Positions 1 through 64,000 of a DNA stretch of 64,000 bases are shown in pieces. The stretch is from Limnochordia bacterium. Lineage in GTDB: Bacteria > Bacillota > Limnochordia > DTU080. Where the stretch lies: positions 331,838-395,837 of the forward strand of contig JBMNJG010000011.1 in assembly GCA_050951545.1 (NCBI GenBank). Direction: 5' to 3'. Position 1 is the stretch's first letter. Every line of letters begins with the position of its first letter. The position numbers and the translations under genes are program-made. Under the pieces are notes generated by a model. That model was not told the origin of the DNA, ran no database searches, and saw nothing but the letters and a program-made list of their open reading frames with translations.

Positions 1-152
1 TGCTTTCACTATGCAGTGGAGCTCGTGGAGCAGGCGGTACAGATACGGCTAGACGAAACATCTCCACCCTCTTTCGACCCGGACATCGTATATGCTGAGC
101 AGCCCGCGCAAGACGAGCCGTCATCCACAGGAAGAGTAGGGCGCTAGTAGTC

Positions 153-1274
153 ATGTGTCATCGTCGCTGGGCACTAATGGTGGTTTCATTGGTCTTTCTT
201 CTTTGCGCACAGGTGGGCCACAGTGCTTCGTTGACCCGCGTAGCACCTCCGCCGCTCCCGAAGCCCAACCCTTCTTCGAGCCCTTCGCAGGGGGCTAGTG
301 CAGAGAACTCTGGAGTGGCCATGGCAGCACCTGCGTCAGGTCGCTCCTCGGCAGGCCCTCCTCCTTCACCGCAGCTGTCAGCTGCGGCGGCCGTGCTGAT
401 GGAGGCGGAAACTGGCTCTGTTCTCTATGCCCTCAACCCGCATGTGCGCCGCGCACCTGCGAGTCTGACCAAGATTGTCACCGGATTGGTTGCCATAGAC
501 AAGGGTGATCTGAACTCCACGGTGGCAGTCACTGCCCATGCAGCAAGCAAACCGCCGACGAAGCTGGGCTTGCGCGCAGGTGATCGCATCCGTCTGTCGG
601 ACCTGCTTGCGGCGGCCCTGATGGGCAGCAGCAATGACGCAGCCACGGCTATCGCGGAGCACGTGGGTGGATCGGAAGCTGCATTCGCTCGGACTATGAC
701 CACCATGGCCCGCAAGCTAGGAGCTCGCAACAGCAGTTTTGCTAACGCCCATGGTCTAGATTCGTCCAAGCACTATAGCACTGCCTACGATATGGCGGTT
801 CTCTCGGGCTGGGCACTGCGAGTGCCCGAGATCGCTCGTCTGGCTTCGCTGCAGAGAGTAAATCTCTCGTGGCAGGGAGGGCAGCGGGAGCTATCTAACA
901 TCAACTCGTTCCTATGGCGCTACAGCGGGGCCGTGGGGCTCAAGACAGGATACACGAGTTCAGCTGGGTACTGTGTGTCTGTAGCTGCTCAGCAAGGCAA
1001 GCACAGGCTGATCGGTGTCGTTATGGGTTGTCCCAGCAGCGAAGCGCGCTGGAACGACGCTGTCGTGCTGATGGACTACGGTTTCGATCATTTCAATGAA
1101 CTGATGACTGCTGCGAGAAAGTCCGAGACCTTCTATGTTGTGCAAAGGGGCGAAACGCTCTCGGGGATCGCGGCACGTTTTGGCACCACCGTGGATGTTC
1201 TTCTCAAACTCAACTCCAGCTTAAGGGGGAATGCCAATCTCATCAAGGTCGGGCAACAGCTGATAGTGCCATGA
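153..1274 (+). CDS. D-alanyl-D-alanine carboxypeptidase (peptidase S11) with Pro/Ser linker and C-terminal LysM domain
   Basis: Signal peptide; APASLTK (SxxK), SSNDAA (SxN), KTGYT motifs; C-terminal YVVQRGETLSGIAARFGTTVDVLLKLN...IKVGQQLIVP is a LysM domain. Confidence 0.9.
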   Translation: MCHRRWALMVVSLVFLLCAQVGHSASLTRVAPPPLPKPNPSSSPSQGASAENSGVAMAAPASGRSSAGPPPSPQLSAAAAVLMEAETGSVLYALNPHVRRAPASLTKIVTGLVAIDKGDLNSTVAVTAHAASKPPTKLGLRAGDRIRLSDLLAAALMGSSNDAATAIAEHVGGSEAAFARTMTTMARKLGARNSSFANAHGLDSSKHYSTAYDMAVLSGWALRVPEIARLASLQRVNLSWQGGQRELSNINSFLWRYSGAVGLKTGYTSSAGYCVSVAAQQGKHRLIGVVMGCPSSEARWNDAVVLMDYGFDHFNELMTAARKSETFYVVQRGETLSGIAARFGTTVDVLLKLNSSLRGNANLIKVGQQLIVP

Positions 1275-1403
1275 GGCCTGAACGCCAGGCGACCGACACA
1301 TGGAGTCAGGGAAGCCCTCTTGCGTGAGCGCAGGTGGTTAAGAAGGAGAAGGCGGAGTCGCAGAGAAGAATCAAGCCAGTGAATTGACAGAAGGGAAGTT
1401 GAG

Positions 1404-2768
1404 ATGGACGAGGCCAGCAGTACGTGGCAGCTAATGGCTGCTGCAGGGTTTGTCGTTGTGAACGCGTTCTTCGTTGCTTCGGAGTACGCCATGGTGAAAG
1501 TGCAACCCGCGAGGTTGCGTGAGCTTGCTAGCTCGGGCAACCGCCGGGCCGCAGTTGCGTTGCATATCACGGAGCGTCTTGGAACCACCATACCCACTAC
1601 TCAGCTCGGCATCACAGTATCTTCCATTGCCTTAGGCTGGATCGGTGTGCCAGCACTGGCTCGAATTCTCGCTGCTCCATTCTCCTTTCTAGGCGGAGGC
1701 TTGTTCCTGGTACGCATTCTGTCAGGCATCATAGGTTTTCTGACGGTAAGCTTCTTGCACACCGTGCTCGGTGAGCTAGCTCCGAAGGCGATCTCCGTTC
1801 AGAGGGCAGAGGCGGTGGCGCTTTGGTGTGCTATCCCCCTCAACGCCTTCTGTCAGGTCAGTGCTCCTTTCAGCTGGCTGTTAAACCGATCGGCTGAGTG
1901 CTTGCTTGGGACTCTGGGTTTGCGTCCGCCCAGTGAGTTGGCCACTGTGGCCCACTCCGAAGAGGAAATCCGGATGATTGTCTCCTCAAGCCAAGAACAG
2001 GGAATCCTAGAAGAGCACGAGGTGGAACTGGTCGAGAACATCCTCGACTACACGGATCGTGTGGCGCGTGAGATCATGACGCCGCGCAACGATGTCCGCG
2101 TGCTATTCACCGACCAAAGCCTGGATGAGGCGATAGACATTATCCTGAGAGAGGGCTATGCTCGCTATCCGTTGTGTCGTGACGAGCGCGACCACGTGAT
2201 AGGGGTAATCCATATGCGCGACATGTTCGCTGCGCACCTAGCCAAGCAAGAGAAGGAACTGGAGGAGATCGCCCGCGAGCCCCTGATCATTCCGGAGACG
2301 CTCCCCCTCAATCAGGTGCAGCAACGATTTCAGTTGTCCGGAACCCAGATGGCCGTGGTCTTGGATGAGTACGGGGCTTTTTCAGGGATAGTCACTTTCG
2401 AGGATCTTGTCGAAGAGGTCTTTGGGGAGTTCCGTGATGAGTTCGATCATGTCGAGCCCGAGACGGTTTTGGCCATGGAGGATGGCCTCGAGCTAGACGC
2501 TGGCATGTTGGTGGAAGAGGCCTTTGAGGTGCTTGGGGTGGAAGGTCATGTTGAGTTTGAGGGCGTGGATACCGTCGGCGGGCTTGTCTTTAGCTTGCTG
2601 GGTGAGCGCCCTGAGGTAGGTGATGTGGTTACGGTTGACGGTCACCAGCTGAAGGTGGCGGCGGTCGAGGGATTACGCATCACGCGAGTAAAGGCCACGC
2701 CAACTCTCGAGGCTGGCAAGCTACCTGAAGCAGGGACTCACCCAGCGCGAGGCGTAGTAGCCTCCTAG
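1404..2768 (+). CDS. Hemolysin/CNNM family protein (DUF21 + CBS pair + CorC_HlyC)
   Basis: NAFFVASEYA, QLGIT, HTVLGELAPK, AREIMTPR, VLDEYG...GIVTFEDLVEEVFGE, DTVGGLV. Confidence 0.9.
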   Translation: MDEASSTWQLMAAAGFVVVNAFFVASEYAMVKVQPARLRELASSGNRRAAVALHITERLGTTIPTTQLGITVSSIALGWIGVPALARILAAPFSFLGGGLFLVRILSGIIGFLTVSFLHTVLGELAPKAISVQRAEAVALWCAIPLNAFCQVSAPFSWLLNRSAECLLGTLGLRPPSELATVAHSEEEIRMIVSSSQEQGILEEHEVELVENILDYTDRVAREIMTPRNDVRVLFTDQSLDEAIDIILREGYARYPLCRDERDHVIGVIHMRDMFAAHLAKQEKELEEIAREPLIIPETLPLNQVQQRFQLSGTQMAVVLDEYGAFSGIVTFEDLVEEVFGEFRDEFDHVEPETVLAMEDGLELDAGMLVEEAFEVLGVEGHVEFEGVDTVGGLVFSLLGERPEVGDVVTVDGHQLKVAAVEGLRITRVKATPTLEAGKLPEAGTHPARGVVAS

Positions 2769-2782
2769 AGGGAGTGTAGCCT

Positions 2783-5007
2783 GTGCAGTGGCTTCAGGAT
2801 TTGAATGAAGCGCAGAAGCGGGCCGTCACATATGGTGACGGCCCTTTACTGGTAATCGCCGGAGCTGGAACCGGGAAAACGAGGGTGCTCACCTACCGCA
2901 TTGCCTATCTGCTGCGTGAGAAGGGAGTCGCCCCTTCGCACATCTTGGCTGTGACCTTCACAAATAAGGCTGCCGCTGAGATGAAGGAGCGACTGCTGCA
3001 ATTGGTAGGGCCTGTTGCTCATCAGGTGTGGGCGGGTACTTTCCACTCTGCTTGCGTGCAGATTTTGCGTCGTCATGCGGAGATGATTGGTTACTCGAAT
3101 CGGTTTAGCATATCCGACACCTCTGACCAAATAGCAGCTGTACGCCAGACGCTGAAAGAGCTGGATATGGATGCCAAGAAGTTCGACCCTCGCGCGGTGC
3201 TTAGCGCGATCAGTGCTGCTAAGAATGAGCTACTCGATGCGGAGGATTATGCCGATCGAGCGCATGACTTTTGGGAACAGAACGTCGCTCGCGTCTATCC
3301 AGTGTACCAGCAGAAGCTGGAAAGCAGCGACAGCATGGATTTTGACGATCTGATCATGCACACGGTGAGTTTGTTTGAGTGTCAGCCAGACGTACTTGAG
3401 CTCTATAGGGAGCGGCTGCACTACATTCTCGTGGATGAGTACCAAGACACCAACCATGCTCAGTATCGTCTGGTGAGACTCTTGGCTGGTGAGAACGGCA
3501 ATCTGTGCGTGGTGGGCGATGCGGATCAGTCAATTTACCGTTTTCGCGGGGCCGATATTCGCAACATCCTCTCTTTCTCGACCGATTACCCCACAGCCAA
3601 GATGGTGAAGCTCGAGAAGAACTACCGTTCCACTCGGAATATTCTTGATGCCGCTAACCATCTGATCAGCAACAACCTGGATAGGCCAGAGAAGAACCTC
3701 TATACCGATAATCCGGAGGGCGACCCCGTCTTCGTGCATCAGGTTGGGGACGGGCGCGATGAGGCGGCCTTTGTTGCTGATGAGATTGCTCGATGGCAGC
3801 GCAGTGGTCGGAGCCTAAACACGGTAGCGATCTTGTACCGCACACATGCGCAATCCCGTGGTTTCGAAGAGGAATTCGTGAAGAGGAACATGCCCTACCA
3901 TATCGTTTCGGGTGTCCGCTTTTACGAACGTAGGGAGATCAAGGATATCCTGGCCTATCTGAGGGTGATGGCTAATCCTGGCGACAATCTCAGCCTTCGG
4001 CGGATTCTCAACGTTCCGAAGCGAGGCCTAGGTGACATCACGCAGGCGCGCCTGGATGATTTCGCGGCGAGGGAGGGGGTATCGCTCTATGAGGCCCTTG
4101 GACGGGCACAAGAGATAGAGCGAATCGGTGCGGCCACGCTGAACAAGGTGCTTGATTTGCGTCGGCTACTGGACAGACTCCTTCTTCTTCGCGAGGAGCA
4201 AAGCCTCACCGAACTGACGACGTCTATTCTGTGGGAGAGCGGCTACATACAGCAGCTACAGGCTGAGCGTACCCTCGAGTCTCAGGGTCGGCTAGAGAAC
4301 CTGCAGGAGTTTCTGTCAGTGACGAAGCAGGCTGAGGAAGAGCAGTCCTCGTTGCACGAGGATGCCTCAGAGCATGACATCCTCCTTGGTTTCTTGGAGA
4401 AAGTGGCCCTTATCTCCGATGTGGACGCTTACGAGGCGGCGAGTGACGCGGTCACCATGATGACGTTGCACGCGGCAAAGGGTCTGGAGTTTCCAGTTGT
4501 CTTTATGGTAGGCATGGAGGAGGGTGTTTTTCCTCATAGCCGTGCGCTGACGGAATCGGGGGAGATGGAAGAGGAGCGCCGTCTGGCGTATGTCGGCATG
4601 ACACGAGCGCAGGAACGTCTCTATCTCACCCATGCCAATGAACGTATGCTATATGGTCAGACCAAGCCCATGCTAGTGTCCCCTTTCGTAAAGGAGATTC
4701 CTGTCGAGCTAATTCGCGATCTCAGCAAGCGCCCAGACCGAGAGTTGGCTGCCGCGCACGAGCGGTTGCGTCGTGCGGGATTGGCGCAACCTGTGCCAGC
4801 TCGGTCTAGGCGGGAGAAGCGGGCAAGTGTCTCTCCAGGTGTCTCCCCGTCGCTGTTTGCTCTGGGTGAGCATGTGCTGCACAAGCATTTCGGTCAAGGC
4901 ACCGTGGTTCAGGTCGAAGCGAGCAGCAATGATGTGGTCGTCACAGTGGCTTTTGAAGGTGCAGGCGTGAAGAAGCTCATGGCCAGTATGGCGCAGCTGC
5001 AGAAGGT

Positions 5008-5011
<4 letters not shown>
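2783..5011 (+). CDS. pcrA: ATP-dependent DNA helicase PcrA
   Basis: AGAGTGKT, VTFTNKAA, VDEYQDTN, NYRST, TLHAAKGLEF, EEERRLAYVGMTRA, C-terminal Tudor-like HKHFGQG. Confidence 0.97.
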
Positions 5012-8373
<3,362 letters not shown>

Positions 8374-8426
8374 GCCCGCACCGTGTAGACCGACGAACAA
8401 CAGGGTTCTTGTGGAGGGCTACCAAA

Positions 8427-8720
8427 ATGCAGGCGATTACATCCAAGGACATAGAGCATGTCGCACGGCTGGCGCGCCTTGGTCTGACGAAGGCTGAGGC
8501 CGAGGAGTATGCGGCGAAGTTGGCGAGTGTTCTGGTGTTTAGGGACAAGCTGGCCACATGCGAAACGCAGGACGTGGCGCCAACGTTTTATGCAGTGTCT
8601 GGCGAGAATGAGATGAGGGCAGACCAATGCCAGTCGTCTATGCCCCAAGAGCTGGTCTTGAAGCACGCGCCTGACCGATATGAGGACTTCTTCCGCGTGC
8701 CGCGCATGTTGGAGGATTAG
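8427..8720 (+). CDS. gatC: Asp/Glu-tRNA amidotransferase subunit C
   Basis: IEHVARLARL, MRAD, AP...FFRVPR; directly upstream of gatA-gatB. Confidence 0.9.
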   Translation: MQAITSKDIEHVARLARLGLTKAEAEEYAAKLASVLVFRDKLATCETQDVAPTFYAVSGENEMRADQCQSSMPQELVLKHAPDRYEDFFRVPRMLED

Positions 8721-8737
8721 AGATGGGGGAATGCGGT

Positions 8738-10210
8738 GTGGAACTCTGTGATAGGCCCGCCCATGTGTTGCAGGCGTTGCTAGCGCGGCGAGAGGTAAGC
8801 GCGGCTGAGGTAACGCAGTCGGTCTTTTCGCGTATGGCATCCGATGAGGAGGCGCTACACTGTTACCTCGCGGTTGATCAGGATCGGGCACTAGCCTCTG
8901 CGAGAGAGATCGATCGACGGCGGCTGGCTGGCGAAGAGCTCTCCATGCTGGCGGGTATTCCGGTGGCCATCGCCGACAACATATGCACAAGGGAGCTGGC
9001 AACAACATGTGCTTCACGCATGTTGAAGGGATTTGTGCCACCGTATGATGCGACAGTCGTACACCGTTTGCGGCAGGCCGGGTTGCCAGTTTTGGGCAAG
9101 ACCAACATGGATGAGTTTGGTTGGGGCTGCTCTACAGAGGGATCGACTTGGGGACCCACGCGACATCCGTGGGACAAGTCGTGTCTCCCTGGTGGAGCAC
9201 ACGGCGGCGCAGCGGCCGCCGTGGCGAGTGGTGAGGCGGTGCTCGCTCTGGCGAGTGATACAGGCGGATCGTTACGCCAGCCAGCTGCACTATGCGGGGT
9301 GGTAGGGCTTAGGCCCACCTATGGGCGTGTTTCGCGCTATGGGTTAGTGGCCACCGCTTCCTCTCTTGACCAGGTAGGGCCCATCACTCGTGATGTGCGA
9401 GACTGTGCTTTGATGCTGAACGTGTTGGCTGGGGCAGACCCCTTGGATCCCACGTCGCAAGGCGAGGATGTACCCGATTTTGCGCGTGCTCTGGAGGCTG
9501 GCGTTCGGGGGTTGGTGGTCGGGTTGCCACGGGAGTACTTCGGTGAGGGTGTCGATTCGCAAGTCGCGGCGCTGGTTCTTCAGGCAGCGAGGCAGCTTGA
9601 GAACTGTGGTGCTCGTCTAGAAGAGGTCACGCTGCCAGCGCCCGAGGAAGCCCTAGCCGCCTACGGAGTGATTCTTGCCGCCGAGTTCAGCTCAAGTCTG
9701 GCGCGCTTTGATGGGGTTCGCTATGGACACCGTAGCCCAAAGGCGCCCGACAGCTTCAGTATGTTTAGTAACACCCGCGCAGAGGCCTTTGGGCCGGGGG
9801 TAAAGCAGGCTATCCTTATGGGTACCTATGTCTTGTCAGCTGGGCAGTATGAGAGCTACTACCTCAAGGCGGCCCAGGTTCGCACACTGATCATGAGGGC
9901 ATTCACCGCAGCTTTCAATCATTGCGACTTGCTTCTCACGCCGACTTCACCGACAGTTGCCTGTAGGGAAAACAGAGCGACGGATGATCTGTACCACATG
10001 CATCGACCACACTCTTGCACGCTGGCAGCCACCCTGGCCGGATTGCCAGCAATCAGCCTTCCGTGCGGTGTAGTAGAGGGCTTGCCAGTGGGGCTTCAGT
10101 TGGTCGGTCCACGTCTGCACGAAGAGCGCCTGTTCGCTGCTGCCTACGCCTTTGAGCAGACGGCCGGAATAGCGCCTCTGTACCCGGAAGGGAGGTCTTC
10201 TCGTGGATGA
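8738..10210 (+). CDS. gatA: Asp/Glu-tRNA amidotransferase subunit A with degenerate glutaminase active site
   Basis: Amidase signature (GKTNMDEF, SDTGGSLRQPAALCG, PTYGRVSRYG, LARFDGVRYG, GTYVLSAG) between gatC and gatB; IKDN is IADN and GGSSGG is GGAHGG (see findings); GTG 8738 chosen as start, ORF open from 8723. Confidence 0.93.
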   Translation: MELCDRPAHVLQALLARREVSAAEVTQSVFSRMASDEEALHCYLAVDQDRALASAREIDRRRLAGEELSMLAGIPVAIADNICTRELATTCASRMLKGFVPPYDATVVHRLRQAGLPVLGKTNMDEFGWGCSTEGSTWGPTRHPWDKSCLPGGAHGGAAAAVASGEAVLALASDTGGSLRQPAALCGVVGLRPTYGRVSRYGLVATASSLDQVGPITRDVRDCALMLNVLAGADPLDPTSQGEDVPDFARALEAGVRGLVVGLPREYFGEGVDSQVAALVLQAARQLENCGARLEEVTLPAPEEALAAYGVILAAEFSSSLARFDGVRYGHRSPKAPDSFSMFSNTRAEAFGPGVKQAILMGTYVLSAGQYESYYLKAAQVRTLIMRAFTAAFNHCDLLLTPTSPTVACRENRATDDLYHMHRPHSCTLAATLAGLPAISLPCGVVEGLPVGLQLVGPRLHEERLFAAAYAFEQTAGIAPLYPEGRSSRG

Positions 10211-11690
10211 TACACCGTTTGAGGTGATCGTGGGTCTCGAAGTTCACGCAGAACTGCTTACAGAGTCAAAGATATTCTGCGGTTGTTCGACGGCCTTTGG
10301 AGCCACGCCAAATACGCAGGTATGCCCTGTTTGCTTGGGCCTGCCAGGTACGTTACCAGTGCTCAACGAAAAGGCCGTTGAGTATGCCGCGAAAGCAGGT
10401 CTGGCTCTGGGGTGTGCCATTTCCTTGGTCAGCCGGTTCGATCGTAAGCAGTATTTCTATCCGGACCTTCCCAAGGCTTACCAGGTCTCGCAGTTTGATC
10501 GTCCCCTGTGTACAGACGGACGCGTGGAGTTCATGCTTGGCGGTGAGCTGCATGTAGTCAGGATCATGCGGGTGCATATGGAAGAAGAGGCTGGTAAGTC
10601 TGTCCACTCCAGCGATAGCTTGCGCGACTCGCAGTACTCGCTTATCGACTACAATCGTGGTGGACTAGCACTCATTGAGATCGTCACCCACCCCGACATG
10701 CATTCGGGTGACGAAGCCAGGCTCTTTATGGAGCGCCTGCACACTCTGCTGCGCTATATCGAGGTGTCAGATTGCAGGATGCAGGAAGGATCTCTGCGTT
10801 GCGATGCCAATGTCAACCTGAAGATCCTCTCCGGAGAGCAACCGATTCGTACCCCTATTGTGGAGATCAAGAATCTGAACTCCTTAAGAGCCTTGGAGCG
10901 AGCGATTGACTACGAGGCGCAGCGTCAGTACCATGAGTACCTTGATGGTTCGTGGCACCCCGGCATGCCATCTGGGAAGGTGACGGCGGGGTGGAATGAT
11001 ATCGAGAGTCGCACCTATGTGCAGCGTGAGAAAGAACACGCCGACGATTACCGTTACTTCCCTGACCCTGATATTCTACCGGTCGTAGTGCGCGAAGGGC
11101 AGGTAGAGGCGTGGCGCAGGCAGCTGCCCGAGCTGCCTGCAGCGCGCGAAGCTCGTTTCATAAGTGAGTATGACCTTCCCGCATATGATGCTGCAGTGCT
11201 TACAGCCTCTCGTCCCATCGCTGACTTCTTTGAGGCAGTGGTCGAGCAGTGTCATGACAGCAAGATGGTCAGTAACTGGATCATGGGCGAGTTGCTTCGG
11301 TTGCTCAAGGAGGCGGAAGACGACTCGGAGCATGCTCTTCTCTCGGCCCCCATCACCGCTGCAGGCTTGGCGCAGTTGCTGCTCATGGTCAAGGAGGGGC
11401 GCATTAACGCCAACAGCGGTAAAGAGGTCTTAGAGGTCATGTACCGCACTGGTCGTACGGCTGAGGACATTGTGCATGAACGTGGCCTAGAACAGATTAG
11501 CGACACCGATAAGCTAGATCGCTTAGTCGCAGAGGTCATCGACAAGCATCCTGAGGTGGTAACTGAGATCAAGGGCGGGAAGGTAACGGCTATCGGCTTT
11601 CTCGTGGGTCAGGTGATGAAGGCGACCCGTGGTCAGGCCAATCCAAAATTGGTCAATCAGTCGTTGCGGGACCGACTGGGCGTGGATTAG
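10203..11690 (+). CDS. gatB: Asp/Glu-tRNA amidotransferase subunit B
   Basis: GLEVHAEL, CPVCLGLPG, YFYPDLPKAYQ, HMEE, EGSLRCDAN, EIKNLNS, DYRYFPDPD, YqeY tail GQVMKATRGQANP. Confidence 0.97.
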   Translation: MDDTPFEVIVGLEVHAELLTESKIFCGCSTAFGATPNTQVCPVCLGLPGTLPVLNEKAVEYAAKAGLALGCAISLVSRFDRKQYFYPDLPKAYQVSQFDRPLCTDGRVEFMLGGELHVVRIMRVHMEEEAGKSVHSSDSLRDSQYSLIDYNRGGLALIEIVTHPDMHSGDEARLFMERLHTLLRYIEVSDCRMQEGSLRCDANVNLKILSGEQPIRTPIVEIKNLNSLRALERAIDYEAQRQYHEYLDGSWHPGMPSGKVTAGWNDIESRTYVQREKEHADDYRYFPDPDILPVVVREGQVEAWRRQLPELPAAREARFISEYDLPAYDAAVLTASRPIADFFEAVVEQCHDSKMVSNWIMGELLRLLKEAEDDSEHALLSAPITAAGLAQLLLMVKEGRINANSGKEVLEVMYRTGRTAEDIVHERGLEQISDTDKLDRLVAEVIDKHPEVVTEIKGGKVTAIGFLVGQVMKATRGQANPKLVNQSLRDRLGVD

Positions 11691-11700
11691 GAGCTGGGGA

Positions 11701-12558
11701 ATGTATGGCGAGCTACTGCGGATAGGGCCCATTGCCCTCTATAAGTATGGGACCGCGTTGGCCGCGGCTTTTCTGGTTGGCGCATGTTTGGCGATGTCGG
11801 AGGCTCGGCGCCGCAGGCTGGACACGACAGTCATCGTTGAGCTAGTGGTGCATCTGATGGTGTTGGGCCTGATTAGCGGTAGAGTGGGCTACATCCTCCC
11901 AGACTTGGGTTTTTACCTAACCCATCCGAGTGAGTTTTTCAGGGTGTCGGCCGGTGGGCTGAGCTATGTTACCGCGTTTGTGGTGGCTGTTGGCTACACT
12001 CGTTTCTACGCGAAGCGTCGTGGGCTGCGTTTCTGGGAGCTGCTAGATATATTGGCTCCGGGTCTAGCCGCCGGGCTGATCATTGGGTCGCTAGGAGCCG
12101 TGGAGTGGCAGCCGGCGAAAGGCGCCGTGCATCTAGGCCCTATCTACTGGTCGCCACCGGTACTGCTCTTTTTCACCATCGAATACGCTGGGTGTTGGTA
12201 CATCATGGCGTCGCGACGTCGTCTGCCCGAAGGGCGACGCTTCTGCCAGATTGTGGCCGTGGATGCTCTGGCTCGGATGCTGAGTAGTCTATGGGCCTGG
12301 ATCCTCTATGAAGAGTTCTTGCCGCACGCTTTGTCGACGCTTGTGGGCGCGGTGTTTCTTGTTGGGGCGTTGGTGTTCGGGCAGATGCTCACCTTTCACC
12401 ACAGCGGGTTACTGGAGAGTGCGGCGGCAGGTGAGATGACGCAGGCGCGGCGACCCCGCAAGCGGAGGCTGCCCGCGCGTCAGCGCGCAGTGCTTGCCGC
12501 CACTTGGCTAGGCTTTTATCTGCTTTTGGTCGGCTTGCTAGGTCGGACGCCGATGTAG
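11701..12558 (+). CDS. Lgt (prolipoprotein diacylglyceryl transferase)-like membrane protein, catalytic motifs degenerate
   Basis: N-terminal IGPIALYKYG, GRVGY, GGLS, LDILAP layout matches Lgt; H103 and R143/N146 signature absent; ATG 11701 after GGAG/GGGGA. Confidence 0.7.
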   Translation: MYGELLRIGPIALYKYGTALAAAFLVGACLAMSEARRRRLDTTVIVELVVHLMVLGLISGRVGYILPDLGFYLTHPSEFFRVSAGGLSYVTAFVVAVGYTRFYAKRRGLRFWELLDILAPGLAAGLIIGSLGAVEWQPAKGAVHLGPIYWSPPVLLFFTIEYAGCWYIMASRRRLPEGRRFCQIVAVDALARMLSSLWAWILYEEFLPHALSTLVGAVFLVGALVFGQMLTFHHSGLLESAAAGEMTQARRPRKRRLPARQRAVLAATWLGFYLLLVGLLGRTPM

Positions 12559-12625
12559 ATGCCAGCCCAGCTGCTTGGGGGCCACGCAAGAAACTGCGGC
12601 AATCTTCCTGCGGTCGCTTGGGTTG

Positions 12626-12748
12626 GTGGTAAGAACCTAGCGATGCGGTCTTCGCGAAGCCCTTTTTGCTCATTTTGGTCGCCCGAAGGGCTTTTTTCAC
12701 CGCCTAAGGGCACACTTTCCCGCCTTGATTTCGCTTCTGGGGCTACCG
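12626..12748. repeat. Partial, diverged copy of the 406-bp repeat unit
   Basis: agcgatgcggtcttcgcgaagccctttttgctcattttggtcgcccgaagggc...ttctggggctacc matches the unit segment starting at 13111; offset 472 bp. Confidence 0.85.
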
Positions 12749-12972
12749 TGGATACGCTTCACTTCGGCCCTACCAAAATGGCCTAGAAAGCTCACGGTAA
12801 GCTAGGCCGGTAAAACAGCGCGCTCACCAAAAACCTGCCATCGATCCAGGCCCCAAGCTGCGGGCCATGGATTCTGATGGACAACTCCTCCATGAGTTGC
12901 CCACAGACTCCACAGCCCCGACCAAAGACATCCATTGATTCATTTATTCGTTGTTTCTGGCTGTTATCTAGT

Positions 12973-14081
12973 TGGACACGCTCGCGAGACTGGCTCGGTA
13001 GTCGGACAGATGCACCCGGATTGGTACGTGAGTCGGGGCCAAGAATCCGACCGTGATGGCAAAATAGCCGCCCCATCAACCCCTGGGCGCAATGTACGTG
13101 GTAAAAGTGCAGCGATGCGGCCTTCGCGAAGCCCTTTTTGCTCATTTTGATCGCCCGAAGGGCTCTTTTCCCCGCCAAGAGCACGCTTTCCCGTCTCATG
13201 GCCCTTCTGGAGCTACCGGGCAGTACATAACCGAACAGTGTCGATCGCCTTTTTCCACTCAGTCGATGGGGTCAGCTCCCCAGTGCGCGATCACAGCGGG
13301 CTCGCTCGGGTCCCTCTGCGAACCGACCCTTCGGTGTTAACCCGGTGGGTGTGTTTCGAAAAGGGTGGACGGACACCATGCACACCCTCGCGAGACTCGC
13401 TCGGTAGTCGGACAGATGCACCCGCATTGGTACGTGAGTCGGGGTCAAGAATCCGACCGTGATGGCAAAAGAGCCGCCTCATTAACCCCCGGGGCCAATG
13501 TACGTGGTAAAAGTGCAGCGATGCGGCCTTCGCGAAGCCCTTTTGGTTGGTTTGGACGGCCTGAAGGGCTCTTTCCCCCCAAAAAGAGCGCGCTTTCCCG
13601 CCCTGGCGGCCCTTCTGGGGCTACCACGCAGCACATAACCGAACGGTAGTGACTGCCTTTTTCCACTCAGTCGATGGGGTCAGCTCCCCAGTGCGCGATC
13701 ACAGCGGCTCGCTCGGGTCCCTCTGCGAACCGACCCTTCAGTGTTAACCCGGTCGGTGCATTTGGAAGAGAATGGACGGATCAATGGACACGCTCGCGAG
13801 ACTGGCTCGGTAGTCGGACAGATGCACCCGGATTGGTACGTGAGTCGGGGCCAAGAATCCGACCGTGATGGCAAAATAGCCGCCCCATCAACCCCTGGGC
13901 GCAATGTACGTGGTAAAAGTGCAGCGATGCGGCCTTCGCGAAGCCCTTTTTGCTCATTTTGATCGCCCGAAGGGCTCTTTTCCCCGCAAAGAGCACGCTT
14001 TCCGGCCTTGATGCCTCTTCTGGAGCTGCCGGACGGTACATAACCCGACGGTGGTGGTACCTTTTTCCCACTCAGTCGATG
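12973..14081. repeat. Tandem array of ~2.7 copies of a 406-bp non-coding unit
   Basis: ctcgcgagac at 12981/13387/13793 and agcgatgcgg at 13111/13517/13923 give a period of 406; copy 1 (12973-13175) is identical to copy 3 (13785-13987) over 203 bp; copy 2 is diverged. Confidence 0.97.
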
Positions 14082-14212
14082 ATCCGAGGGGGAAATGCTG
14101 TCGACTCCCGGTGGCCACTGGGTCTTAGCTGGCAATGCGCGCGCAGTCAGCGAAGAACTATTGTCTGTGGAAGGATTCTGGAGCCGAACATAGAATTCAG
14201 CATTGAATCAAT

Positions 14213-14226
14213 CGAACACATGGTCG
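14213..14226 (+). promoter_or_regulatory. Putative LexA/DinR (Cheo) SOS box
   Basis: CGAACACATGGTCG has 1 mismatch to Firmicutes CGAAC-RNRY-GTTYG; lies just after TTGAAT (14203-14208) and before RBS GAGGTG. Confidence 0.55.
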
Positions 14227-14244
14227 TTATGTGAGGTGAGGCCC

Positions 14245-15306
14245 TTGTACTCTCTCTATGTAGATGAGGTGAACGTGCCGCTCTCACTGCTACTGACTCG
14301 CGAGCTAAAAGCCAGCGAGAAGATCGTTTGGATGGCCTTAACGATGGATGATCAGCTGGAGGAAAGTTTCCTTTTCTCGCCCAGCCGCCTGGGGCGGCGC
14401 ACGGGTATGTCCCGGCCTACCGTTCGCAGGGCGACAGCCAAGTTAACCACCGAGGGCTGGTTTGCTCCACCGGCTAGGCGGGGACCTAGCCAGACCGCGG
14501 CACAGAAGCCATCCCCGGATAGGGTCTCCGTACCTGTGGAGTTAGTCATGGCTACTGAAATCCATGCACAGGCCAAATTGGTTTATGCCCTACTGCTGTC
14601 CAAACCTACGGACCCACCTCGCAAAAGGCAGTTCACATACGCTGAGTTAGCCGGCCGGATGAGTCTGAGCCCCCAAACCATCAAACACGCGGCTCGTCAG
14701 TTGGCCAAGCATGGTTGGCTGGAGATGGAGCAGGCGCACAAGCGGGCACCGATTCGCTTCACTCTCCACAACCCGGTTGATAAGCGAAATGTAAAAGAAA
14801 TACTAGACGTGCAGGATGAGCTCCACCGCGCTACGCACCTCGGAGAGGCTCTCATGCAGGCTATCTTCTTGGCGCTTGTCGATTGCCTTGACTTCGACGA
14901 CGGAATGCGCCCAGGTTTCATGAGGAACCCAGCAACTGGCAAGCGTCTGGAGGTCGATCTCTTCTATTACTTGCACAATACGGCCATGGAGTTCAATGGG
15001 GCGCAACACTACCGCGTCACGGAGCGGAATTCGGCTGAGCAGGTCCATAAGCAGCAATGCCGTGACCAGACCAAACAGCAGATCTGCGCTAAGAAGAAGA
15101 TCAAGCTGATCGTGATTCAGGCTCACGAGCTGTCCTGCAAGATCATCAAGCGCAAGATTGACAGGCGGCTGCCATTCCGGCGCGGTCAGGACTTCAACCG
15201 GAAGCTCATCAACTATCTCGAGTGTAGATGCGGTGAATACCAGCAAAGAATAGATGAGCGCGGCTGGGGAACCGCCAGCCAATCTGAGAGAAAGCAAGAC
15301 GAGTAG
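14245..15306 (+). CDS. Tandem helix-turn-helix protein fused to Vsr/DUF559-like PD-(D/E)XK endonuclease domain
   Basis: Two internally homologous HTH modules (VPLSLL..LKASEKIVWMAL..RLGRRTGMSRPTVRRATAKLTTEGW; VPVELV..IHAQAKLVYALL..ELAGRMSLSPQTIKHAARQLAKHGW), then GE..RPGFMRNPATGKRLEVDLFY..AMEFNGAQHY..QQCRDQTKQQIC..IKLIVI; TTG 14245 after GAGGTGAGG. Confidence 0.8.
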   Translation: MYSLYVDEVNVPLSLLLTRELKASEKIVWMALTMDDQLEESFLFSPSRLGRRTGMSRPTVRRATAKLTTEGWFAPPARRGPSQTAAQKPSPDRVSVPVELVMATEIHAQAKLVYALLLSKPTDPPRKRQFTYAELAGRMSLSPQTIKHAARQLAKHGWLEMEQAHKRAPIRFTLHNPVDKRNVKEILDVQDELHRATHLGEALMQAIFLALVDCLDFDDGMRPGFMRNPATGKRLEVDLFYYLHNTAMEFNGAQHYRVTERNSAEQVHKQQCRDQTKQQICAKKKIKLIVIQAHELSCKIIKRKIDRRLPFRRGQDFNRKLINYLECRCGEYQQRIDERGWGTASQSERKQDE

Positions 15307-15620
15307 TCACCTTGGGTCACCTTGTTCGTTTCGTCAGGGCTCACATCGCAGGAGGAGATGAACCCTTTATCCGAGGCTGGAGGCCGCTGGCTACCCCATT
15401 GGCAGCGGATGCGTAGAAAGCGCCTGTAAGCAGGTTGTTGTTAGGCGCCACAAGCAATCTGGAATGCGTTGGAGCCAACTTAGGGCACAGCAGATGCCAA
15501 ACGTTGCAGCATACTCCCACGGTGAACAGTGGGACGATTTCTGGGAGAGGCCAGGGGCAGCATGATTAGTAACGGGTGTTCGCCGCGATTTCACGTGTGC
15601 ACCCAGCTGCTTGCTTGTGC

Positions 15621-15649
15621 TTGACAGCCGGGAGGTTGAACTGTATGAT
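15621..15649 (+). promoter_or_regulatory. Sigma-A promoter of valS leader
   Basis: TTGACA-17 nt-TATGAT. Confidence 0.85.
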
Positions 15650-15667
15650 GTGGAAAACTGGCTTATT

Positions 15668-15908
15668 GCACGGTGATGAAGGGGAGGAGTAACGGTTCAG
15701 CCCCGAAAAAAGAGAGGCTGCCCTTGGCTGGGAGGTAGCCCGGACGGACCGTGAATGTCGCCCTGGAGCAGCTTATCCCAAAATAGGCCGGGTGCGCCCG
15801 TTATCGCGTGTAGCAAGCGCCTTTGGTGCCCCCTTATGTGGTGTCAAAGGAACTAAGGTGGTACCGCGCGAGTCTACGCGTCCTTATGGAGGACGCGTTT
15901 TTGTTTTT
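15668..15908 (+). promoter_or_regulatory. T-box riboswitch (Val, GUC specifier) with terminator
   Basis: Stem I AGTA/AGAGA/GGCTGGGA motifs; specifier GTC at 15757-15759; T-box AAGGTGGTACCGCG at 15855-15868; terminator ACGCGTCC-ttatgga-GGACGCGT followed by a T run. Confidence 0.93.
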
Positions 15909-15946
15909 AGCAGTTTGCGGATTAACCGAAGAGGAGGGAGCGCCGC

Positions 15947-18622
15947 ATGGCGCAACGCGTCTTTTCATCTACTGCAGCTGTGGAGCTACCCAAGGTGTAT
16001 GATCCAAAGGCAGTGGAGAGCAAATGGTACAAGAGGTGGGAGGAGCGGGGCTACTTCCATGCCCAGGCTCGTCCCGGACGACCCAAGTTCAGCATGGTCA
16101 TTCCGCCACCCAATGTGACGGGTTCATTGCACATGGGACATGCACTCAACAACACGTTGCAGGATGTCTTACTGCGTTGGCACCGGATGATGGGCCATGA
16201 CGCCCTTTGGGTTCCGGGCACGGATCACGCTGGAATTGCCACACAGATCAAAGTGGAGGAGCACCTGCGCAAAGAAGAGGGTCTCACCCGTCACGATGTG
16301 GGGCGTGAGCGCTTCCTGGAGCGCGTCTGGGCCTGGAAAGAGCGATATCACGCAAACATTGTGGGCCAGCTGAAGACACTGGGTTGTGCGGTGGACTGGC
16401 AGCGAGAGCGCTTTACAATGGATGAGGGATGCTCCAAGGCGGTACGTGAGGTCTTCGTTCGGCTCTATGAGAGGGGCCTCATCTACCAGGGTAGCTACAT
16501 CGTGAACTGGTGTCCGCACTGCCATACAACACTCTCTGACGTGGAAGTGGAGCATGAGGAAGTAGAGGGTCACCTGTGGTACATTCGCTATCCTATGGCT
16601 TCAGGTGAGGGGTATGCGATGGTTGCCACAACTCGTCCTGAGACCATGCTCGGCGATACGGCCATAGCCGTGCATCCTGATGATGAACGCTATGCCGCTC
16701 AGGTGGGGCAGAGCGTTGTCTTGCCCCTGATGAATCGCGAGATACCGCTCATCGCAGATAGTTTCGTAGATCCGGCGTTCGGTACCGGCATGGTCAAGGT
16801 GACGCCAGCCCATGATCCGAATGACTGCGAGATGGGCGAACGCCACGGACTGGCCCGCATTCAGGTGATTGACGAAGATGGTTGTATGAACTCTGAAGCC
16901 GGGGCCTATGCTGGTCTGGAGCGCTATGCGTGTCGGGATAGCGTTGTTGCTGACCTGGAGAAGCAAGGCTTTCTGGTCAAGGTGGAGGATCATCTGCACG
17001 CAGTGGGTCACTGCTATCGCTGTGGCACGGTGGTAGAACCCCTGATCTCTAAGCAGTGGTTTGTCCGTATGAAGCCCTTGGCAGGTCCTGCTATCGAGGC
17101 GGTGCAGCGGGGCGACATCCGTTTTATCCCTGAGCGCTTTGCGAAGCAGTACCTGCACTGGATGGAGAACACCCGAGACTGGTGTATCTCGCGCCAGTTG
17201 TGGTGGGGTCATCGCATTCCAGTTTGGACCTGTCAGGCTTGTGGAGAGCAGTTTGCTTCGAAACACGACCCGGAGAAGTGCCCCGTATGTGCCGAAGCGC
17301 GACTAGAACAAGACCCGGATGTGCTCGATACCTGGTTTAGCTCTGCTCTCTGGCCTTTCTCAACATTGGGGTGGCCGGACCAGACGGAAGACCTTGCCGA
17401 TTTTTATCCTACTTCGGTCTTGGTTACGGCGTATGACATCATCACTTTCTGGGTGGCTCGCATGATCTTTTCGGGTCTGGAGCACACAGGGCAAAAGCCC
17501 TTCCACGAGGTGCTGGTGCATGGGCTTGTGCGTGACGCATTGGGCCGAAAAATGAGTAAGTCGCTGGGCAATGGCGTAGATCCGCTCGAGGTGATCGACG
17601 AGAACGGCGCGGACGCGTTGCGCTTCACACTGCTTACGGGTGTGGCTCCGGGTAACGACACGCGCTATCATCCAGAGCGTACCGAAGCCAATCGGAACTA
17701 TGCCAACAAGATCTGGAATGCCTCTCGCTTTGCTCTGATGAATATGCAGGATTTTCAACCAACAGAGCAAGCCTTGACCGAGCTATCGCTCGAGCTTCCT
17801 GATCGCTGGATTCTGGCTCGCCTGAATTCGACAGTACGCGAAGTGAGCCGCCATCTGTCACGCTACGATTTCGGTGAGGGTGCACGGGCTCTGTACGACT
17901 TCATGTGGAGCGAAGTATGCGACTGGTATATCGAAGCTGTGAAACCGAGGCTGTACGGGCAGTACGGTGCGGAGAGTCGCCGGACAGCTCAGAGCGTGCT
18001 TTGGCAGGTGCTTTTGCGCACTTTGGAGCTACTACACCCCTTCATGCCGTTTATCACGGAAGAGATATGGCAACACCTTCCTCATGAAGGCGAATCGATC
18101 ATGCTAGCATCGTGGCCTGTCGAGGTTCCAGAGTGGGAAGATGGCGACGCGGTGGAGCAGATGGGGGTGGTGATGGACGTAGTGCGAGCCATCCGCAACA
18201 TGCGCTCTGAGAAGACGGTGTCTCCCGAGAAGGCCATTCAGGCCATTCTCCATGCCGATGCGGGGAAGACCGCTATCTTGTCCGAAAACCGGGAGACAGT
18301 AATGCATTTGGCGCATCTGTCGGAGTTGGCGCTTGAGGGAGTGGATCATGCTAAGCCGGACCAAGCATTGGCGGCGGTGGCCGCGGGAGTTGAGGTATTC
18401 TTACCTCTAGCGGGCTTGGTTGACATTGACGAGGAGTTAGCTCGGCTACAGAAGGAGCTAGCAGAGGTTGATGAGCATCTGGCGCGTACTCGCGCTCGTC
18501 TCAGCAATCCGGGCTTTGTGAACAAGGCCCCTGCGCAGGTGGTGGAGGGTGCACGCCGCCAGCTAAGCGACTTGGAGGAGCGAAGAGCGAAACTGGCTGC
18601 AACGCTTGCCGATCTGCAGTGA
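15947..18622 (+). CDS. valS: Valyl-tRNA synthetase
   Basis: [48 protein letters not shown]-terminal coiled coil. Confidence 0.98.
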
Positions 18623-18657
18623 TCCGCGAATATGTGCGGGATGAGGGGTGATCTGTG

Positions 18658-20028
18658 ATGAGCCAGGCAGCAGCCGTTAGCGAAGCATTGGCGTACTTGG
18701 CGGGATTGGCAAAATTCGGAATTCGTCCGACGCTCGAGCGCATGCGCGTGATGCTGGCAGCTTTGGATAGTCCTCATGCTCGGTACCCTGTGGTACACGT
18801 TGCAGGTACCAATGGCAAAGGATCAACGGCGCGCTTCATCGCTGGGGCTCTTCAGGAATCCGGGCTTCAGACGGGGCTGTTTACCTCGCCTCATCTCATG
18901 CGCTACAACGAGCGACTGATGATCCAGGGAGTTCCCATCTCAGATGACGAGCTGCTGTCTTTGGTAGACGAAGTGCGTCCTCTAGCGGAGGAGACTGCCC
19001 GTACAGTCGGACATCCGACAGAGTTTGAGATCACTACTGTCATGGCTTTCTCGTACTTTGCCCGGCGCGCGGTGGATGTGGCCGTCATTGAGGTGGGTAT
19101 GGGGGGGACATGGGACTCAACGAACGTCGTTGATCCGTGCCTGAGTGTGATCACTCCTGTAGCGATGGACCATATGGATAGATTGGGTAGCACTCTTGCC
19201 GAGATTGCCGCGCAGAAGGCTGGAGTCATTAAGCCCGGTCGTCCAGTGGTGGTAGCCGCCCAAGACGACGAAGCTGCACAGGTGATAGTCGCCAGTGCGC
19301 GAGCTCAGCAATCTGCAGTGACCTGGGTATGCGAGGACGCGGGGGCGCCGAACGCTCTGTGCGATAGTCGTTTTACGCCTATCGCCTGGGATCTCACGGG
19401 CGGCCGCTTCAATCTCGACAGCTATGGGCAGCGGTGGATGAATGTGCGAGTCGGTATGTTGGGGTATCACCAGATGGCCAACGCTGCTTTGGCCGCGGTG
19501 GCCTGTCAACGCTTGCAGCAGCTGGGTTTCCCTGTCTGTGAAGAACATGTGCGAACAGCTGCCAACTCAGTTCGCTGGCCGGGTCGGCTTGAGCTTTTGC
19601 AGGAGTCTCCCTGTCTACTGCTCGATGGGGCGCACAATGCCCAAGGCGCCCGAGCTTTGGCCAAGGCTCTTGGGCAGCTGTTTGCAGATCGGCGGAGAGT
19701 CTTGGTCTTGGGCATGATGGCCGAAAAACAGGTGGATGAGGTTCTTTCGGCTCTGTTGCCGGAAGCCTCTGCGGTGTACTGCACAGCGCCAGCCTCTAGC
19801 CGAACAGCCCCTCTGCTGCCTGCACACTTGGCCCAGCGCGTCAAGCGGGCGGCTGAGGAGCTGGGCCTGAAGAACAGGTTGGTCAGTGCGCGAGATGATG
19901 CGTGGTCAGCTGTGCAGCAGGCTCTCGGTGAATCAGGATCAGACGATGTGGTCTGCGTATGTGGTTCACTCTACCTCGTAGGGGAAGTACGAGGGGCTTG
20001 GGAGAGAGCAAACGCCGCAACGCTCTAG
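18658..20028 (+). CDS. folC: Folylpolyglutamate synthase/dihydrofolate synthase
   Basis: HVAGTNGKGS, FTSPHL, IEVGMGG..DSTNV, WPGRLE, LDGAHN, GSLYLVGEV; follows valS. Confidence 0.95.
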   Translation: MSQAAAVSEALAYLAGLAKFGIRPTLERMRVMLAALDSPHARYPVVHVAGTNGKGSTARFIAGALQESGLQTGLFTSPHLMRYNERLMIQGVPISDDELLSLVDEVRPLAEETARTVGHPTEFEITTVMAFSYFARRAVDVAVIEVGMGGTWDSTNVVDPCLSVITPVAMDHMDRLGSTLAEIAAQKAGVIKPGRPVVVAAQDDEAAQVIVASARAQQSAVTWVCEDAGAPNALCDSRFTPIAWDLTGGRFNLDSYGQRWMNVRVGMLGYHQMANAALAAVACQRLQQLGFPVCEEHVRTAANSVRWPGRLELLQESPCLLLDGAHNAQGARALAKALGQLFADRRRVLVLGMMAEKQVDEVLSALLPEASAVYCTAPASSRTAPLLPAHLAQRVKRAAEELGLKNRLVSARDDAWSAVQQALGESGSDDVVCVCGSLYLVGEVRGAWERANAATL

Positions 20029-20130
20029 AGGAGTACGCTTGGCGCGCGTGGTAATCTCCATTGAAAGCCAATGGGGAGTAGGCGTGGCCCGCCGACATGC
20101 CCGCACAACAACCACTGGAGGCTGATCCAC

Positions 20131-20685
20131 TTGGCTAAAAAACGACGGGGGCGGCACAAGAAGAAGACCATCACCCCCTTGATGACAGTGCTTGTCGTTT
20201 GTGCTGTCGCCGTTTCAATGACGTTTCTCGGGTACAGAATAGGGCAGGTGACGATTCGCGAACTAACCAAGCCTCATGTGACAGATGAGAAGGTGCCGGA
20301 CAAGTCGGCAGAGCCCGCAGCGACAGAAAATCGTGACGCTAGGAAGCCAGCCGCATCTTCGGACGTGGGTCGTGTGGTTGAGCCTCCCAAGTCAGCGCCA
20401 CAGCCTGCGGCCGACGCGCCAGCGGCACCTCAGGATAACTCGACTAACGCTGAGCCTGATCTGTGGCGGGTGCGTGTGGGGAGCTTTGCTGTGCGTGAGG
20501 AGGCAGAAACGGCCCTGCAGAAGGTACGCGATTTCGCGCCCGAAGCTTTTGTGGTCCGTGATGGAGTCTATCGTTTACAGGCAGGTGCCTTTGTAGAACG
20601 GGAGCGGGCTGAGGCCCTGGCCGATTCGCTGGCGCAGCGTGGTCTGGCTCCCGAGATGATCGCCCCCAAGAGTGCGGAACGCTGA
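20131..20685 (+). CDS. Membrane-anchored SPOR-domain protein
   Basis: Basic N-terminus, TM helix, Pro/Ala linker, WRVRVGSF..EA..YRLQAGAF SPOR repeats; TTG after GGAGG. Confidence 0.75.
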   Translation: MAKKRRGRHKKKTITPLMTVLVVCAVAVSMTFLGYRIGQVTIRELTKPHVTDEKVPDKSAEPAATENRDARKPAASSDVGRVVEPPKSAPQPAADAPAAPQDNSTNAEPDLWRVRVGSFAVREEAETALQKVRDFAPEAFVVRDGVYRLQAGAFVERERAEALADSLAQRGLAPEMIAPKSAER

Positions 20686-20776
20686 CGACCGGGTGGTTTG
20701 GTTCTTGCAGCGGGCCATGGGCGAATAGGATGTAGAGTATCTCGCCATGACCATGCAAGGAGGGGGCTAGCTATTC

Positions 20777-21880
20777 GTGCTCCGGCAGGGCGGGTTTTTC
20801 GGTGTTAGGCCAGTCATTGCCATACGCTTGGCTGTCTGGGGCCGTCAGTGGCGCATGTGGGCCGCAGATGCGTGGACCTGGAGAGCCCCTGGTGCTTGGC
20901 CGCGGCTGCGTCTTCGCCGTCTGCGCTGTGTACTGCACGCTGTGTTGGCCATGACGGCGCTGTACTTTTTTGCTGGTTGGTTCAGCGGTTCCTCGAATCC
21001 GCCTTCATCGGGCATGCATGTGGCAGTGTGGCGGGAGGACGCTAAGAGAATCCAGGTTATGGAAATAGAGGAGTATCTTCGTGGTGTCGTGGCCGCCGAA
21101 ATGCCAGCCGGCTTTCACCTTGAGGCGCTGAAGGCACAAGCGGTTGCAGCTCGCACGTATGCCATCTATACCATAGCCAGTAGATCGAGCGTGCCCGGTC
21201 GCCCGGGCGCTGTGCTCAGCACCGACCATCGCGTGGATCAGGCCTGGCTATCAGAGGATGCCTTGAGACGCCAATGGGGTTTTTTGGAGTTCTATTGGCG
21301 CTGGCGGCGGATATGCAGTGCTGTAGATGATACACGGGGGATGATACTGACCTATGCTGGCGACCCCATTCTAGCCGTATTTCACTCTGACAGTGGAGGG
21401 GTCACCGAGGATTCTGAGAACTGCTGGTCGCAGAGGGTTCCTTACTTGCGCAGCGTAGTAGATCCTGTCACAGTAGCGTCACCCCATCGGGACGTGAAGC
21501 ATGTAGTATCGCGAAGCGAACTGTTGGCGAAGGCCAGGGCACTTCCAGCAGTCTCCGCTGCAGTAGCAGCGACGGCAAAGGCGAAGGGAAGCAGTGGTAC
21601 GATAGAGGTTATTGAGCGGTATCCGTCGGGTCGAGTCAAGGTGGTTCGGGTGGGCGATAAGTATGTCTCGGGGCGTGACTTGCGTGAGGCACTGCAGCTT
21701 CGCTCGGCCTGGTTTGAAGTATCCGAGAAGGGTTCGGAAGTGCACTTTGTGCAGCGAGGCAACGGCCACGGGGTAGGGATGTCACAGTATGGAGCGAATG
21801 CCTATGCCCGCCAGGGTGCCGACTTTCGCAGCATTCTGGAGCATTACTATTCTGGAGTGGAGCTTACTGCGTGGTATTAG
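20777..21880 (+). CDS. spoIID: Stage II sporulation protein D (SpoIID/LytB lytic transglycosylase)
   Basis: EEYLRGVVAAEMPAGFHLEALKAQAVAARTY, PYLRSV, GHGVGMSQYGA, ILEHYY; start uncertain. Confidence 0.88.
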   Translation: MLRQGGFFGVRPVIAIRLAVWGRQWRMWAADAWTWRAPGAWPRLRLRRLRCVLHAVLAMTALYFFAGWFSGSSNPPSSGMHVAVWREDAKRIQVMEIEEYLRGVVAAEMPAGFHLEALKAQAVAARTYAIYTIASRSSVPGRPGAVLSTDHRVDQAWLSEDALRRQWGFLEFYWRWRRICSAVDDTRGMILTYAGDPILAVFHSDSGGVTEDSENCWSQRVPYLRSVVDPVTVASPHRDVKHVVSRSELLAKARALPAVSAAVAATAKAKGSSGTIEVIERYPSGRVKVVRVGDKYVSGRDLREALQLRSAWFEVSEKGSEVHFVQRGNGHGVGMSQYGANAYARQGADFRSILEHYYSGVELTAWY

Positions 21881-21892
21881 GGAGGTTAGTTC

Positions 21893-22759
21893 GTGGATCG
21901 GAATAAGGCACGTGTGCAGTTCGGTGAGATGAGTCCGGAACAACACAAGCGCTTGTTCGGCTCCGCCAAAACAACGGCGATCACCGACGAAGAGATCACA
22001 ACACAGATCCTGGCCATCGCCAGCGGTAAAGGCGGAGTAGGTAAGTCAACGGTCACGGTAAACCTGGCGGTCGCCCTACATAGCGCTGGTCACAGGGTCG
22101 GCATTCTTGATTGCGACGTGTACGGTTTCAGCATTCCGCGAATGCTGGGCATCGAGAAGGCTACGCCTGTAATGCGGGATGAAAAGATCATCCCCATCGA
22201 AGCGCATGGTATGAAGGTTATCTCCATGGGCAACTTCGTCCAAGGCAATACGCCTGTGATATGGCGCGGCCCCATGCTGGGGAAGGTTCTCGAGCAGTTT
22301 CTCACAGACGTAGCCTGGGGAGAGCTAGACTTTCTTCTTCTCGATCTCCCGCCGGGAACTGGTGACGTCGCTTTGGACGTGGTGCGGCTCTTGCCGAAAA
22401 GCAGTCTGATTCTCGTCACGACGCCACAGGCAGTGGCGGCTGGTGTAGCCAGTAGGGCAGGTCAGATGGCTCACAAGACGAACCAGCGGCTTCTGGGAGT
22501 GGTCGAGAACATGTCTGGCTTTGTGTGCCCTCATTGCGGAGAGCAGAGCGCCATTTTCGGTGAGGGCGGAGGCCGTGCACTAGCTCAAGAGCTGGGAGTT
22601 GAGCTTCTGGGACAGATACCGCTTACCCTAGAAGCGCGAGTGTTGGGTGATGAAGGCGCACCAGCCGCGTTGGTGGCGGGCTCGCTGATGCAAAAAAGCT
22701 ACACAGCCTTGGCAGAGCGTGTGCAGCGAATGCTAGGTGTAGCTGTTGCTCAGAAGTGA
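21893..22759 (+). CDS. mrp: Mrp/NBP35 (ApbC) Fe-S carrier ATPase
   Basis: SGKGGVGKST, DCDVYGFS, WRGPM, DLPPGTGD, VTTPQ, VENMS, CPHC. Confidence 0.92.
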   Translation: MDRNKARVQFGEMSPEQHKRLFGSAKTTAITDEEITTQILAIASGKGGVGKSTVTVNLAVALHSAGHRVGILDCDVYGFSIPRMLGIEKATPVMRDEKIIPIEAHGMKVISMGNFVQGNTPVIWRGPMLGKVLEQFLTDVAWGELDFLLLDLPPGTGDVALDVVRLLPKSSLILVTTPQAVAAGVASRAGQMAHKTNQRLLGVVENMSGFVCPHCGEQSAIFGEGGGRALAQELGVELLGQIPLTLEARVLGDEGAPAALVAGSLMQKSYTALAERVQRMLGVAVAQK

Positions 22760-22777
22760 AGGATGCACTTGTCGGTG

Positions 22778-22819
22778 AGGCAGCAGACGACACGGCCTAA
22801 TTCGGGTCGTCTGCTGCCT
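22778..22819. terminator. Hairpin between convergent mrp and trxB
   Basis: aggcagcagacgac / gtcgtctgctgcct 14-bp inverted repeat. Confidence 0.75.
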
Positions 22820-22828
22820 TGGCATTTT

Positions 22829-23752
22829 TCATCCGGTGGTGGTTTGATCCAGCCACTTCTCACAGTCTAGGGCGGCCATGCATCCGGAGCCTGCGGCGGT
22901 GATCGCCTGCCGGTAGATCGTGTCTTGCACGTCTCCCGCTGCAAACACTCCAGGCACACTGGTACGGGTTCGGTCGGTGACAGCTATGTAGCCGTTTACC
23001 AGATCGAGCTGACCTTCAAAGAGCTTTGTGTTGGGGGTATGGCCAATCGCCAGGAAGACGCCCTCGCAAGCAAGATGGCGCAGCTTCTGGGACTCTAGAT
23101 CTCTCAGCATGACTCCGGTCACGTGGCCTTTGTCTGGGTCAAGAATCTCTTGGACCACGCTGTTCCAGGCAAAATGGATCTTTTCGTTGCGCATAGCCCG
23201 ATCCTGCAGGACCTTGCTCGCGCGCAGCTGGCTGCGGCGATGGATGATGGTTACGCTTGAGGCGAAGCGGGTCAAGAAGAGCGCTTCCTCCAAAGCAGAA
23301 TCGCCACCGCCCACTACGACGATCGGCTTGTCCCGAAAGAAGGCTCCGTCGCACGTAGCACAGGTCGACACTCCTCTGCCGAGCAGGGCCCGCTCACTTT
23401 CGAGGCCAAGCAGTCTGGCCGAAGCACCTGTGGCGATGATGACTGCCTGGGACTGGTAGCGATTCCGTTCTGTAGTGATTTCATAGGGGCGCTTTTTGAG
23501 GTCGATGCCTATCGCACTCTCGGGCAGGCACGTAGCGCCAAAACGAATAGCCTGCTGCTTCATAGCAGCCATCAGATCCCAGGCGTCAACACCCTCGGGA
23601 AAGCCTGGAAAGTTCTCTATGGTGGTCGTGAGGGTAAGCTGTCCCCCGGGCTGATGACCTTCGAGGACAATTGGCTCCAGGTTAGCTCGAGCGGTGTACA
23701 ATGCGGCTGTGAGACCAGCGGGGCCCGAGCCTAAGATAATCACTTGGGACAA
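22829..23752 (-). CDS. trxB: Thioredoxin reductase
   Basis: GSGPAG, ENFPGF, CATCDG, GGGDSALEEA, HRR, FAAGDV, RQAITAAGSG. Confidence 0.95.
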   Translation of the reverse strand: MSQVIILGSGPAGLTAALYTARANLEPIVLEGHQPGGQLTLTTTIENFPGFPEGVDAWDLMAAMKQQAIRFGATCLPESAIGIDLKKRPYEITTERNRYQSQAVIIATGASARLLGLESERALLGRGVSTCATCDGAFFRDKPIVVVGGGDSALEEALFLTRFASSVTIIHRRSQLRASKVLQDRAMRNEKIHFAWNSVVQEILDPDKGHVTGVMLRDLESQKLRHLACEGVFLAIGHTPNTKLFEGQLDLVNGYIAVTDRTRTSVPGVFAAGDVQDTIYRQAITAAGSGCMAALDCEKWLDQTTTG

Positions 23753-24050
23753 TGCGGCACCTCTCTATAGCATAATGTGACGTTGTGCGGGCATGTCGCC
23801 GGCTGCTCTCAGTATTCGCCACTTATGACAAGAGCTTCCTACCGATGTGTACGTTACGGCGAACACCTGCTGCAGCGCCTCGATTACCACGTGTGGTTGG
23901 CCGCCGACACGCGTACTCCTACGGACGTTTTCTACGCTGCATCATCGATAATCCAATATATCGTGTTGGGGGGGAGGGTGCAAGCGCTTGGACAACGTAC
24001 CGCTACTGCCGCCTTGTCGTAGGATGCTCGAGAGGCCAAGAAGGGGAAGG

Positions 24051-25205
24051 GTGGAACCAATGGCTTTGGCTGTTCCAAATGGCGGGGTCTTGGTTGACTG
24101 CGAGCTCAAGGGAGAGGCGGCGTTACAGGCGGCGGAAAAGGCACAGGGGTTGCGGGAGGTAGAGCTTGGCTCTTGCGCTGTCTCTGATCTGCTGATGATG
24201 GCCACCGGGGTGTTGAGCCCACTGTGTGGTTTCATGGATCGCCTGCAGTACGAAGCAGTGGTCGAGAGCATGCGCCTTCCCAGTAGTGAACTGTTGGGGC
24301 TACCTGTGACGCTACCCATACGCCAGAATGAGGCGGAAGGACTACGCCTTGGTGAGGAAGTTGCGCTCGTGAGTGCTGGTACTGCTCTCGGGCTCATGCG
24401 CATTGAAGACATCTACTCCTATGACAAGCGGCGCGAAGCACTTGCGGTTTTCGGAACTCAGGATGTGGCTCATCCGGGTGTCGCTCGTCTGTTGCGACAG
24501 CCTGACATGCTTGTTGGAGGACCTGTAACGCTTTTTCGGCGGCCACACTCGCCGTTTGCGGTCTATGAGAAGACGCCGAAGGAGCTGAGGAACGAGTTCG
24601 AGCTGCGGGGTTGGCAGAGCGTTGTCGGTTTCCAGACCCGCAACCCGATTCATCGGGCGCACGAGTACATCCAGAAATGTGCTCTGGAGATGGTAGATGG
24701 GTTGTTGCTGCATCCACTCGTTGGCGAGACGAAACCCGATGACATTAGCCCAGCCGTTCGCTTTCGAAGCTATGAGGTGATGCTGGCCGATTACTATCCC
24801 GTTCACAGGGTCATACTGGCCGCTTTTCCAGCAGCGATGCGCTATGCAGGTCCTCGTGAGGCTATCTTTCATGCCATGTGCAGACGCAACTATGGATGCA
24901 CTCACTTCATTGTAGGCAGGGATCACGCGGGCGTGGGCAGCTACTATGGTACCTATGCCGCTCAACAGATCTTCTCCCAGTTCCAACCAGCAGAGTTGGG
25001 CATTCAGCCATTGATGTTTGAGCATGCGTTCTTCTGCCACCTCTGCAACCAGATGGGTAGCCTCAAGACTTGCCCGCATTCCACTGATCATCACGTCAGC
25101 CTCAGCGGCAGCAAAGTACGAGCCATGCTCCAGGCCAATCAGGCACCACCGCCTGAGATCACCAGACCGGAAGTAGCCGCGGTACTAATGGCGGCCGATG
25201 GGTAG
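24051..25205 (+). CDS. sat: Sulfate adenylyltransferase (Sat-type ATP sulfurylase)
   Basis: SPLCGFM, FQTRNPIHRAHEY, MRYAGPREA, GRDHAG, CxxC..CPH Zn site, SGSKVR; start GTG 24051 or ATG 24060. Confidence 0.95.
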   Translation: MEPMALAVPNGGVLVDCELKGEAALQAAEKAQGLREVELGSCAVSDLLMMATGVLSPLCGFMDRLQYEAVVESMRLPSSELLGLPVTLPIRQNEAEGLRLGEEVALVSAGTALGLMRIEDIYSYDKRREALAVFGTQDVAHPGVARLLRQPDMLVGGPVTLFRRPHSPFAVYEKTPKELRNEFELRGWQSVVGFQTRNPIHRAHEYIQKCALEMVDGLLLHPLVGETKPDDISPAVRFRSYEVMLADYYPVHRVILAAFPAAMRYAGPREAIFHAMCRRNYGCTHFIVGRDHAGVGSYYGTYAAQQIFSQFQPAELGIQPLMFEHAFFCHLCNQMGSLKTCPHSTDHHVSLSGSKVRAMLQANQAPPPEITRPEVAAVLMAADG

Positions 25206-25220
25206 GGTGATAGGGGGGAT

Positions 25221-25757
25221 ATGTGCTCCTTGTCTAACCTCATGATCTCTCGCACGCTGCTGAACGAGATGGTGACACACTGCCGGAGGGAGCTACCCCA
25301 CGAAGCCTGTGGGCTGCTAGCAGGCAAGGGGACACGAGTAACGGTGGTCATGCCCATGCCCAATGCAGCGGTTGATCCTGAACACCACTATGTTGTGGAC
25401 AGCGTGGCCCAAAGGCAGGCCTTTCGCCTCATGGATGACAAAAAATGGGAGTTCGTAGGTGTCTACCACTCCCATCCGAGGGGCGCTGCTGTACCGTCGA
25501 CAACCGATATCCGCCAGTCACTCTACTGCCATGTCGTTCATGTGATTGTGAGCTTGCGCTGGAGTGATGCTGTAGTAAGGGCGTATCGGCTGATACGGGA
25601 ATCTGAGCGTTACGTCCGTGTGGGCGTTGATATCGCATTGCCAAGCAGCGCGTCGCGCACCCGACCCCCGCGAACAAGAACCTTGCGTCGCTCTCAGGCG
25701 GGTGATACACTTGATGCGAATAGATGGCGAGACTGGCATGTGGACGGCAGGAGGTAG
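25221..25757 (+). CDS. JAB/MPN+ (JAMM, M67) metalloprotease, Mec/HcyD-like
   Basis: PHEACGLLAG and YHSHPxxxAxPSxxD JAMM motif. Confidence 0.88.
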   Translation: MCSLSNLMISRTLLNEMVTHCRRELPHEACGLLAGKGTRVTVVMPMPNAAVDPEHHYVVDSVAQRQAFRLMDDKKWEFVGVYHSHPRGAAVPSTTDIRQSLYCHVVHVIVSLRWSDAVVRAYRLIRESERYVRVGVDIALPSSASRTRPPRTRTLRRSQAGDTLDANRWRDWHVDGRR

Positions 25758-25760
25758 CTG

Positions 25761-26357
25761 TTGGCAGGTTCTTCATCCACAGACATCGTGTTGGCCTCTG
25801 GGTCACCGCGTCGTCGAGAGCTACTAATGTCCATCGGGTTGTCCTTTCGAGTGATTGTCCCGCAAGTTTCCGAAGCGCAGTATGCGTGTGGTGATCCGGT
25901 TGATATGGCGCGGAAACTGGCTCAAGCTAAGGCGGATGCGGTGTCTCGGCTGGTGCCAGAAGCTATTGTCATAGCCGCCGACACTTTGGTGGTGCATCAG
26001 GGGGTTGTACTAGGCAAACCCCGCGATCCTGAGCATGCCCGACGTATGCTAGCTGCCCTGAGCGGCCATCGCCATCATGTGATTACCGGGGTGGCAATTG
26101 CCATAGGAAGGGATTCACACAGACTCTTGGTGGATCACGAAGTGACCGTGGTTCAATTTCGTACTCTGCGCAGCTCCGAGATAGAGGCCTATGTGGCAAG
26201 CGGCGAGCCAGCAGACAAGGCAGGGGCCTATGGCATTCAGGGATTGGCAAGCCTGTTTGTGACGCGTATCGAGGGCTGCTACTTCAATGTGGTTGGTCTG
26301 CCGCTGGCGAAGCTGTCTGTGATGCTGGCGGTGTGTGGGATAGATGTGCTATCCTAA
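25761..26357 (+). CDS. maf: Maf nucleoside triphosphate pyrophosphatase
   Basis: LASGSPRRRELL, ADT, GKP, DKAGAYGIQG, NVVGLP. Confidence 0.95.
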   Translation: MAGSSSTDIVLASGSPRRRELLMSIGLSFRVIVPQVSEAQYACGDPVDMARKLAQAKADAVSRLVPEAIVIAADTLVVHQGVVLGKPRDPEHARRMLAALSGHRHHVITGVAIAIGRDSHRLLVDHEVTVVQFRTLRSSEIEAYVASGEPADKAGAYGIQGLASLFVTRIEGCYFNVVGLPLAKLSVMLAVCGIDVLS

Positions 26358-26402
26358 CAAGGGTACGTGTCCGTGAGGGTATACGGAAGGTGAGCTGTGT
26401 CC

Positions 26403-27092
26403 ATGGGGACCACCATCGGATGTATGCCCAGAGTGGAAAGACCGAGGGAACGTCTCTTGGCGCATGGGCCACAGGCCCTAAGTAGTCGAGAGCTCTTGGC
26501 GCTGGTTTTGAACACTGGTATCGCAGAACGCTCCAGCTTGGATTTGGCGGATGAGATGCTGGTTCGTTGGCGAGATCTGCGTAAGCTTGCCGATGCTAGT
26601 GTTGAAGAGATCGCCCAAATTCGGGGTGTGGGTCCCGCCAAAGCAGTAAGGCTACTGGCAGCCCTGGAGCTAGGCAGGCGGCTGCTATTGCAGACGGGGG
26701 AGCAGCGCCCCCAGATTCGCTGCGCCGCAGATGTCGCTGCCCTGAGCCTGGCCAAAATGCGTGATCTTCCACGGGAGGAGTTTGTGGCGTTCTTGTTGGA
26801 TACCAAGCATCGGGTGATTGAGGCGAAGACTATATCTGTAGGGCATCTTAGCGCCTCCTTAGTACATCCTAGGGAGCTGTTTCGTGAAGGTGTCCGTCGT
26901 AGTGCTGCAGCTATGATCTTGGCTCATAACCATCCCAGTGGAGATCCGGAGCCCAGCAATGAGGATGTGCGTCTGACCCATCGCCTGCAACAGGCAGGAA
27001 AGCTGTTGGGGATTACTGTGTTGGACCACGTCGTTATAGGCGATAATAGGTATGTGAGTTTGCGAGAACGGGGCCTGTGCGAAGAGCTATGA
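26403..27092 (+). CDS. radC: RadC family JAB-domain protein
   Basis: [43 protein letters not shown]. Confidence 0.95.
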
Positions 27093-27118
27093 TGTGGCGA
27101 AAGGGTGCAATCAGCGGA

Positions 27119-28147
27119 ATGCTCGAGCGGTTCTCGCGCGACATGGGTATCGACCTCGGTACTGCTAACACCCTTGTCTATGTGAAAGGGCGAGGCGTGG
27201 TTGTCTGCGAGCCCTCGGTAGTGGCCATGGCTAGCCAAAGTAATGAAGTGCTTGCGGTTGGCGAAGAGGCCAAAAGGATGGTGGGGCGGACTCCGGGAAA
27301 CATCATAGCGGTACGCCCCTTAAAAGATGGGGTCATAGCAGATTTTGATGTCACAGAGCGCATGTTGCGCCACTTCATGAATAGAGCTGTCAAGCGCAGG
27401 GGCTTTATCCGTCCGCGGGTGCTCGTGGGCGTGCCTTCAGGAGTCACCGAAGTGGAGAAGCGGGCAGTTATTGATGCGACGCTCTCTGCGGGTGCCAAGG
27501 ACGCGCGGCTAATCGAAGAGCCGATGGCCGCAGCGATCGGTGCTGGCCTGCCAGTGCAAGAGCCTACTGGCAACATGATCGTGGATATCGGCGGCGGCAC
27601 GACTGAGGTGGCTGTGATTTCGTTGGGGGGTATCGTCTCGCACCGTTCGATTCGGGTGGCCGGTGATGAGATGGACGAAGCTATTGTGCAGCACGTGCGT
27701 CGGGCCTACAATCTTCTGATTGGTGAACGTACCGCAGAAGAGATCAAGACCGTTATTGGGGCGGCCAACGGTCAGACAGAAGGGCGTACCATGGAGGTGC
27801 GCGGTCGCGATCTGGTAACGGGACTGCCGAAGACAGTCACGGTCACAGATGACGAGGTGCGCGACGCCTTGGCTGAGCCCGTGACAGCGATTATCGAGGC
27901 TGTACGGATGACCCTGGAGCGCACTCCGCCGGAACTCGCCGCAGATATCATGGATCGCGGTATTGTTCTGGCAGGGGGTGGAGCTTTGCTGCGGGGTATC
28001 GATCGACTGCTAGGGGAAGAGACGGGGATGCCAGTGCATATCGCTGAGGATCCAGTCAGTTCTGTGGCTTTGGGCACAGGTATTGCGCTTGAGCACTATG
28101 ACGTCATGCAGCGAGTTTTACTCAATCCTCGTCGGCAGAGCCGGTAG
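27119..28147 (+). CDS. mreB: Rod shape-determining protein MreB
   Basis: [50 protein letters not shown]. Confidence 0.97.
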
Positions 28148-28978
28148 TTGTATGAGGTGTGGCAGGTGGGCCCCAAACGATGGCGCTGGGCTGCCTTGGT
28201 CCCTCTTTTTCTGATTATCGCGGGCGTCATTTTTCTGACGGTTGGCCAGCGAGACTCGCTTAGCTGGCCGGAATGGGCCCTACGTGAGGCACTGGCCCCG
28301 CTGCAAAGCGGGGTTAGCCGTGCTTACAGAATGGTAGCGAACGGCGTGGAAGGTCTTTTCGGGCTGACCGGTCTTGCACAGGAGAACGAGAGTCTGCGCC
28401 AGGAAGTGGAGCAACTGCGTGCGGAACGCATGGAGTTACTCGAAGCACAGCGCGAAAACGAAGGGCTGCGACATGTGCTGCAGCTTGCTCGTGACACACG
28501 TTCTCAGGTAGTGGTAGCTGAAGTTATTGCTCGCACACCAAATAACTGGTTTAACACCTTGACCGTTGGAAAGGGGACAGTGCATGGTCTCAGGAAAGGT
28601 ATGGCTGTTGTGACCCCGGAAGGGGTGGTAGGGCATATCCGTTCCGCGACAAGTCATACCGCCGAGGTACTTCTGATCCTTGATCAGAGGTCAGCGTTGG
28701 GGGCTCGCATACACCGGACTAGTGAGGTAGCGTTGGTGGAAGGGTTGGGCGGCTCCGGTGAAGGACGGGCTCTGGTAAAGCCATTGTCGCGCGAAACTGA
28801 CATCCGCAAAGGTGATCTCGTTATCACCTCGGGACTGTCCGAGATCTACCCAAAAGGTCTTACTGTCGGTGTCATCGAGCAGACTCTTGAAGGTCAGTAT
28901 GGGCTCACGCGCTACGGGGTACTCAAGCCAGCCGTCGATTTCGGGCGTCTGGAGTGGGTGGCTGTGCTTTCGCGGTGA
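28148..28978 (+). CDS. mreC: Rod shape-determining protein MreC
   Basis: TM + coiled coil (ENESLR..ENEGLR) + beta domain (GDLVITSGL, YPKGL); after mreB; start may be GTG 28166. Confidence 0.9.
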   Translation: MYEVWQVGPKRWRWAALVPLFLIIAGVIFLTVGQRDSLSWPEWALREALAPLQSGVSRAYRMVANGVEGLFGLTGLAQENESLRQEVEQLRAERMELLEAQRENEGLRHVLQLARDTRSQVVVAEVIARTPNNWFNTLTVGKGTVHGLRKGMAVVTPEGVVGHIRSATSHTAEVLLILDQRSALGARIHRTSEVALVEGLGGSGEGRALVKPLSRETDIRKGDLVITSGLSEIYPKGLTVGVIEQTLEGQYGLTRYGVLKPAVDFGRLEWVAVLSR

Positions 28979-29004
28979 CCCGGACTTCAATAGGAGAGTG
29001 TACT

Positions 29005-29505
29005 GTGCCAGCGGTTAGAGTGCTGTGCGTTATCATCGGGGCAATGCTGTTGGGAGTGCTGATGCAGTCCACGGTTCTTGCTGCCTGGGCTCCTCGATTT
29101 CGGCTAGATCTGGTCACGGCCATGGCCACTGCGTTTGGCCTCGTCGCTGGCCCTCTTGCCGGAGGCGTGGCAGGCCTTGTTGGGGGGCTGCTCGGAGACA
29201 TGCTCACTGGTCGTCTTGTGGGTCTGGGGATGTTGACCCATGCCGTCGTCGGCCTGCTCAGCGGTCTTCTGGGGAGACGGCTCTTTAGCGAGAATCTGTT
29301 GGTACCCTTTGGAGCGGGAGCGCTACTCACATGCCTGGAGCAGACATTTTACCTACTGGGCGCGAAAGCTTTTGGGGTGGTTATTCCCTTCGGGAAGAGT
29401 CTGGCACACTTTGTGTTGCCTTCCTTATGGTATAATGGTGTGTTGACCGCCCTGTGCTTCATGCTGGTACACAAAGCGAGTAACCACCTGACTAGCAGCG
29501 AGTGA
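29005..29505 (+). CDS. mreD: Rod shape-determining protein MreD
   Basis: Hydrophobic, GLLGDML..G motif, between mreC and PBP2; GTG after AGGAG. Confidence 0.85.
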   Translation: MPAVRVLCVIIGAMLLGVLMQSTVLAAWAPRFRLDLVTAMATAFGLVAGPLAGGVAGLVGGLLGDMLTGRLVGLGMLTHAVVGLLSGLLGRRLFSENLLVPFGAGALLTCLEQTFYLLGAKAFGVVIPFGKSLAHFVLPSLWYNGVLTALCFMLVHKASNHLTSSE

Positions 29506-29531
29506 GTCGCGGGCGGTAAGGGGGCTCAGCA

Positions 29532-31367
29532 GTGTCCGACCGTGACCTTGGTGTTCGTCTCAAGACCATGGGGGCGATTCTTGTCGTCTTGTTCGCTCTG
29601 TTGGCCACCCGCCTTTGGTATCTGCAGGTGGTTAGAGGCGAACAGTATGCGGCTCTCGCGGATGGCAACCGCATTCGGGTAGTGCCTATCCGGGCTCCCC
29701 GTGGGGGCATCTTCGACCGCCAGGAGAGGGCCATCGTAAACAATCGCTTTTCCTACACCGTTTCCGTGGTGCCCCTCGGTCTCCCAGCCGAAGCCAGACC
29801 CCGGGTCTTGGAACTGCTGGCCCGTATCATAAAGATGCCAGTGGAGGAGATCGAACGCATCCTTGATGAAGAGAGTGGTCCATACCCTTATGAGCCAGTG
29901 CGGCTTAAGCGTGATGTGAGTCCAGCGACAGTTATTGCTCTGGAGGAGCAACGGATGGATCTGCCTGGTGTTCTCGTTGAAGAGGAGTGGACTCGAGAGT
30001 ATGTTCACAAGGATCTAGCCAGCCAGACTTTGGGCTATCTCGGCGCAGTAGATCGAGAAGATTTGAAGAAAGGCTACAAACCCACTGACCTGATCGGGAA
30101 GACAGGGCTGGAGAAGACCTATGAAGAGTTTCTGCGTGGGGAGGACGGCCAGCGTCGCGTGGAGGTCAACGCTTTGAGTCGGCCTTTGCGGGAGCTGTCC
30201 ACCATCGACCCCGTACCCGGCTACGATCTGCATCTGACCCTTGATCTCGGTCTGCAAGAAGCTGCTGAGAAGGCAATGCGCACCCATCTGGCCAAGCTTG
30301 CGAAAAGCAGTGCCCGGCGGGCCGGAGCGGGTGCTGTGGTGGCTCTGGATCCGCGAAGTGGAGAGATACTGGCTCTGGTAAGCCAGCCCGGTTACGACCC
30401 CAATATGTTCCTGAGCGAGGATCGCAGTAACTACTACAGGAAGATTCTTGCGAATCCGCATAAGCCTCTTCTGAATAGGGCCTTGTTGGACTATCCTCCC
30501 GGTTCCGCGTTCAAACCCTTTACAGGATTGACGGCTCTGGATGCGGGTTCTTTAGGGCCCAATGAAGTGTACAACGCTACGGGCTACGGCAAGTATGGCA
30601 AGCGCGATTGGACATTGCGTTCGAGACCTCCGCAAAGACCTGCGGGTAGAGTGACTATCGTGGGAGCGCTCGCTCGTTCGGCGAACGATTTCTTCTGGAA
30701 TATTGCTCTTCGCTCGGGTACGGGGGGGGTCGATGCCATAGCCCGTATGGCTCGGTCTTTTGGTTTTGGCCAGCCTACAGGCCTGAGAATCTCACCGACA
30801 GAACGTAGTGGTCTGATCCCTGACAAAGAGTGGAAGGGCAAGACCTACCGTCAGCCGTGGTATGAGGCAGAGACGATGGACGTGGCCATTGGTCAGGGGT
30901 TCGTCAAAGTGACCCCCCTGCAACTGGCGGTGGCCTACATGGGCATAGCCAATAGTGGTGAAATCTACCGTCCCTACCTCGTCAAACGGGTGATGACGCC
31001 AGAAGGGCAGGTGGTGGTAGATGCCGCACCACAGCTAGCTCGGCGGGTCAAGACGGACGCGGCCAATTGGGCAGCGGTCATAGAAGGTCTGAAAGCGGTG
31101 GCTCAGTGGCCAAATGGCACGGCAGCTGGTTCTTTTCGCAGCGCGAAGTATGATCCGGCTGGCAAGACAGGCTCAGCTCAAACAACAATTGGACAGCCAG
31201 CACATGCCTGGTTCGCAGGTTTTGCTCCAGCGAGTGCTCCCGAAATCGTGGTGGTAGTCTTTGCCGAGTTTGCGGAGGGGGGCTCGTCAGCTGCAGCTCC
31301 GATTGCCAGGCAGGTGATGGATGCGTACTTTAGGATGAAGTCCGAAAGAACAGCGAAAGCATCTTGA
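29532..31367 (+). CDS. mrdA: Penicillin-binding protein 2 (class B)
   Basis: RLWYLQV, APRG, GKTGLEK, PGSAFK (SxxK), SAN, AIGQG, KTG. Confidence 0.93.
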   Translation: MSDRDLGVRLKTMGAILVVLFALLATRLWYLQVVRGEQYAALADGNRIRVVPIRAPRGGIFDRQERAIVNNRFSYTVSVVPLGLPAEARPRVLELLARIIKMPVEEIERILDEESGPYPYEPVRLKRDVSPATVIALEEQRMDLPGVLVEEEWTREYVHKDLASQTLGYLGAVDREDLKKGYKPTDLIGKTGLEKTYEEFLRGEDGQRRVEVNALSRPLRELSTIDPVPGYDLHLTLDLGLQEAAEKAMRTHLAKLAKSSARRAGAGAVVALDPRSGEILALVSQPGYDPNMFLSEDRSNYYRKILANPHKPLLNRALLDYPPGSAFKPFTGLTALDAGSLGPNEVYNATGYGKYGKRDWTLRSRPPQRPAGRVTIVGALARSANDFFWNIALRSGTGGVDAIARMARSFGFGQPTGLRISPTERSGLIPDKEWKGKTYRQPWYEAETMDVAIGQGFVKVTPLQLAVAYMGIANSGEIYRPYLVKRVMTPEGQVVVDAAPQLARRVKTDAANWAAVIEGLKAVAQWPNGTAAGSFRSAKYDPAGKTGSAQTTIGQPAHAWFAGFAPASAPEIVVVVFAEFAEGGSSAAAPIARQVMDAYFRMKSERTAKAS

Positions 31368-31443
31368 GCAACGCTGTGCCCATAACTTCATTAAAGGGAA
31401 CGTGCTCTCCCTGGAGAAACAGGTATAGCAGATCGTTGGGGAA

Positions 31444-32097
31444 GTGGACGGTGACACGGTGATTGCTCGCGAGAGCGTAGTGCTCAAGGGGGGGCGCTAC
31501 GGTGTGTCCATAGTTATCAGGGATGGAGCGGATTTTGCCACTGTCATTGCGGAGCTGCGTCGGAAGTTGGGTCCTGCGCGCAGCTTTTTTGGCAATGCAC
31601 CGGTGCGTGTAGATCCGGGTAGCACGGCTCTGGCGCCCGAAGAGCGTCAGATACTGGAGGCTACCTTGCACGAGTTCGGCATACGCATTGACGATACGGA
31701 GGAACCTGAACGGCCCTCCATGCGCGGAGTCGTAGCAGCCAAGGCGGCTGCGGAGCAGCAGGAAGATAGTCACACGCTGCTGCATAAGCGGACACTGCGT
31801 TCTGGACAGCGAATCGACTATGACGGTAATGTCGTGGTATTCGGTGATGTGAACCCAGGCGCGGTCATTGTATGCACTGGGGATATCGTGGTCTTTGGTA
31901 CCCTGCGAGGTATGGCGCATGCTGGGGCGCAGGGCAATGTGCGTGCGATCGTCGCTGCGTTCAGGCTCGAGCCAACTCAACTGCGCATAGCTCACATCAT
32001 ATCCAGGGCACCTGATGATGATGAAGGGCACCCTTCGGTACCGGAGGTGGCGCTTGTCAGGGATGAATCCATTATTATTGAGGCCTTTTCCTCATAG
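31444..32097 (+). CDS. minC: Septum site-determining protein MinC
   Basis: TLRSGQ, GDVNPGA, GTLRGMAHAG, PTQLRIA. Confidence 0.93.
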   Translation: MDGDTVIARESVVLKGGRYGVSIVIRDGADFATVIAELRRKLGPARSFFGNAPVRVDPGSTALAPEERQILEATLHEFGIRIDDTEEPERPSMRGVVAAKAAAEQQEDSHTLLHKRTLRSGQRIDYDGNVVVFGDVNPGAVIVCTGDIVVFGTLRGMAHAGAQGNVRAIVAAFRLEPTQLRIAHIISRAPDDDEGHPSVPEVALVRDESIIIEAFSS

Positions 32098-32210
32098 ATT
32101 TCGCGTTGGGGTACCACAGCTTCGCGGGGGAGGTTCGAAGCGTGTCTGGGCGTGTGACCGACAGCAACAGCGGAGAAGGCTGTGCAAGTAAGACGAGAGC
32201 TACCGCTGAT

Positions 32211-33050
32211 ATGGTTATGAGTGATGTTCCCGAAAGGGGACACGGCGCATCTGGGCGTGTGATTGTCATCACTAGCGGTAAGGGCGGGGTCGGCAAGACT
32301 ACTGCTACCGCGAACATTGGTACTGGTCTCGCTCGTGCTGGCAAACGGGTGTGTATGTTGGATGCCGATGTGGGCCTGCGCAACCTGGATGTGATCATTG
32401 GGTTAGAGAACAGAATCGTCTATGACGTCGTGGAGGTCATAGAGGGTACATGCAAGCTGCGCAGCGCGTTGATCAAGGATAAGCGAATTGAAAACCTGTA
32501 TCTTCTGCCTGCTGCACAGACTCGCGACAAAGATGCGATAGATCCTGAGCAGTTCAGAGAGGTCTGTCTGCAGTTGGCCAAGGATTTCGACTTTGTGGTC
32601 GTGGACTCTCCGGCAGGGATTGAGCAGGGCTTTCGCAATGCCATAGCTGGTGCAGACGAGGCGATCGTGGTCACCACTCCAGAGGTCTCTGCTGTGCGCG
32701 ACGCGGATCGTATCACAGGCATGTTAGAGGCGCATGAGCTTTACGGTCCCAGGCTGATCATCAACCGTGTACGACCGGAGATGGTACGGCGGGGAGATAT
32801 GATGGACATGAAGGATGTCATTGAGATTCTAGCTATCGAGTTGCTCGGTGTCATTCCGGATGATCCTTCCATTATCGTGGCGGCTAACAAAGGCGAACCC
32901 GTGGTTCTCGACCATCGGTCGCGAGCTGGCATGGCTTACGACAATATTGTGCGGCGGATTCTGGGTGAGGACGTACCGCTGATGAACTTGCAGCAAGAGG
33001 GTCTCTTGGAGCGGCTGCGCCGTTGGATTCCAAACAGAAAGGCAAACTAG
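32211..33050 (+). CDS. minD: Septum site-determining ATPase MinD
   Basis: TSGKGGVGKTT, DADVGLRNLD, DSPAGIEQGF, PEVSAVRDADR; start approximate. Confidence 0.96.
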   Translation: MVMSDVPERGHGASGRVIVITSGKGGVGKTTATANIGTGLARAGKRVCMLDADVGLRNLDVIIGLENRIVYDVVEVIEGTCKLRSALIKDKRIENLYLLPAAQTRDKDAIDPEQFREVCLQLAKDFDFVVVDSPAGIEQGFRNAIAGADEAIVVTTPEVSAVRDADRITGMLEAHELYGPRLIINRVRPEMVRRGDMMDMKDVIEILAIELLGVIPDDPSIIVAANKGEPVVLDHRSRAGMAYDNIVRRILGEDVPLMNLQQEGLLERLRRWIPNRKAN

Positions 33051-33079
33051 CGCAGTCGGACGCAGACGGAGGGAGCAAA

Positions 33080-33361
33080 ATGCTGGATTTCCTTGCAAGA
33101 CTGTTTGGCAGGGACGAGCCGAGTGGTAAACAAGCCAAGGAGCGGCTGCGTCTGGTGCTTGTTCATGATCGCGCCAGCATCTCGCCTCACCTGTTGGACA
33201 TGCTGCGAGTCGATCTTATTGAGGTGCTCTCGAAGTATGTCGAGATTGATGAGAGCGCGCTTGAGGTTAGCTTGGAGAAAGAAAGCGACGCGATGGCTTT
33301 AGTGGCCAACATTCCGATTCGGCGTCTGAAGTCGTCACCTGCCGCGCGGCCTGCCCACTGA
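33080..33361 (+). CDS. minE: Cell division topological specificity factor MinE
   Basis: AKERLRLVLVHDR, LVANIPI; ATG after GGAGG. Confidence 0.95.
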   Translation: MLDFLARLFGRDEPSGKQAKERLRLVLVHDRASISPHLLDMLRVDLIEVLSKYVEIDESALEVSLEKESDAMALVANIPIRRLKSSPAARPAH

Positions 33362-33442
33362 GGTGACAGCCGCAGATAGAGAAGATGGGCCCGTGAGTTC
33401 AGGCGGCCCACTTGATCATTGCTGGTCCAGCAATGGCTTGCA

Positions 33443-33471
33443 TCATACCACTCGACTTCCCTCCATATAGT
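33443..33471 (+). promoter_or_regulatory. Putative sigma-E (mother-cell sporulation) promoter
   Basis: TCATACC-14 nt-CATATAGT matches the SigE consensus; upstream of the spoIVF-like genes. Confidence 0.6.
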
Positions 33472-33482
33472 CTAGCAGTGAG

Positions 33483-33749
33483 GTGCTTAGCTGTGGGAGG
33501 GAGGTTTGGTCATTGCGAGCCGTAAGGAAAAATGTGGTCATGGCCCTGTTGCTGCTCATGATCACGGTTGCCCTTAGCGCTATCCGTGTTCCGTCTGCGG
33601 TGGCCGTATACGACAATGTCAAGTTTGCCCTGAAGCACGATTTCGGACTGCCAGCTCCTCTGGGGGTGAAGAGCGGAGCTTTAGGGATCTTGTCTCAGCA
33701 GATACGCCATTGGAACGAGCGGCTACCACGCGTCGTCCCCAGACCATAG
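33483..33749 (+). CDS. Small membrane protein in the spoIVFA position
   Basis: One TM helix, GGGAGG RBS near 33496, positioned directly before an M50 peptidase; true start probably ~33513. Confidence 0.5.
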   Translation: MLSCGREVWSLRAVRKNVVMALLLLMITVALSAIRVPSAVAVYDNVKFALKHDFGLPAPLGVKSGALGILSQQIRHWNERLPRVVPRP

Positions 33750-33756
33750 GTCTGTC

Positions 33757-34653
33757 ATGTGCACCGATCGGCTTCTGGGTGTGCGCATCACGTTAAACTG
33801 GGTCTTCTTGTTGCTGCTGTTCCTGCTCGCGCTGATTGGACTTCTCCCAGAGGCTCTGATCGTCTTTGGCATTGTCGTGGCGCATGAATGTGTTCATGTC
33901 ATGGTGGCCAGAAGCTACGGACTCCGCGTCGTCGAGCTGGAGCTGTTGCCTTTCGGGGGCGTCGCCCGTATTGATGGTCTCGTCGAAGTCGATCCTTACG
34001 TGGAAAAGCGAGTGGCCATGGCTGGCCCCATCACTAATCTGCTCTTGCTGGGCCTGGGGCTCGTCGCCAAAGCCTATGCACTGTATCCGGAGCGGTGGTT
34101 GGATTTTTTCGTTCAGACAAATGCAGCGTTGGCTGTCTTCAACGCCTTGCCAGCTTTGCCTCTAGATGGGGGTCGTGTGTATCGGGCTCATCTCGTGCCT
34201 CGTCTTGGCTTCAGGAAGGCAACTGAGAGAGCGGCTCGGTTGGGAAAGTTGTTTGCTCTTGTTCTTGGCATCACAGGCCTGGCGGGAATTTACTTCGGTT
34301 ACGTTAATGTCACCCTGCCAGTACTGGCTTTCTTTCTGTTCACGGCAGCTGCACGGGAGCAGAGGAGAGCGATGTTCGTCTTGCTAAGGTATCTAGCCCG
34401 CAAGCAGGATGAGCTCCTGAGAAGTGGCTGTCTTGCTTCTGAGCAGTTGGTGGCTGCGTCTCATACGAAGGTGGCGGATGTTGTGAAGCTTTTTGTCCCC
34501 CAACGCTACCATCTCATCTGGGTCGTTGACGAGCAGGGGCGCATAGAGGGTCTCGTCACTGAGCTGGACATTATCAACACGCTATTTGAGCAGGGATCAG
34601 ATACACCTGTTCGGCTTGTGCTCGACGCCCTCAGCAAGGGGATGCAGCTGTGA
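33757..34653 (+). CDS. spoIVFB: Site-2 protease M50, SpoIVFB-like, with C-terminal CBS-like region
   Basis: AHECVH (HExxH), LLPFGG, AGP, FNALPALPLDGG; position between min genes and rplU. Confidence 0.8.
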   Translation: MCTDRLLGVRITLNWVFLLLLFLLALIGLLPEALIVFGIVVAHECVHVMVARSYGLRVVELELLPFGGVARIDGLVEVDPYVEKRVAMAGPITNLLLLGLGLVAKAYALYPERWLDFFVQTNAALAVFNALPALPLDGGRVYRAHLVPRLGFRKATERAARLGKLFALVLGITGLAGIYFGYVNVTLPVLAFFLFTAAAREQRRAMFVLLRYLARKQDELLRSGCLASEQLVAASHTKVADVVKLFVPQRYHLIWVVDEQGRIEGLVTELDIINTLFEQGSDTPVRLVLDALSKGMQL

Positions 34654-34688
34654 TACGGGGTCAGCAGTGGGAAGCGACACCTGATGCG

Positions 34689-34717
34689 TTGACACCTCCA
34701 CGACCCTGTGGTAAATT
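34689..34717 (+). promoter_or_regulatory. Sigma-A promoter upstream of rng
   Basis: TTGACA-17 nt-TAAATT with TG extension. Confidence 0.75.
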
Positions 34718-34912
34718 AAGTCTATACAAGTGTTCTGCTTTTCTGTGTTTTCTCCATACAGTCATCATGGCGAAGGCGGTCGAGGAGGCTCCTGCGTATG
34801 CGGCTGGCGGAGCCTTAGGATCTTCTTCGCTTCTTTTTATGCCTCAAGGGCGTTGATGAGGTGCACAGATAGGGAAGCCTAGGGGGCGCAAGAGATTGGG
34901 AGTGACCATTTT

Positions 34913-36622
34913 ATGAGGAAGGAGATCGTTGTCAATGTCAGTTTGGGTGAAACACGTGCTGCTGTGCTGGAGGATGAGCGTCTCGTAGAGCTCTATGTAG
35001 AGCGTGACAGCTCCGAGCGCATTGTCGGCAACATCTATAAGGGAAGAGTGGAGAATGTTCTGCCCGGCATGCAGGCAGCGTTTGTGGACATTGGCTTGGA
35101 GCGCAATGCATTCTTGTATGTCGATGACGCTACCGCCTATCGCAATGTCGAGCGTGATATTGATGAGCCTTTGGAGAAGCCTCGCTTTCGCACAATCAAG
35201 GATCTGCTAAGGCCCGGTCAACAGGTAATGGTGCAGGTCACCAAAGAGCCCATGGGCACCAAAGGCGCTAGGGTCGTGACCCATGCGAGCATTCCGGGCC
35301 GCTATCTGGTTTTTATGCCTACGGTGGACTACATTGGCATCTCGCGACGCATTGTCGACGAACAGGAGCGTGCTCGCCTCAAAGCCCTGGCAAAGAAAGT
35401 TCGCCCGAAGGATATGGGTCTGATTGTGCGAACCGTCGCCGAAGGAAAAGACGAGCAGGAGCTGGCTGACGACTGTCGCTTTTTGGAGGGTGTCTGGTCT
35501 ACGGTACAGCAGAAGGCCAAGAAGGTCTCATCACCAGCGCTGCTATACAAAGACTACGACCTTATTCACCGCTTGGTACGGGACCTGTTTGGCTCCGACG
35601 TCGACAAGTTCGTGATTGACGACAAGGCAGAGTATCTCAGAACCCTCGAGTTGCTGGCCACGATCTCGCCTCACTTGAAGTCGCGGGTGTTCCTGTACCA
35701 TGGTAGCATGCCTCTGTTTGAGTCCTATGGCGCAGAATCCCAGATTGAGCCTGCGCTGCAGCGTAAGGTATGGCTGGAGTCTGGAGGTTACCTAGTCATC
35801 GATGGGACAGAGGCCCTGACGAGCATCGATGTGAATACGGGCCGGTATGTGGGTACGACGAACTTGGCCGATACCGTGTTACGCACTAATCTGGAGGCGG
35901 CCAGTGAGATAGCCCGTCAGTTGCGGCTGCGTGACATCGGTGGGATCATCATCCTGGATTTCATCGACATGGACACCAAAGAAGACGAACGCCGTGTTCT
36001 TGAGCGCCTTGAAGCGGAGATACGGCGTGACAAGACGAAGACGCATGTCTTGGGCTTTACCAACCTGGGCCTTGTGGAAATGACACGCAAGAAAGTCAGA
36101 CAGGACATTGGGGACTTCTTGCATCGCGATTGCCCGTACTGCGAAGGTACCGGGCGCGTGCTCTCAGAGTCCACCGTGGCTCTGCGGGCTCAGCGAGAGA
36201 TTCTGCGTGTATGTCGTACCAACTCTGCTGAGGCCTTCTTGATTGAGGTCCACCCTTCTGTTGCTGGGTTACTGATTGGGGCTGGTGGGGCGAATCTGCG
36301 TCAGTTAGAGGAGACATCTGGGAAAACACTCTACGTGCGGGGACGTCAAGAGCTGCACCTCGAGGAGATTCTCTTTGCTGCGATGGGCAGCAGAGAGGAT
36401 GTAGGCGCCTTGGCCCTTCCAGTTAGGAAGGGGCAGGTTCTGGAAGTGACTGTGGACGAACCTCACGTAAGCAACCCACGTGACGGCATTGGCCGCCTGG
36501 AGGGGTACGTGATCGACATAGATGGTGCCGGGAATCAGGTCGGACAGCGCTTGAAGGTCGAAGTGACGAAGGTCTATCGCACATACGCGAAAGGGCGGGT
36601 GGTGGCCGGACAGTCGCTCTAG
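34913..36622 (+). CDS. rng: Ribonuclease E/G family with C-terminal TRAM domain
   Basis: GNIYKGRV..LPGMQAAFVDIG, KGAR, IDVNTG, RQLRLRDIGGIIILDFIDM, CPYC; TRAM tail. Confidence 0.93.
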   Translation: MRKEIVVNVSLGETRAAVLEDERLVELYVERDSSERIVGNIYKGRVENVLPGMQAAFVDIGLERNAFLYVDDATAYRNVERDIDEPLEKPRFRTIKDLLRPGQQVMVQVTKEPMGTKGARVVTHASIPGRYLVFMPTVDYIGISRRIVDEQERARLKALAKKVRPKDMGLIVRTVAEGKDEQELADDCRFLEGVWSTVQQKAKKVSSPALLYKDYDLIHRLVRDLFGSDVDKFVIDDKAEYLRTLELLATISPHLKSRVFLYHGSMPLFESYGAESQIEPALQRKVWLESGGYLVIDGTEALTSIDVNTGRYVGTTNLADTVLRTNLEAASEIARQLRLRDIGGIIILDFIDMDTKEDERRVLERLEAEIRRDKTKTHVLGFTNLGLVEMTRKKVRQDIGDFLHRDCPYCEGTGRVLSESTVALRAQREILRVCRTNSAEAFLIEVHPSVAGLLIGAGGANLRQLEETSGKTLYVRGRQELHLEEILFAAMGSREDVGALALPVRKGQVLEVTVDEPHVSNPRDGIGRLEGYVIDIDGAGNQVGQRLKVEVTKVYRTYAKGRVVAGQSL

Positions 36623-36630
36623 GTATGTGT

Positions 36631-36659
36631 TTGACAGGCTCTATGGCCCGTGTTATTAT
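36631..36659 (+). promoter_or_regulatory. Sigma-A promoter of rplU
   Basis: TTGACA-17 nt-TATTAT. Confidence 0.8.
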
Positions 36660-36684
36660 CCTAGACGTAAGTGCCAGGCGGGTA

Positions 36685-36756
36685 AGGTGTCTGGCGCCGA
36701 AGCCGCACGGGAACGGTTCAGTAAAAGGCTACGTGCCTGCCCTTTCCGGCGAGCCT
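36685..36756 (+). promoter_or_regulatory. Probable L21 ribosomal protein leader
   Basis: Leader of rplU containing CCGCA...GGCGAG elements resembling the Firmicutes L21 leader; not model-checked. Confidence 0.5.
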
Positions 36757-36773
36757 AAGCGGGAGGTGCCGCA

Positions 36774-37085
36774 GTGTACGCGATTGTCGAAACTGGCGGT
36801 AAGCAGCTAAAAGTGGCTGTCGGCGACATCGTAAATGTGGAGAAGTTGGACTGTGCGTCGGATGAGGAGGTCACGTTAGATCGTGTGCTTCTTGTATCCG
36901 ATGATGGCCATCTACAGACGGGCAAGCCGTATGTGGAGGGAGCCAAGGTTGTCGCCAAGGTGGTCGGTCAGATAAAGGGCCCCAAGATTGTTGGCTTCAA
37001 GTATAAATCTAAGAAGAACCAGAGAAAGCGCTGGGGCCACAGGCAGCCATACACACGTTTGCATATTGAGCGCATTGAGGCGTAG
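36774..37085 (+). CDS. rplU: 50S ribosomal protein L21
   Basis: [18 protein letters not shown]. Confidence 0.98.
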
Positions 37086-37121
37086 CGGATAGAGCTATAG
37101 GCTCTGAGGGAGGCGAATAAC

Positions 37122-37388
37122 GTGGCGAAGAAGAAGGGTGTAGGCAGCTCTCGCAACGGTCGCGATAGCAATGCCAAAATGCTAGGAGTTAAGGCACCTG
37201 ATGGTAAGCTCGTCAGTGCCGGCAGCATCTTGGTACGGCAGCGAGGGACAAGCATCAACCCGGGCATCAACGTAGGACTCGGAAAAGACGACACCTTGTT
37301 TGCCAAGACTGATGGTACGGTCTCTTTTGAACGAGTCGGCAAGAAGAGCAAAAGAGTCAGCGTCTACCCGCTGCAGGCCATCCGCTAG
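37122..37388 (+). CDS. rpmA: 50S ribosomal protein L27 (short form)
   Basis: [31 protein letters not shown]. Confidence 0.98.
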
Positions 37389-37414
37389 CTTTCATGACTC
37401 CTAAGAGGTGTATC

Positions 37415-38824
<1,410 letters not shown>

Positions 38825-38893
38825 GCTATGGCGGTTGCAGGGAACTTGGGGAGCCGCAACGAATGACTAGCCAGGAATGGGGCGGCGCAGACT

Positions 38894-39184
38894 GTGCTAA
38901 CCGGCAAACAGAGGGCCTTTCTACGAGGCCTAGGTAATCAAGCTCCTGTAGTGCTACAGGTAGGCAAGGGGAGTCTGAGCGACACTCTCGTCAAACAGGC
39001 GGAGGACGCGATAGAGGCGCGTGAACTGATCAAAGTCCGTGTCCTAAAGACATGCCCAGAGACGCCTGAAGAGATCGCCAATCAAGTGGCTGAGGCTCTT
39101 GGAGCAGAACTGGTACAGTCAGTTGGGCACAACTTTCTTCTTTATCGACGCTCATGCGAGCCGAGCATCGAGTTACCGTCTTAG
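38894..39184 (+). CDS. yhbY: RNA-binding CRM protein YhbY
   Basis: LTGKQRAFLR, QVGK, ELIKVRVL, VQSVG. Confidence 0.93.
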   Translation: MLTGKQRAFLRGLGNQAPVVLQVGKGSLSDTLVKQAEDAIEARELIKVRVLKTCPETPEEIANQVAEALGAELVQSVGHNFLLYRRSCEPSIELPS

Positions 39185-39301
39185 CGTTTGCGCAAGAGGG
39201 CATCTGCACGGCTCGATGTCTCGCGCGGCAAGGGGAAGAGCGCGCTCATTATGTAGACGCGGGCAGCGTAGAACGGAGTTTGGGGAGGGAGTTTATGTCT
39301 C

Positions 39302-40495
39302 ATGGCGACGCATAGCGACTGCCTCCGTGATGCCAAGCGGATTGTAGTGAAACTTGGAACAAGCACCATTGCTCACCCAAACGGCGAGCTGGATATGCAC
39401 CGCCTGGAGAAACTCGTGGGCCAGATGGCTGAGGCCGCTAGGGATGGCCGGGAGGTTATTGTAGTCACTTCTGGAGCTATTGGGGTAGGCATGAGCCGAC
39501 TCGGTTTGCTGGAACGTCCTAAGACGATTCCAGAGAAACAGGCTGTGGCAGCTGTTGGCCAGGGATTGCTGATGGAAAGCTACGAAAGGCTGTTTCGTGA
39601 GTATGCTCAGGTTGTGGCGCAAGTCCTTCTCACCCGGGAGGACGTAACGGAGCGGGTGCGCCATCTCAACGCCCGTCATACTCTGACACAGCTTCTCAGT
39701 TTCGGTGTTATCCCTATCGTCAATGAAAACGATACGGTCGCGGTCGATGAGATCAAGTTTGGTGAGAATGATACTCTCTCCAGCCTTGTCGCTGCCTTAG
39801 TCGGGGCGGATTTGCTGATACTGCTCTCTGATGTCGATGGTTTACATTCCGCCGATCCTCATCGGGTACCCGATGCACGGCGCATTCCGGTAATAGCCGA
39901 GATCACTCCCGAAATCCAGGAATTGGGGGGAGGCCCAGGCTCCCCGCTAGGTAGTGGCGGTATGGCCACCAAGATCCAGGCGGCGCGCATAGCCACCCTT
40001 TCGGGCGTGGCGATGGTCGTAGCCAATGGTGCCCACGAGGATGTTATTCGTCGCATTTTGGATGGTGGCGACGTTGGTACGCTTTTTCTTCCATCGAGTC
40101 AAAGCCTGGGTAGTAGGAAGCGATGGATCGCTTTCTACCAACAGGCTCAGGGCGATCTCATCATCGATGCTGGGGCAGCGAAGGCTCTAATAGAAGACGG
40201 TAAGAGTCTCTTGCCAATCGGGATTGTGGGCATCAGAGGCTTCTTTGAAGAGGGCGATTTGGTCAGGATGGTTGACTCTGAGGGTAGAGAGGTGGCTCGA
40301 GGCCTGACAAACTACGCTTCGGGCGATGTGGAGCGTGTCAAAGGTCTGCCAACCAGCCGCATAGCCACGATCTTGGGTGAGAAGTATTACGATGAAGTAG
40401 TCCATCGTGATAACCTGGTTATCTCGGGAGGGAAACGGATTCCTCCTGGGTCGAATGGGGACCAGTGGTCCCTGTGTTCCGGAGGTGCCTGTTGA
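39302..40495 (+). CDS. proB: Glutamate 5-kinase with PUA domain
   Basis: VVKLGTS, SGAI, AAVGQ, NENDTV, GSGGMATK, RKRWI, VVHRDNL. Confidence 0.96.
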   Translation: MATHSDCLRDAKRIVVKLGTSTIAHPNGELDMHRLEKLVGQMAEAARDGREVIVVTSGAIGVGMSRLGLLERPKTIPEKQAVAAVGQGLLMESYERLFREYAQVVAQVLLTREDVTERVRHLNARHTLTQLLSFGVIPIVNENDTVAVDEIKFGENDTLSSLVAALVGADLLILLSDVDGLHSADPHRVPDARRIPVIAEITPEIQELGGGPGSPLGSGGMATKIQAARIATLSGVAMVVANGAHEDVIRRILDGGDVGTLFLPSSQSLGSRKRWIAFYQQAQGDLIIDAGAAKALIEDGKSLLPIGIVGIRGFFEEGDLVRMVDSEGREVARGLTNYASGDVERVKGLPTSRIATILGEKYYDEVVHRDNLVISGGKRIPPGSNGDQWSLCSGGAC

Positions 40496-40508
40496 GGAGA
40501 GGTGAGCA

Positions 40509-41780
40509 TTGGTGGCTCTTGACGATCAATCACTAGGCGAGGTGCGAGCGAAGGCTGAACTGGCTAAGAAAGCAAGCAGAGCGGTCGCTCGCCTCTCAGC
40601 CAAGAAGCGAAATGATATTCTGATGGCTCAAGCGGATGCTCTGCTGACCGCGCAGGAGCAGATCTTGGCGGCCAATGCCCGCGACGTTGCCCGGGCTAAG
40701 GAAAAAGGGGCTACGGCAGCCTTTATCGACCGCCTCACGCTCTCGGAGCAGCGCGTACATGATATGGCTGCAGGTCTTGCTCAGGTGGCCGACCTTCCTG
40801 ATCCCCTGGGGGTAGCCTTGCGCAAGTGGAGGCTGCCGAATGGCCTTGATATTGCTCAGGTGCGTGTGCCGCTGGGCGTCGTCGCGGTGATCTACGAAGG
40901 TCGCCCTAATGTGACAGTTGATGTCGCTGGCCTGTGCATCAAGTCAGGTAACGCTACGGTGCTCAGAGGCAGTTCGGATGCGATTGAATCGAATAAGGCC
41001 CTGGTTGAGGCTCTGACTCATGCTGGAGAGGCCGCTGGGAGTCCACGTGGTGCCATTCAGCTTATCCACTCAGTGTCTCGCGAATCGGCACGTGAGCTGA
41101 TGCGGATGACGGGTCTAGTCGATGTGCTTATACCGCGAGGGGGTGCTGGGCTTATTCGGGCTGCGGTAGAACACGCGACCGTGCCCGTGATCGAGACCGG
41201 AATCGGCAACTGCCATGTCTATGTTGACGCTACTGCGGATCTCGCCCAAGCTACGGAGATAGCCCTCAATGCGAAACTACAGCGCCCTGGGGTATGCAAT
41301 GCCATGGAGACTCTGCTAGTACATGCTGCCGCAGCGGAGAAGCTTCTACCTTCACTATGTGCAGCCATGCGGGACGCAGGGGTGGAGTTGAGGGGCTGTG
41401 CCACGACACGAGCCCTGGTAGACGGTGCCATTGAGGCGACGGAAGAGGACTGGGCGAGCGAGTACTTGGATCTCATTCTGGCTGTGCGCGTGGTGGATAG
41501 TCTGGATGAGGCCATTGATCACATTGAGCGGTATGGTTCGCACCATTCCGATGCGATCGTCACTCAGAACTACAACTCAGCGCGCCGTTTCGCTGATGAG
41601 GTGGATTCGGCAGCTGTTTACGTGAATGCCTCTACGCGCTTTACGGATGGTTTTGAGTGGGGATTTGGAGCTGAAATTGGCATAAGCACGCAGAAACTGC
41701 ATGCTCGGGGGCCCATGGGCTTGCCCGAACTGACCACAGGAAAGTACGTTGTGCTTGGCGACGGACAGGTCAGAGGGTAG
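40509..41780 (+). CDS. proA: Gamma-glutamyl phosphate reductase
   Basis: RVPLGV, YEGRPNVT, IPRGG, CNAMETLL, NASTRFTDG, STQKLHARGPMGL. Confidence 0.97.
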   Translation: MVALDDQSLGEVRAKAELAKKASRAVARLSAKKRNDILMAQADALLTAQEQILAANARDVARAKEKGATAAFIDRLTLSEQRVHDMAAGLAQVADLPDPLGVALRKWRLPNGLDIAQVRVPLGVVAVIYEGRPNVTVDVAGLCIKSGNATVLRGSSDAIESNKALVEALTHAGEAAGSPRGAIQLIHSVSRESARELMRMTGLVDVLIPRGGAGLIRAAVEHATVPVIETGIGNCHVYVDATADLAQATEIALNAKLQRPGVCNAMETLLVHAAAAEKLLPSLCAAMRDAGVELRGCATTRALVDGAIEATEEDWASEYLDLILAVRVVDSLDEAIDHIERYGSHHSDAIVTQNYNSARRFADEVDSAAVYVNASTRFTDGFEWGFGAEIGISTQKLHARGPMGLPELTTGKYVVLGDGQVRG

Positions 41781-41796
41781 AGTCCGGGGGTCGGGG

Positions 41797-42438
41797 ATGT
41801 TGAACTGTATGGACAGGCAGCGGGTCGGCGTTCTGGGGGGTACGTTTGACCCTATTCACTATGGTCACCTCGCAGCAGCGGAAGAGGCGCGCGAAGTCTT
41901 GGAGTTGGCAAAGGTCATCTTTGTACCAAGTGGGCAGCCCCCTCACAAACGCTCTCACGAAATGGCGGGCGGTGAGCACCGCTGGAAAATGACGGTACTG
42001 GCTACCGAGGATAACCCGGCTTTTGCGGTCTCCAGGGTTGAGCTCGATCGTCCGGGTACCAGCTATACGGTGGATACGCTGCGCCTCCTTCAGGAACAGA
42101 TGCCAGATAGTGAGTTGTATTTCGTCACAGGAGCTGATATGTTTCTGGATCTCCCCGCATGGAAAGAACCCGAGGAGATCCTGCGGTCATACCATTTTGT
42201 GGCGGTCACTCGCCCCGGCTGGAATCTGGAGCGCCTGGACGGTCGTCTGAGCCTTTTGGTTGAGCGCTATCGCTCGCAAGTGCACGTACTGAGGGTTCCG
42301 GGTGTTGCCGTCTCGTCCACTGAGATCCGGCAGCGCCTGCAAGTTGGGCGCTCGGTACGGTACTTGGTGGCGGACCGTGTTGTGCAGTATATCCAACAGG
42401 AGGGGCTATACCGTGGCCGCGCCACCATAAGCGGGTGA
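41797..42438 (+). CDS. nadD: Nicotinate-nucleotide adenylyltransferase
   Basis: GGTFDPIHYGH, PPHK, SYTVDT, GAD, SSTEIR. Confidence 0.96.
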   Translation: MLNCMDRQRVGVLGGTFDPIHYGHLAAAEEAREVLELAKVIFVPSGQPPHKRSHEMAGGEHRWKMTVLATEDNPAFAVSRVELDRPGTSYTVDTLRLLQEQMPDSELYFVTGADMFLDLPAWKEPEEILRSYHFVAVTRPGWNLERLDGRLSLLVERYRSQVHVLRVPGVAVSSTEIRQRLQVGRSVRYLVADRVVQYIQQEGLYRGRATISG

Positions 42439-42444
42439 CATGCT

Positions 42445-43035
42445 GTGCTTCATGACGAGATATCCTTGCAACGCTGGGTGCAAGCCCGATTGTCTCCCGC
42501 ACGGTACGCGCATACCGTGCGGGTAGCTGCAACTGCATGCGGGTTGGCGAGTGTCTTTGGAGCAGAACTGAGAAAGACGCAAGCCGCTGCGTGGCTGCAT
42601 GATTGTGCCAGGGATATGCCCAAACAAGCCCAGTTGAGGCAGGCAGGGGCCTTTGGTATAGTTATTGCTGATGTGGAACGTCACAACCCTGCGTTGTTGC
42701 ATGCTCCGCTCGGAGCGGAGCTGGCTCGACGAGAGTGTGGTGTGCATTGTGAATCGGTCCTAGATGCGATTCGCTACCATACCACGGGCCGAGCGGGCAT
42801 GTCGCTCTTGGAGAAAGTGGTCTTTATCGCTGATTATATTGAGCCCGAGCGTAGGTTTCGTGGCGCAGACCGCGTACGGGAGGTCGCTTTGCTTGACCTA
42901 GATACTGCCGTGCTCTTGGCGCTAGACCAGACAATAGCTCATGTGTTGGAGCGAGCCCAGTTGCTGCACCCGAACACGCTTGAGGCTCGTAATGACCTTA
43001 TTCTGCAGCGCATCAAGAGGGAAGGCCGTGAATGA
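42445..43035 (+). CDS. yqeK: HD-domain symmetrical Ap4A hydrolase YqeK
   Basis: RYAHTVRV, LHDCAR, LLHAPLG, IRYHTTG, ADYIEP; follows nadD. Confidence 0.92.
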   Translation: MLHDEISLQRWVQARLSPARYAHTVRVAATACGLASVFGAELRKTQAAAWLHDCARDMPKQAQLRQAGAFGIVIADVERHNPALLHAPLGAELARRECGVHCESVLDAIRYHTTGRAGMSLLEKVVFIADYIEPERRFRGADRVREVALLDLDTAVLLALDQTIAHVLERAQLLHPNTLEARNDLILQRIKREGRE

Positions 43036-44357
43036 TGCTACCCCCTGAACAGCTTGAAGAGGAGCACCAGCGGTTGGCCGCCGCAAGGGCGGGGAGGGCG
43101 GTGCGACGCCACCGCATCTTGGTCTTTGTTGTGGTCGTTTTGGCGGCGATTTCGCTTGGTGTCGGTGTGGCGTATGTGCAGATTCGCCAGGGTCTCAAGC
43201 ACAATGAGGAGTTTCTCGACAGTCTGATCCACTTGGTGCCCGAGCGACGACGTGTCAACGTGCTTCTTGTCGGTGCCGATACGCGTGAAGAGGATACTGG
43301 GCGCAGCGACACGTTGATGCTGGTTAGTTTTGATCCTCTTTCGGGATCTGTTGGGGTCATGTCTATCCCTCGCGATACTCGGGTCCATATTCCAGGGCGG
43401 CGCGGATACGACAAGGTGAACGCCGCTTTCGCCATCGGAGGGGCGGAGCTAGCGAAACAGACGGTGGCTGAAGCACTGGATGTGCGGATAGACTATTTTG
43501 TGGTTTTGGATTTTGCTACATTTGAGAAGATCGTGGACACTCTTGGTGGTGTCATGGTCGATGTTCCAAAGCGCATGTACTATGTGGATAGGGCCCAGGG
43601 GCTGATTATCGACCTGCGCCCGGGGTTGCAGCGTCTAGACGGACGCCGGGCCTTGGGGTATGTTCGTTTTCGGCATGATGCGATGGGCGACATTTCGCTG
43701 GTAGACGCAGCTAGTGGTCAGTGCGATGGTCGTGTGGAGCGACAGCTGCAGTTTGTACGAGCTTTGGCTCGACAAGCTATGAGACCGATGTCCCTGTTCC
43801 GCATTCCACAGCTGCTTCGCCACGCGTTCACAGCCATTGACACTGATATCCCCGTGGGCCGGATGGTCTCTCTGACTCTGGCGGCGCGACGTGTGAGAGC
43901 CAACTCGTTTCACACGTACATTCTTCCGGGGGTTGGTCAAACGCTGCGAGGTGTCAGCTACTGGGTACCGGATATGGAGAAGGCGCAACAAGCGGTAGAT
44001 GAGATGGTTTCTGCCGGGGAGATGCGTCCAGTGCGCATTGCAGTGCTCAATGGTTCAGGTGTGGGTGGTGCGGCGGGTGAAGCCGCGGAGAAGCTACGTC
44101 AAGAGGGTTATGATGTTGTTTTTGTCGGAAATGCAGAGCGTTTCGACCACGAACGAACACATGTGGTGGCACTCTCCGGTGATGTGACAGCGGCAGGAGT
44201 TGTGGCCAAGGCTTTGGGTGTCAAGACAGCGAAGAAGCGCAACGATACGCGTGTGAGCGATGCAGACGTTGCAGTTGTCGTCGGTCGCGACAGTGCATCG
44301 GTTTTCGCTGAAAGCGAGCACGAAAAAGGGGGTAGGCACACTGAAATCCGCAGGTGA
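43032..44357 (+). CDS. LCP (LytR-CpsA-Psr) family protein with LytR_C domain
   Basis: GRSDTLML, SIPRDT, KVNAA, YVRFRHD, RVERQ; C-terminal VLNGSG..A..LR..G..GNA..VVVGRD. Confidence 0.9.
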   Translation: MMLPPEQLEEEHQRLAAARAGRAVRRHRILVFVVVVLAAISLGVGVAYVQIRQGLKHNEEFLDSLIHLVPERRRVNVLLVGADTREEDTGRSDTLMLVSFDPLSGSVGVMSIPRDTRVHIPGRRGYDKVNAAFAIGGAELAKQTVAEALDVRIDYFVVLDFATFEKIVDTLGGVMVDVPKRMYYVDRAQGLIIDLRPGLQRLDGRRALGYVRFRHDAMGDISLVDAASGQCDGRVERQLQFVRALARQAMRPMSLFRIPQLLRHAFTAIDTDIPVGRMVSLTLAARRVRANSFHTYILPGVGQTLRGVSYWVPDMEKAQQAVDEMVSAGEMRPVRIAVLNGSGVGGAAGEAAEKLRQEGYDVVFVGNAERFDHERTHVVALSGDVTAAGVVAKALGVKTAKKRNDTRVSDADVAVVVGRDSASVFAESEHEKGGRHTEIRR

Positions 44358-44703
44358 GCGTCTTGCCGAGAGGATAGCTACGGTCGCCGATGAGAGCCAG
44401 GCCAAGGATGTGCTGATCTTAGATCTTCGCGGCTTGACGGCAATAACTGATTATTTCGTGATTGCTAGTGCTGAGACTACTGTGCAGGTACGAGCTGTGA
44501 CTCAAGCGGTTGTCAATAACCTAGCGCAGGAGGACATAAGGTATATCCGTCGCGAGGGTTGGGATGACACGGGGTGGGTGTTGCTGGACTATGGTAGCGT
44601 AGTGGTTCACATCTTTCTGGATGAGCAAAGAGAGTATTACGAGCTGGAGCGACTATGGGGCGATGCTCCACAGCGGAGCACTGGAGAGCTGATGACGGAG
44701 TGA
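44341..44703 (+). CDS. rsfS: Ribosome silencing factor RsfS
   Basis: LDLRG..DYFVIAS..QV, WVLLDYGSVVVHIF..REYYELERLW; start uncertain (CTG 44341, ORF open from 44260). Confidence 0.93.
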   Translation: MKSAGERLAERIATVADESQAKDVLILDLRGLTAITDYFVIASAETTVQVRAVTQAVVNNLAQEDIRYIRREGWDDTGWVLLDYGSVVVHIFLDEQREYYELERLWGDAPQRSTGELMTE

Positions 44704-45488
44704 GGTCACATCGGACACCGTACGCTGCTTTGGCGCCCATCTACGATCTGATCACGGCCGGACATGACTACGAGCGATGGATTGACGCAGTATTAGAGCT
44801 GTACGAGCTGTTAACTGGCGATCTGGGTAGTGGTCTTAAGGTTCTTGATATTGGGTGTGGCACGGGGCGGGGCATGGCAGCGCTGGTAGCACGGGGCCAT
44901 CGCGTCAGTGGGGTCGATATCTCTGCCGAGATGCTTGCCATTGCCGCAGAGCGGTTGTCTTGCATAGAACCTACACCGATGCTTATCTGCCAAGACATGC
45001 GACAACTTGACATGGGACAGGAGCGCTTTCAGCTTGCGCTTGGCCTGTGCGGTAGCTTCAATTATCTGCGGTCGGTGTCTGAGTTGACAACCACGCTCGA
45101 CAACATAGCGTCTTGTTTGGTCGCCGGAGGCGTATTGGTTTTTGATATCACTACGGAGAGGAAACTAGCTTCAGCCTATGGCCTCAACCCTTGTGTGGAA
45201 GAAGGCCCGGATTATGTGCTGGCGTGGGACAAGGTATGGCAGCCACGAAAACGTCTGTGGCATTTTCGGATCGACGTGTTCACGTGTAGCAGTCGGCAGA
45301 TGGGCACCCGTTGGCTGTGGGCCAGGAATACTGAAGTACATAGTCAGCATGCCTTTAGCCCTGCCGAAGTGGTAGACGCACTGCGTGTATCTGGCTTTGA
45401 ACGGGTTGTCGGGCCGCTAGCGGCTTTCAGTCTCGAGGCGGCAGACAGCGATACGGAACGTGTTTTTTACGCGGCGCAGGTCATGTGA
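44700..45488 (+). CDS. Class I SAM-dependent methyltransferase (YqeM-like)
   Basis: Y..LAPIYD, LDIGCGTG, GVDISAEML, QDMR, SFNY, GGVLVFD; follows rsfS. Confidence 0.85.
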   Translation: MRSHRTPYAALAPIYDLITAGHDYERWIDAVLELYELLTGDLGSGLKVLDIGCGTGRGMAALVARGHRVSGVDISAEMLAIAAERLSCIEPTPMLICQDMRQLDMGQERFQLALGLCGSFNYLRSVSELTTTLDNIASCLVAGGVLVFDITTERKLASAYGLNPCVEEGPDYVLAWDKVWQPRKRLWHFRIDVFTCSSRQMGTRWLWARNTEVHSQHAFSPAEVVDALRVSGFERVVGPLAAFSLEAADSDTERVFYAAQVM

Positions 45489-45583
45489 GGCGATAAAAGG
45501 AGCACAGGGTTGCTAGAGGCGTCTGAGGAGAGATAACTCGGGGATTTTCCACGAAGTGGATGGATAGAAGGCGACATTGGGTG

Positions 45584-45612
45584 TTGACGCCATACTGATG
45601 TGGTGTTAGGAT
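45584..45612 (+). promoter_or_regulatory. rRNA operon sigma-A promoter
   Basis: TTGACG-17 nt-TAGGAT; boxA-like GGTCCTTGACAACT at ~45664; processing stalk aactaaacagcgtgca pairs with tgtacgctgtttagtt (~47432). Confidence 0.75.
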
Positions 45613-45862
45613 GTAAAAGTCGCTGCTGCGGCCAGACCTCTGGCAGGCGAAGCGGCACACTCTGGTCCTTGACAACTAAACAGCGTGCAAAAAGAAGCAA
45701 GGGAAAGCGAGCGCCGATCGTAATGGATTGGTAGCGAGCTTGAGAAACCTATGAACACTTCTCGGAGTAGCAACTCTGAGAGGTGCGAGCTTCTACGAGT
45801 AATTTCGAAGAAGCCAGGTAAGCATCCAAGATTATTCCGGTGCCTAGCACCGTAATGATACC

Positions 45863-47386
<1,524 letters not shown>

Positions 47387-47652
47387 GCCAAGGCGGTCAG
47401 TCTTGGCTACTCCTAGGTCGGCCCTTGCTGATGTACGCTGTTTAGTTGCCAGGGACTGGAGCAGTCTTTGCACCTTGACAACTGCACAGAGGAGAAAAGG
47501 TGACGATACACACACCTGCCGCGACTGACATCGACGCGGTGAGGTGTGTATGGAGATCGTTTGATGGTCCCTCGACCATCATGGCGACTCCTAGTTGCCT
47601 GAGGAGACTTACAAACCTAGCGTGGCTCAAAAGAGCACACGCGGGCTTAATC

Positions 47653-50636
<2,984 letters not shown>

Positions 50637-50715
50637 TAAAAGTAGTAAGCTCTCAGGCAGCAATCGTCATCTTATCTTCTGTGCAGTTGTGAGGGTGCAC
50701 AGCACCTGGAGACTT

Positions 50716-50833
50716 TGTCGGTGGCAATGGCGGAGGGGACCCACCCGTTCCCATCCCGAACACGGCAGTTAAGCCCTCCAGCGGTGATGGTACTGCAGGG
50801 GTAACCCTGTGGGAGAGTAGCTCGCTGCCGGCA
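50716..50833 (+). rRNA. rrf: 5S rRNA
   Basis: CACCCGTTCCCATCCCGAACACGG..GTTAAG..GATGGTACT..GGGAGAGTAG. Confidence 0.97.
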
Positions 50834-50985
50834 AAACCCTTAGACGTCCCGCCAAGTGCGGGACGTTTGCTTTTGCTGCAGCTCACAGGGTTGCCCCTGG
50901 GCAACCGGTGCCACAGCTGAGCCTTTGCGAAGCAAAGGCCAGCTGAAGGTGCGGGAGAGTAGCTCGCTGCCGGCAAAACCCTTAG
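50811..50985 (+). repeat. 33-bp direct repeat of the 5S 3' end flanking a 109-bp hairpin-rich segment
   Basis: GGGAGAGTAGCTCGCTGCCGGCAAAACCCTTAG at 50811-50843 and 50953-50985. Confidence 0.95.
50844..50874 (+). terminator. rrn operon terminator
   Basis: acgtcccgc-caagt-gcgggacgt followed by ttgctttt. Confidence 0.75.
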
Positions 50986-51067
50986 TGACCGATAGATGGT
51001 GTGAAGGAGAACGGAGCCAGGGCGCGGAACGAGTGGCAAGGATGAAGCCAAACAGGAGGCCTATGAT

Positions 51068-52045
51068 ATGAAGGTCGGCATTATCGGTTGTGGTACAGTC
51101 TCTCAGTACGGTCACATTCCAACCTTGGCCAACATGCCCGGCGTTGAACTTATCGCTCTTTCAGATGTCAACGTAGAGCGTCTGGAAGGACTTAAGCAGA
51201 AATACCAGGTGCCTCACGCGTTTGCTGACTACAGTGAGTTATTGGCCCTCAAGGGGCTTGATGCCGTGGCCGTGGCCACTCCGCTACATACCCACGCCGA
51301 CATTGTTTGTGATGCGGCGCGAGCGGGTCTTCACGTCCTCTGTGAAAAACCCCTTGCTCACACCGTTGAAGACGGGGAACGCATGATTAAGGCAATGCGG
51401 GATGCAAATCGTTTCTTGGGGATCAATTTCAACCTAAGGTTTTCCGATGTGGAGGGACAGGCCTACGCCTGGAAAAAGGATATTGGGCGTATCAATATCA
51501 TCCGGGAAGTCTATGTCTGGCATGCGCATCAGTGGCAGAACAAGGAGCGAATGACCCAGTTCTTTGCCAACGGCGGGCCAGTGGTTGATAGCGCGGTCCA
51601 CTTCTTCGATCTCTGCGAATGGCTTACCGGGGAGGAGATCACTGGTATTCAAGCCGTAGGCAGCTTCCTTCCCGATGTGGGTGCCCCGACCCATGTTATT
51701 TCTAATCTCACGCTGTCAGGCGGGGTGATAGGACTCGTGGAAGTCGGATGGACCTACACTCACAATACTAAGGATCGTGCCTTCCATCGGCGCTTCGACC
51801 TGATTGGTGAGCACGGGGTCATTAGCTACGATAACGAATCGGCGAAGACCAGGATGTATACTGCTGAAGAAACGACAATTCTGCCAGCGCGCGGCGGCAA
51901 GGATTTCGTGGCGGTTTATGAGGCGTTTTTCCGAGCCATTCAAGGGCAGGACAAAGGATCCCTTGCAACAGGAGAGGATGCTTTCAGAGCCACCCGTGCA
52001 GCTTTGAGGGTGCTCGATCAGCTCGGAGCCAACCCGTACCGTTAA
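51068..52045 (+). CDS. Gfo/Idh/MocA family oxidoreductase
   Basis: GIIGCG, VATP..H, HVLCEKP, DSAVHFFD. Confidence 0.9.
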   Translation: MKVGIIGCGTVSQYGHIPTLANMPGVELIALSDVNVERLEGLKQKYQVPHAFADYSELLALKGLDAVAVATPLHTHADIVCDAARAGLHVLCEKPLAHTVEDGERMIKAMRDANRFLGINFNLRFSDVEGQAYAWKKDIGRINIIREVYVWHAHQWQNKERMTQFFANGGPVVDSAVHFFDLCEWLTGEEITGIQAVGSFLPDVGAPTHVISNLTLSGGVIGLVEVGWTYTHNTKDRAFHRRFDLIGEHGVISYDNESAKTRMYTAEETTILPARGGKDFVAVYEAFFRAIQGQDKGSLATGEDAFRATRAALRVLDQLGANPYR

Positions 52046-52047
52046 CG

Positions 52048-53047
52048 GTGTTGGGGCAAGGTGCCTATAGATGGTTGACTGGCCCTTATTTGAGCATCCT
52101 TTATGGCCCCGTGTTACTCATTGTCACTGTCCTGTGGTATAAGGTGTTTGCTCATGCTTTCGCGTGGACTCGGGAAGAACGATACCCCCCCGCGATGACG
52201 CGGGACATCGTCTATTTGGTGGCATTCATGGCTGTAACTCCAGGGGTCTGGCAGGGCTCATTGCATGGGATATGGGGACAAGCGGTACTAGCTGTTTTCA
52301 TGACGCATGGCAGAAGAACCGCGGTGGTCGGGAAAGACGAAAGCAAATGTACGTGGCGTTATCCCCGGCTTTGCGCCTCAGATATTGCGATAGCCGTTCA
52401 ATTGCTTGGAGTGGGGCAGCGGCAGGTCTGGTTACGACACTTGTCTTGCATGCATAAATCCTACGGCGCTTCGTGCAACTGGCAGATTGGTCTCTGATGG
52501 CCAAGGCGTCTGCTTTGCTGATCTACACGGTATTTGGGTTTGCAGCAGGATTGCTGAGACAAAAGATACGCGCCCGCTGGCCCCGGGCTATTGAGACAGG
52601 ATTTGCTCTCGCTGGGTCTTCGCACTTCGGCTCGACGAGTCTGTAATGCCGTTGGTCTTCAGCTTCTTGGTGTGGGCGGGCATGGGATCGATCGATGCTG
52701 CCTTCTTTTATGACATACTGGCTTGGCCTTTCATGATCATCTTCGCTATCCCGATCTACGCTCTATGGGCTTTCTGCCATACCGGAGTGTTGGGGTGGCT
52801 AGGAACCCTTGGCCGACAACAATTCATGGAGTCCGTGGCCTATGAGGTTCTTCTGTCAAACGACCAGACCCAGCGTTGGCTTGGCGGGCTAGATATTGTC
52901 GGTGACCCCATGAACAACCGCTACGTGCTATCCGGGATTTTGCCAGATCGGGCCACGCTCACGGCTATTCAAGGGCGTCTGCACGACGTTCAAGGCGCGG
53001 AGGTTGAGGCCGAAGCAGTTCGTGCACTGTTCATCCGGCCACATTAG
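52048..53047 (+). pseudogene. Disrupted multi-pass membrane protein gene
   Basis: Hydrophobic segments continue across three frames, with an in-frame TAA at 52455-52457 (LVLHA*ILRRFVQLADWSLMAKASALLIYTVFGF); the last fragment 52646-53047 ends in a BON-like stretch. Confidence 0.5.
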
Positions 53048-53161
53048 GACCCGACGCTCGTACCACCGATGCTGATGGGAGCACCAACGCGACGCGCTAT
53101 AGACACGATGCAACCGGTAGGAACCGGACACTAGTCGGACGGTGCCCTGCCTGCATAGACG

Positions 53162-53340
53162 TCGGATACGTTGCTGTACGCCTCACGCCATGAGTTGGGT
53201 TTGACGGGGGCCAAACTAGGTTGCCCAGATGGCGACTCTAGAGCTTGTACTGTGCTTGTCGACGGCGGCCCGTGAAGTCGTGCATGATGTTGGCCGCTGA
53301 AGCAGTGGGAAGTGAGATCACCACTGTGGAAGGACTTCAC
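53162..53340 (+). pseudogene. Frameshifted, truncated CoxS/XdhC-type 2Fe-2S subunit remnant
   Basis: DTLLYASRHELGLTGAKLGCPDGDSRACTVLVDG, frameshift at ~53268, then PVKSCMMLAAEAVGSEITTVEGL; C-terminal half absent. Confidence 0.8.
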
Positions 53341-53470
53341 GATGCCCCTGTGCCAACCCCGACGAACCAGTTGTTCAACACAAAGGGCCCACATAATGAT
53401 AAACTGAGTGCAGCCCGTATTATAGCCGGGTTGTTTTTCTGCTGAATGGCTAGTAAAGGGAGGGTTCGCC

Positions 53471-54310
53471 TTGGCAGAGATAGTCACGAAAAGGCGATTG
53501 GCGCCTAAAATCACGCTCTATGAGATCAGCGCCCCCAGAATTGCCCGTAATGCCAAGCCCGGGCAGTTCGTCATCATACGTTTGTCGGAACGGGGCGAGC
53601 GAATTCCCCTCACAATAGCGGACTTCGACCGCGAGCGAGGCGTCATAACGATTGTGGTGCAGGAGGTCGGGAAGACGACCTTGGAGCTTGGTCACTATGA
53701 GCCCGGGGATGATGTCCTGGATCTGCTCGGGCCGTGCGGCACGGGTATACAGATCAAGCACTATGGGCGCGTCGCCTGTGTATGCGGTGGATTGGGTGCT
53801 GCTCCCATCTATCCCAAGGCGAAGGCTCTGCATGCGGCTGGCAACGAGATCGTTACCTTCATCGGTGCACAGACCGCTGAGAGGTTCATCCTTGCTGAAG
53901 AGCTTGCTGCGGTGAGCAGCGAGATGCACTACGCAACGGATGACGGATCGTACGGACACCATGGCTTCGTGACCGACATCTTGCGTAAGTATCTGGAGAA
54001 CGGCAAGGCGATAGACAAAGCGATCGCAGTAGGCCCTGTGCCTATGATGAGATCCGTTTGTAATGTCACTAAGGAGTTCAACGTTCCCACTACTGTGAGC
54101 TTGAACGCCATAATGGTTGACGGTACCGGAATGTGCGGTGGTTGCCGGGTTACTGTGAATGGTGAGACCAAGTTCTCATGTATCGATGGGCCATCGTTTG
54201 ACGGCCATCAGGTGGATTTCGACGAGCTCATCACACGCCAGCGCTTCTACTGCGAGCAGGAGCGGAAATCGATGGGTGATCACATCTGCAGACTCGGAGG
54301 CACAGAATGA
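53471..54310 (+). CDS. nfnA: NfnA/SudB-type FAD/NAD-binding 2Fe-2S subunit of electron-bifurcating transhydrogenase
   Basis: PGQFVI, ERIPLTIAD, GGLGAAP, TDDGSYG, MVDGTGMCGGCRV..CIDGP. Confidence 0.85.
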   Translation: MAEIVTKRRLAPKITLYEISAPRIARNAKPGQFVIIRLSERGERIPLTIADFDRERGVITIVVQEVGKTTLELGHYEPGDDVLDLLGPCGTGIQIKHYGRVACVCGGLGAAPIYPKAKALHAAGNEIVTFIGAQTAERFILAEELAAVSSEMHYATDDGSYGHHGFVTDILRKYLENGKAIDKAIAVGPVPMMRSVCNVTKEFNVPTTVSLNAIMVDGTGMCGGCRVTVNGETKFSCIDGPSFDGHQVDFDELITRQRFYCEQERKSMGDHICRLGGTE

Positions 54311-55752
54311 GCACACGCGCAGAAGCCTCGAAACAAGAACCTCACATTCGAGTAACCAACTTCGACGAAGTCAACCAAGGACTTACTATGGAGCAGGCGC
54401 TTAGCGAGGCCGAACGCTGCCTGCAGTGCAAGAGGCCGGCGTGTATGAAGGGCTGTCCTGTTGAGGTGCCGATCACGCGGTTTGTTGGCGCTCTTCGGGA
54501 AGGCCAAATTGACAATGCTTTGAAGATCATCAAGGAGAAAAATAGTCTGCCGGGAGTATGCGGACGGGTCTGCCCGCAGGAGCACCAATGCGAGGGTCTG
54601 TGCGTGTTAGGGAAGAAAGGTCAGCCCATTGCTATCGGGCTGTTGGAGCGTTTTGTGGCCGATCATGCTGACAAACGCAAGGCGACCCCGCCCAGAGTTT
54701 CATCCATGGGCATCAAGGTAGCCGTGATCGGCTCGGGGCCTGCTGGGTTGACAGCTGCCGCAGACTTAGGCCTACGTGGGTATGACGTAACGGTGTTTGA
54801 GTGCTTGCATGAGCCGGGGGGAGTGCTCCGCTATGGCATTCCCGAATTCCGGTTGCCTAAGTCGGTAGTGGACGATGAGGTAGAGTACATCAAGTCGCTG
54901 GGCGTGCAATTCGAGATGAATGTGGCCGTCGGACAGACCATCACGCTCGATCAGCTTTGGGATGAGGGGTATCAGGCTATCTTTGCGGGTACTGGCGCTG
55001 GTCTGCCCTACTTCCTAGGCATCCCGGGCGAGAACTCAGCCGGGGTGTACTCCGCCAATGAGTTTCTCACCCGCGTGAACCTCATGAAGGCTTACAGGTT
55101 CCCTGAGTACGATACGCCAGTCAGGGTAGGCAGTGATTTCTGCGTGGTTGGCGGTGGAAATGTGGCCATGGATGCGGCCCGTACCGCTCTTCGTTTGGGC
55201 GCTGATCGGGTATCCATCGTCTACCGCCGTTCCATGGACGAGATGCCTGCCCGGGCAGAAGAGGTGGAGAATGCCGCGGAAGAGGGCGTCATCTTCGAGT
55301 GCCTGGCTAGTCCCGTGCGGGTTCTGGCTAGTGAGAAGGGCGAAGTAACAAGCCTTGTGTGTCAGCGAATGGCACTAGGCGAGCCCGACGCATCTGGCCG
55401 ACGCACTCCGGTTCCGATTCCCGACTCTGAGTTCACCCTGTCCGCCGACACAGTGGTGGTTGCGATTGGTCAAGGCCCCAACCAAGTCCTGATCAGGAAC
55501 ATTGGTGCCGTGAAGCTTAACCGTAGGGGCTACATCGAGGTTGTTGAGGAGACGGGCGCTACTAACGTTCCCGGCTTCTACGCTGGTGGAGACATTGTCA
55601 CCGGAGCAGCCACAGTCATTGCAGCTATGGGGGCTGGAAAGCGAGCCGCCAAAGCCATAGACATCTACCTACAAGGGAAGGCACAGGCTGATGCGAGCGG
55701 ACTTGAGGCTGCTCCTAGCCATAGCGTGCGCAGAGGTAGCCGACTCGAGTAG
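54307..55752 (+). CDS. nfnB: NfnB/SudA (GltD-like) large subunit
   Basis: EAERCLQC..C..GCP, CGRVCPQE..CE, GSGPAG, YGIPEFRLP, GGGNVAMDAAR, YRRS, GGDIVTGAATV; 4-nt overlap with nfnA; no gltB nearby. Confidence 0.85.
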   Translation: MSTRAEASKQEPHIRVTNFDEVNQGLTMEQALSEAERCLQCKRPACMKGCPVEVPITRFVGALREGQIDNALKIIKEKNSLPGVCGRVCPQEHQCEGLCVLGKKGQPIAIGLLERFVADHADKRKATPPRVSSMGIKVAVIGSGPAGLTAAADLGLRGYDVTVFECLHEPGGVLRYGIPEFRLPKSVVDDEVEYIKSLGVQFEMNVAVGQTITLDQLWDEGYQAIFAGTGAGLPYFLGIPGENSAGVYSANEFLTRVNLMKAYRFPEYDTPVRVGSDFCVVGGGNVAMDAARTALRLGADRVSIVYRRSMDEMPARAEEVENAAEEGVIFECLASPVRVLASEKGEVTSLVCQRMALGEPDASGRRTPVPIPDSEFTLSADTVVVAIGQGPNQVLIRNIGAVKLNRRGYIEVVEETGATNVPGFYAGGDIVTGAATVIAAMGAGKRAAKAIDIYLQGKAQADASGLEAAPSHSVRRGSRLE

Positions 55753-55783
55753 CGCAAAGCAACAGGCGGCTACTCGAGCCGGA

Positions 55784-56560
55784 TTACCACGTCAGGTGCT
55801 CACGTAGGTAGTTGAGGTCTGCTATTGCTGAGGAGAAGAGAGTCTCGGTCGACTCAGTGGGCGAACCTGTTCCCTCCGTGAACTCCAGAGCGAAGGACCC
55901 GGAGAAGCCTTCTTCCCTCATGAGATGCAGTCTCTCTTTTACTACCTTAGGCTGGCGATCAAGACGTTGCATTACGCCAGATGCGTCCCGCAGCTGCACA
56001 TGGGCGTGGGTGATGCGAGGTCCCAGGTGTGCAAACCATACACGTAAGGTCTCGGTATCGGTGGTAAAGGGGTGGACGATGGCCTGGAATGCATCGTCTT
56101 CCCATGCTGCGAAGACCTCTTTGGCTACCTGCGGGTCTTCCATGATCGTGCCGCCATGGCACTCACACAGCAGGCGTGTACCTGGAGGAAGCTGTTCTCT
56201 CCATGCCAGTGCATTCTGCACATAGAGGTCCTTGTGAGCGGCTTCTCTTCCCAGGTTGAACTTGACCCCGCGAGCATTCAGTAGGGTAGCCAAGCGGGCA
56301 GCCTCTTGCCGACTAATGTTGTCCGTTGCCCCAAAAGCGGTGTAGGAGTTGAAGACGGCCACAGGAAAGGCGCTCTCTTGGAGTGCAGCCAGTTCAGCAG
56401 ATGAAGCTAGGGCGGCGTGGTTCTCCCACAGCTCCATACCGTCGAAGCCAGCGCGTGAAAAACGTGACAGCCACTCGCTTATCAGGTAGGTTGGTTCTTT
56501 GCCGCGCGCCCAGCGATTGCGTTCTAGCAATATCGTCCCGATGTAGATCTCGGTGCTCAT
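55784..56560 (-). CDS. Sugar phosphate isomerase/epimerase-like TIM barrel protein
   Basis: AGFDGMELW, LLCECH, HAHVQ, GFSGSFALEF; ATG after GGAGGTG. Confidence 0.75.
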   Translation of the reverse strand: MSTEIYIGTILLERNRWARGKEPTYLISEWLSRFSRAGFDGMELWENHAALASSAELAALQESAFPVAVFNSYTAFGATDNISRQEAARLATLLNARGVKFNLGREAAHKDLYVQNALAWREQLPPGTRLLCECHGGTIMEDPQVAKEVFAAWEDDAFQAIVHPFTTDTETLRVWFAHLGPRITHAHVQLRDASGVMQRLDRQPKVVKERLHLMREEGFSGSFALEFTEGTGSPTESTETLFSSAIADLNYLREHLTW

Positions 56561-56656
56561 AGTTGGCACACCTCCGAGGTCGATTGTTACAGTCATGGGT
56601 TCTCTTTAGGAACGATGGCGCCTGCATCGTATGACGTGCGTTGTGACTGACGGTGA

Positions 56657-56688
56657 CAGAGGCTGCCGATCGCTCTCGGCAGCCTCTG
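56657..56688. terminator. Hairpin between Gfo/Idh/MocA and isomerase genes
   Basis: cagaggctgccga-tcgctc-tcggcagcctctg 13-bp stem, no U tract. Confidence 0.55.
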
Positions 56689-56698
56689 GTGTGAGAAG

Positions 56699-57751
56699 TT
56701 AGATCCGGACCTCGGCCCCCTTAGCCGCGGACTCGTAGATGCCTACCAGCATTTTGGTGACGGTGAGGCCGTGCTCCCCAGGGGTCATGCAGGGACCCTC
56801 GCCGCGGACGGCCTTGGCAAAGGCTTCCATCTGGCGGGCGAAAACAGAGACCCTTCCTCGGTCTGGCATATTGACCATCGTATCAATATCGTGGTCGTCC
56901 TTCTGACTCATGAGGGCTACCTTGTTGTCTTCAAGGCTTGCTCCCTGTTCGCTCCCCATCAGGTTGATCGTGTGAGTAGCAGCTGTATACCCTGCCCAGC
57001 CAGCCTCCAGGGAGATCACAGCCCCGTTGTCCATCCGAATGAGGGCCGTAGCGAAGTCCTCGACGTCAAAGAAACCATCCCATTCGGCACGGCCCCAGCT
57101 GCCCAGACCCATCTTCCGATGACCAAGCTCGCTAAAGGTGGCGCCACAAACACTGACTGGATTTGGGCAGCCCATGAGGTACCAGGCAGAGTCGAGGACG
57201 TGTACCCCGATGTCGATTAGCGGACCGCCCCCCGACATCTCTTTCCGGGTAAACCAGCCGCCCCAACCGGGGATACCACTGCGTCGCACGTATTGGGCCC
57301 GTGCCATGTAGACTCGCCCCAGATGACCGTCTTCGATGTGCTTTCGCAACCACTGGATCGTCGGTCGGAAGCGGGCACACATGCCGACTTGCAGGAGCTT
57401 CCCAGTCTCTTGGGCTGTACGCACCATCTCCTCGGCCCACTCCCGCTTGATGGACATGGGCTTTTCGCAGAGAACGTGTTTTCCTGCCTTTAGGGCAGCG
57501 ATTGATATCTCGTGGTGTATGTAGTTAGGTACGGATACTACCACGGCATCAATGTCTTCTTTTTCCAGCATTTCACGGTAATCAACGTATGCACGCTCAA
57601 TCTGGTACTGCGACTGACGGTTCTCGGCTCGTTCCTTGATGATGTCACATATAGCGATAGGCTTGGCGGCACCAGTGGTCACGCAGGCCTCCAAGTGGCC
57701 TCCAGAGTTGCCTCCTGCCCCAACGATTCCGATACGAATAGGACTGCTCAC
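56699..57751 (-). CDS. Gfo/Idh/MocA family oxidoreductase
   Basis: IGIVGAG, VPNYIH, GKHVLCEKP, RRSGIPGWGGWF, GGPLIDIGVH; GTG after GGGAGG. Confidence 0.92.
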   Translation of the reverse strand: MSSPIRIGIVGAGGNSGGHLEACVTTGAAKPIAICDIIKERAENRQSQYQIERAYVDYREMLEKEDIDAVVVSVPNYIHHEISIAALKAGKHVLCEKPMSIKREWAEEMVRTAQETGKLLQVGMCARFRPTIQWLRKHIEDGHLGRVYMARAQYVRRSGIPGWGGWFTRKEMSGGGPLIDIGVHVLDSAWYLMGCPNPVSVCGATFSELGHRKMGLGSWGRAEWDGFFDVEDFATALIRMDNGAVISLEAGWAGYTAATHTINLMGSEQGASLEDNKVALMSQKDDHDIDTMVNMPDRGRVSVFARQMEAFAKAVRGEGPCMTPGEHGLTVTKMLVGIYESAAKGAEVRI

Positions 57752-58203
57752 AGTCTGTTGCCTCCCCAGAAAATGGTGTGATGCTGTACGGGTATGTCGG
57801 CGGCCACCCATAGGCTGACCAGACGGCTGGTCCAGTGTCTTACAATTGACATTCGCTACGACAGGTCCACATACCTATCTTCATGGTCGCCAGAACACCA
57901 TATCCAGAAAAAGAATAGGTATAGGATGAACACGCACGGTTCATGCTATGGGTGCCGGGTGAAGGCAGCGCATTTCGCTAGCTGATGTCCCCTTAGTCAG
58001 GGCGAAGATGCCGAGAAGACTGCCAACCGTTCATACGGCACCCGGCCTGTCTCGTTGCGTACCCGCAACGAGTGTTGCCGACGGCGGGGTCATGTGGCTT
58101 CGCCGTCGGCTCGCGCGCTGGTGTGAAGCAGCCATTCACACGCCAAGGAGTCATGGGGCAGGAGGGAGAATGAACGGGTAAGTGACAGATAGGGGGCGCA
58201 CGT

Positions 58204-59226
58204 GTGAGCCGTTACCAGATAGGTGTCGTTGGACTAGTACATGATCATGTGTGGGACGTGGTTCCGGGTTTTCTTGCTGATGTGCGATCAGAAATCGTTG
58301 CTGTGGCAGACGTGAATCCGCCGCTCTTGGCTCAGGCCAAAGAGAAATGGAATGTCCAGCAGGTTTTTGAGTGCTGGAATGAGATGCTGGAGAAGACCCA
58401 GCTGGACGCGATCATCGTCTATGGAGAGAACTCGATGGCTGCAGAGGTCGTTGAGGCGGCGGCAGCTAGGCGAATCCACGTCATGGTGGAGAAACCGATG
58501 GCTGCAACCTTAGAGCAAGCAGATCGCATGCTAATTGCTGCCAGGCGGGCCGGGATCACGCTGATGGTCAACTGGCCGACGGCGTGGAACCCCAACTTTG
58601 CCACTGCCGTAGACATGGCCACCACTGGTGAGCTGGGCGAAGTCTTTAAGGTGCGCTATCGGGCAGGCCACGAGGGTCCGCAGGAGTATGGATGCACACC
58701 GTACTTCTGCGAGTGGCTTTTCGACAAAGGGCGCAATGGTGGCGGGGCGCTTATCGACTACTGCTGCTATGGGGCTGCTTACGCCGCGTGTTTGCTGGGG
58801 CGTCCTAACGCGGCAACGGCTGTCGCTGGGAGAATGGTTAGGGAGTACATCACGGTTGAAGATAACGCGGTCATCTTGGCTAAGTATAACAAGGGTTTGG
58901 CGATCTGTGAGGCATCCTGGACGACATATGGCTTGGGCTATGAGCTGATGATCAACGGCTCGAAGGGGACTGTGCGCTCTGATGGCCGCAGTGTGCAGAT
59001 TGCTCACAACAGTGATGAGGGTCCACAGAGTGTCGAGGTACGGCCGTTATCAGAAGACAAGCGCAACGCAGCTGCACATTTCCTTGCTTGTCTAGAGCAG
59101 CAGCGGGCACCAGAGGGTCTCTGCGACCCTGTGGTTTCGCGCAATGCCCAAGAGATTTTGGAGGCTGGTATCCTGGCCGCCGAAACTGGTAGCACTGTTC
59201 CGTTTCCCGTTGTCTCTCGCCGTTAG
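58204..59226 (+). CDS. Gfo/Idh/MocA family oxidoreductase
   Basis: GVVGLVHDH, HVMVEKPMA, VNWP, GHEGP, GGGALIDYCCYG. Confidence 0.9.
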   Translation: MSRYQIGVVGLVHDHVWDVVPGFLADVRSEIVAVADVNPPLLAQAKEKWNVQQVFECWNEMLEKTQLDAIIVYGENSMAAEVVEAAAARRIHVMVEKPMAATLEQADRMLIAARRAGITLMVNWPTAWNPNFATAVDMATTGELGEVFKVRYRAGHEGPQEYGCTPYFCEWLFDKGRNGGGALIDYCCYGAAYAACLLGRPNAATAVAGRMVREYITVEDNAVILAKYNKGLAICEASWTTYGLGYELMINGSKGTVRSDGRSVQIAHNSDEGPQSVEVRPLSEDKRNAAAHFLACLEQQRAPEGLCDPVVSRNAQEILEAGILAAETGSTVPFPVVSRR

Positions 59227-59261
59227 CGAGATGGCTTTCTCCGACTATCACGTTTTGGGGG

Positions 59262-59291
59262 TTGACGACAGGGCCTCTTTTGTGGCATGAT
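59262..59291 (+). promoter_or_regulatory. Putative promoter of tRNA-Ala
   Basis: TTGACG-18 nt-CATGAT with TG extension. Confidence 0.5.
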
Positions 59292-59321
59292 GGGTTGTGC
59301 AAGCGCAGATGCCACGTTTGT

Positions 59322-59397
<76 letters not shown>

Positions 59398-59400
59398 AGG

Positions 59401-59427
59401 AAAACCCCGTTACGACGGGGTTTTTTG
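59401..59427 (+). terminator. Intrinsic terminator after tRNA-Ala
   Basis: aaaaccccgt-tacg-acggggtttt + T run. Confidence 0.9.
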
Positions 59428-59526
59428 CTGTTGTTGGACCTTAAGCAGAAATAGTGGGTCTTGCGAATGCTCGTGCCGGACCTAAAGACTAGGCAGATGA
59501 GGGATCTTGGAGGGAGGGGCTGATTC

Positions 59527-59770
59527 ATGAAGTAGCTAGCGAGGTTGCTCGCTGTTCTGACTTGTGATGGGGTTTCAGTCGACACTGGGGCGAGTGGTTG
59601 CCGCAGAGATAGCCGAGGCGTCTGGTCTGGCAATCGTTCGTGATGGGCAGGCGCAGGCGGTGATTGTGCTCAGTGCGAATGCCGATGGGCAGACGAGAAA
59701 GGCTGCAAGTGTGTTTGTGGAGTATGTACGTAAATCCACTGGAGATCTTGCGGGAATCTCCAGCCCATGA
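59527..59770 (+). pseudogene. Remnant of a secreted protein N-terminus (DUF4838-like)
   Basis: GGAGG RBS, ATG AAG TAG premature stop, frameshifted signal peptide, then AIVRDGQAQAVIVL..AA..FVEYVRKSTG, then truncation. Confidence 0.55.
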
Positions 59771-59919
59771 AGAGATTCATCTCGGCGAAGTCAGGTTCCA
59801 GGGTTTGCGCCACTAGACATGCTCGCACAGCGTAACTCGGTTATCGGGTGAGGGGGCGTTTTGCCCCCTCCTGTGTCCTTGAGCGTCATCAGGGGTATGC
59901 CAAGAATGAAGAGAGGAGC

Positions 59920-61251
59920 CTATCGCTTCTGGCTGAGCTCCTGCAGAATGGAGTTGAGTGCCGTCTCCATGGCGCTGAGTCCACTCTTAACTGGCGTGAG
60001 CCCGTAGAGCATCGGCAGGATCCATTGGGCTTGCCGATTGGCAATCTCGATGTGCACGTCGGCAATAGACTCTTCCAGTGCGCGCCGCCCCGAAGTGAGA
60101 GCTCCACCTACAGCGGTCGCGATCTCATTCTCGTTCAGACCTGAGATCTCAGCCACACCACGGACGAAGGTGCCGAGCGCTGTACGGCGGGCAGGAATCT
60201 TGCGCGTCTTCTGAATCCAGAGGTTCTGACCTTCATCGCTTGTCGCAAACTTGACAAATTCCCAGGATTCGTTAGGGACAGCGGTGGTGGATGAGATAAA
60301 CAGCGGGTCTGTCCAGCGCGTGTTCTGACGATTCCTGACGAGGGGTACGGGCGCGAGCCCCCAGGTGAACTTCATAGTTCCGGAGCGTGAGCCTTCAACG
60401 TAGCTGTTAATCTTCCAGGCGCCGATCCAATCCATGGCCACGCCACCGCTCGTAAACGTGGCACCGAATCCTTTGGGCGGACCGACAACGGTGTATTGCT
60501 CATACAACTCACACAGGGCCTCAAAGGCCTGGATGTTTTCGTTGCGCACCATGGTAGAATGGGTGGCCCGACCCGTGCGATAGGCTTCCTCATCAAACCA
60601 ATCGCCTCCATGCATCCAGCAGATGTCGGGCAAGTGACTCTCTGTAGCTTGGGTTAAGGCCAACTGGGTGGGCACACCATCGGAACCAATGTGTGTGAGT
60701 TTCTTACTATACTCCATCAAAGCATTCCAGGTCCAGGTGCGATCATCCCAACTGGCTGGCAAGGGCTGCAAGCCTTCCTTCTCAAACAGGTCCCTGTTGT
60801 AGAAGACGACCTGGGGGGTGACAGTGAGGGGAATGCCGTACGTCTTGCCGTCGCGGGTGAAAGTCTCAAAGACGCCGGGAAAGAAAGTGTTGCTGCTAAC
60901 TGCTGTCTTGTCTCTGTTGATATAGGGTGTGAGATCAAGTGTCCATTCCTTGAGTACGTACCCAAGCTTATCTGCGCATCCGTAGAAGACATCGGGTGCA
61001 TTTCCTGAAGCCCGAAGCACTGTCAGCTTCTCCGCATAGTCGGGACCACCGCCAGTGCCACTCGATAGTGACTCCACCTCTATCTTGGGGGATTGCTTAT
61101 TGAAAAGAGAGATAATGTCATTTGCCCATTCAGTCTCTGTGAAATCAGCTCGGTGGAAGTACACGACCTTTGTCTTCTGAGCGGAGACACCCAAGACGGC
61201 AGCAAGTAGCAGAACGATGCACATTACCCAAGTGCGATGGACCGAGGTCAT
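59920..61251 (-). CDS. ABC transporter sugar-type extracellular solute-binding protein (family 1)
   Basis: Signal peptide ending GVSA, APDV, LDLTPYI, YGIP, VFYNRDLF..GL, ESWEFVKF; ATG after GGGAGG. Confidence 0.9.
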   Translation of the reverse strand: MTSVHRTWVMCIVLLLAAVLGVSAQKTKVVYFHRADFTETEWANDIISLFNKQSPKIEVESLSSGTGGGPDYAEKLTVLRASGNAPDVFYGCADKLGYVLKEWTLDLTPYINRDKTAVSSNTFFPGVFETFTRDGKTYGIPLTVTPQVVFYNRDLFEKEGLQPLPASWDDRTWTWNALMEYSKKLTHIGSDGVPTQLALTQATESHLPDICWMHGGDWFDEEAYRTGRATHSTMVRNENIQAFEALCELYEQYTVVGPPKGFGATFTSGGVAMDWIGAWKINSYVEGSRSGTMKFTWGLAPVPLVRNRQNTRWTDPLFISSTTAVPNESWEFVKFATSDEGQNLWIQKTRKIPARRTALGTFVRGVAEISGLNENEIATAVGGALTSGRRALEESIADVHIEIANRQAQWILPMLYGLTPVKSGLSAMETALNSILQELSQKR

Positions 61252-61396
61252 TTCCAGCAACCTCCCTTTTTTAGTATCGTGGGCAACATATCGACCCTTT
61301 ATTGATATATTCTGGCCACAAACGAGTAGTCCTCCACGCGTGTCAAACACTTCTCGCATCCGTTTGGAGAGGCTGCTCTGTCTCTGTTGGCAGACA

Positions 61397-61425
61397 TTGA
61401 CAGAAAAGGCGCTCTGACCTAGGAT
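61397..61425 (+). promoter_or_regulatory. Sigma-A promoter of EamA gene
   Basis: TTGACA-17 nt-TAGGAT. Confidence 0.7.
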
Positions 61426-61490
61426 AGGTGATGGCGTAAGGTACACCATCGGTAGCAAGCTCTTGTCACAGAGACGGGAGAGGGACAGAC

Positions 61491-62513
61491 ATGCCAATCA
61501 AGGCTACGACTACCAGGCACGCGAATCCGTGTAAGGCCCACGATCAACGTTGGATAGGCACTATCTCCGTGCTGCTAGCCGCCTCCCTATGGGCGACAAC
61601 TGGTATAGCGGCTAGAGTAGCCTACGCCGTGGATGTGAGTCCGCTGTTGCTCACCGCGGCCCGGATCAACGTAACCTGGGCTATGCTTGGGGGTTATCTG
61701 CTTGTCATGTCGCGCCCCTTGCTGCGCGTGCAGGTGAGGGATCTTCCCCATCTGGCCTTGTTTGGGATCATTGGCATCGGGTTGACCCAGTTCACTTATC
61801 TGTTTACTATGACCCAAACGGACGTGGGTATAGCTGTTCTTCTCCAGTCGCTGTCGCCTGCATTCATCTATCTGTACTCTCTTCTCAGACGGGCGGAGCC
61901 CTTTCGCCCGGCCAAGCTGGGGGTGCTTCTGTTGGCCCTTCTTGGAGGGACGATAGTCGCTGTCGGTCAGGGCGGGTGGGGAGGTGCGGTGAGCCCCTTG
62001 GGCTTGGTCACTGGCTTAGCCTCTGCTGTGTGTTGGGCCTTCTACGCGATAAGAGCTAAGCCTTTTCTGGACCGATACTCTCAGTGGACGCTTCTTTTCT
62101 GGGGTAGCGGATTCGCCTCCATAGGCTGGTGGATATGGTTATCGCCGTGGCAGATGGGAAAGGCATTGGCGGCGGAGCCCACCTTTCTAGTTTCAGTCCT
62201 GTACCTGGCCGTGTTCTGCACGCTAATCCCTTCCGGGCTGTATCTGAATGGCATCCGGTTGCTGTTGCCCTCTACCGCTGGGATTCTTGCTGCTTCCGAG
62301 CCAGTGGTCGCCTCGACCTTGGCCTATGTGCTCTTAGGTGAGACGCTAACGCCCCTGCAGTTGGCTGGCGGCGGTCTCATCGTGGTTGCTCTTATCAAGC
62401 TTCAGAGTGCGGATGTTCAAGAGGTCGGTGCCCGCCATGCGGGAGGACGTGGCCGCAGAGACTGGGTCGTAGACCGCGGGTCACGGGGCACGCCGTACCA
62501 GGGCGGAGTCTAG
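61491..62513 (+). CDS. EamA/DMT family transporter
   Basis: About 10 TM helices, AASLWA, P..L..AR, duplicated EamA, EPVVA, LGETLT..QLAGG. Confidence 0.9.
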   Translation: MPIKATTTRHANPCKAHDQRWIGTISVLLAASLWATTGIAARVAYAVDVSPLLLTAARINVTWAMLGGYLLVMSRPLLRVQVRDLPHLALFGIIGIGLTQFTYLFTMTQTDVGIAVLLQSLSPAFIYLYSLLRRAEPFRPAKLGVLLLALLGGTIVAVGQGGWGGAVSPLGLVTGLASAVCWAFYAIRAKPFLDRYSQWTLLFWGSGFASIGWWIWLSPWQMGKALAAEPTFLVSVLYLAVFCTLIPSGLYLNGIRLLLPSTAGILAASEPVVASTLAYVLLGETLTPLQLAGGGLIVVALIKLQSADVQEVGARHAGGRGRRDWVVDRGSRGTPYQGGV

Positions 62514-62548
62514 GCGCCGTCCGTAGAGTCAGTCCAAGGGAAAAGAGA

Positions 62549-62577
62549 AGGCGCTACGCCAGACTGGCGCAGCGCCT
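62549..62577. terminator. Hairpin between convergent EamA and SBP genes
   Basis: aggcgctacgcca-gac-tggcgcagcgcct, with an A-rich flank that gives a U tract on the minus strand. Confidence 0.65.
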
Positions 62578-62604
62578 CTTCGCGTCACACAAGAAGCAGT
62601 ACGG

Positions 62605-63876
62605 CTACTTGCTGAGTACGATATTGTAGAGACGCTCTGCTTCTGCTAGTGCAGCAGCTATACCCTTTCGTCCCATAACAGCTTCCTCGATCTGTTCTTT
62701 CCATATCGGAGTGAGATCAGTAGATCGACGGAACGGATAGACGCTCCCAATGTAGGCGATCTCCGGGATCATCCGCATCCAGTCGTACCTCGTGTAGCCA
62801 CTCCGCCATGCAGGTGTCTTGTAGAAATCCAGCCGTGGGGACCCCACATAGTCCAGGATCTCAAACATTTCTATGCTGCCCTGCAGACTGCTCACCAACT
62901 TAATGTAGTCCCAGGCCAAAGGAACCTGCTTGCAGGAGGCAGGAATGGACATCATGTTGCCCCACACTGTGGTCCCCCGTCCTTTACCCGAAGGGCCTTT
63001 GGGGAAGCTGGTAGCCATGAATCGCATGTCTGGTGAGGTCTGCATGAAGATACGTGGGGTGGCGTTGTTGTTATAGCTCATGGCAGTTGTCTGGCTGGCG
63101 AAGTTTCCACCTACGACCTCGTGTACCAGTAACAGATCGCTGAGAAACTGCGCGGTCTGTCGACCAGCATCGGTGTTAAAGCCAGCTGTATTCAGTTCAC
63201 GATCAGCGTAGAAGCCGCCGCCATTAGCAGCCAGCCACGAGTTGAACGACTCAATTTTGGCGTTATGGATGTAGCCGTAGCGGCTGACTCGGCCGTCTGC
63301 GCCTTTGCGCACGAGCTTCTTGGCGGCAACGGTGAACTCATCCCACGAGGTAATGCCATAGGGATCTGTGTTGAGTCCTGTCTCCTCGAAGTGGTCGAGA
63401 TTGAAATACAGTACAGCCTCATCCATGGCGATCGTGGCTCCGAAAATGCGCCCGTTTAGTTGATTGTATAGCTGGGTGGCCGGGATGAATTTATCTGGCG
63501 TATGCGTGGGGGTTCTTTGAACCAAGTCTGTCAGATCAAGAATGACGCCCTCTTCAAAGAGGTCCCGAGCCCACAGCATGGAGAGAGTCGTTACATCAGG
63601 GGCAGTGCCCGTGACAACACCTGTAAGCAGTTTGTCCAGAAGCATATTCATGCTCACTTCAATATAGTTGACTTCCACGTCCGGGTGCTCGGCTTCGTAC
63701 AGCTCCTTAAGACGGGCAAAATAGGCCTGCATCGTCTTCGTCGAGTTGATACGCCAGTCCATAACCGTAAGTGTTGCCTTGGCGCCAGCACCTAGCAGAA
63801 AGCTTTGACTCAAGACGAGGGCCAGTGACACTACGATCAACACCCTGCGGACCATACTACCTGACTGCCTGATCAA
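62605..63876 (-). CDS. ABC transporter sugar-type extracellular solute-binding protein (family 1)
   Basis: Signal peptide ending AGA, YEAEHPDV, GTAPDV, LYFNLDHFEETGL, SWDEF, AWDYIK. Confidence 0.9.
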   Translation of the reverse strand: MIRQSGSMVRRVLIVVSLALVLSQSFLLGAGAKATLTVMDWRINSTKTMQAYFARLKELYEAEHPDVEVNYIEVSMNMLLDKLLTGVVTGTAPDVTTLSMLWARDLFEEGVILDLTDLVQRTPTHTPDKFIPATQLYNQLNGRIFGATIAMDEAVLYFNLDHFEETGLNTDPYGITSWDEFTVAAKKLVRKGADGRVSRYGYIHNAKIESFNSWLAANGGGFYADRELNTAGFNTDAGRQTAQFLSDLLLVHEVVGGNFASQTTAMSYNNNATPRIFMQTSPDMRFMATSFPKGPSGKGRGTTVWGNMMSIPASCKQVPLAWDYIKLVSSLQGSIEMFEILDYVGSPRLDFYKTPAWRSGYTRYDWMRMIPEIAYIGSVYPFRRSTDLTPIWKEQIEEAVMGRKGIAAALAEAERLYNIVLSK

Positions 63877-64000
63877 TGCTCAAACCCCCTGATGTGATAT
63901 ACAAACAACGAGCCAACTTATACGTCGTTATCATCTTAGCCGCCTAGTAAAAAGAAGTCAACATGGGCCACTTATGGGCATATTTCCACGGTGTAGCAAC

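Follow-up and report, generated by a model that had tools for sequence, protein, structure and literature searches.

A 406-bp tandem array and a winged-helix/Vsr-type nuclease gene form one copy of a multi-copy transposable element in a Limnochordia bacterium

Between lgt and valS in a Limnochordia bacterium, a tandem array of 406-bp units ends shortly before a single gene for a protein with helix-turn-helix (HTH) modules and a nuclease motif, which raises the question of what kind of system the two form and whether it belongs to this locus. A preliminary description, made from the sequence, offered three alternatives: (a) an array of structured RNAs that bind, guide, or neutralize the nuclease, (b) DNA binding or cleavage sites, or an origin, for a Rep-like protein, and (c) a selfish element whose nuclease drives expansion of the unit. 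The window analyzed here is the whole stretch of 64,000 nucleotides at positions 331,838 to 395,837 of contig JBMNJG010000011.1 (assembly GCA_050951545.1). We find that the array and the nuclease gene belong to a single 3,027-bp copy, at window 12578-15604, of a multi-copy transposable element, not a fixed lgt-valS locus. The flanking genes are as first described, with an LGT domain at 11629-12558 (Pfam), a T-box at 15667-15888, and valS at 15947-18622 (Pfam), and the insertion point of the element lies after the lgt stop codon and ahead of the valS promoter; the system is not bound to this locus. The features of this copy are as follows.

12569-12577, no strand: left 9-bp target-site duplication AGCTGCTTG, identical to the 9-mer at 15605-15613
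12578-12625, plus strand: left terminus and 48-bp left-end segment, beginning GGGGCCACGCAA, where homology starts across 15 left ends
12626-12747, plus strand: first repeat unit, partial and diverged, unit positions 126-247 (repeat search, BLAST)
12748-12981, plus strand: 234-bp foreign piece in place of the rest of the first unit, 97-98% identical to three loci elsewhere
12973-14081, plus strand: tandem array (Tandem Repeats Finder), with units at 12973-13378 and 13379-13784 and a partial unit (positions 1-298) at 13785-14081
14082-14244, plus strand: array-gene spacer with Shine-Dalgarno-like GAGGTGAGG at 14233-14241, kept with the gene in other copies
14245-15306, plus strand: gene for a 353-aa protein with winged helix 1, winged helix 2, and a Vsr/EDxHD-type PD-(D/E)XK nuclease domain
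15307-15604, plus strand: right noncoding segment and right terminus, ending CACGTGTGCACCC, where homology stops
15605-15613, no strand: right 9-bp target-site duplication AGCTGCTTG

The anatomy given in the preliminary description was reproduced. Tandem Repeats Finder returned a single array with a period of 406, 2.7 copies, and 86% matches, and a repeat search placed the diverged partial fourth copy at 12626-12747, where it is 66-75% identical to the unit; the gene starts 163 bp after the array end at 14081, with a TTG codon just behind GAGGTGAGG, and a 367-aa frame from 14203 is its stop-to-stop reading. The unrelated 234-bp piece between the partial copy and the array has a short sequence in common with the next unit where the two join. 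Its matches lie at C14:2151-2384, C13:20071-20303, and C7:70981-71212, where the sequence extends further right. Most other copies of the element have an additional segment of ∼330 bp after 15347, unlike the window copy.

A BLAST search of the genome gave 82 matches to the 406-bp unit, which excludes chance as the source of the array. Genome-wide there are 20 arrays of 1.4 to 6 units, together with 5 fragments, and 15 full-length copies of the gene (13 intact, 97.6-100% nucleotide identity); arrays and full-length genes are spread over 10 contigs at unrelated sites. The proposed co-occurrence of array and gene held throughout this genome, an array lying upstream of all 15 full-length genes, and the arrays that lack a gene appear to be truncated copies or the remains of deletions. 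Antisense frames in the element are not conserved and have no Pfam match, leaving the nuclease gene as the one conserved open reading frame (ORF).

Homology among the copies stops sharply at 12578 and 15604, and the flank upstream of 12578 is different in each of the 15 left ends compared. When the right terminus is reverse-complemented and set in register against the first 23 nucleotides, 16 of 23 positions agree, a level reached by 5 of 200,000 23-mer pairs drawn at random from the genome. Aligned locally with gaps, the two ends scored no better than shuffles, so the terminal inverted repeats are imperfect ones. Target-site duplications of 9 bp were found at 6 of 7 paired ends, with a 9/9 match in five (C3 counting as such only with a variant right terminus set 4 nucleotides further out), 8/9 in one, and none in one. 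The duplications differ among copies at unrelated sites. When paired ends with a 9-bp repeat on either side were searched for blindly, six elements came up, where chance would give ∼0.03 by our own rough estimate, which is not a tool output. Five were known copies and one was a 1,251-bp derivative; none of the six holds a second gene, and no other element with the same ends was found in the genome. An empty site, which the preliminary description had proposed to look for, is present in two same-genus genomes (G001 and G002), where the T-box and then valS follow ∼52 bp after the lgt stop. Contigs from RNA libraries break at the same borders: one from another run departs from the window sequence at 12577, and two depart exactly at 15604. 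The locus has classical hallmarks of a transposon, with multiple copies, sharp imperfect inverted ends, 9-bp duplications, and an empty site in congeners. Alternative (c) came closest and was essentially right, except that the selfish entity is a whole transposable element with ends and 9-bp duplications.

The protein also corresponds to its first description, two HTH modules and a Vsr/DUF559-like nuclease being supported by Pfam, fold comparison, and PHROG matches. Pfam HTH families match residues 59-87 and 119-176 (numbering of the 367-aa frame). In an AF2 model (pLDDT 92.5), the C-terminal domain is predicted to fold like Vsr, DUF559, and I-Bth0305I, with structure matches, each over most of the domain, to I-Bth0305I (PDB 3r3p; Z 8.0, 93 of 98 residues), Vsr (1cw0; Z 8.0), and NGO0050 (3hrl; Z 7.6). 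A PD-(D/E)XK classification places these three entries in one clade (PMC3424549), and the modeled domain has the core fold of the Vsr/DUF559/DUF2726 clade. Foldseek gave no match at E < 1e-3, and a sequence search of the PDB returned winged-helix regulators only. DUF2726 was matched in 10 of 83 family members, and PHROG homing-endonuclease families were matched at E values of 1e-11 to 4e-6. Each of D238, E249, Q254, H255, R273, and D274 is shared by at least 90% of the 83 sequences, K277 is invariant, and a dN/dS of 0.13 (15 pairs) indicates purifying selection on the gene. Replication initiators and DnaD are matched weakly by the N-terminal half in PHROG and Pfam searches, and residues 3-177 align structurally with the Pi initiator in its iteron-bound form (PDB 2nra), with a Z of 8.5 over 166 residues (rmsd 4.1). 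Winged-helix matches around this Z value are generic. Matches in Pfam, NCBIfam, PHROGs, and PADLOC were limited to HTH, DUF2726, and homing-endonuclease families, and no recognized transposase domain (DDE, HUH, serine, tyrosine, or DEDD) was detected in them. Homodimer predictions scored 0.15, 0.53, and 0.00, relative to a mark of 0.42.

The same genome holds three diverged paralogous subfamilies, each multi-copy, with proteins 47-55% identical. Repeats lie next to the gene in each (94 bp in one, ∼260 bp in another, and poorly resolved in the third), and the array sequences are unrelated between subfamilies. A k-mer search and inspection of ends gave no convincing target duplications or crisp ends in these three subfamilies. 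In genomes G009 and G004, neither ends nor target duplications were found for copies with 65-83% identity or less, which are too diverged for their ends to be defined. Of 40 related genomes, 13 carry the family in multiple copies, and public genomes and metagenomes contain at least 233 clusters at 50% identity, mostly from Limnochordia, Symbiobacteriaceae, and other Bacillota, annotated at source as a MarR-type regulator or hypothetical protein. At 69 loci from other genomes, pairs within one genome all fell below 85% identity; a metagenome scan returned a single 1,730-bp contig. The preliminary description had named independent occurrence of repeat and protein as evidence against a coupled system. 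In this genome the 406-bp unit was never found away from element copies or their remnants, but an array lies near a homologue at only 8 of 66 loci of other genomes; since most homologues elsewhere have no detectable array, the family does not require one.

What, then, is the array? It is noncoding, changes rapidly, and is probably a DNA-level feature, either a binding platform or a duplication by-product. Its phase is fixed in nearly all copies, beginning at about unit position 126 straight after the left-end segment, and the end falls at unit position 298 in all arrays of the genome. The units are not copies of the termini, since local alignments of the left end and of the right end to the unit were both nonsignificant. 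Two 6-mers, CCGACC and CATCGC, show enrichment in each of the three array types, which is no more than a lead because the repeated units themselves inflate the counts. The superposition of both winged helices on Pi bound to its iterons makes the repeats possible binding sites, which lends alternative (b) partial support. We put the chance that the array is a cis-acting DNA feature at about even. The main alternative is that it is functionless, a satellite-like expansion that arose through slippage, through unequal exchange, or when nuclease-induced breaks were repaired, and thus a neutral by-product. The variable copy number (1.4 to 6, taken from the assembly alone) fits such an origin, as do neighboring units that are in some cases 98-99% identical and in others 10-20% apart, the faster divergence of the array (80-90% identity) than of the gene, and the many homologues without an array. 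A neutral array accounts less readily for the fixed phase, for the presence of arrays or repeats in all four subfamilies of this genome, and for the finding that, at the 66 loci of other genomes, arrays are ∼3 times commoner within 1.2 kb of homologues than at greater distances (10 versus 8 arrays, binomial P = 0.012). We regard neutrality as quite possible, if somewhat doubtful, and it bears on the array part only.

A single-gene element without a known kind of transposase may move by a route that has so far gone undescribed. The protein is the sole conserved ORF, it is under purifying selection, and no other element shares the ends; we therefore read it, with slightly better than even confidence and from sequence, as the element's own mobility enzyme. 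In such a mechanism, the winged helices would bind the element ends and the repeats, and a multimer of the nuclease would free the element by cutting and would cut the target with a 9-nucleotide stagger; gap filling, perhaps with host end-joining, would then yield the 9-bp duplication. Ku is encoded in the genome. The array would have arisen by tandem multiplication of the noncoding region between the left end and the gene, may load or titrate many copies of the protein, and would change in length by local duplication and unequal exchange. We know of no transposition chemistry for a Vsr-type hydrolytic nuclease. The fuller proposal, a new prokaryotic transposase class in which a Vsr/EDxHD-type PD-(D/E)XK domain and two winged helices alone would mobilize an element with terminal inverted repeats, 9-bp duplications, and long internal repeats as a loading or control platform, is advanced tentatively, as having not quite an even chance on the comparative data.

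Alternatively, the element could be nonautonomous and moved by a canonical transposase from elsewhere, the nuclease being cargo, either a regulator or a homing or retention nuclease that would cleave donor sites left empty, a role proposed for TnpB in IS200/IS605 elements. The nuclease domain is of the homing-endonuclease type. IS256-type genes are present only as fragments, and intact DDE_Tnp_1 genes occur in the genome, including those of an IS4-like insertion sequence (1.7 kb, three copies, 99.8% identity), two copies of which adjoin copies of the element; because this insertion sequence also makes 9-bp duplications, action in trans is compatible with the sequence. Its termini, however, match those of the element at 5 to 8 of 23 positions in register, compared with 17 of 23 between its own two ends, and no other gene occurs in any element with the ends described here. 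Moreover, the nuclease gene has been kept in four diverged subfamilies, and its 15 full-length copies with the 406-bp unit are mostly intact and have a low dN/dS, a pattern expected of a gene needed for spread. We consider movement by a foreign transposase unlikely.

The strict linkage of array and gene in this genome, and the recurrence of arrays near paralogues, would also suit alternative (a), in which structured RNAs made from the array would guide, bind, or neutralize the nuclease. Found unsupported, it is in our judgment very improbable. Rfam gave no match within the element at gathering thresholds, and single units folded no better than shuffles on either strand (z of +0.87 and +0.22). 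A consensus fold of 30 of the 35 full units was likewise no better than column shuffles (z of +0.37 and −1.29). The covariation or folding signal of repeat-RNA systems (CRISPR, type III toxin-antitoxin) was absent, and the units are 406 bp rather than short. They differ by 5-20% in scattered changes, with no spacer-like variable block; arrays are unrelated between subfamilies despite the protein identity; and the fold of the nuclease belongs to enzymes that act on DNA. In three metatranscriptome libraries, contigs cover the gene (14364-15318) and the array only in small parts, but this coverage ranks no reading, since such contigs may include DNA and repeats assemble poorly. A joint from 14653 to 15567 in two RNA libraries was rejected as splicing; it is an internally deleted copy, also present at C14:234-359. 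A promoter and terminator scan of 12400-15800 gave no excess over shuffles apart from the valS promoter at 15621-15649, with three terminator-like sites versus 3.6 expected.

Iterons are short, ∼17 to 22 bp, and lie at the origin of an extrachromosomal replicon. An integrated Rep-iteron replicon, with the protein as initiator and the repeats as iterons or origin, has the least claim: as in Pi of R6K, two tandem winged-helix domains stand beside direct DNA repeats, and the superposition and weak N-terminal matches agree with this part of alternative (b), but the unit measures 406 bp, the protein also carries a nuclease domain, the winged-helix matches are generic, the ∼20 copies are chromosomal and transposable, with target duplications and an empty site in relatives, and a tblastn search of 72,556 plasmid records found no homologue.

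IS4/IS10/IS50-type DDE elements have inverted ends and make 9-bp target duplications. The element resembles them in being multi-copy, with one gene, imperfect inverted termini, a 9-bp duplication, intergenic insertion, and an empty site in relatives; it differs in that its sole protein consists of two winged helices and a Vsr-type nuclease and in its one to six internal 406-bp units. Eukaryotic MULE, hAT, and CACTA transposons contain subterminal or internal tandem repeats, and here too the repeats are internal, near one end, and variable in number, although the element is prokaryotic, has a different enzyme, and has a unit far longer than typical transposase-binding repeats. TnsA of Tn7 likewise combines a PD-(D/E)XK nuclease with a winged helix, and it acts in transposition only with the DDE protein TnsB; in the element protein the domain order is reversed, and with one conserved ORF and no second gene, a Tn7-like TnsA/TnsB system was rejected. 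PMC3424549 treats TnsA as a PD-(D/E)XK transposase clade. The EDxHD/Vsr-like homing endonuclease I-Bth0305I shares the predicted nuclease fold and has a separate DNA-binding region N-terminal to the nuclease; the acidic and histidine residues conserved in the element's family may correspond to its own. It leaves two-base 5′ overhangs at one cognate site (PMC3239194). The element, by contrast, lies outside any intron or intein, and a homing endonuclease gene was rejected as its identity, the sites being unrelated and the 9-bp duplications different where a single cognate target would be expected. In the literature covered, mostly at the level of abstracts, we found no bacterial element of this kind.

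To our knowledge, every bacterial insertion sequence that has been described well relies on a DDE, HUH, serine, tyrosine, or DEDD enzyme. Here, classical transposon hallmarks are paired with a hydrolytic, homing-endonuclease-type nuclease as the sole conserved gene. If the element is moved by its nuclease, a further mobility chemistry would come to light, perhaps one of cutting, filling, and joining via host repair; this would tie homing endonucleases to transposons and explain a protein family that has been annotated as MarR-type regulators. If it does not, the element would be a clean case of a selected passenger nuclease on a nonautonomous transposon. Arrays of 94-, ∼260-, and 406-bp units within bacterial transposons are unusual, and they offer a tractable model for the origin and turnover of tandem repeats.

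The 353-aa gene and its upstream array of 406-bp non-coding units lie between lgt and the T-box leader of valS. Results from Tandem Repeats Finder, a repeat search, open reading frame (ORF) analysis, Pfam, and Rfam establish that the preliminary description of the array, the partial copy, the two-HTH gene, and the lgt, T-box, and valS surroundings was correct; Pfam placed HTH families at two positions in the protein and likewise confirmed GatB and valS as neighbors, and the length of 353 aa is also that of public gene calls.

Features in the window
11629-12558, LGT domain (Pfam)
12626-12747, diverged partial repeat copy
12748-12981, 234-bp piece interrupting the first unit
12973-14081, tandem array, period 406, 2.7 copies, 86% matches (Tandem Repeats Finder)
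14203-15306, ORF downstream of the array, read stop to stop
14245, TTG, likely gene start behind GAGGTGAGG, giving the 353-aa protein
15621-15649, strong sigma-70-like valS promoter (TTGACA, 17 nt, TATGAT), before the T-box leader
15667-15888, T-box (Rfam)
45863-50833, complete rRNA operon (16S, 23S, 5S)
59322-59397, tRNA-Ala(GGC)

The 234-bp piece replaces most of the 406 bp of the first unit and meets the following unit at a short common sequence. It comes from another repeat family and is part of a longer repeat, with near-identical copies at C13:20071-20303 (downstream of a gene of the 55%-identity subfamily of paralogues), C7:70981-71212 (within another array), and C14:2151-2384, where C denotes a contig.

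On sequence comparison, the repeat-bearing locus is a copy of a transposable element. Homology between copies begins sharply at window position 12578, the upstream flanks differing in 15/15, and stops at 15604; in most of the other copies, ∼330 bp of additional sequence follows 15347. In the window, the 9-mer AGCTGCTTG is present at both ends (12569-12577 and 15605-15613); the valS promoter lies just outside the right duplication, directly downstream of the insertion point, and is kept in both same-genus genomes. Ends and target duplications were established for the 406-bp subfamily only, where the two ends could be assigned to each other in seven elements: the 9-bp duplications are identical in five, match at 8 of 9 positions in one, and are absent from the C2 element. 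The duplication of the C3 element is identical only with a variant right terminus set 4 nt further out. A blind search for inverted end-like 12-mers (≤2 mismatches), 0.3 to 9 kb apart and with a flanking 9-bp repeat (≤1 mismatch), returned six elements, for a chance expectation roughly estimated at ∼0.03: five known copies of 1,881 to 4,070 bp and a 1,251-bp derivative containing a gene fragment. The termini are identical at 16/23 positions in register, a level seen in only 5 of 200,000 pairs of random 23-mers from the genome; a gapped local alignment of the two termini was not significant, and the inverted repeats are therefore imperfect.

The empty site envisaged in the preliminary description is present in two same-genus genomes, where the lgt/T-box junction is unoccupied (gatB, lgt, ∼52 bp, T-box, valS). 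Contigs of other sequencing runs depart from the window sequence exactly at 12577 and 15604, and both junctions of the insertion are crossed by contigs of one DNA run, which may be the source sample. Internally deleted, MITE-like derivatives (C12:188946-190826, C4:35079-36329, C14:234-1053, and C5:366237-366536 of the window's genome, G000) keep the ends and have mostly or wholly lost the gene; the C12 and C4 copies keep their 9-bp duplications.

The window's genome (3.64 Mb, 16 contigs) contains 82 matches to the unit, which fall into 20 arrays, each with 1.4 to 6 units, and five solitary fragments. Nearly all arrays share a common phase, starting at about unit position 126 and ending at position 298. 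There are 34 matches to the protein, including 15 full-length gene copies with 97.6 to 100% DNA identity, 13 of which have intact 353-codon frames. The expected co-occurrence of unit and gene holds within this genome, as comparison of protein and unit matches placed an array just upstream of 15/15 full-length copies. Gene remnants follow two further arrays (C12, C14), and three arrays have no adjoining gene (C10:60331, C14:7971, and C2:185229).

With the protein as query, word-based searching recovered just four clusters, each from this organism or a near relative. Against 1.84 billion representatives, a profile search gave 233 proteins at E ≤1e-30 and 1,165 at E ≤1e-10, with full-length alignment in most of the best 150 matches; members are publicly named "DNA-binding MarR family transcriptional regulator" or "hypothetical protein." An alignment of 83 sequences, picked from 150 listed profile matches plus the paralogues of this genome, raised the AlphaFold pLDDT to 92.5, versus 61 with five sequences. 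In the predicted model, residues 3-177 form two winged helices that overlay the Pi initiator in its iteron-bound state (Z 8.5, 166 residues, rmsd 4.1). A structure search matched residues 196-334 to the catalytic domain of I-Bth0305I (Z 8.0, 93/98 residues, rmsd 2.9), Vsr (Z 8.0, 106 residues), and the DUF559-like NGO0050 (Z 7.6), values close to the noise ceiling of the search. Sequence evidence agrees: DUF2726 matched 10 of the 83 aligned members, residues 232-313 matched PHROG homing/intron-encoded endonuclease families (E 1e-11 to 4e-6), D238, Y241, E249, G252, Q254, H255, Q270, R273, and D274 are conserved in at least 90% of the aligned sequences, and K277 is invariant. A PD-(D/E)XK survey (PMC3424549) places precisely the three matched structures together with VSR, DUF559, and DUF2726. 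The nuclease is, by its predicted fold, a member of the Vsr/EDxHD clade, which bears out the Vsr/DUF559-like assignment made earlier. Across the 15 pairs among six intact copies of equal length, dN/dS was 0.13, indicating purifying selection; this count omitted copies whose alignment stopped one base short. Antisense frames inside the gene were not conserved between subfamilies and had no Pfam match.

BLAST and pattern searches found no other element type with these termini in the window's genome, where IS256-type transposase genes are present as fragments only. Because no other element shares its ends and the gene is under purifying selection, we propose, on balance, that the winged-helix nuclease is the element's mobility enzyme. 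It would bind the element ends and repeats, excise the element, and cut the target with a 9-nt stagger; fill-in and joining would complete insertion. Ku is encoded by a single gene (C3:133863-134384), which has the left end of an element copy (C3:133716) ∼150 bp away, probably by coincidence.

We think it rather unlikely that another element's transposase moves the element in trans. DDE_Tnp_1 genes are present, among them the 486-aa ORF of a 1.7-kb IS4-like insertion sequence with three copies at 99.8% identity, two of which directly adjoin copies of the repeat-bearing element.

Copies of the IS4-like insertion sequence in G000, outside the window
C11:1516-3231
C7, ∼658.3-660.0 kb
C16, ∼36.4-38.1 kb

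This insertion sequence likewise generates 9-bp duplications, but its inverted ends, which begin CAGGACTTCCGCAAG and match each other at 17/23 positions, resemble those of the repeat-bearing element at only 5 to 8 of 23. In its behavior the repeat-bearing element resembles an insertion sequence, yet it encodes no recognized transposase, and it behaves differently from a homing endonuclease gene despite the fold of its nuclease; I-Bth0305I leaves two-base 5′ overhangs at a single cognate site (PMC3239194). We found no bacterial precedent for such an element in the literature at the level of titles and abstracts. The whole-genome tandem-repeat scan also detected CRISPR-like arrays of two repeat types (C5, ∼2.1-3.0 kb; C6, 153.9-158.4 kb; C9, 15.1-17.0 kb; C16, 153.0-157.7 kb).

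The earlier suggestion that the array encodes structured RNAs found no support in folding of single units (z +0.87 and +0.22) or in the consensus fold of 30/35 full units (z +0.37 and -1.29 versus column shuffles). Units are 403 to 409 bp long with indels, which is no multiple of three, and minus-strand ORFs had no Pfam match; variation is scattered over the unit length, and no spacer-like variable block was found. The arrays diverge faster than the gene. About one-third of 71 unit cores have their best match in their own array (up to 99.4%), the others matching units of other arrays at 85 to 97%; local duplication thus reshapes the arrays. Copy numbers derive from the assembly, where sequence differences among the units make collapse or expansion artefacts unlikely.

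Three further subfamilies in the same genome, with 55%, 47%, and 49% protein identity, have four, two, and seven copies, respectively. The 55% subfamily has downstream arrays of 255 to 262 bp, in the 47% subfamily repeated segments lie upstream, and the 49% subfamily has 94-bp arrays (2 to 4.6 copies) ∼300 bp downstream of the gene, whose hairpin-forming core motif also occurs once upstream. The 406-bp unit was not found in 20 relatives searched. The protein family is present in 13/40 related genomes, often in multiple copies (20, 13, and 9 matches in three), but no match was detected in either same-genus genome, both of them fragmented (280 to 380 contigs). In G004, from the same family, the first winged helix of some homologues lies ∼0.3 to 0.9 kb from the remainder (e.g., C5:6038-7945 and C51:75616-76947), in long open frames of 532 to 661 aa, and two homologue copies stand side by side at C120:40901-43182.

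Scanning species-representative genomes yielded 69 loci, for the most part in MAGs of Limnochordia, Symbiobacteriaceae, Thermaerobacter, and other Bacillota; 66 were surveyed for arrays, leaving out three archaeal partial hits. Co-occurrence in these other genomes was partial: arrays are enriched near homologues, with 10 within 1.2 kb (7.0 per 100 kb) versus 8 further away (2.2; binomial p 0.012), but only 8/66 loci have tandem repeats of period at least 40 this close to the gene, gene ends being approximate and a few arrays wrongly placed "inside gene." From this survey, arrays appear recurrent in the family, yet not universal. The 406-bp, 94-bp, and ∼260-bp arrays are unrelated apart from shared 6-mers enriched over genome background, CCGACC (7 to 22 times) and CATCGC (3.5 to 18 times), and the phase of the 406-bp arrays begins at a CAGCGATGCGG-like motif. 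These common 6-mers and the phase motif may represent a candidate shared protein-binding motif.
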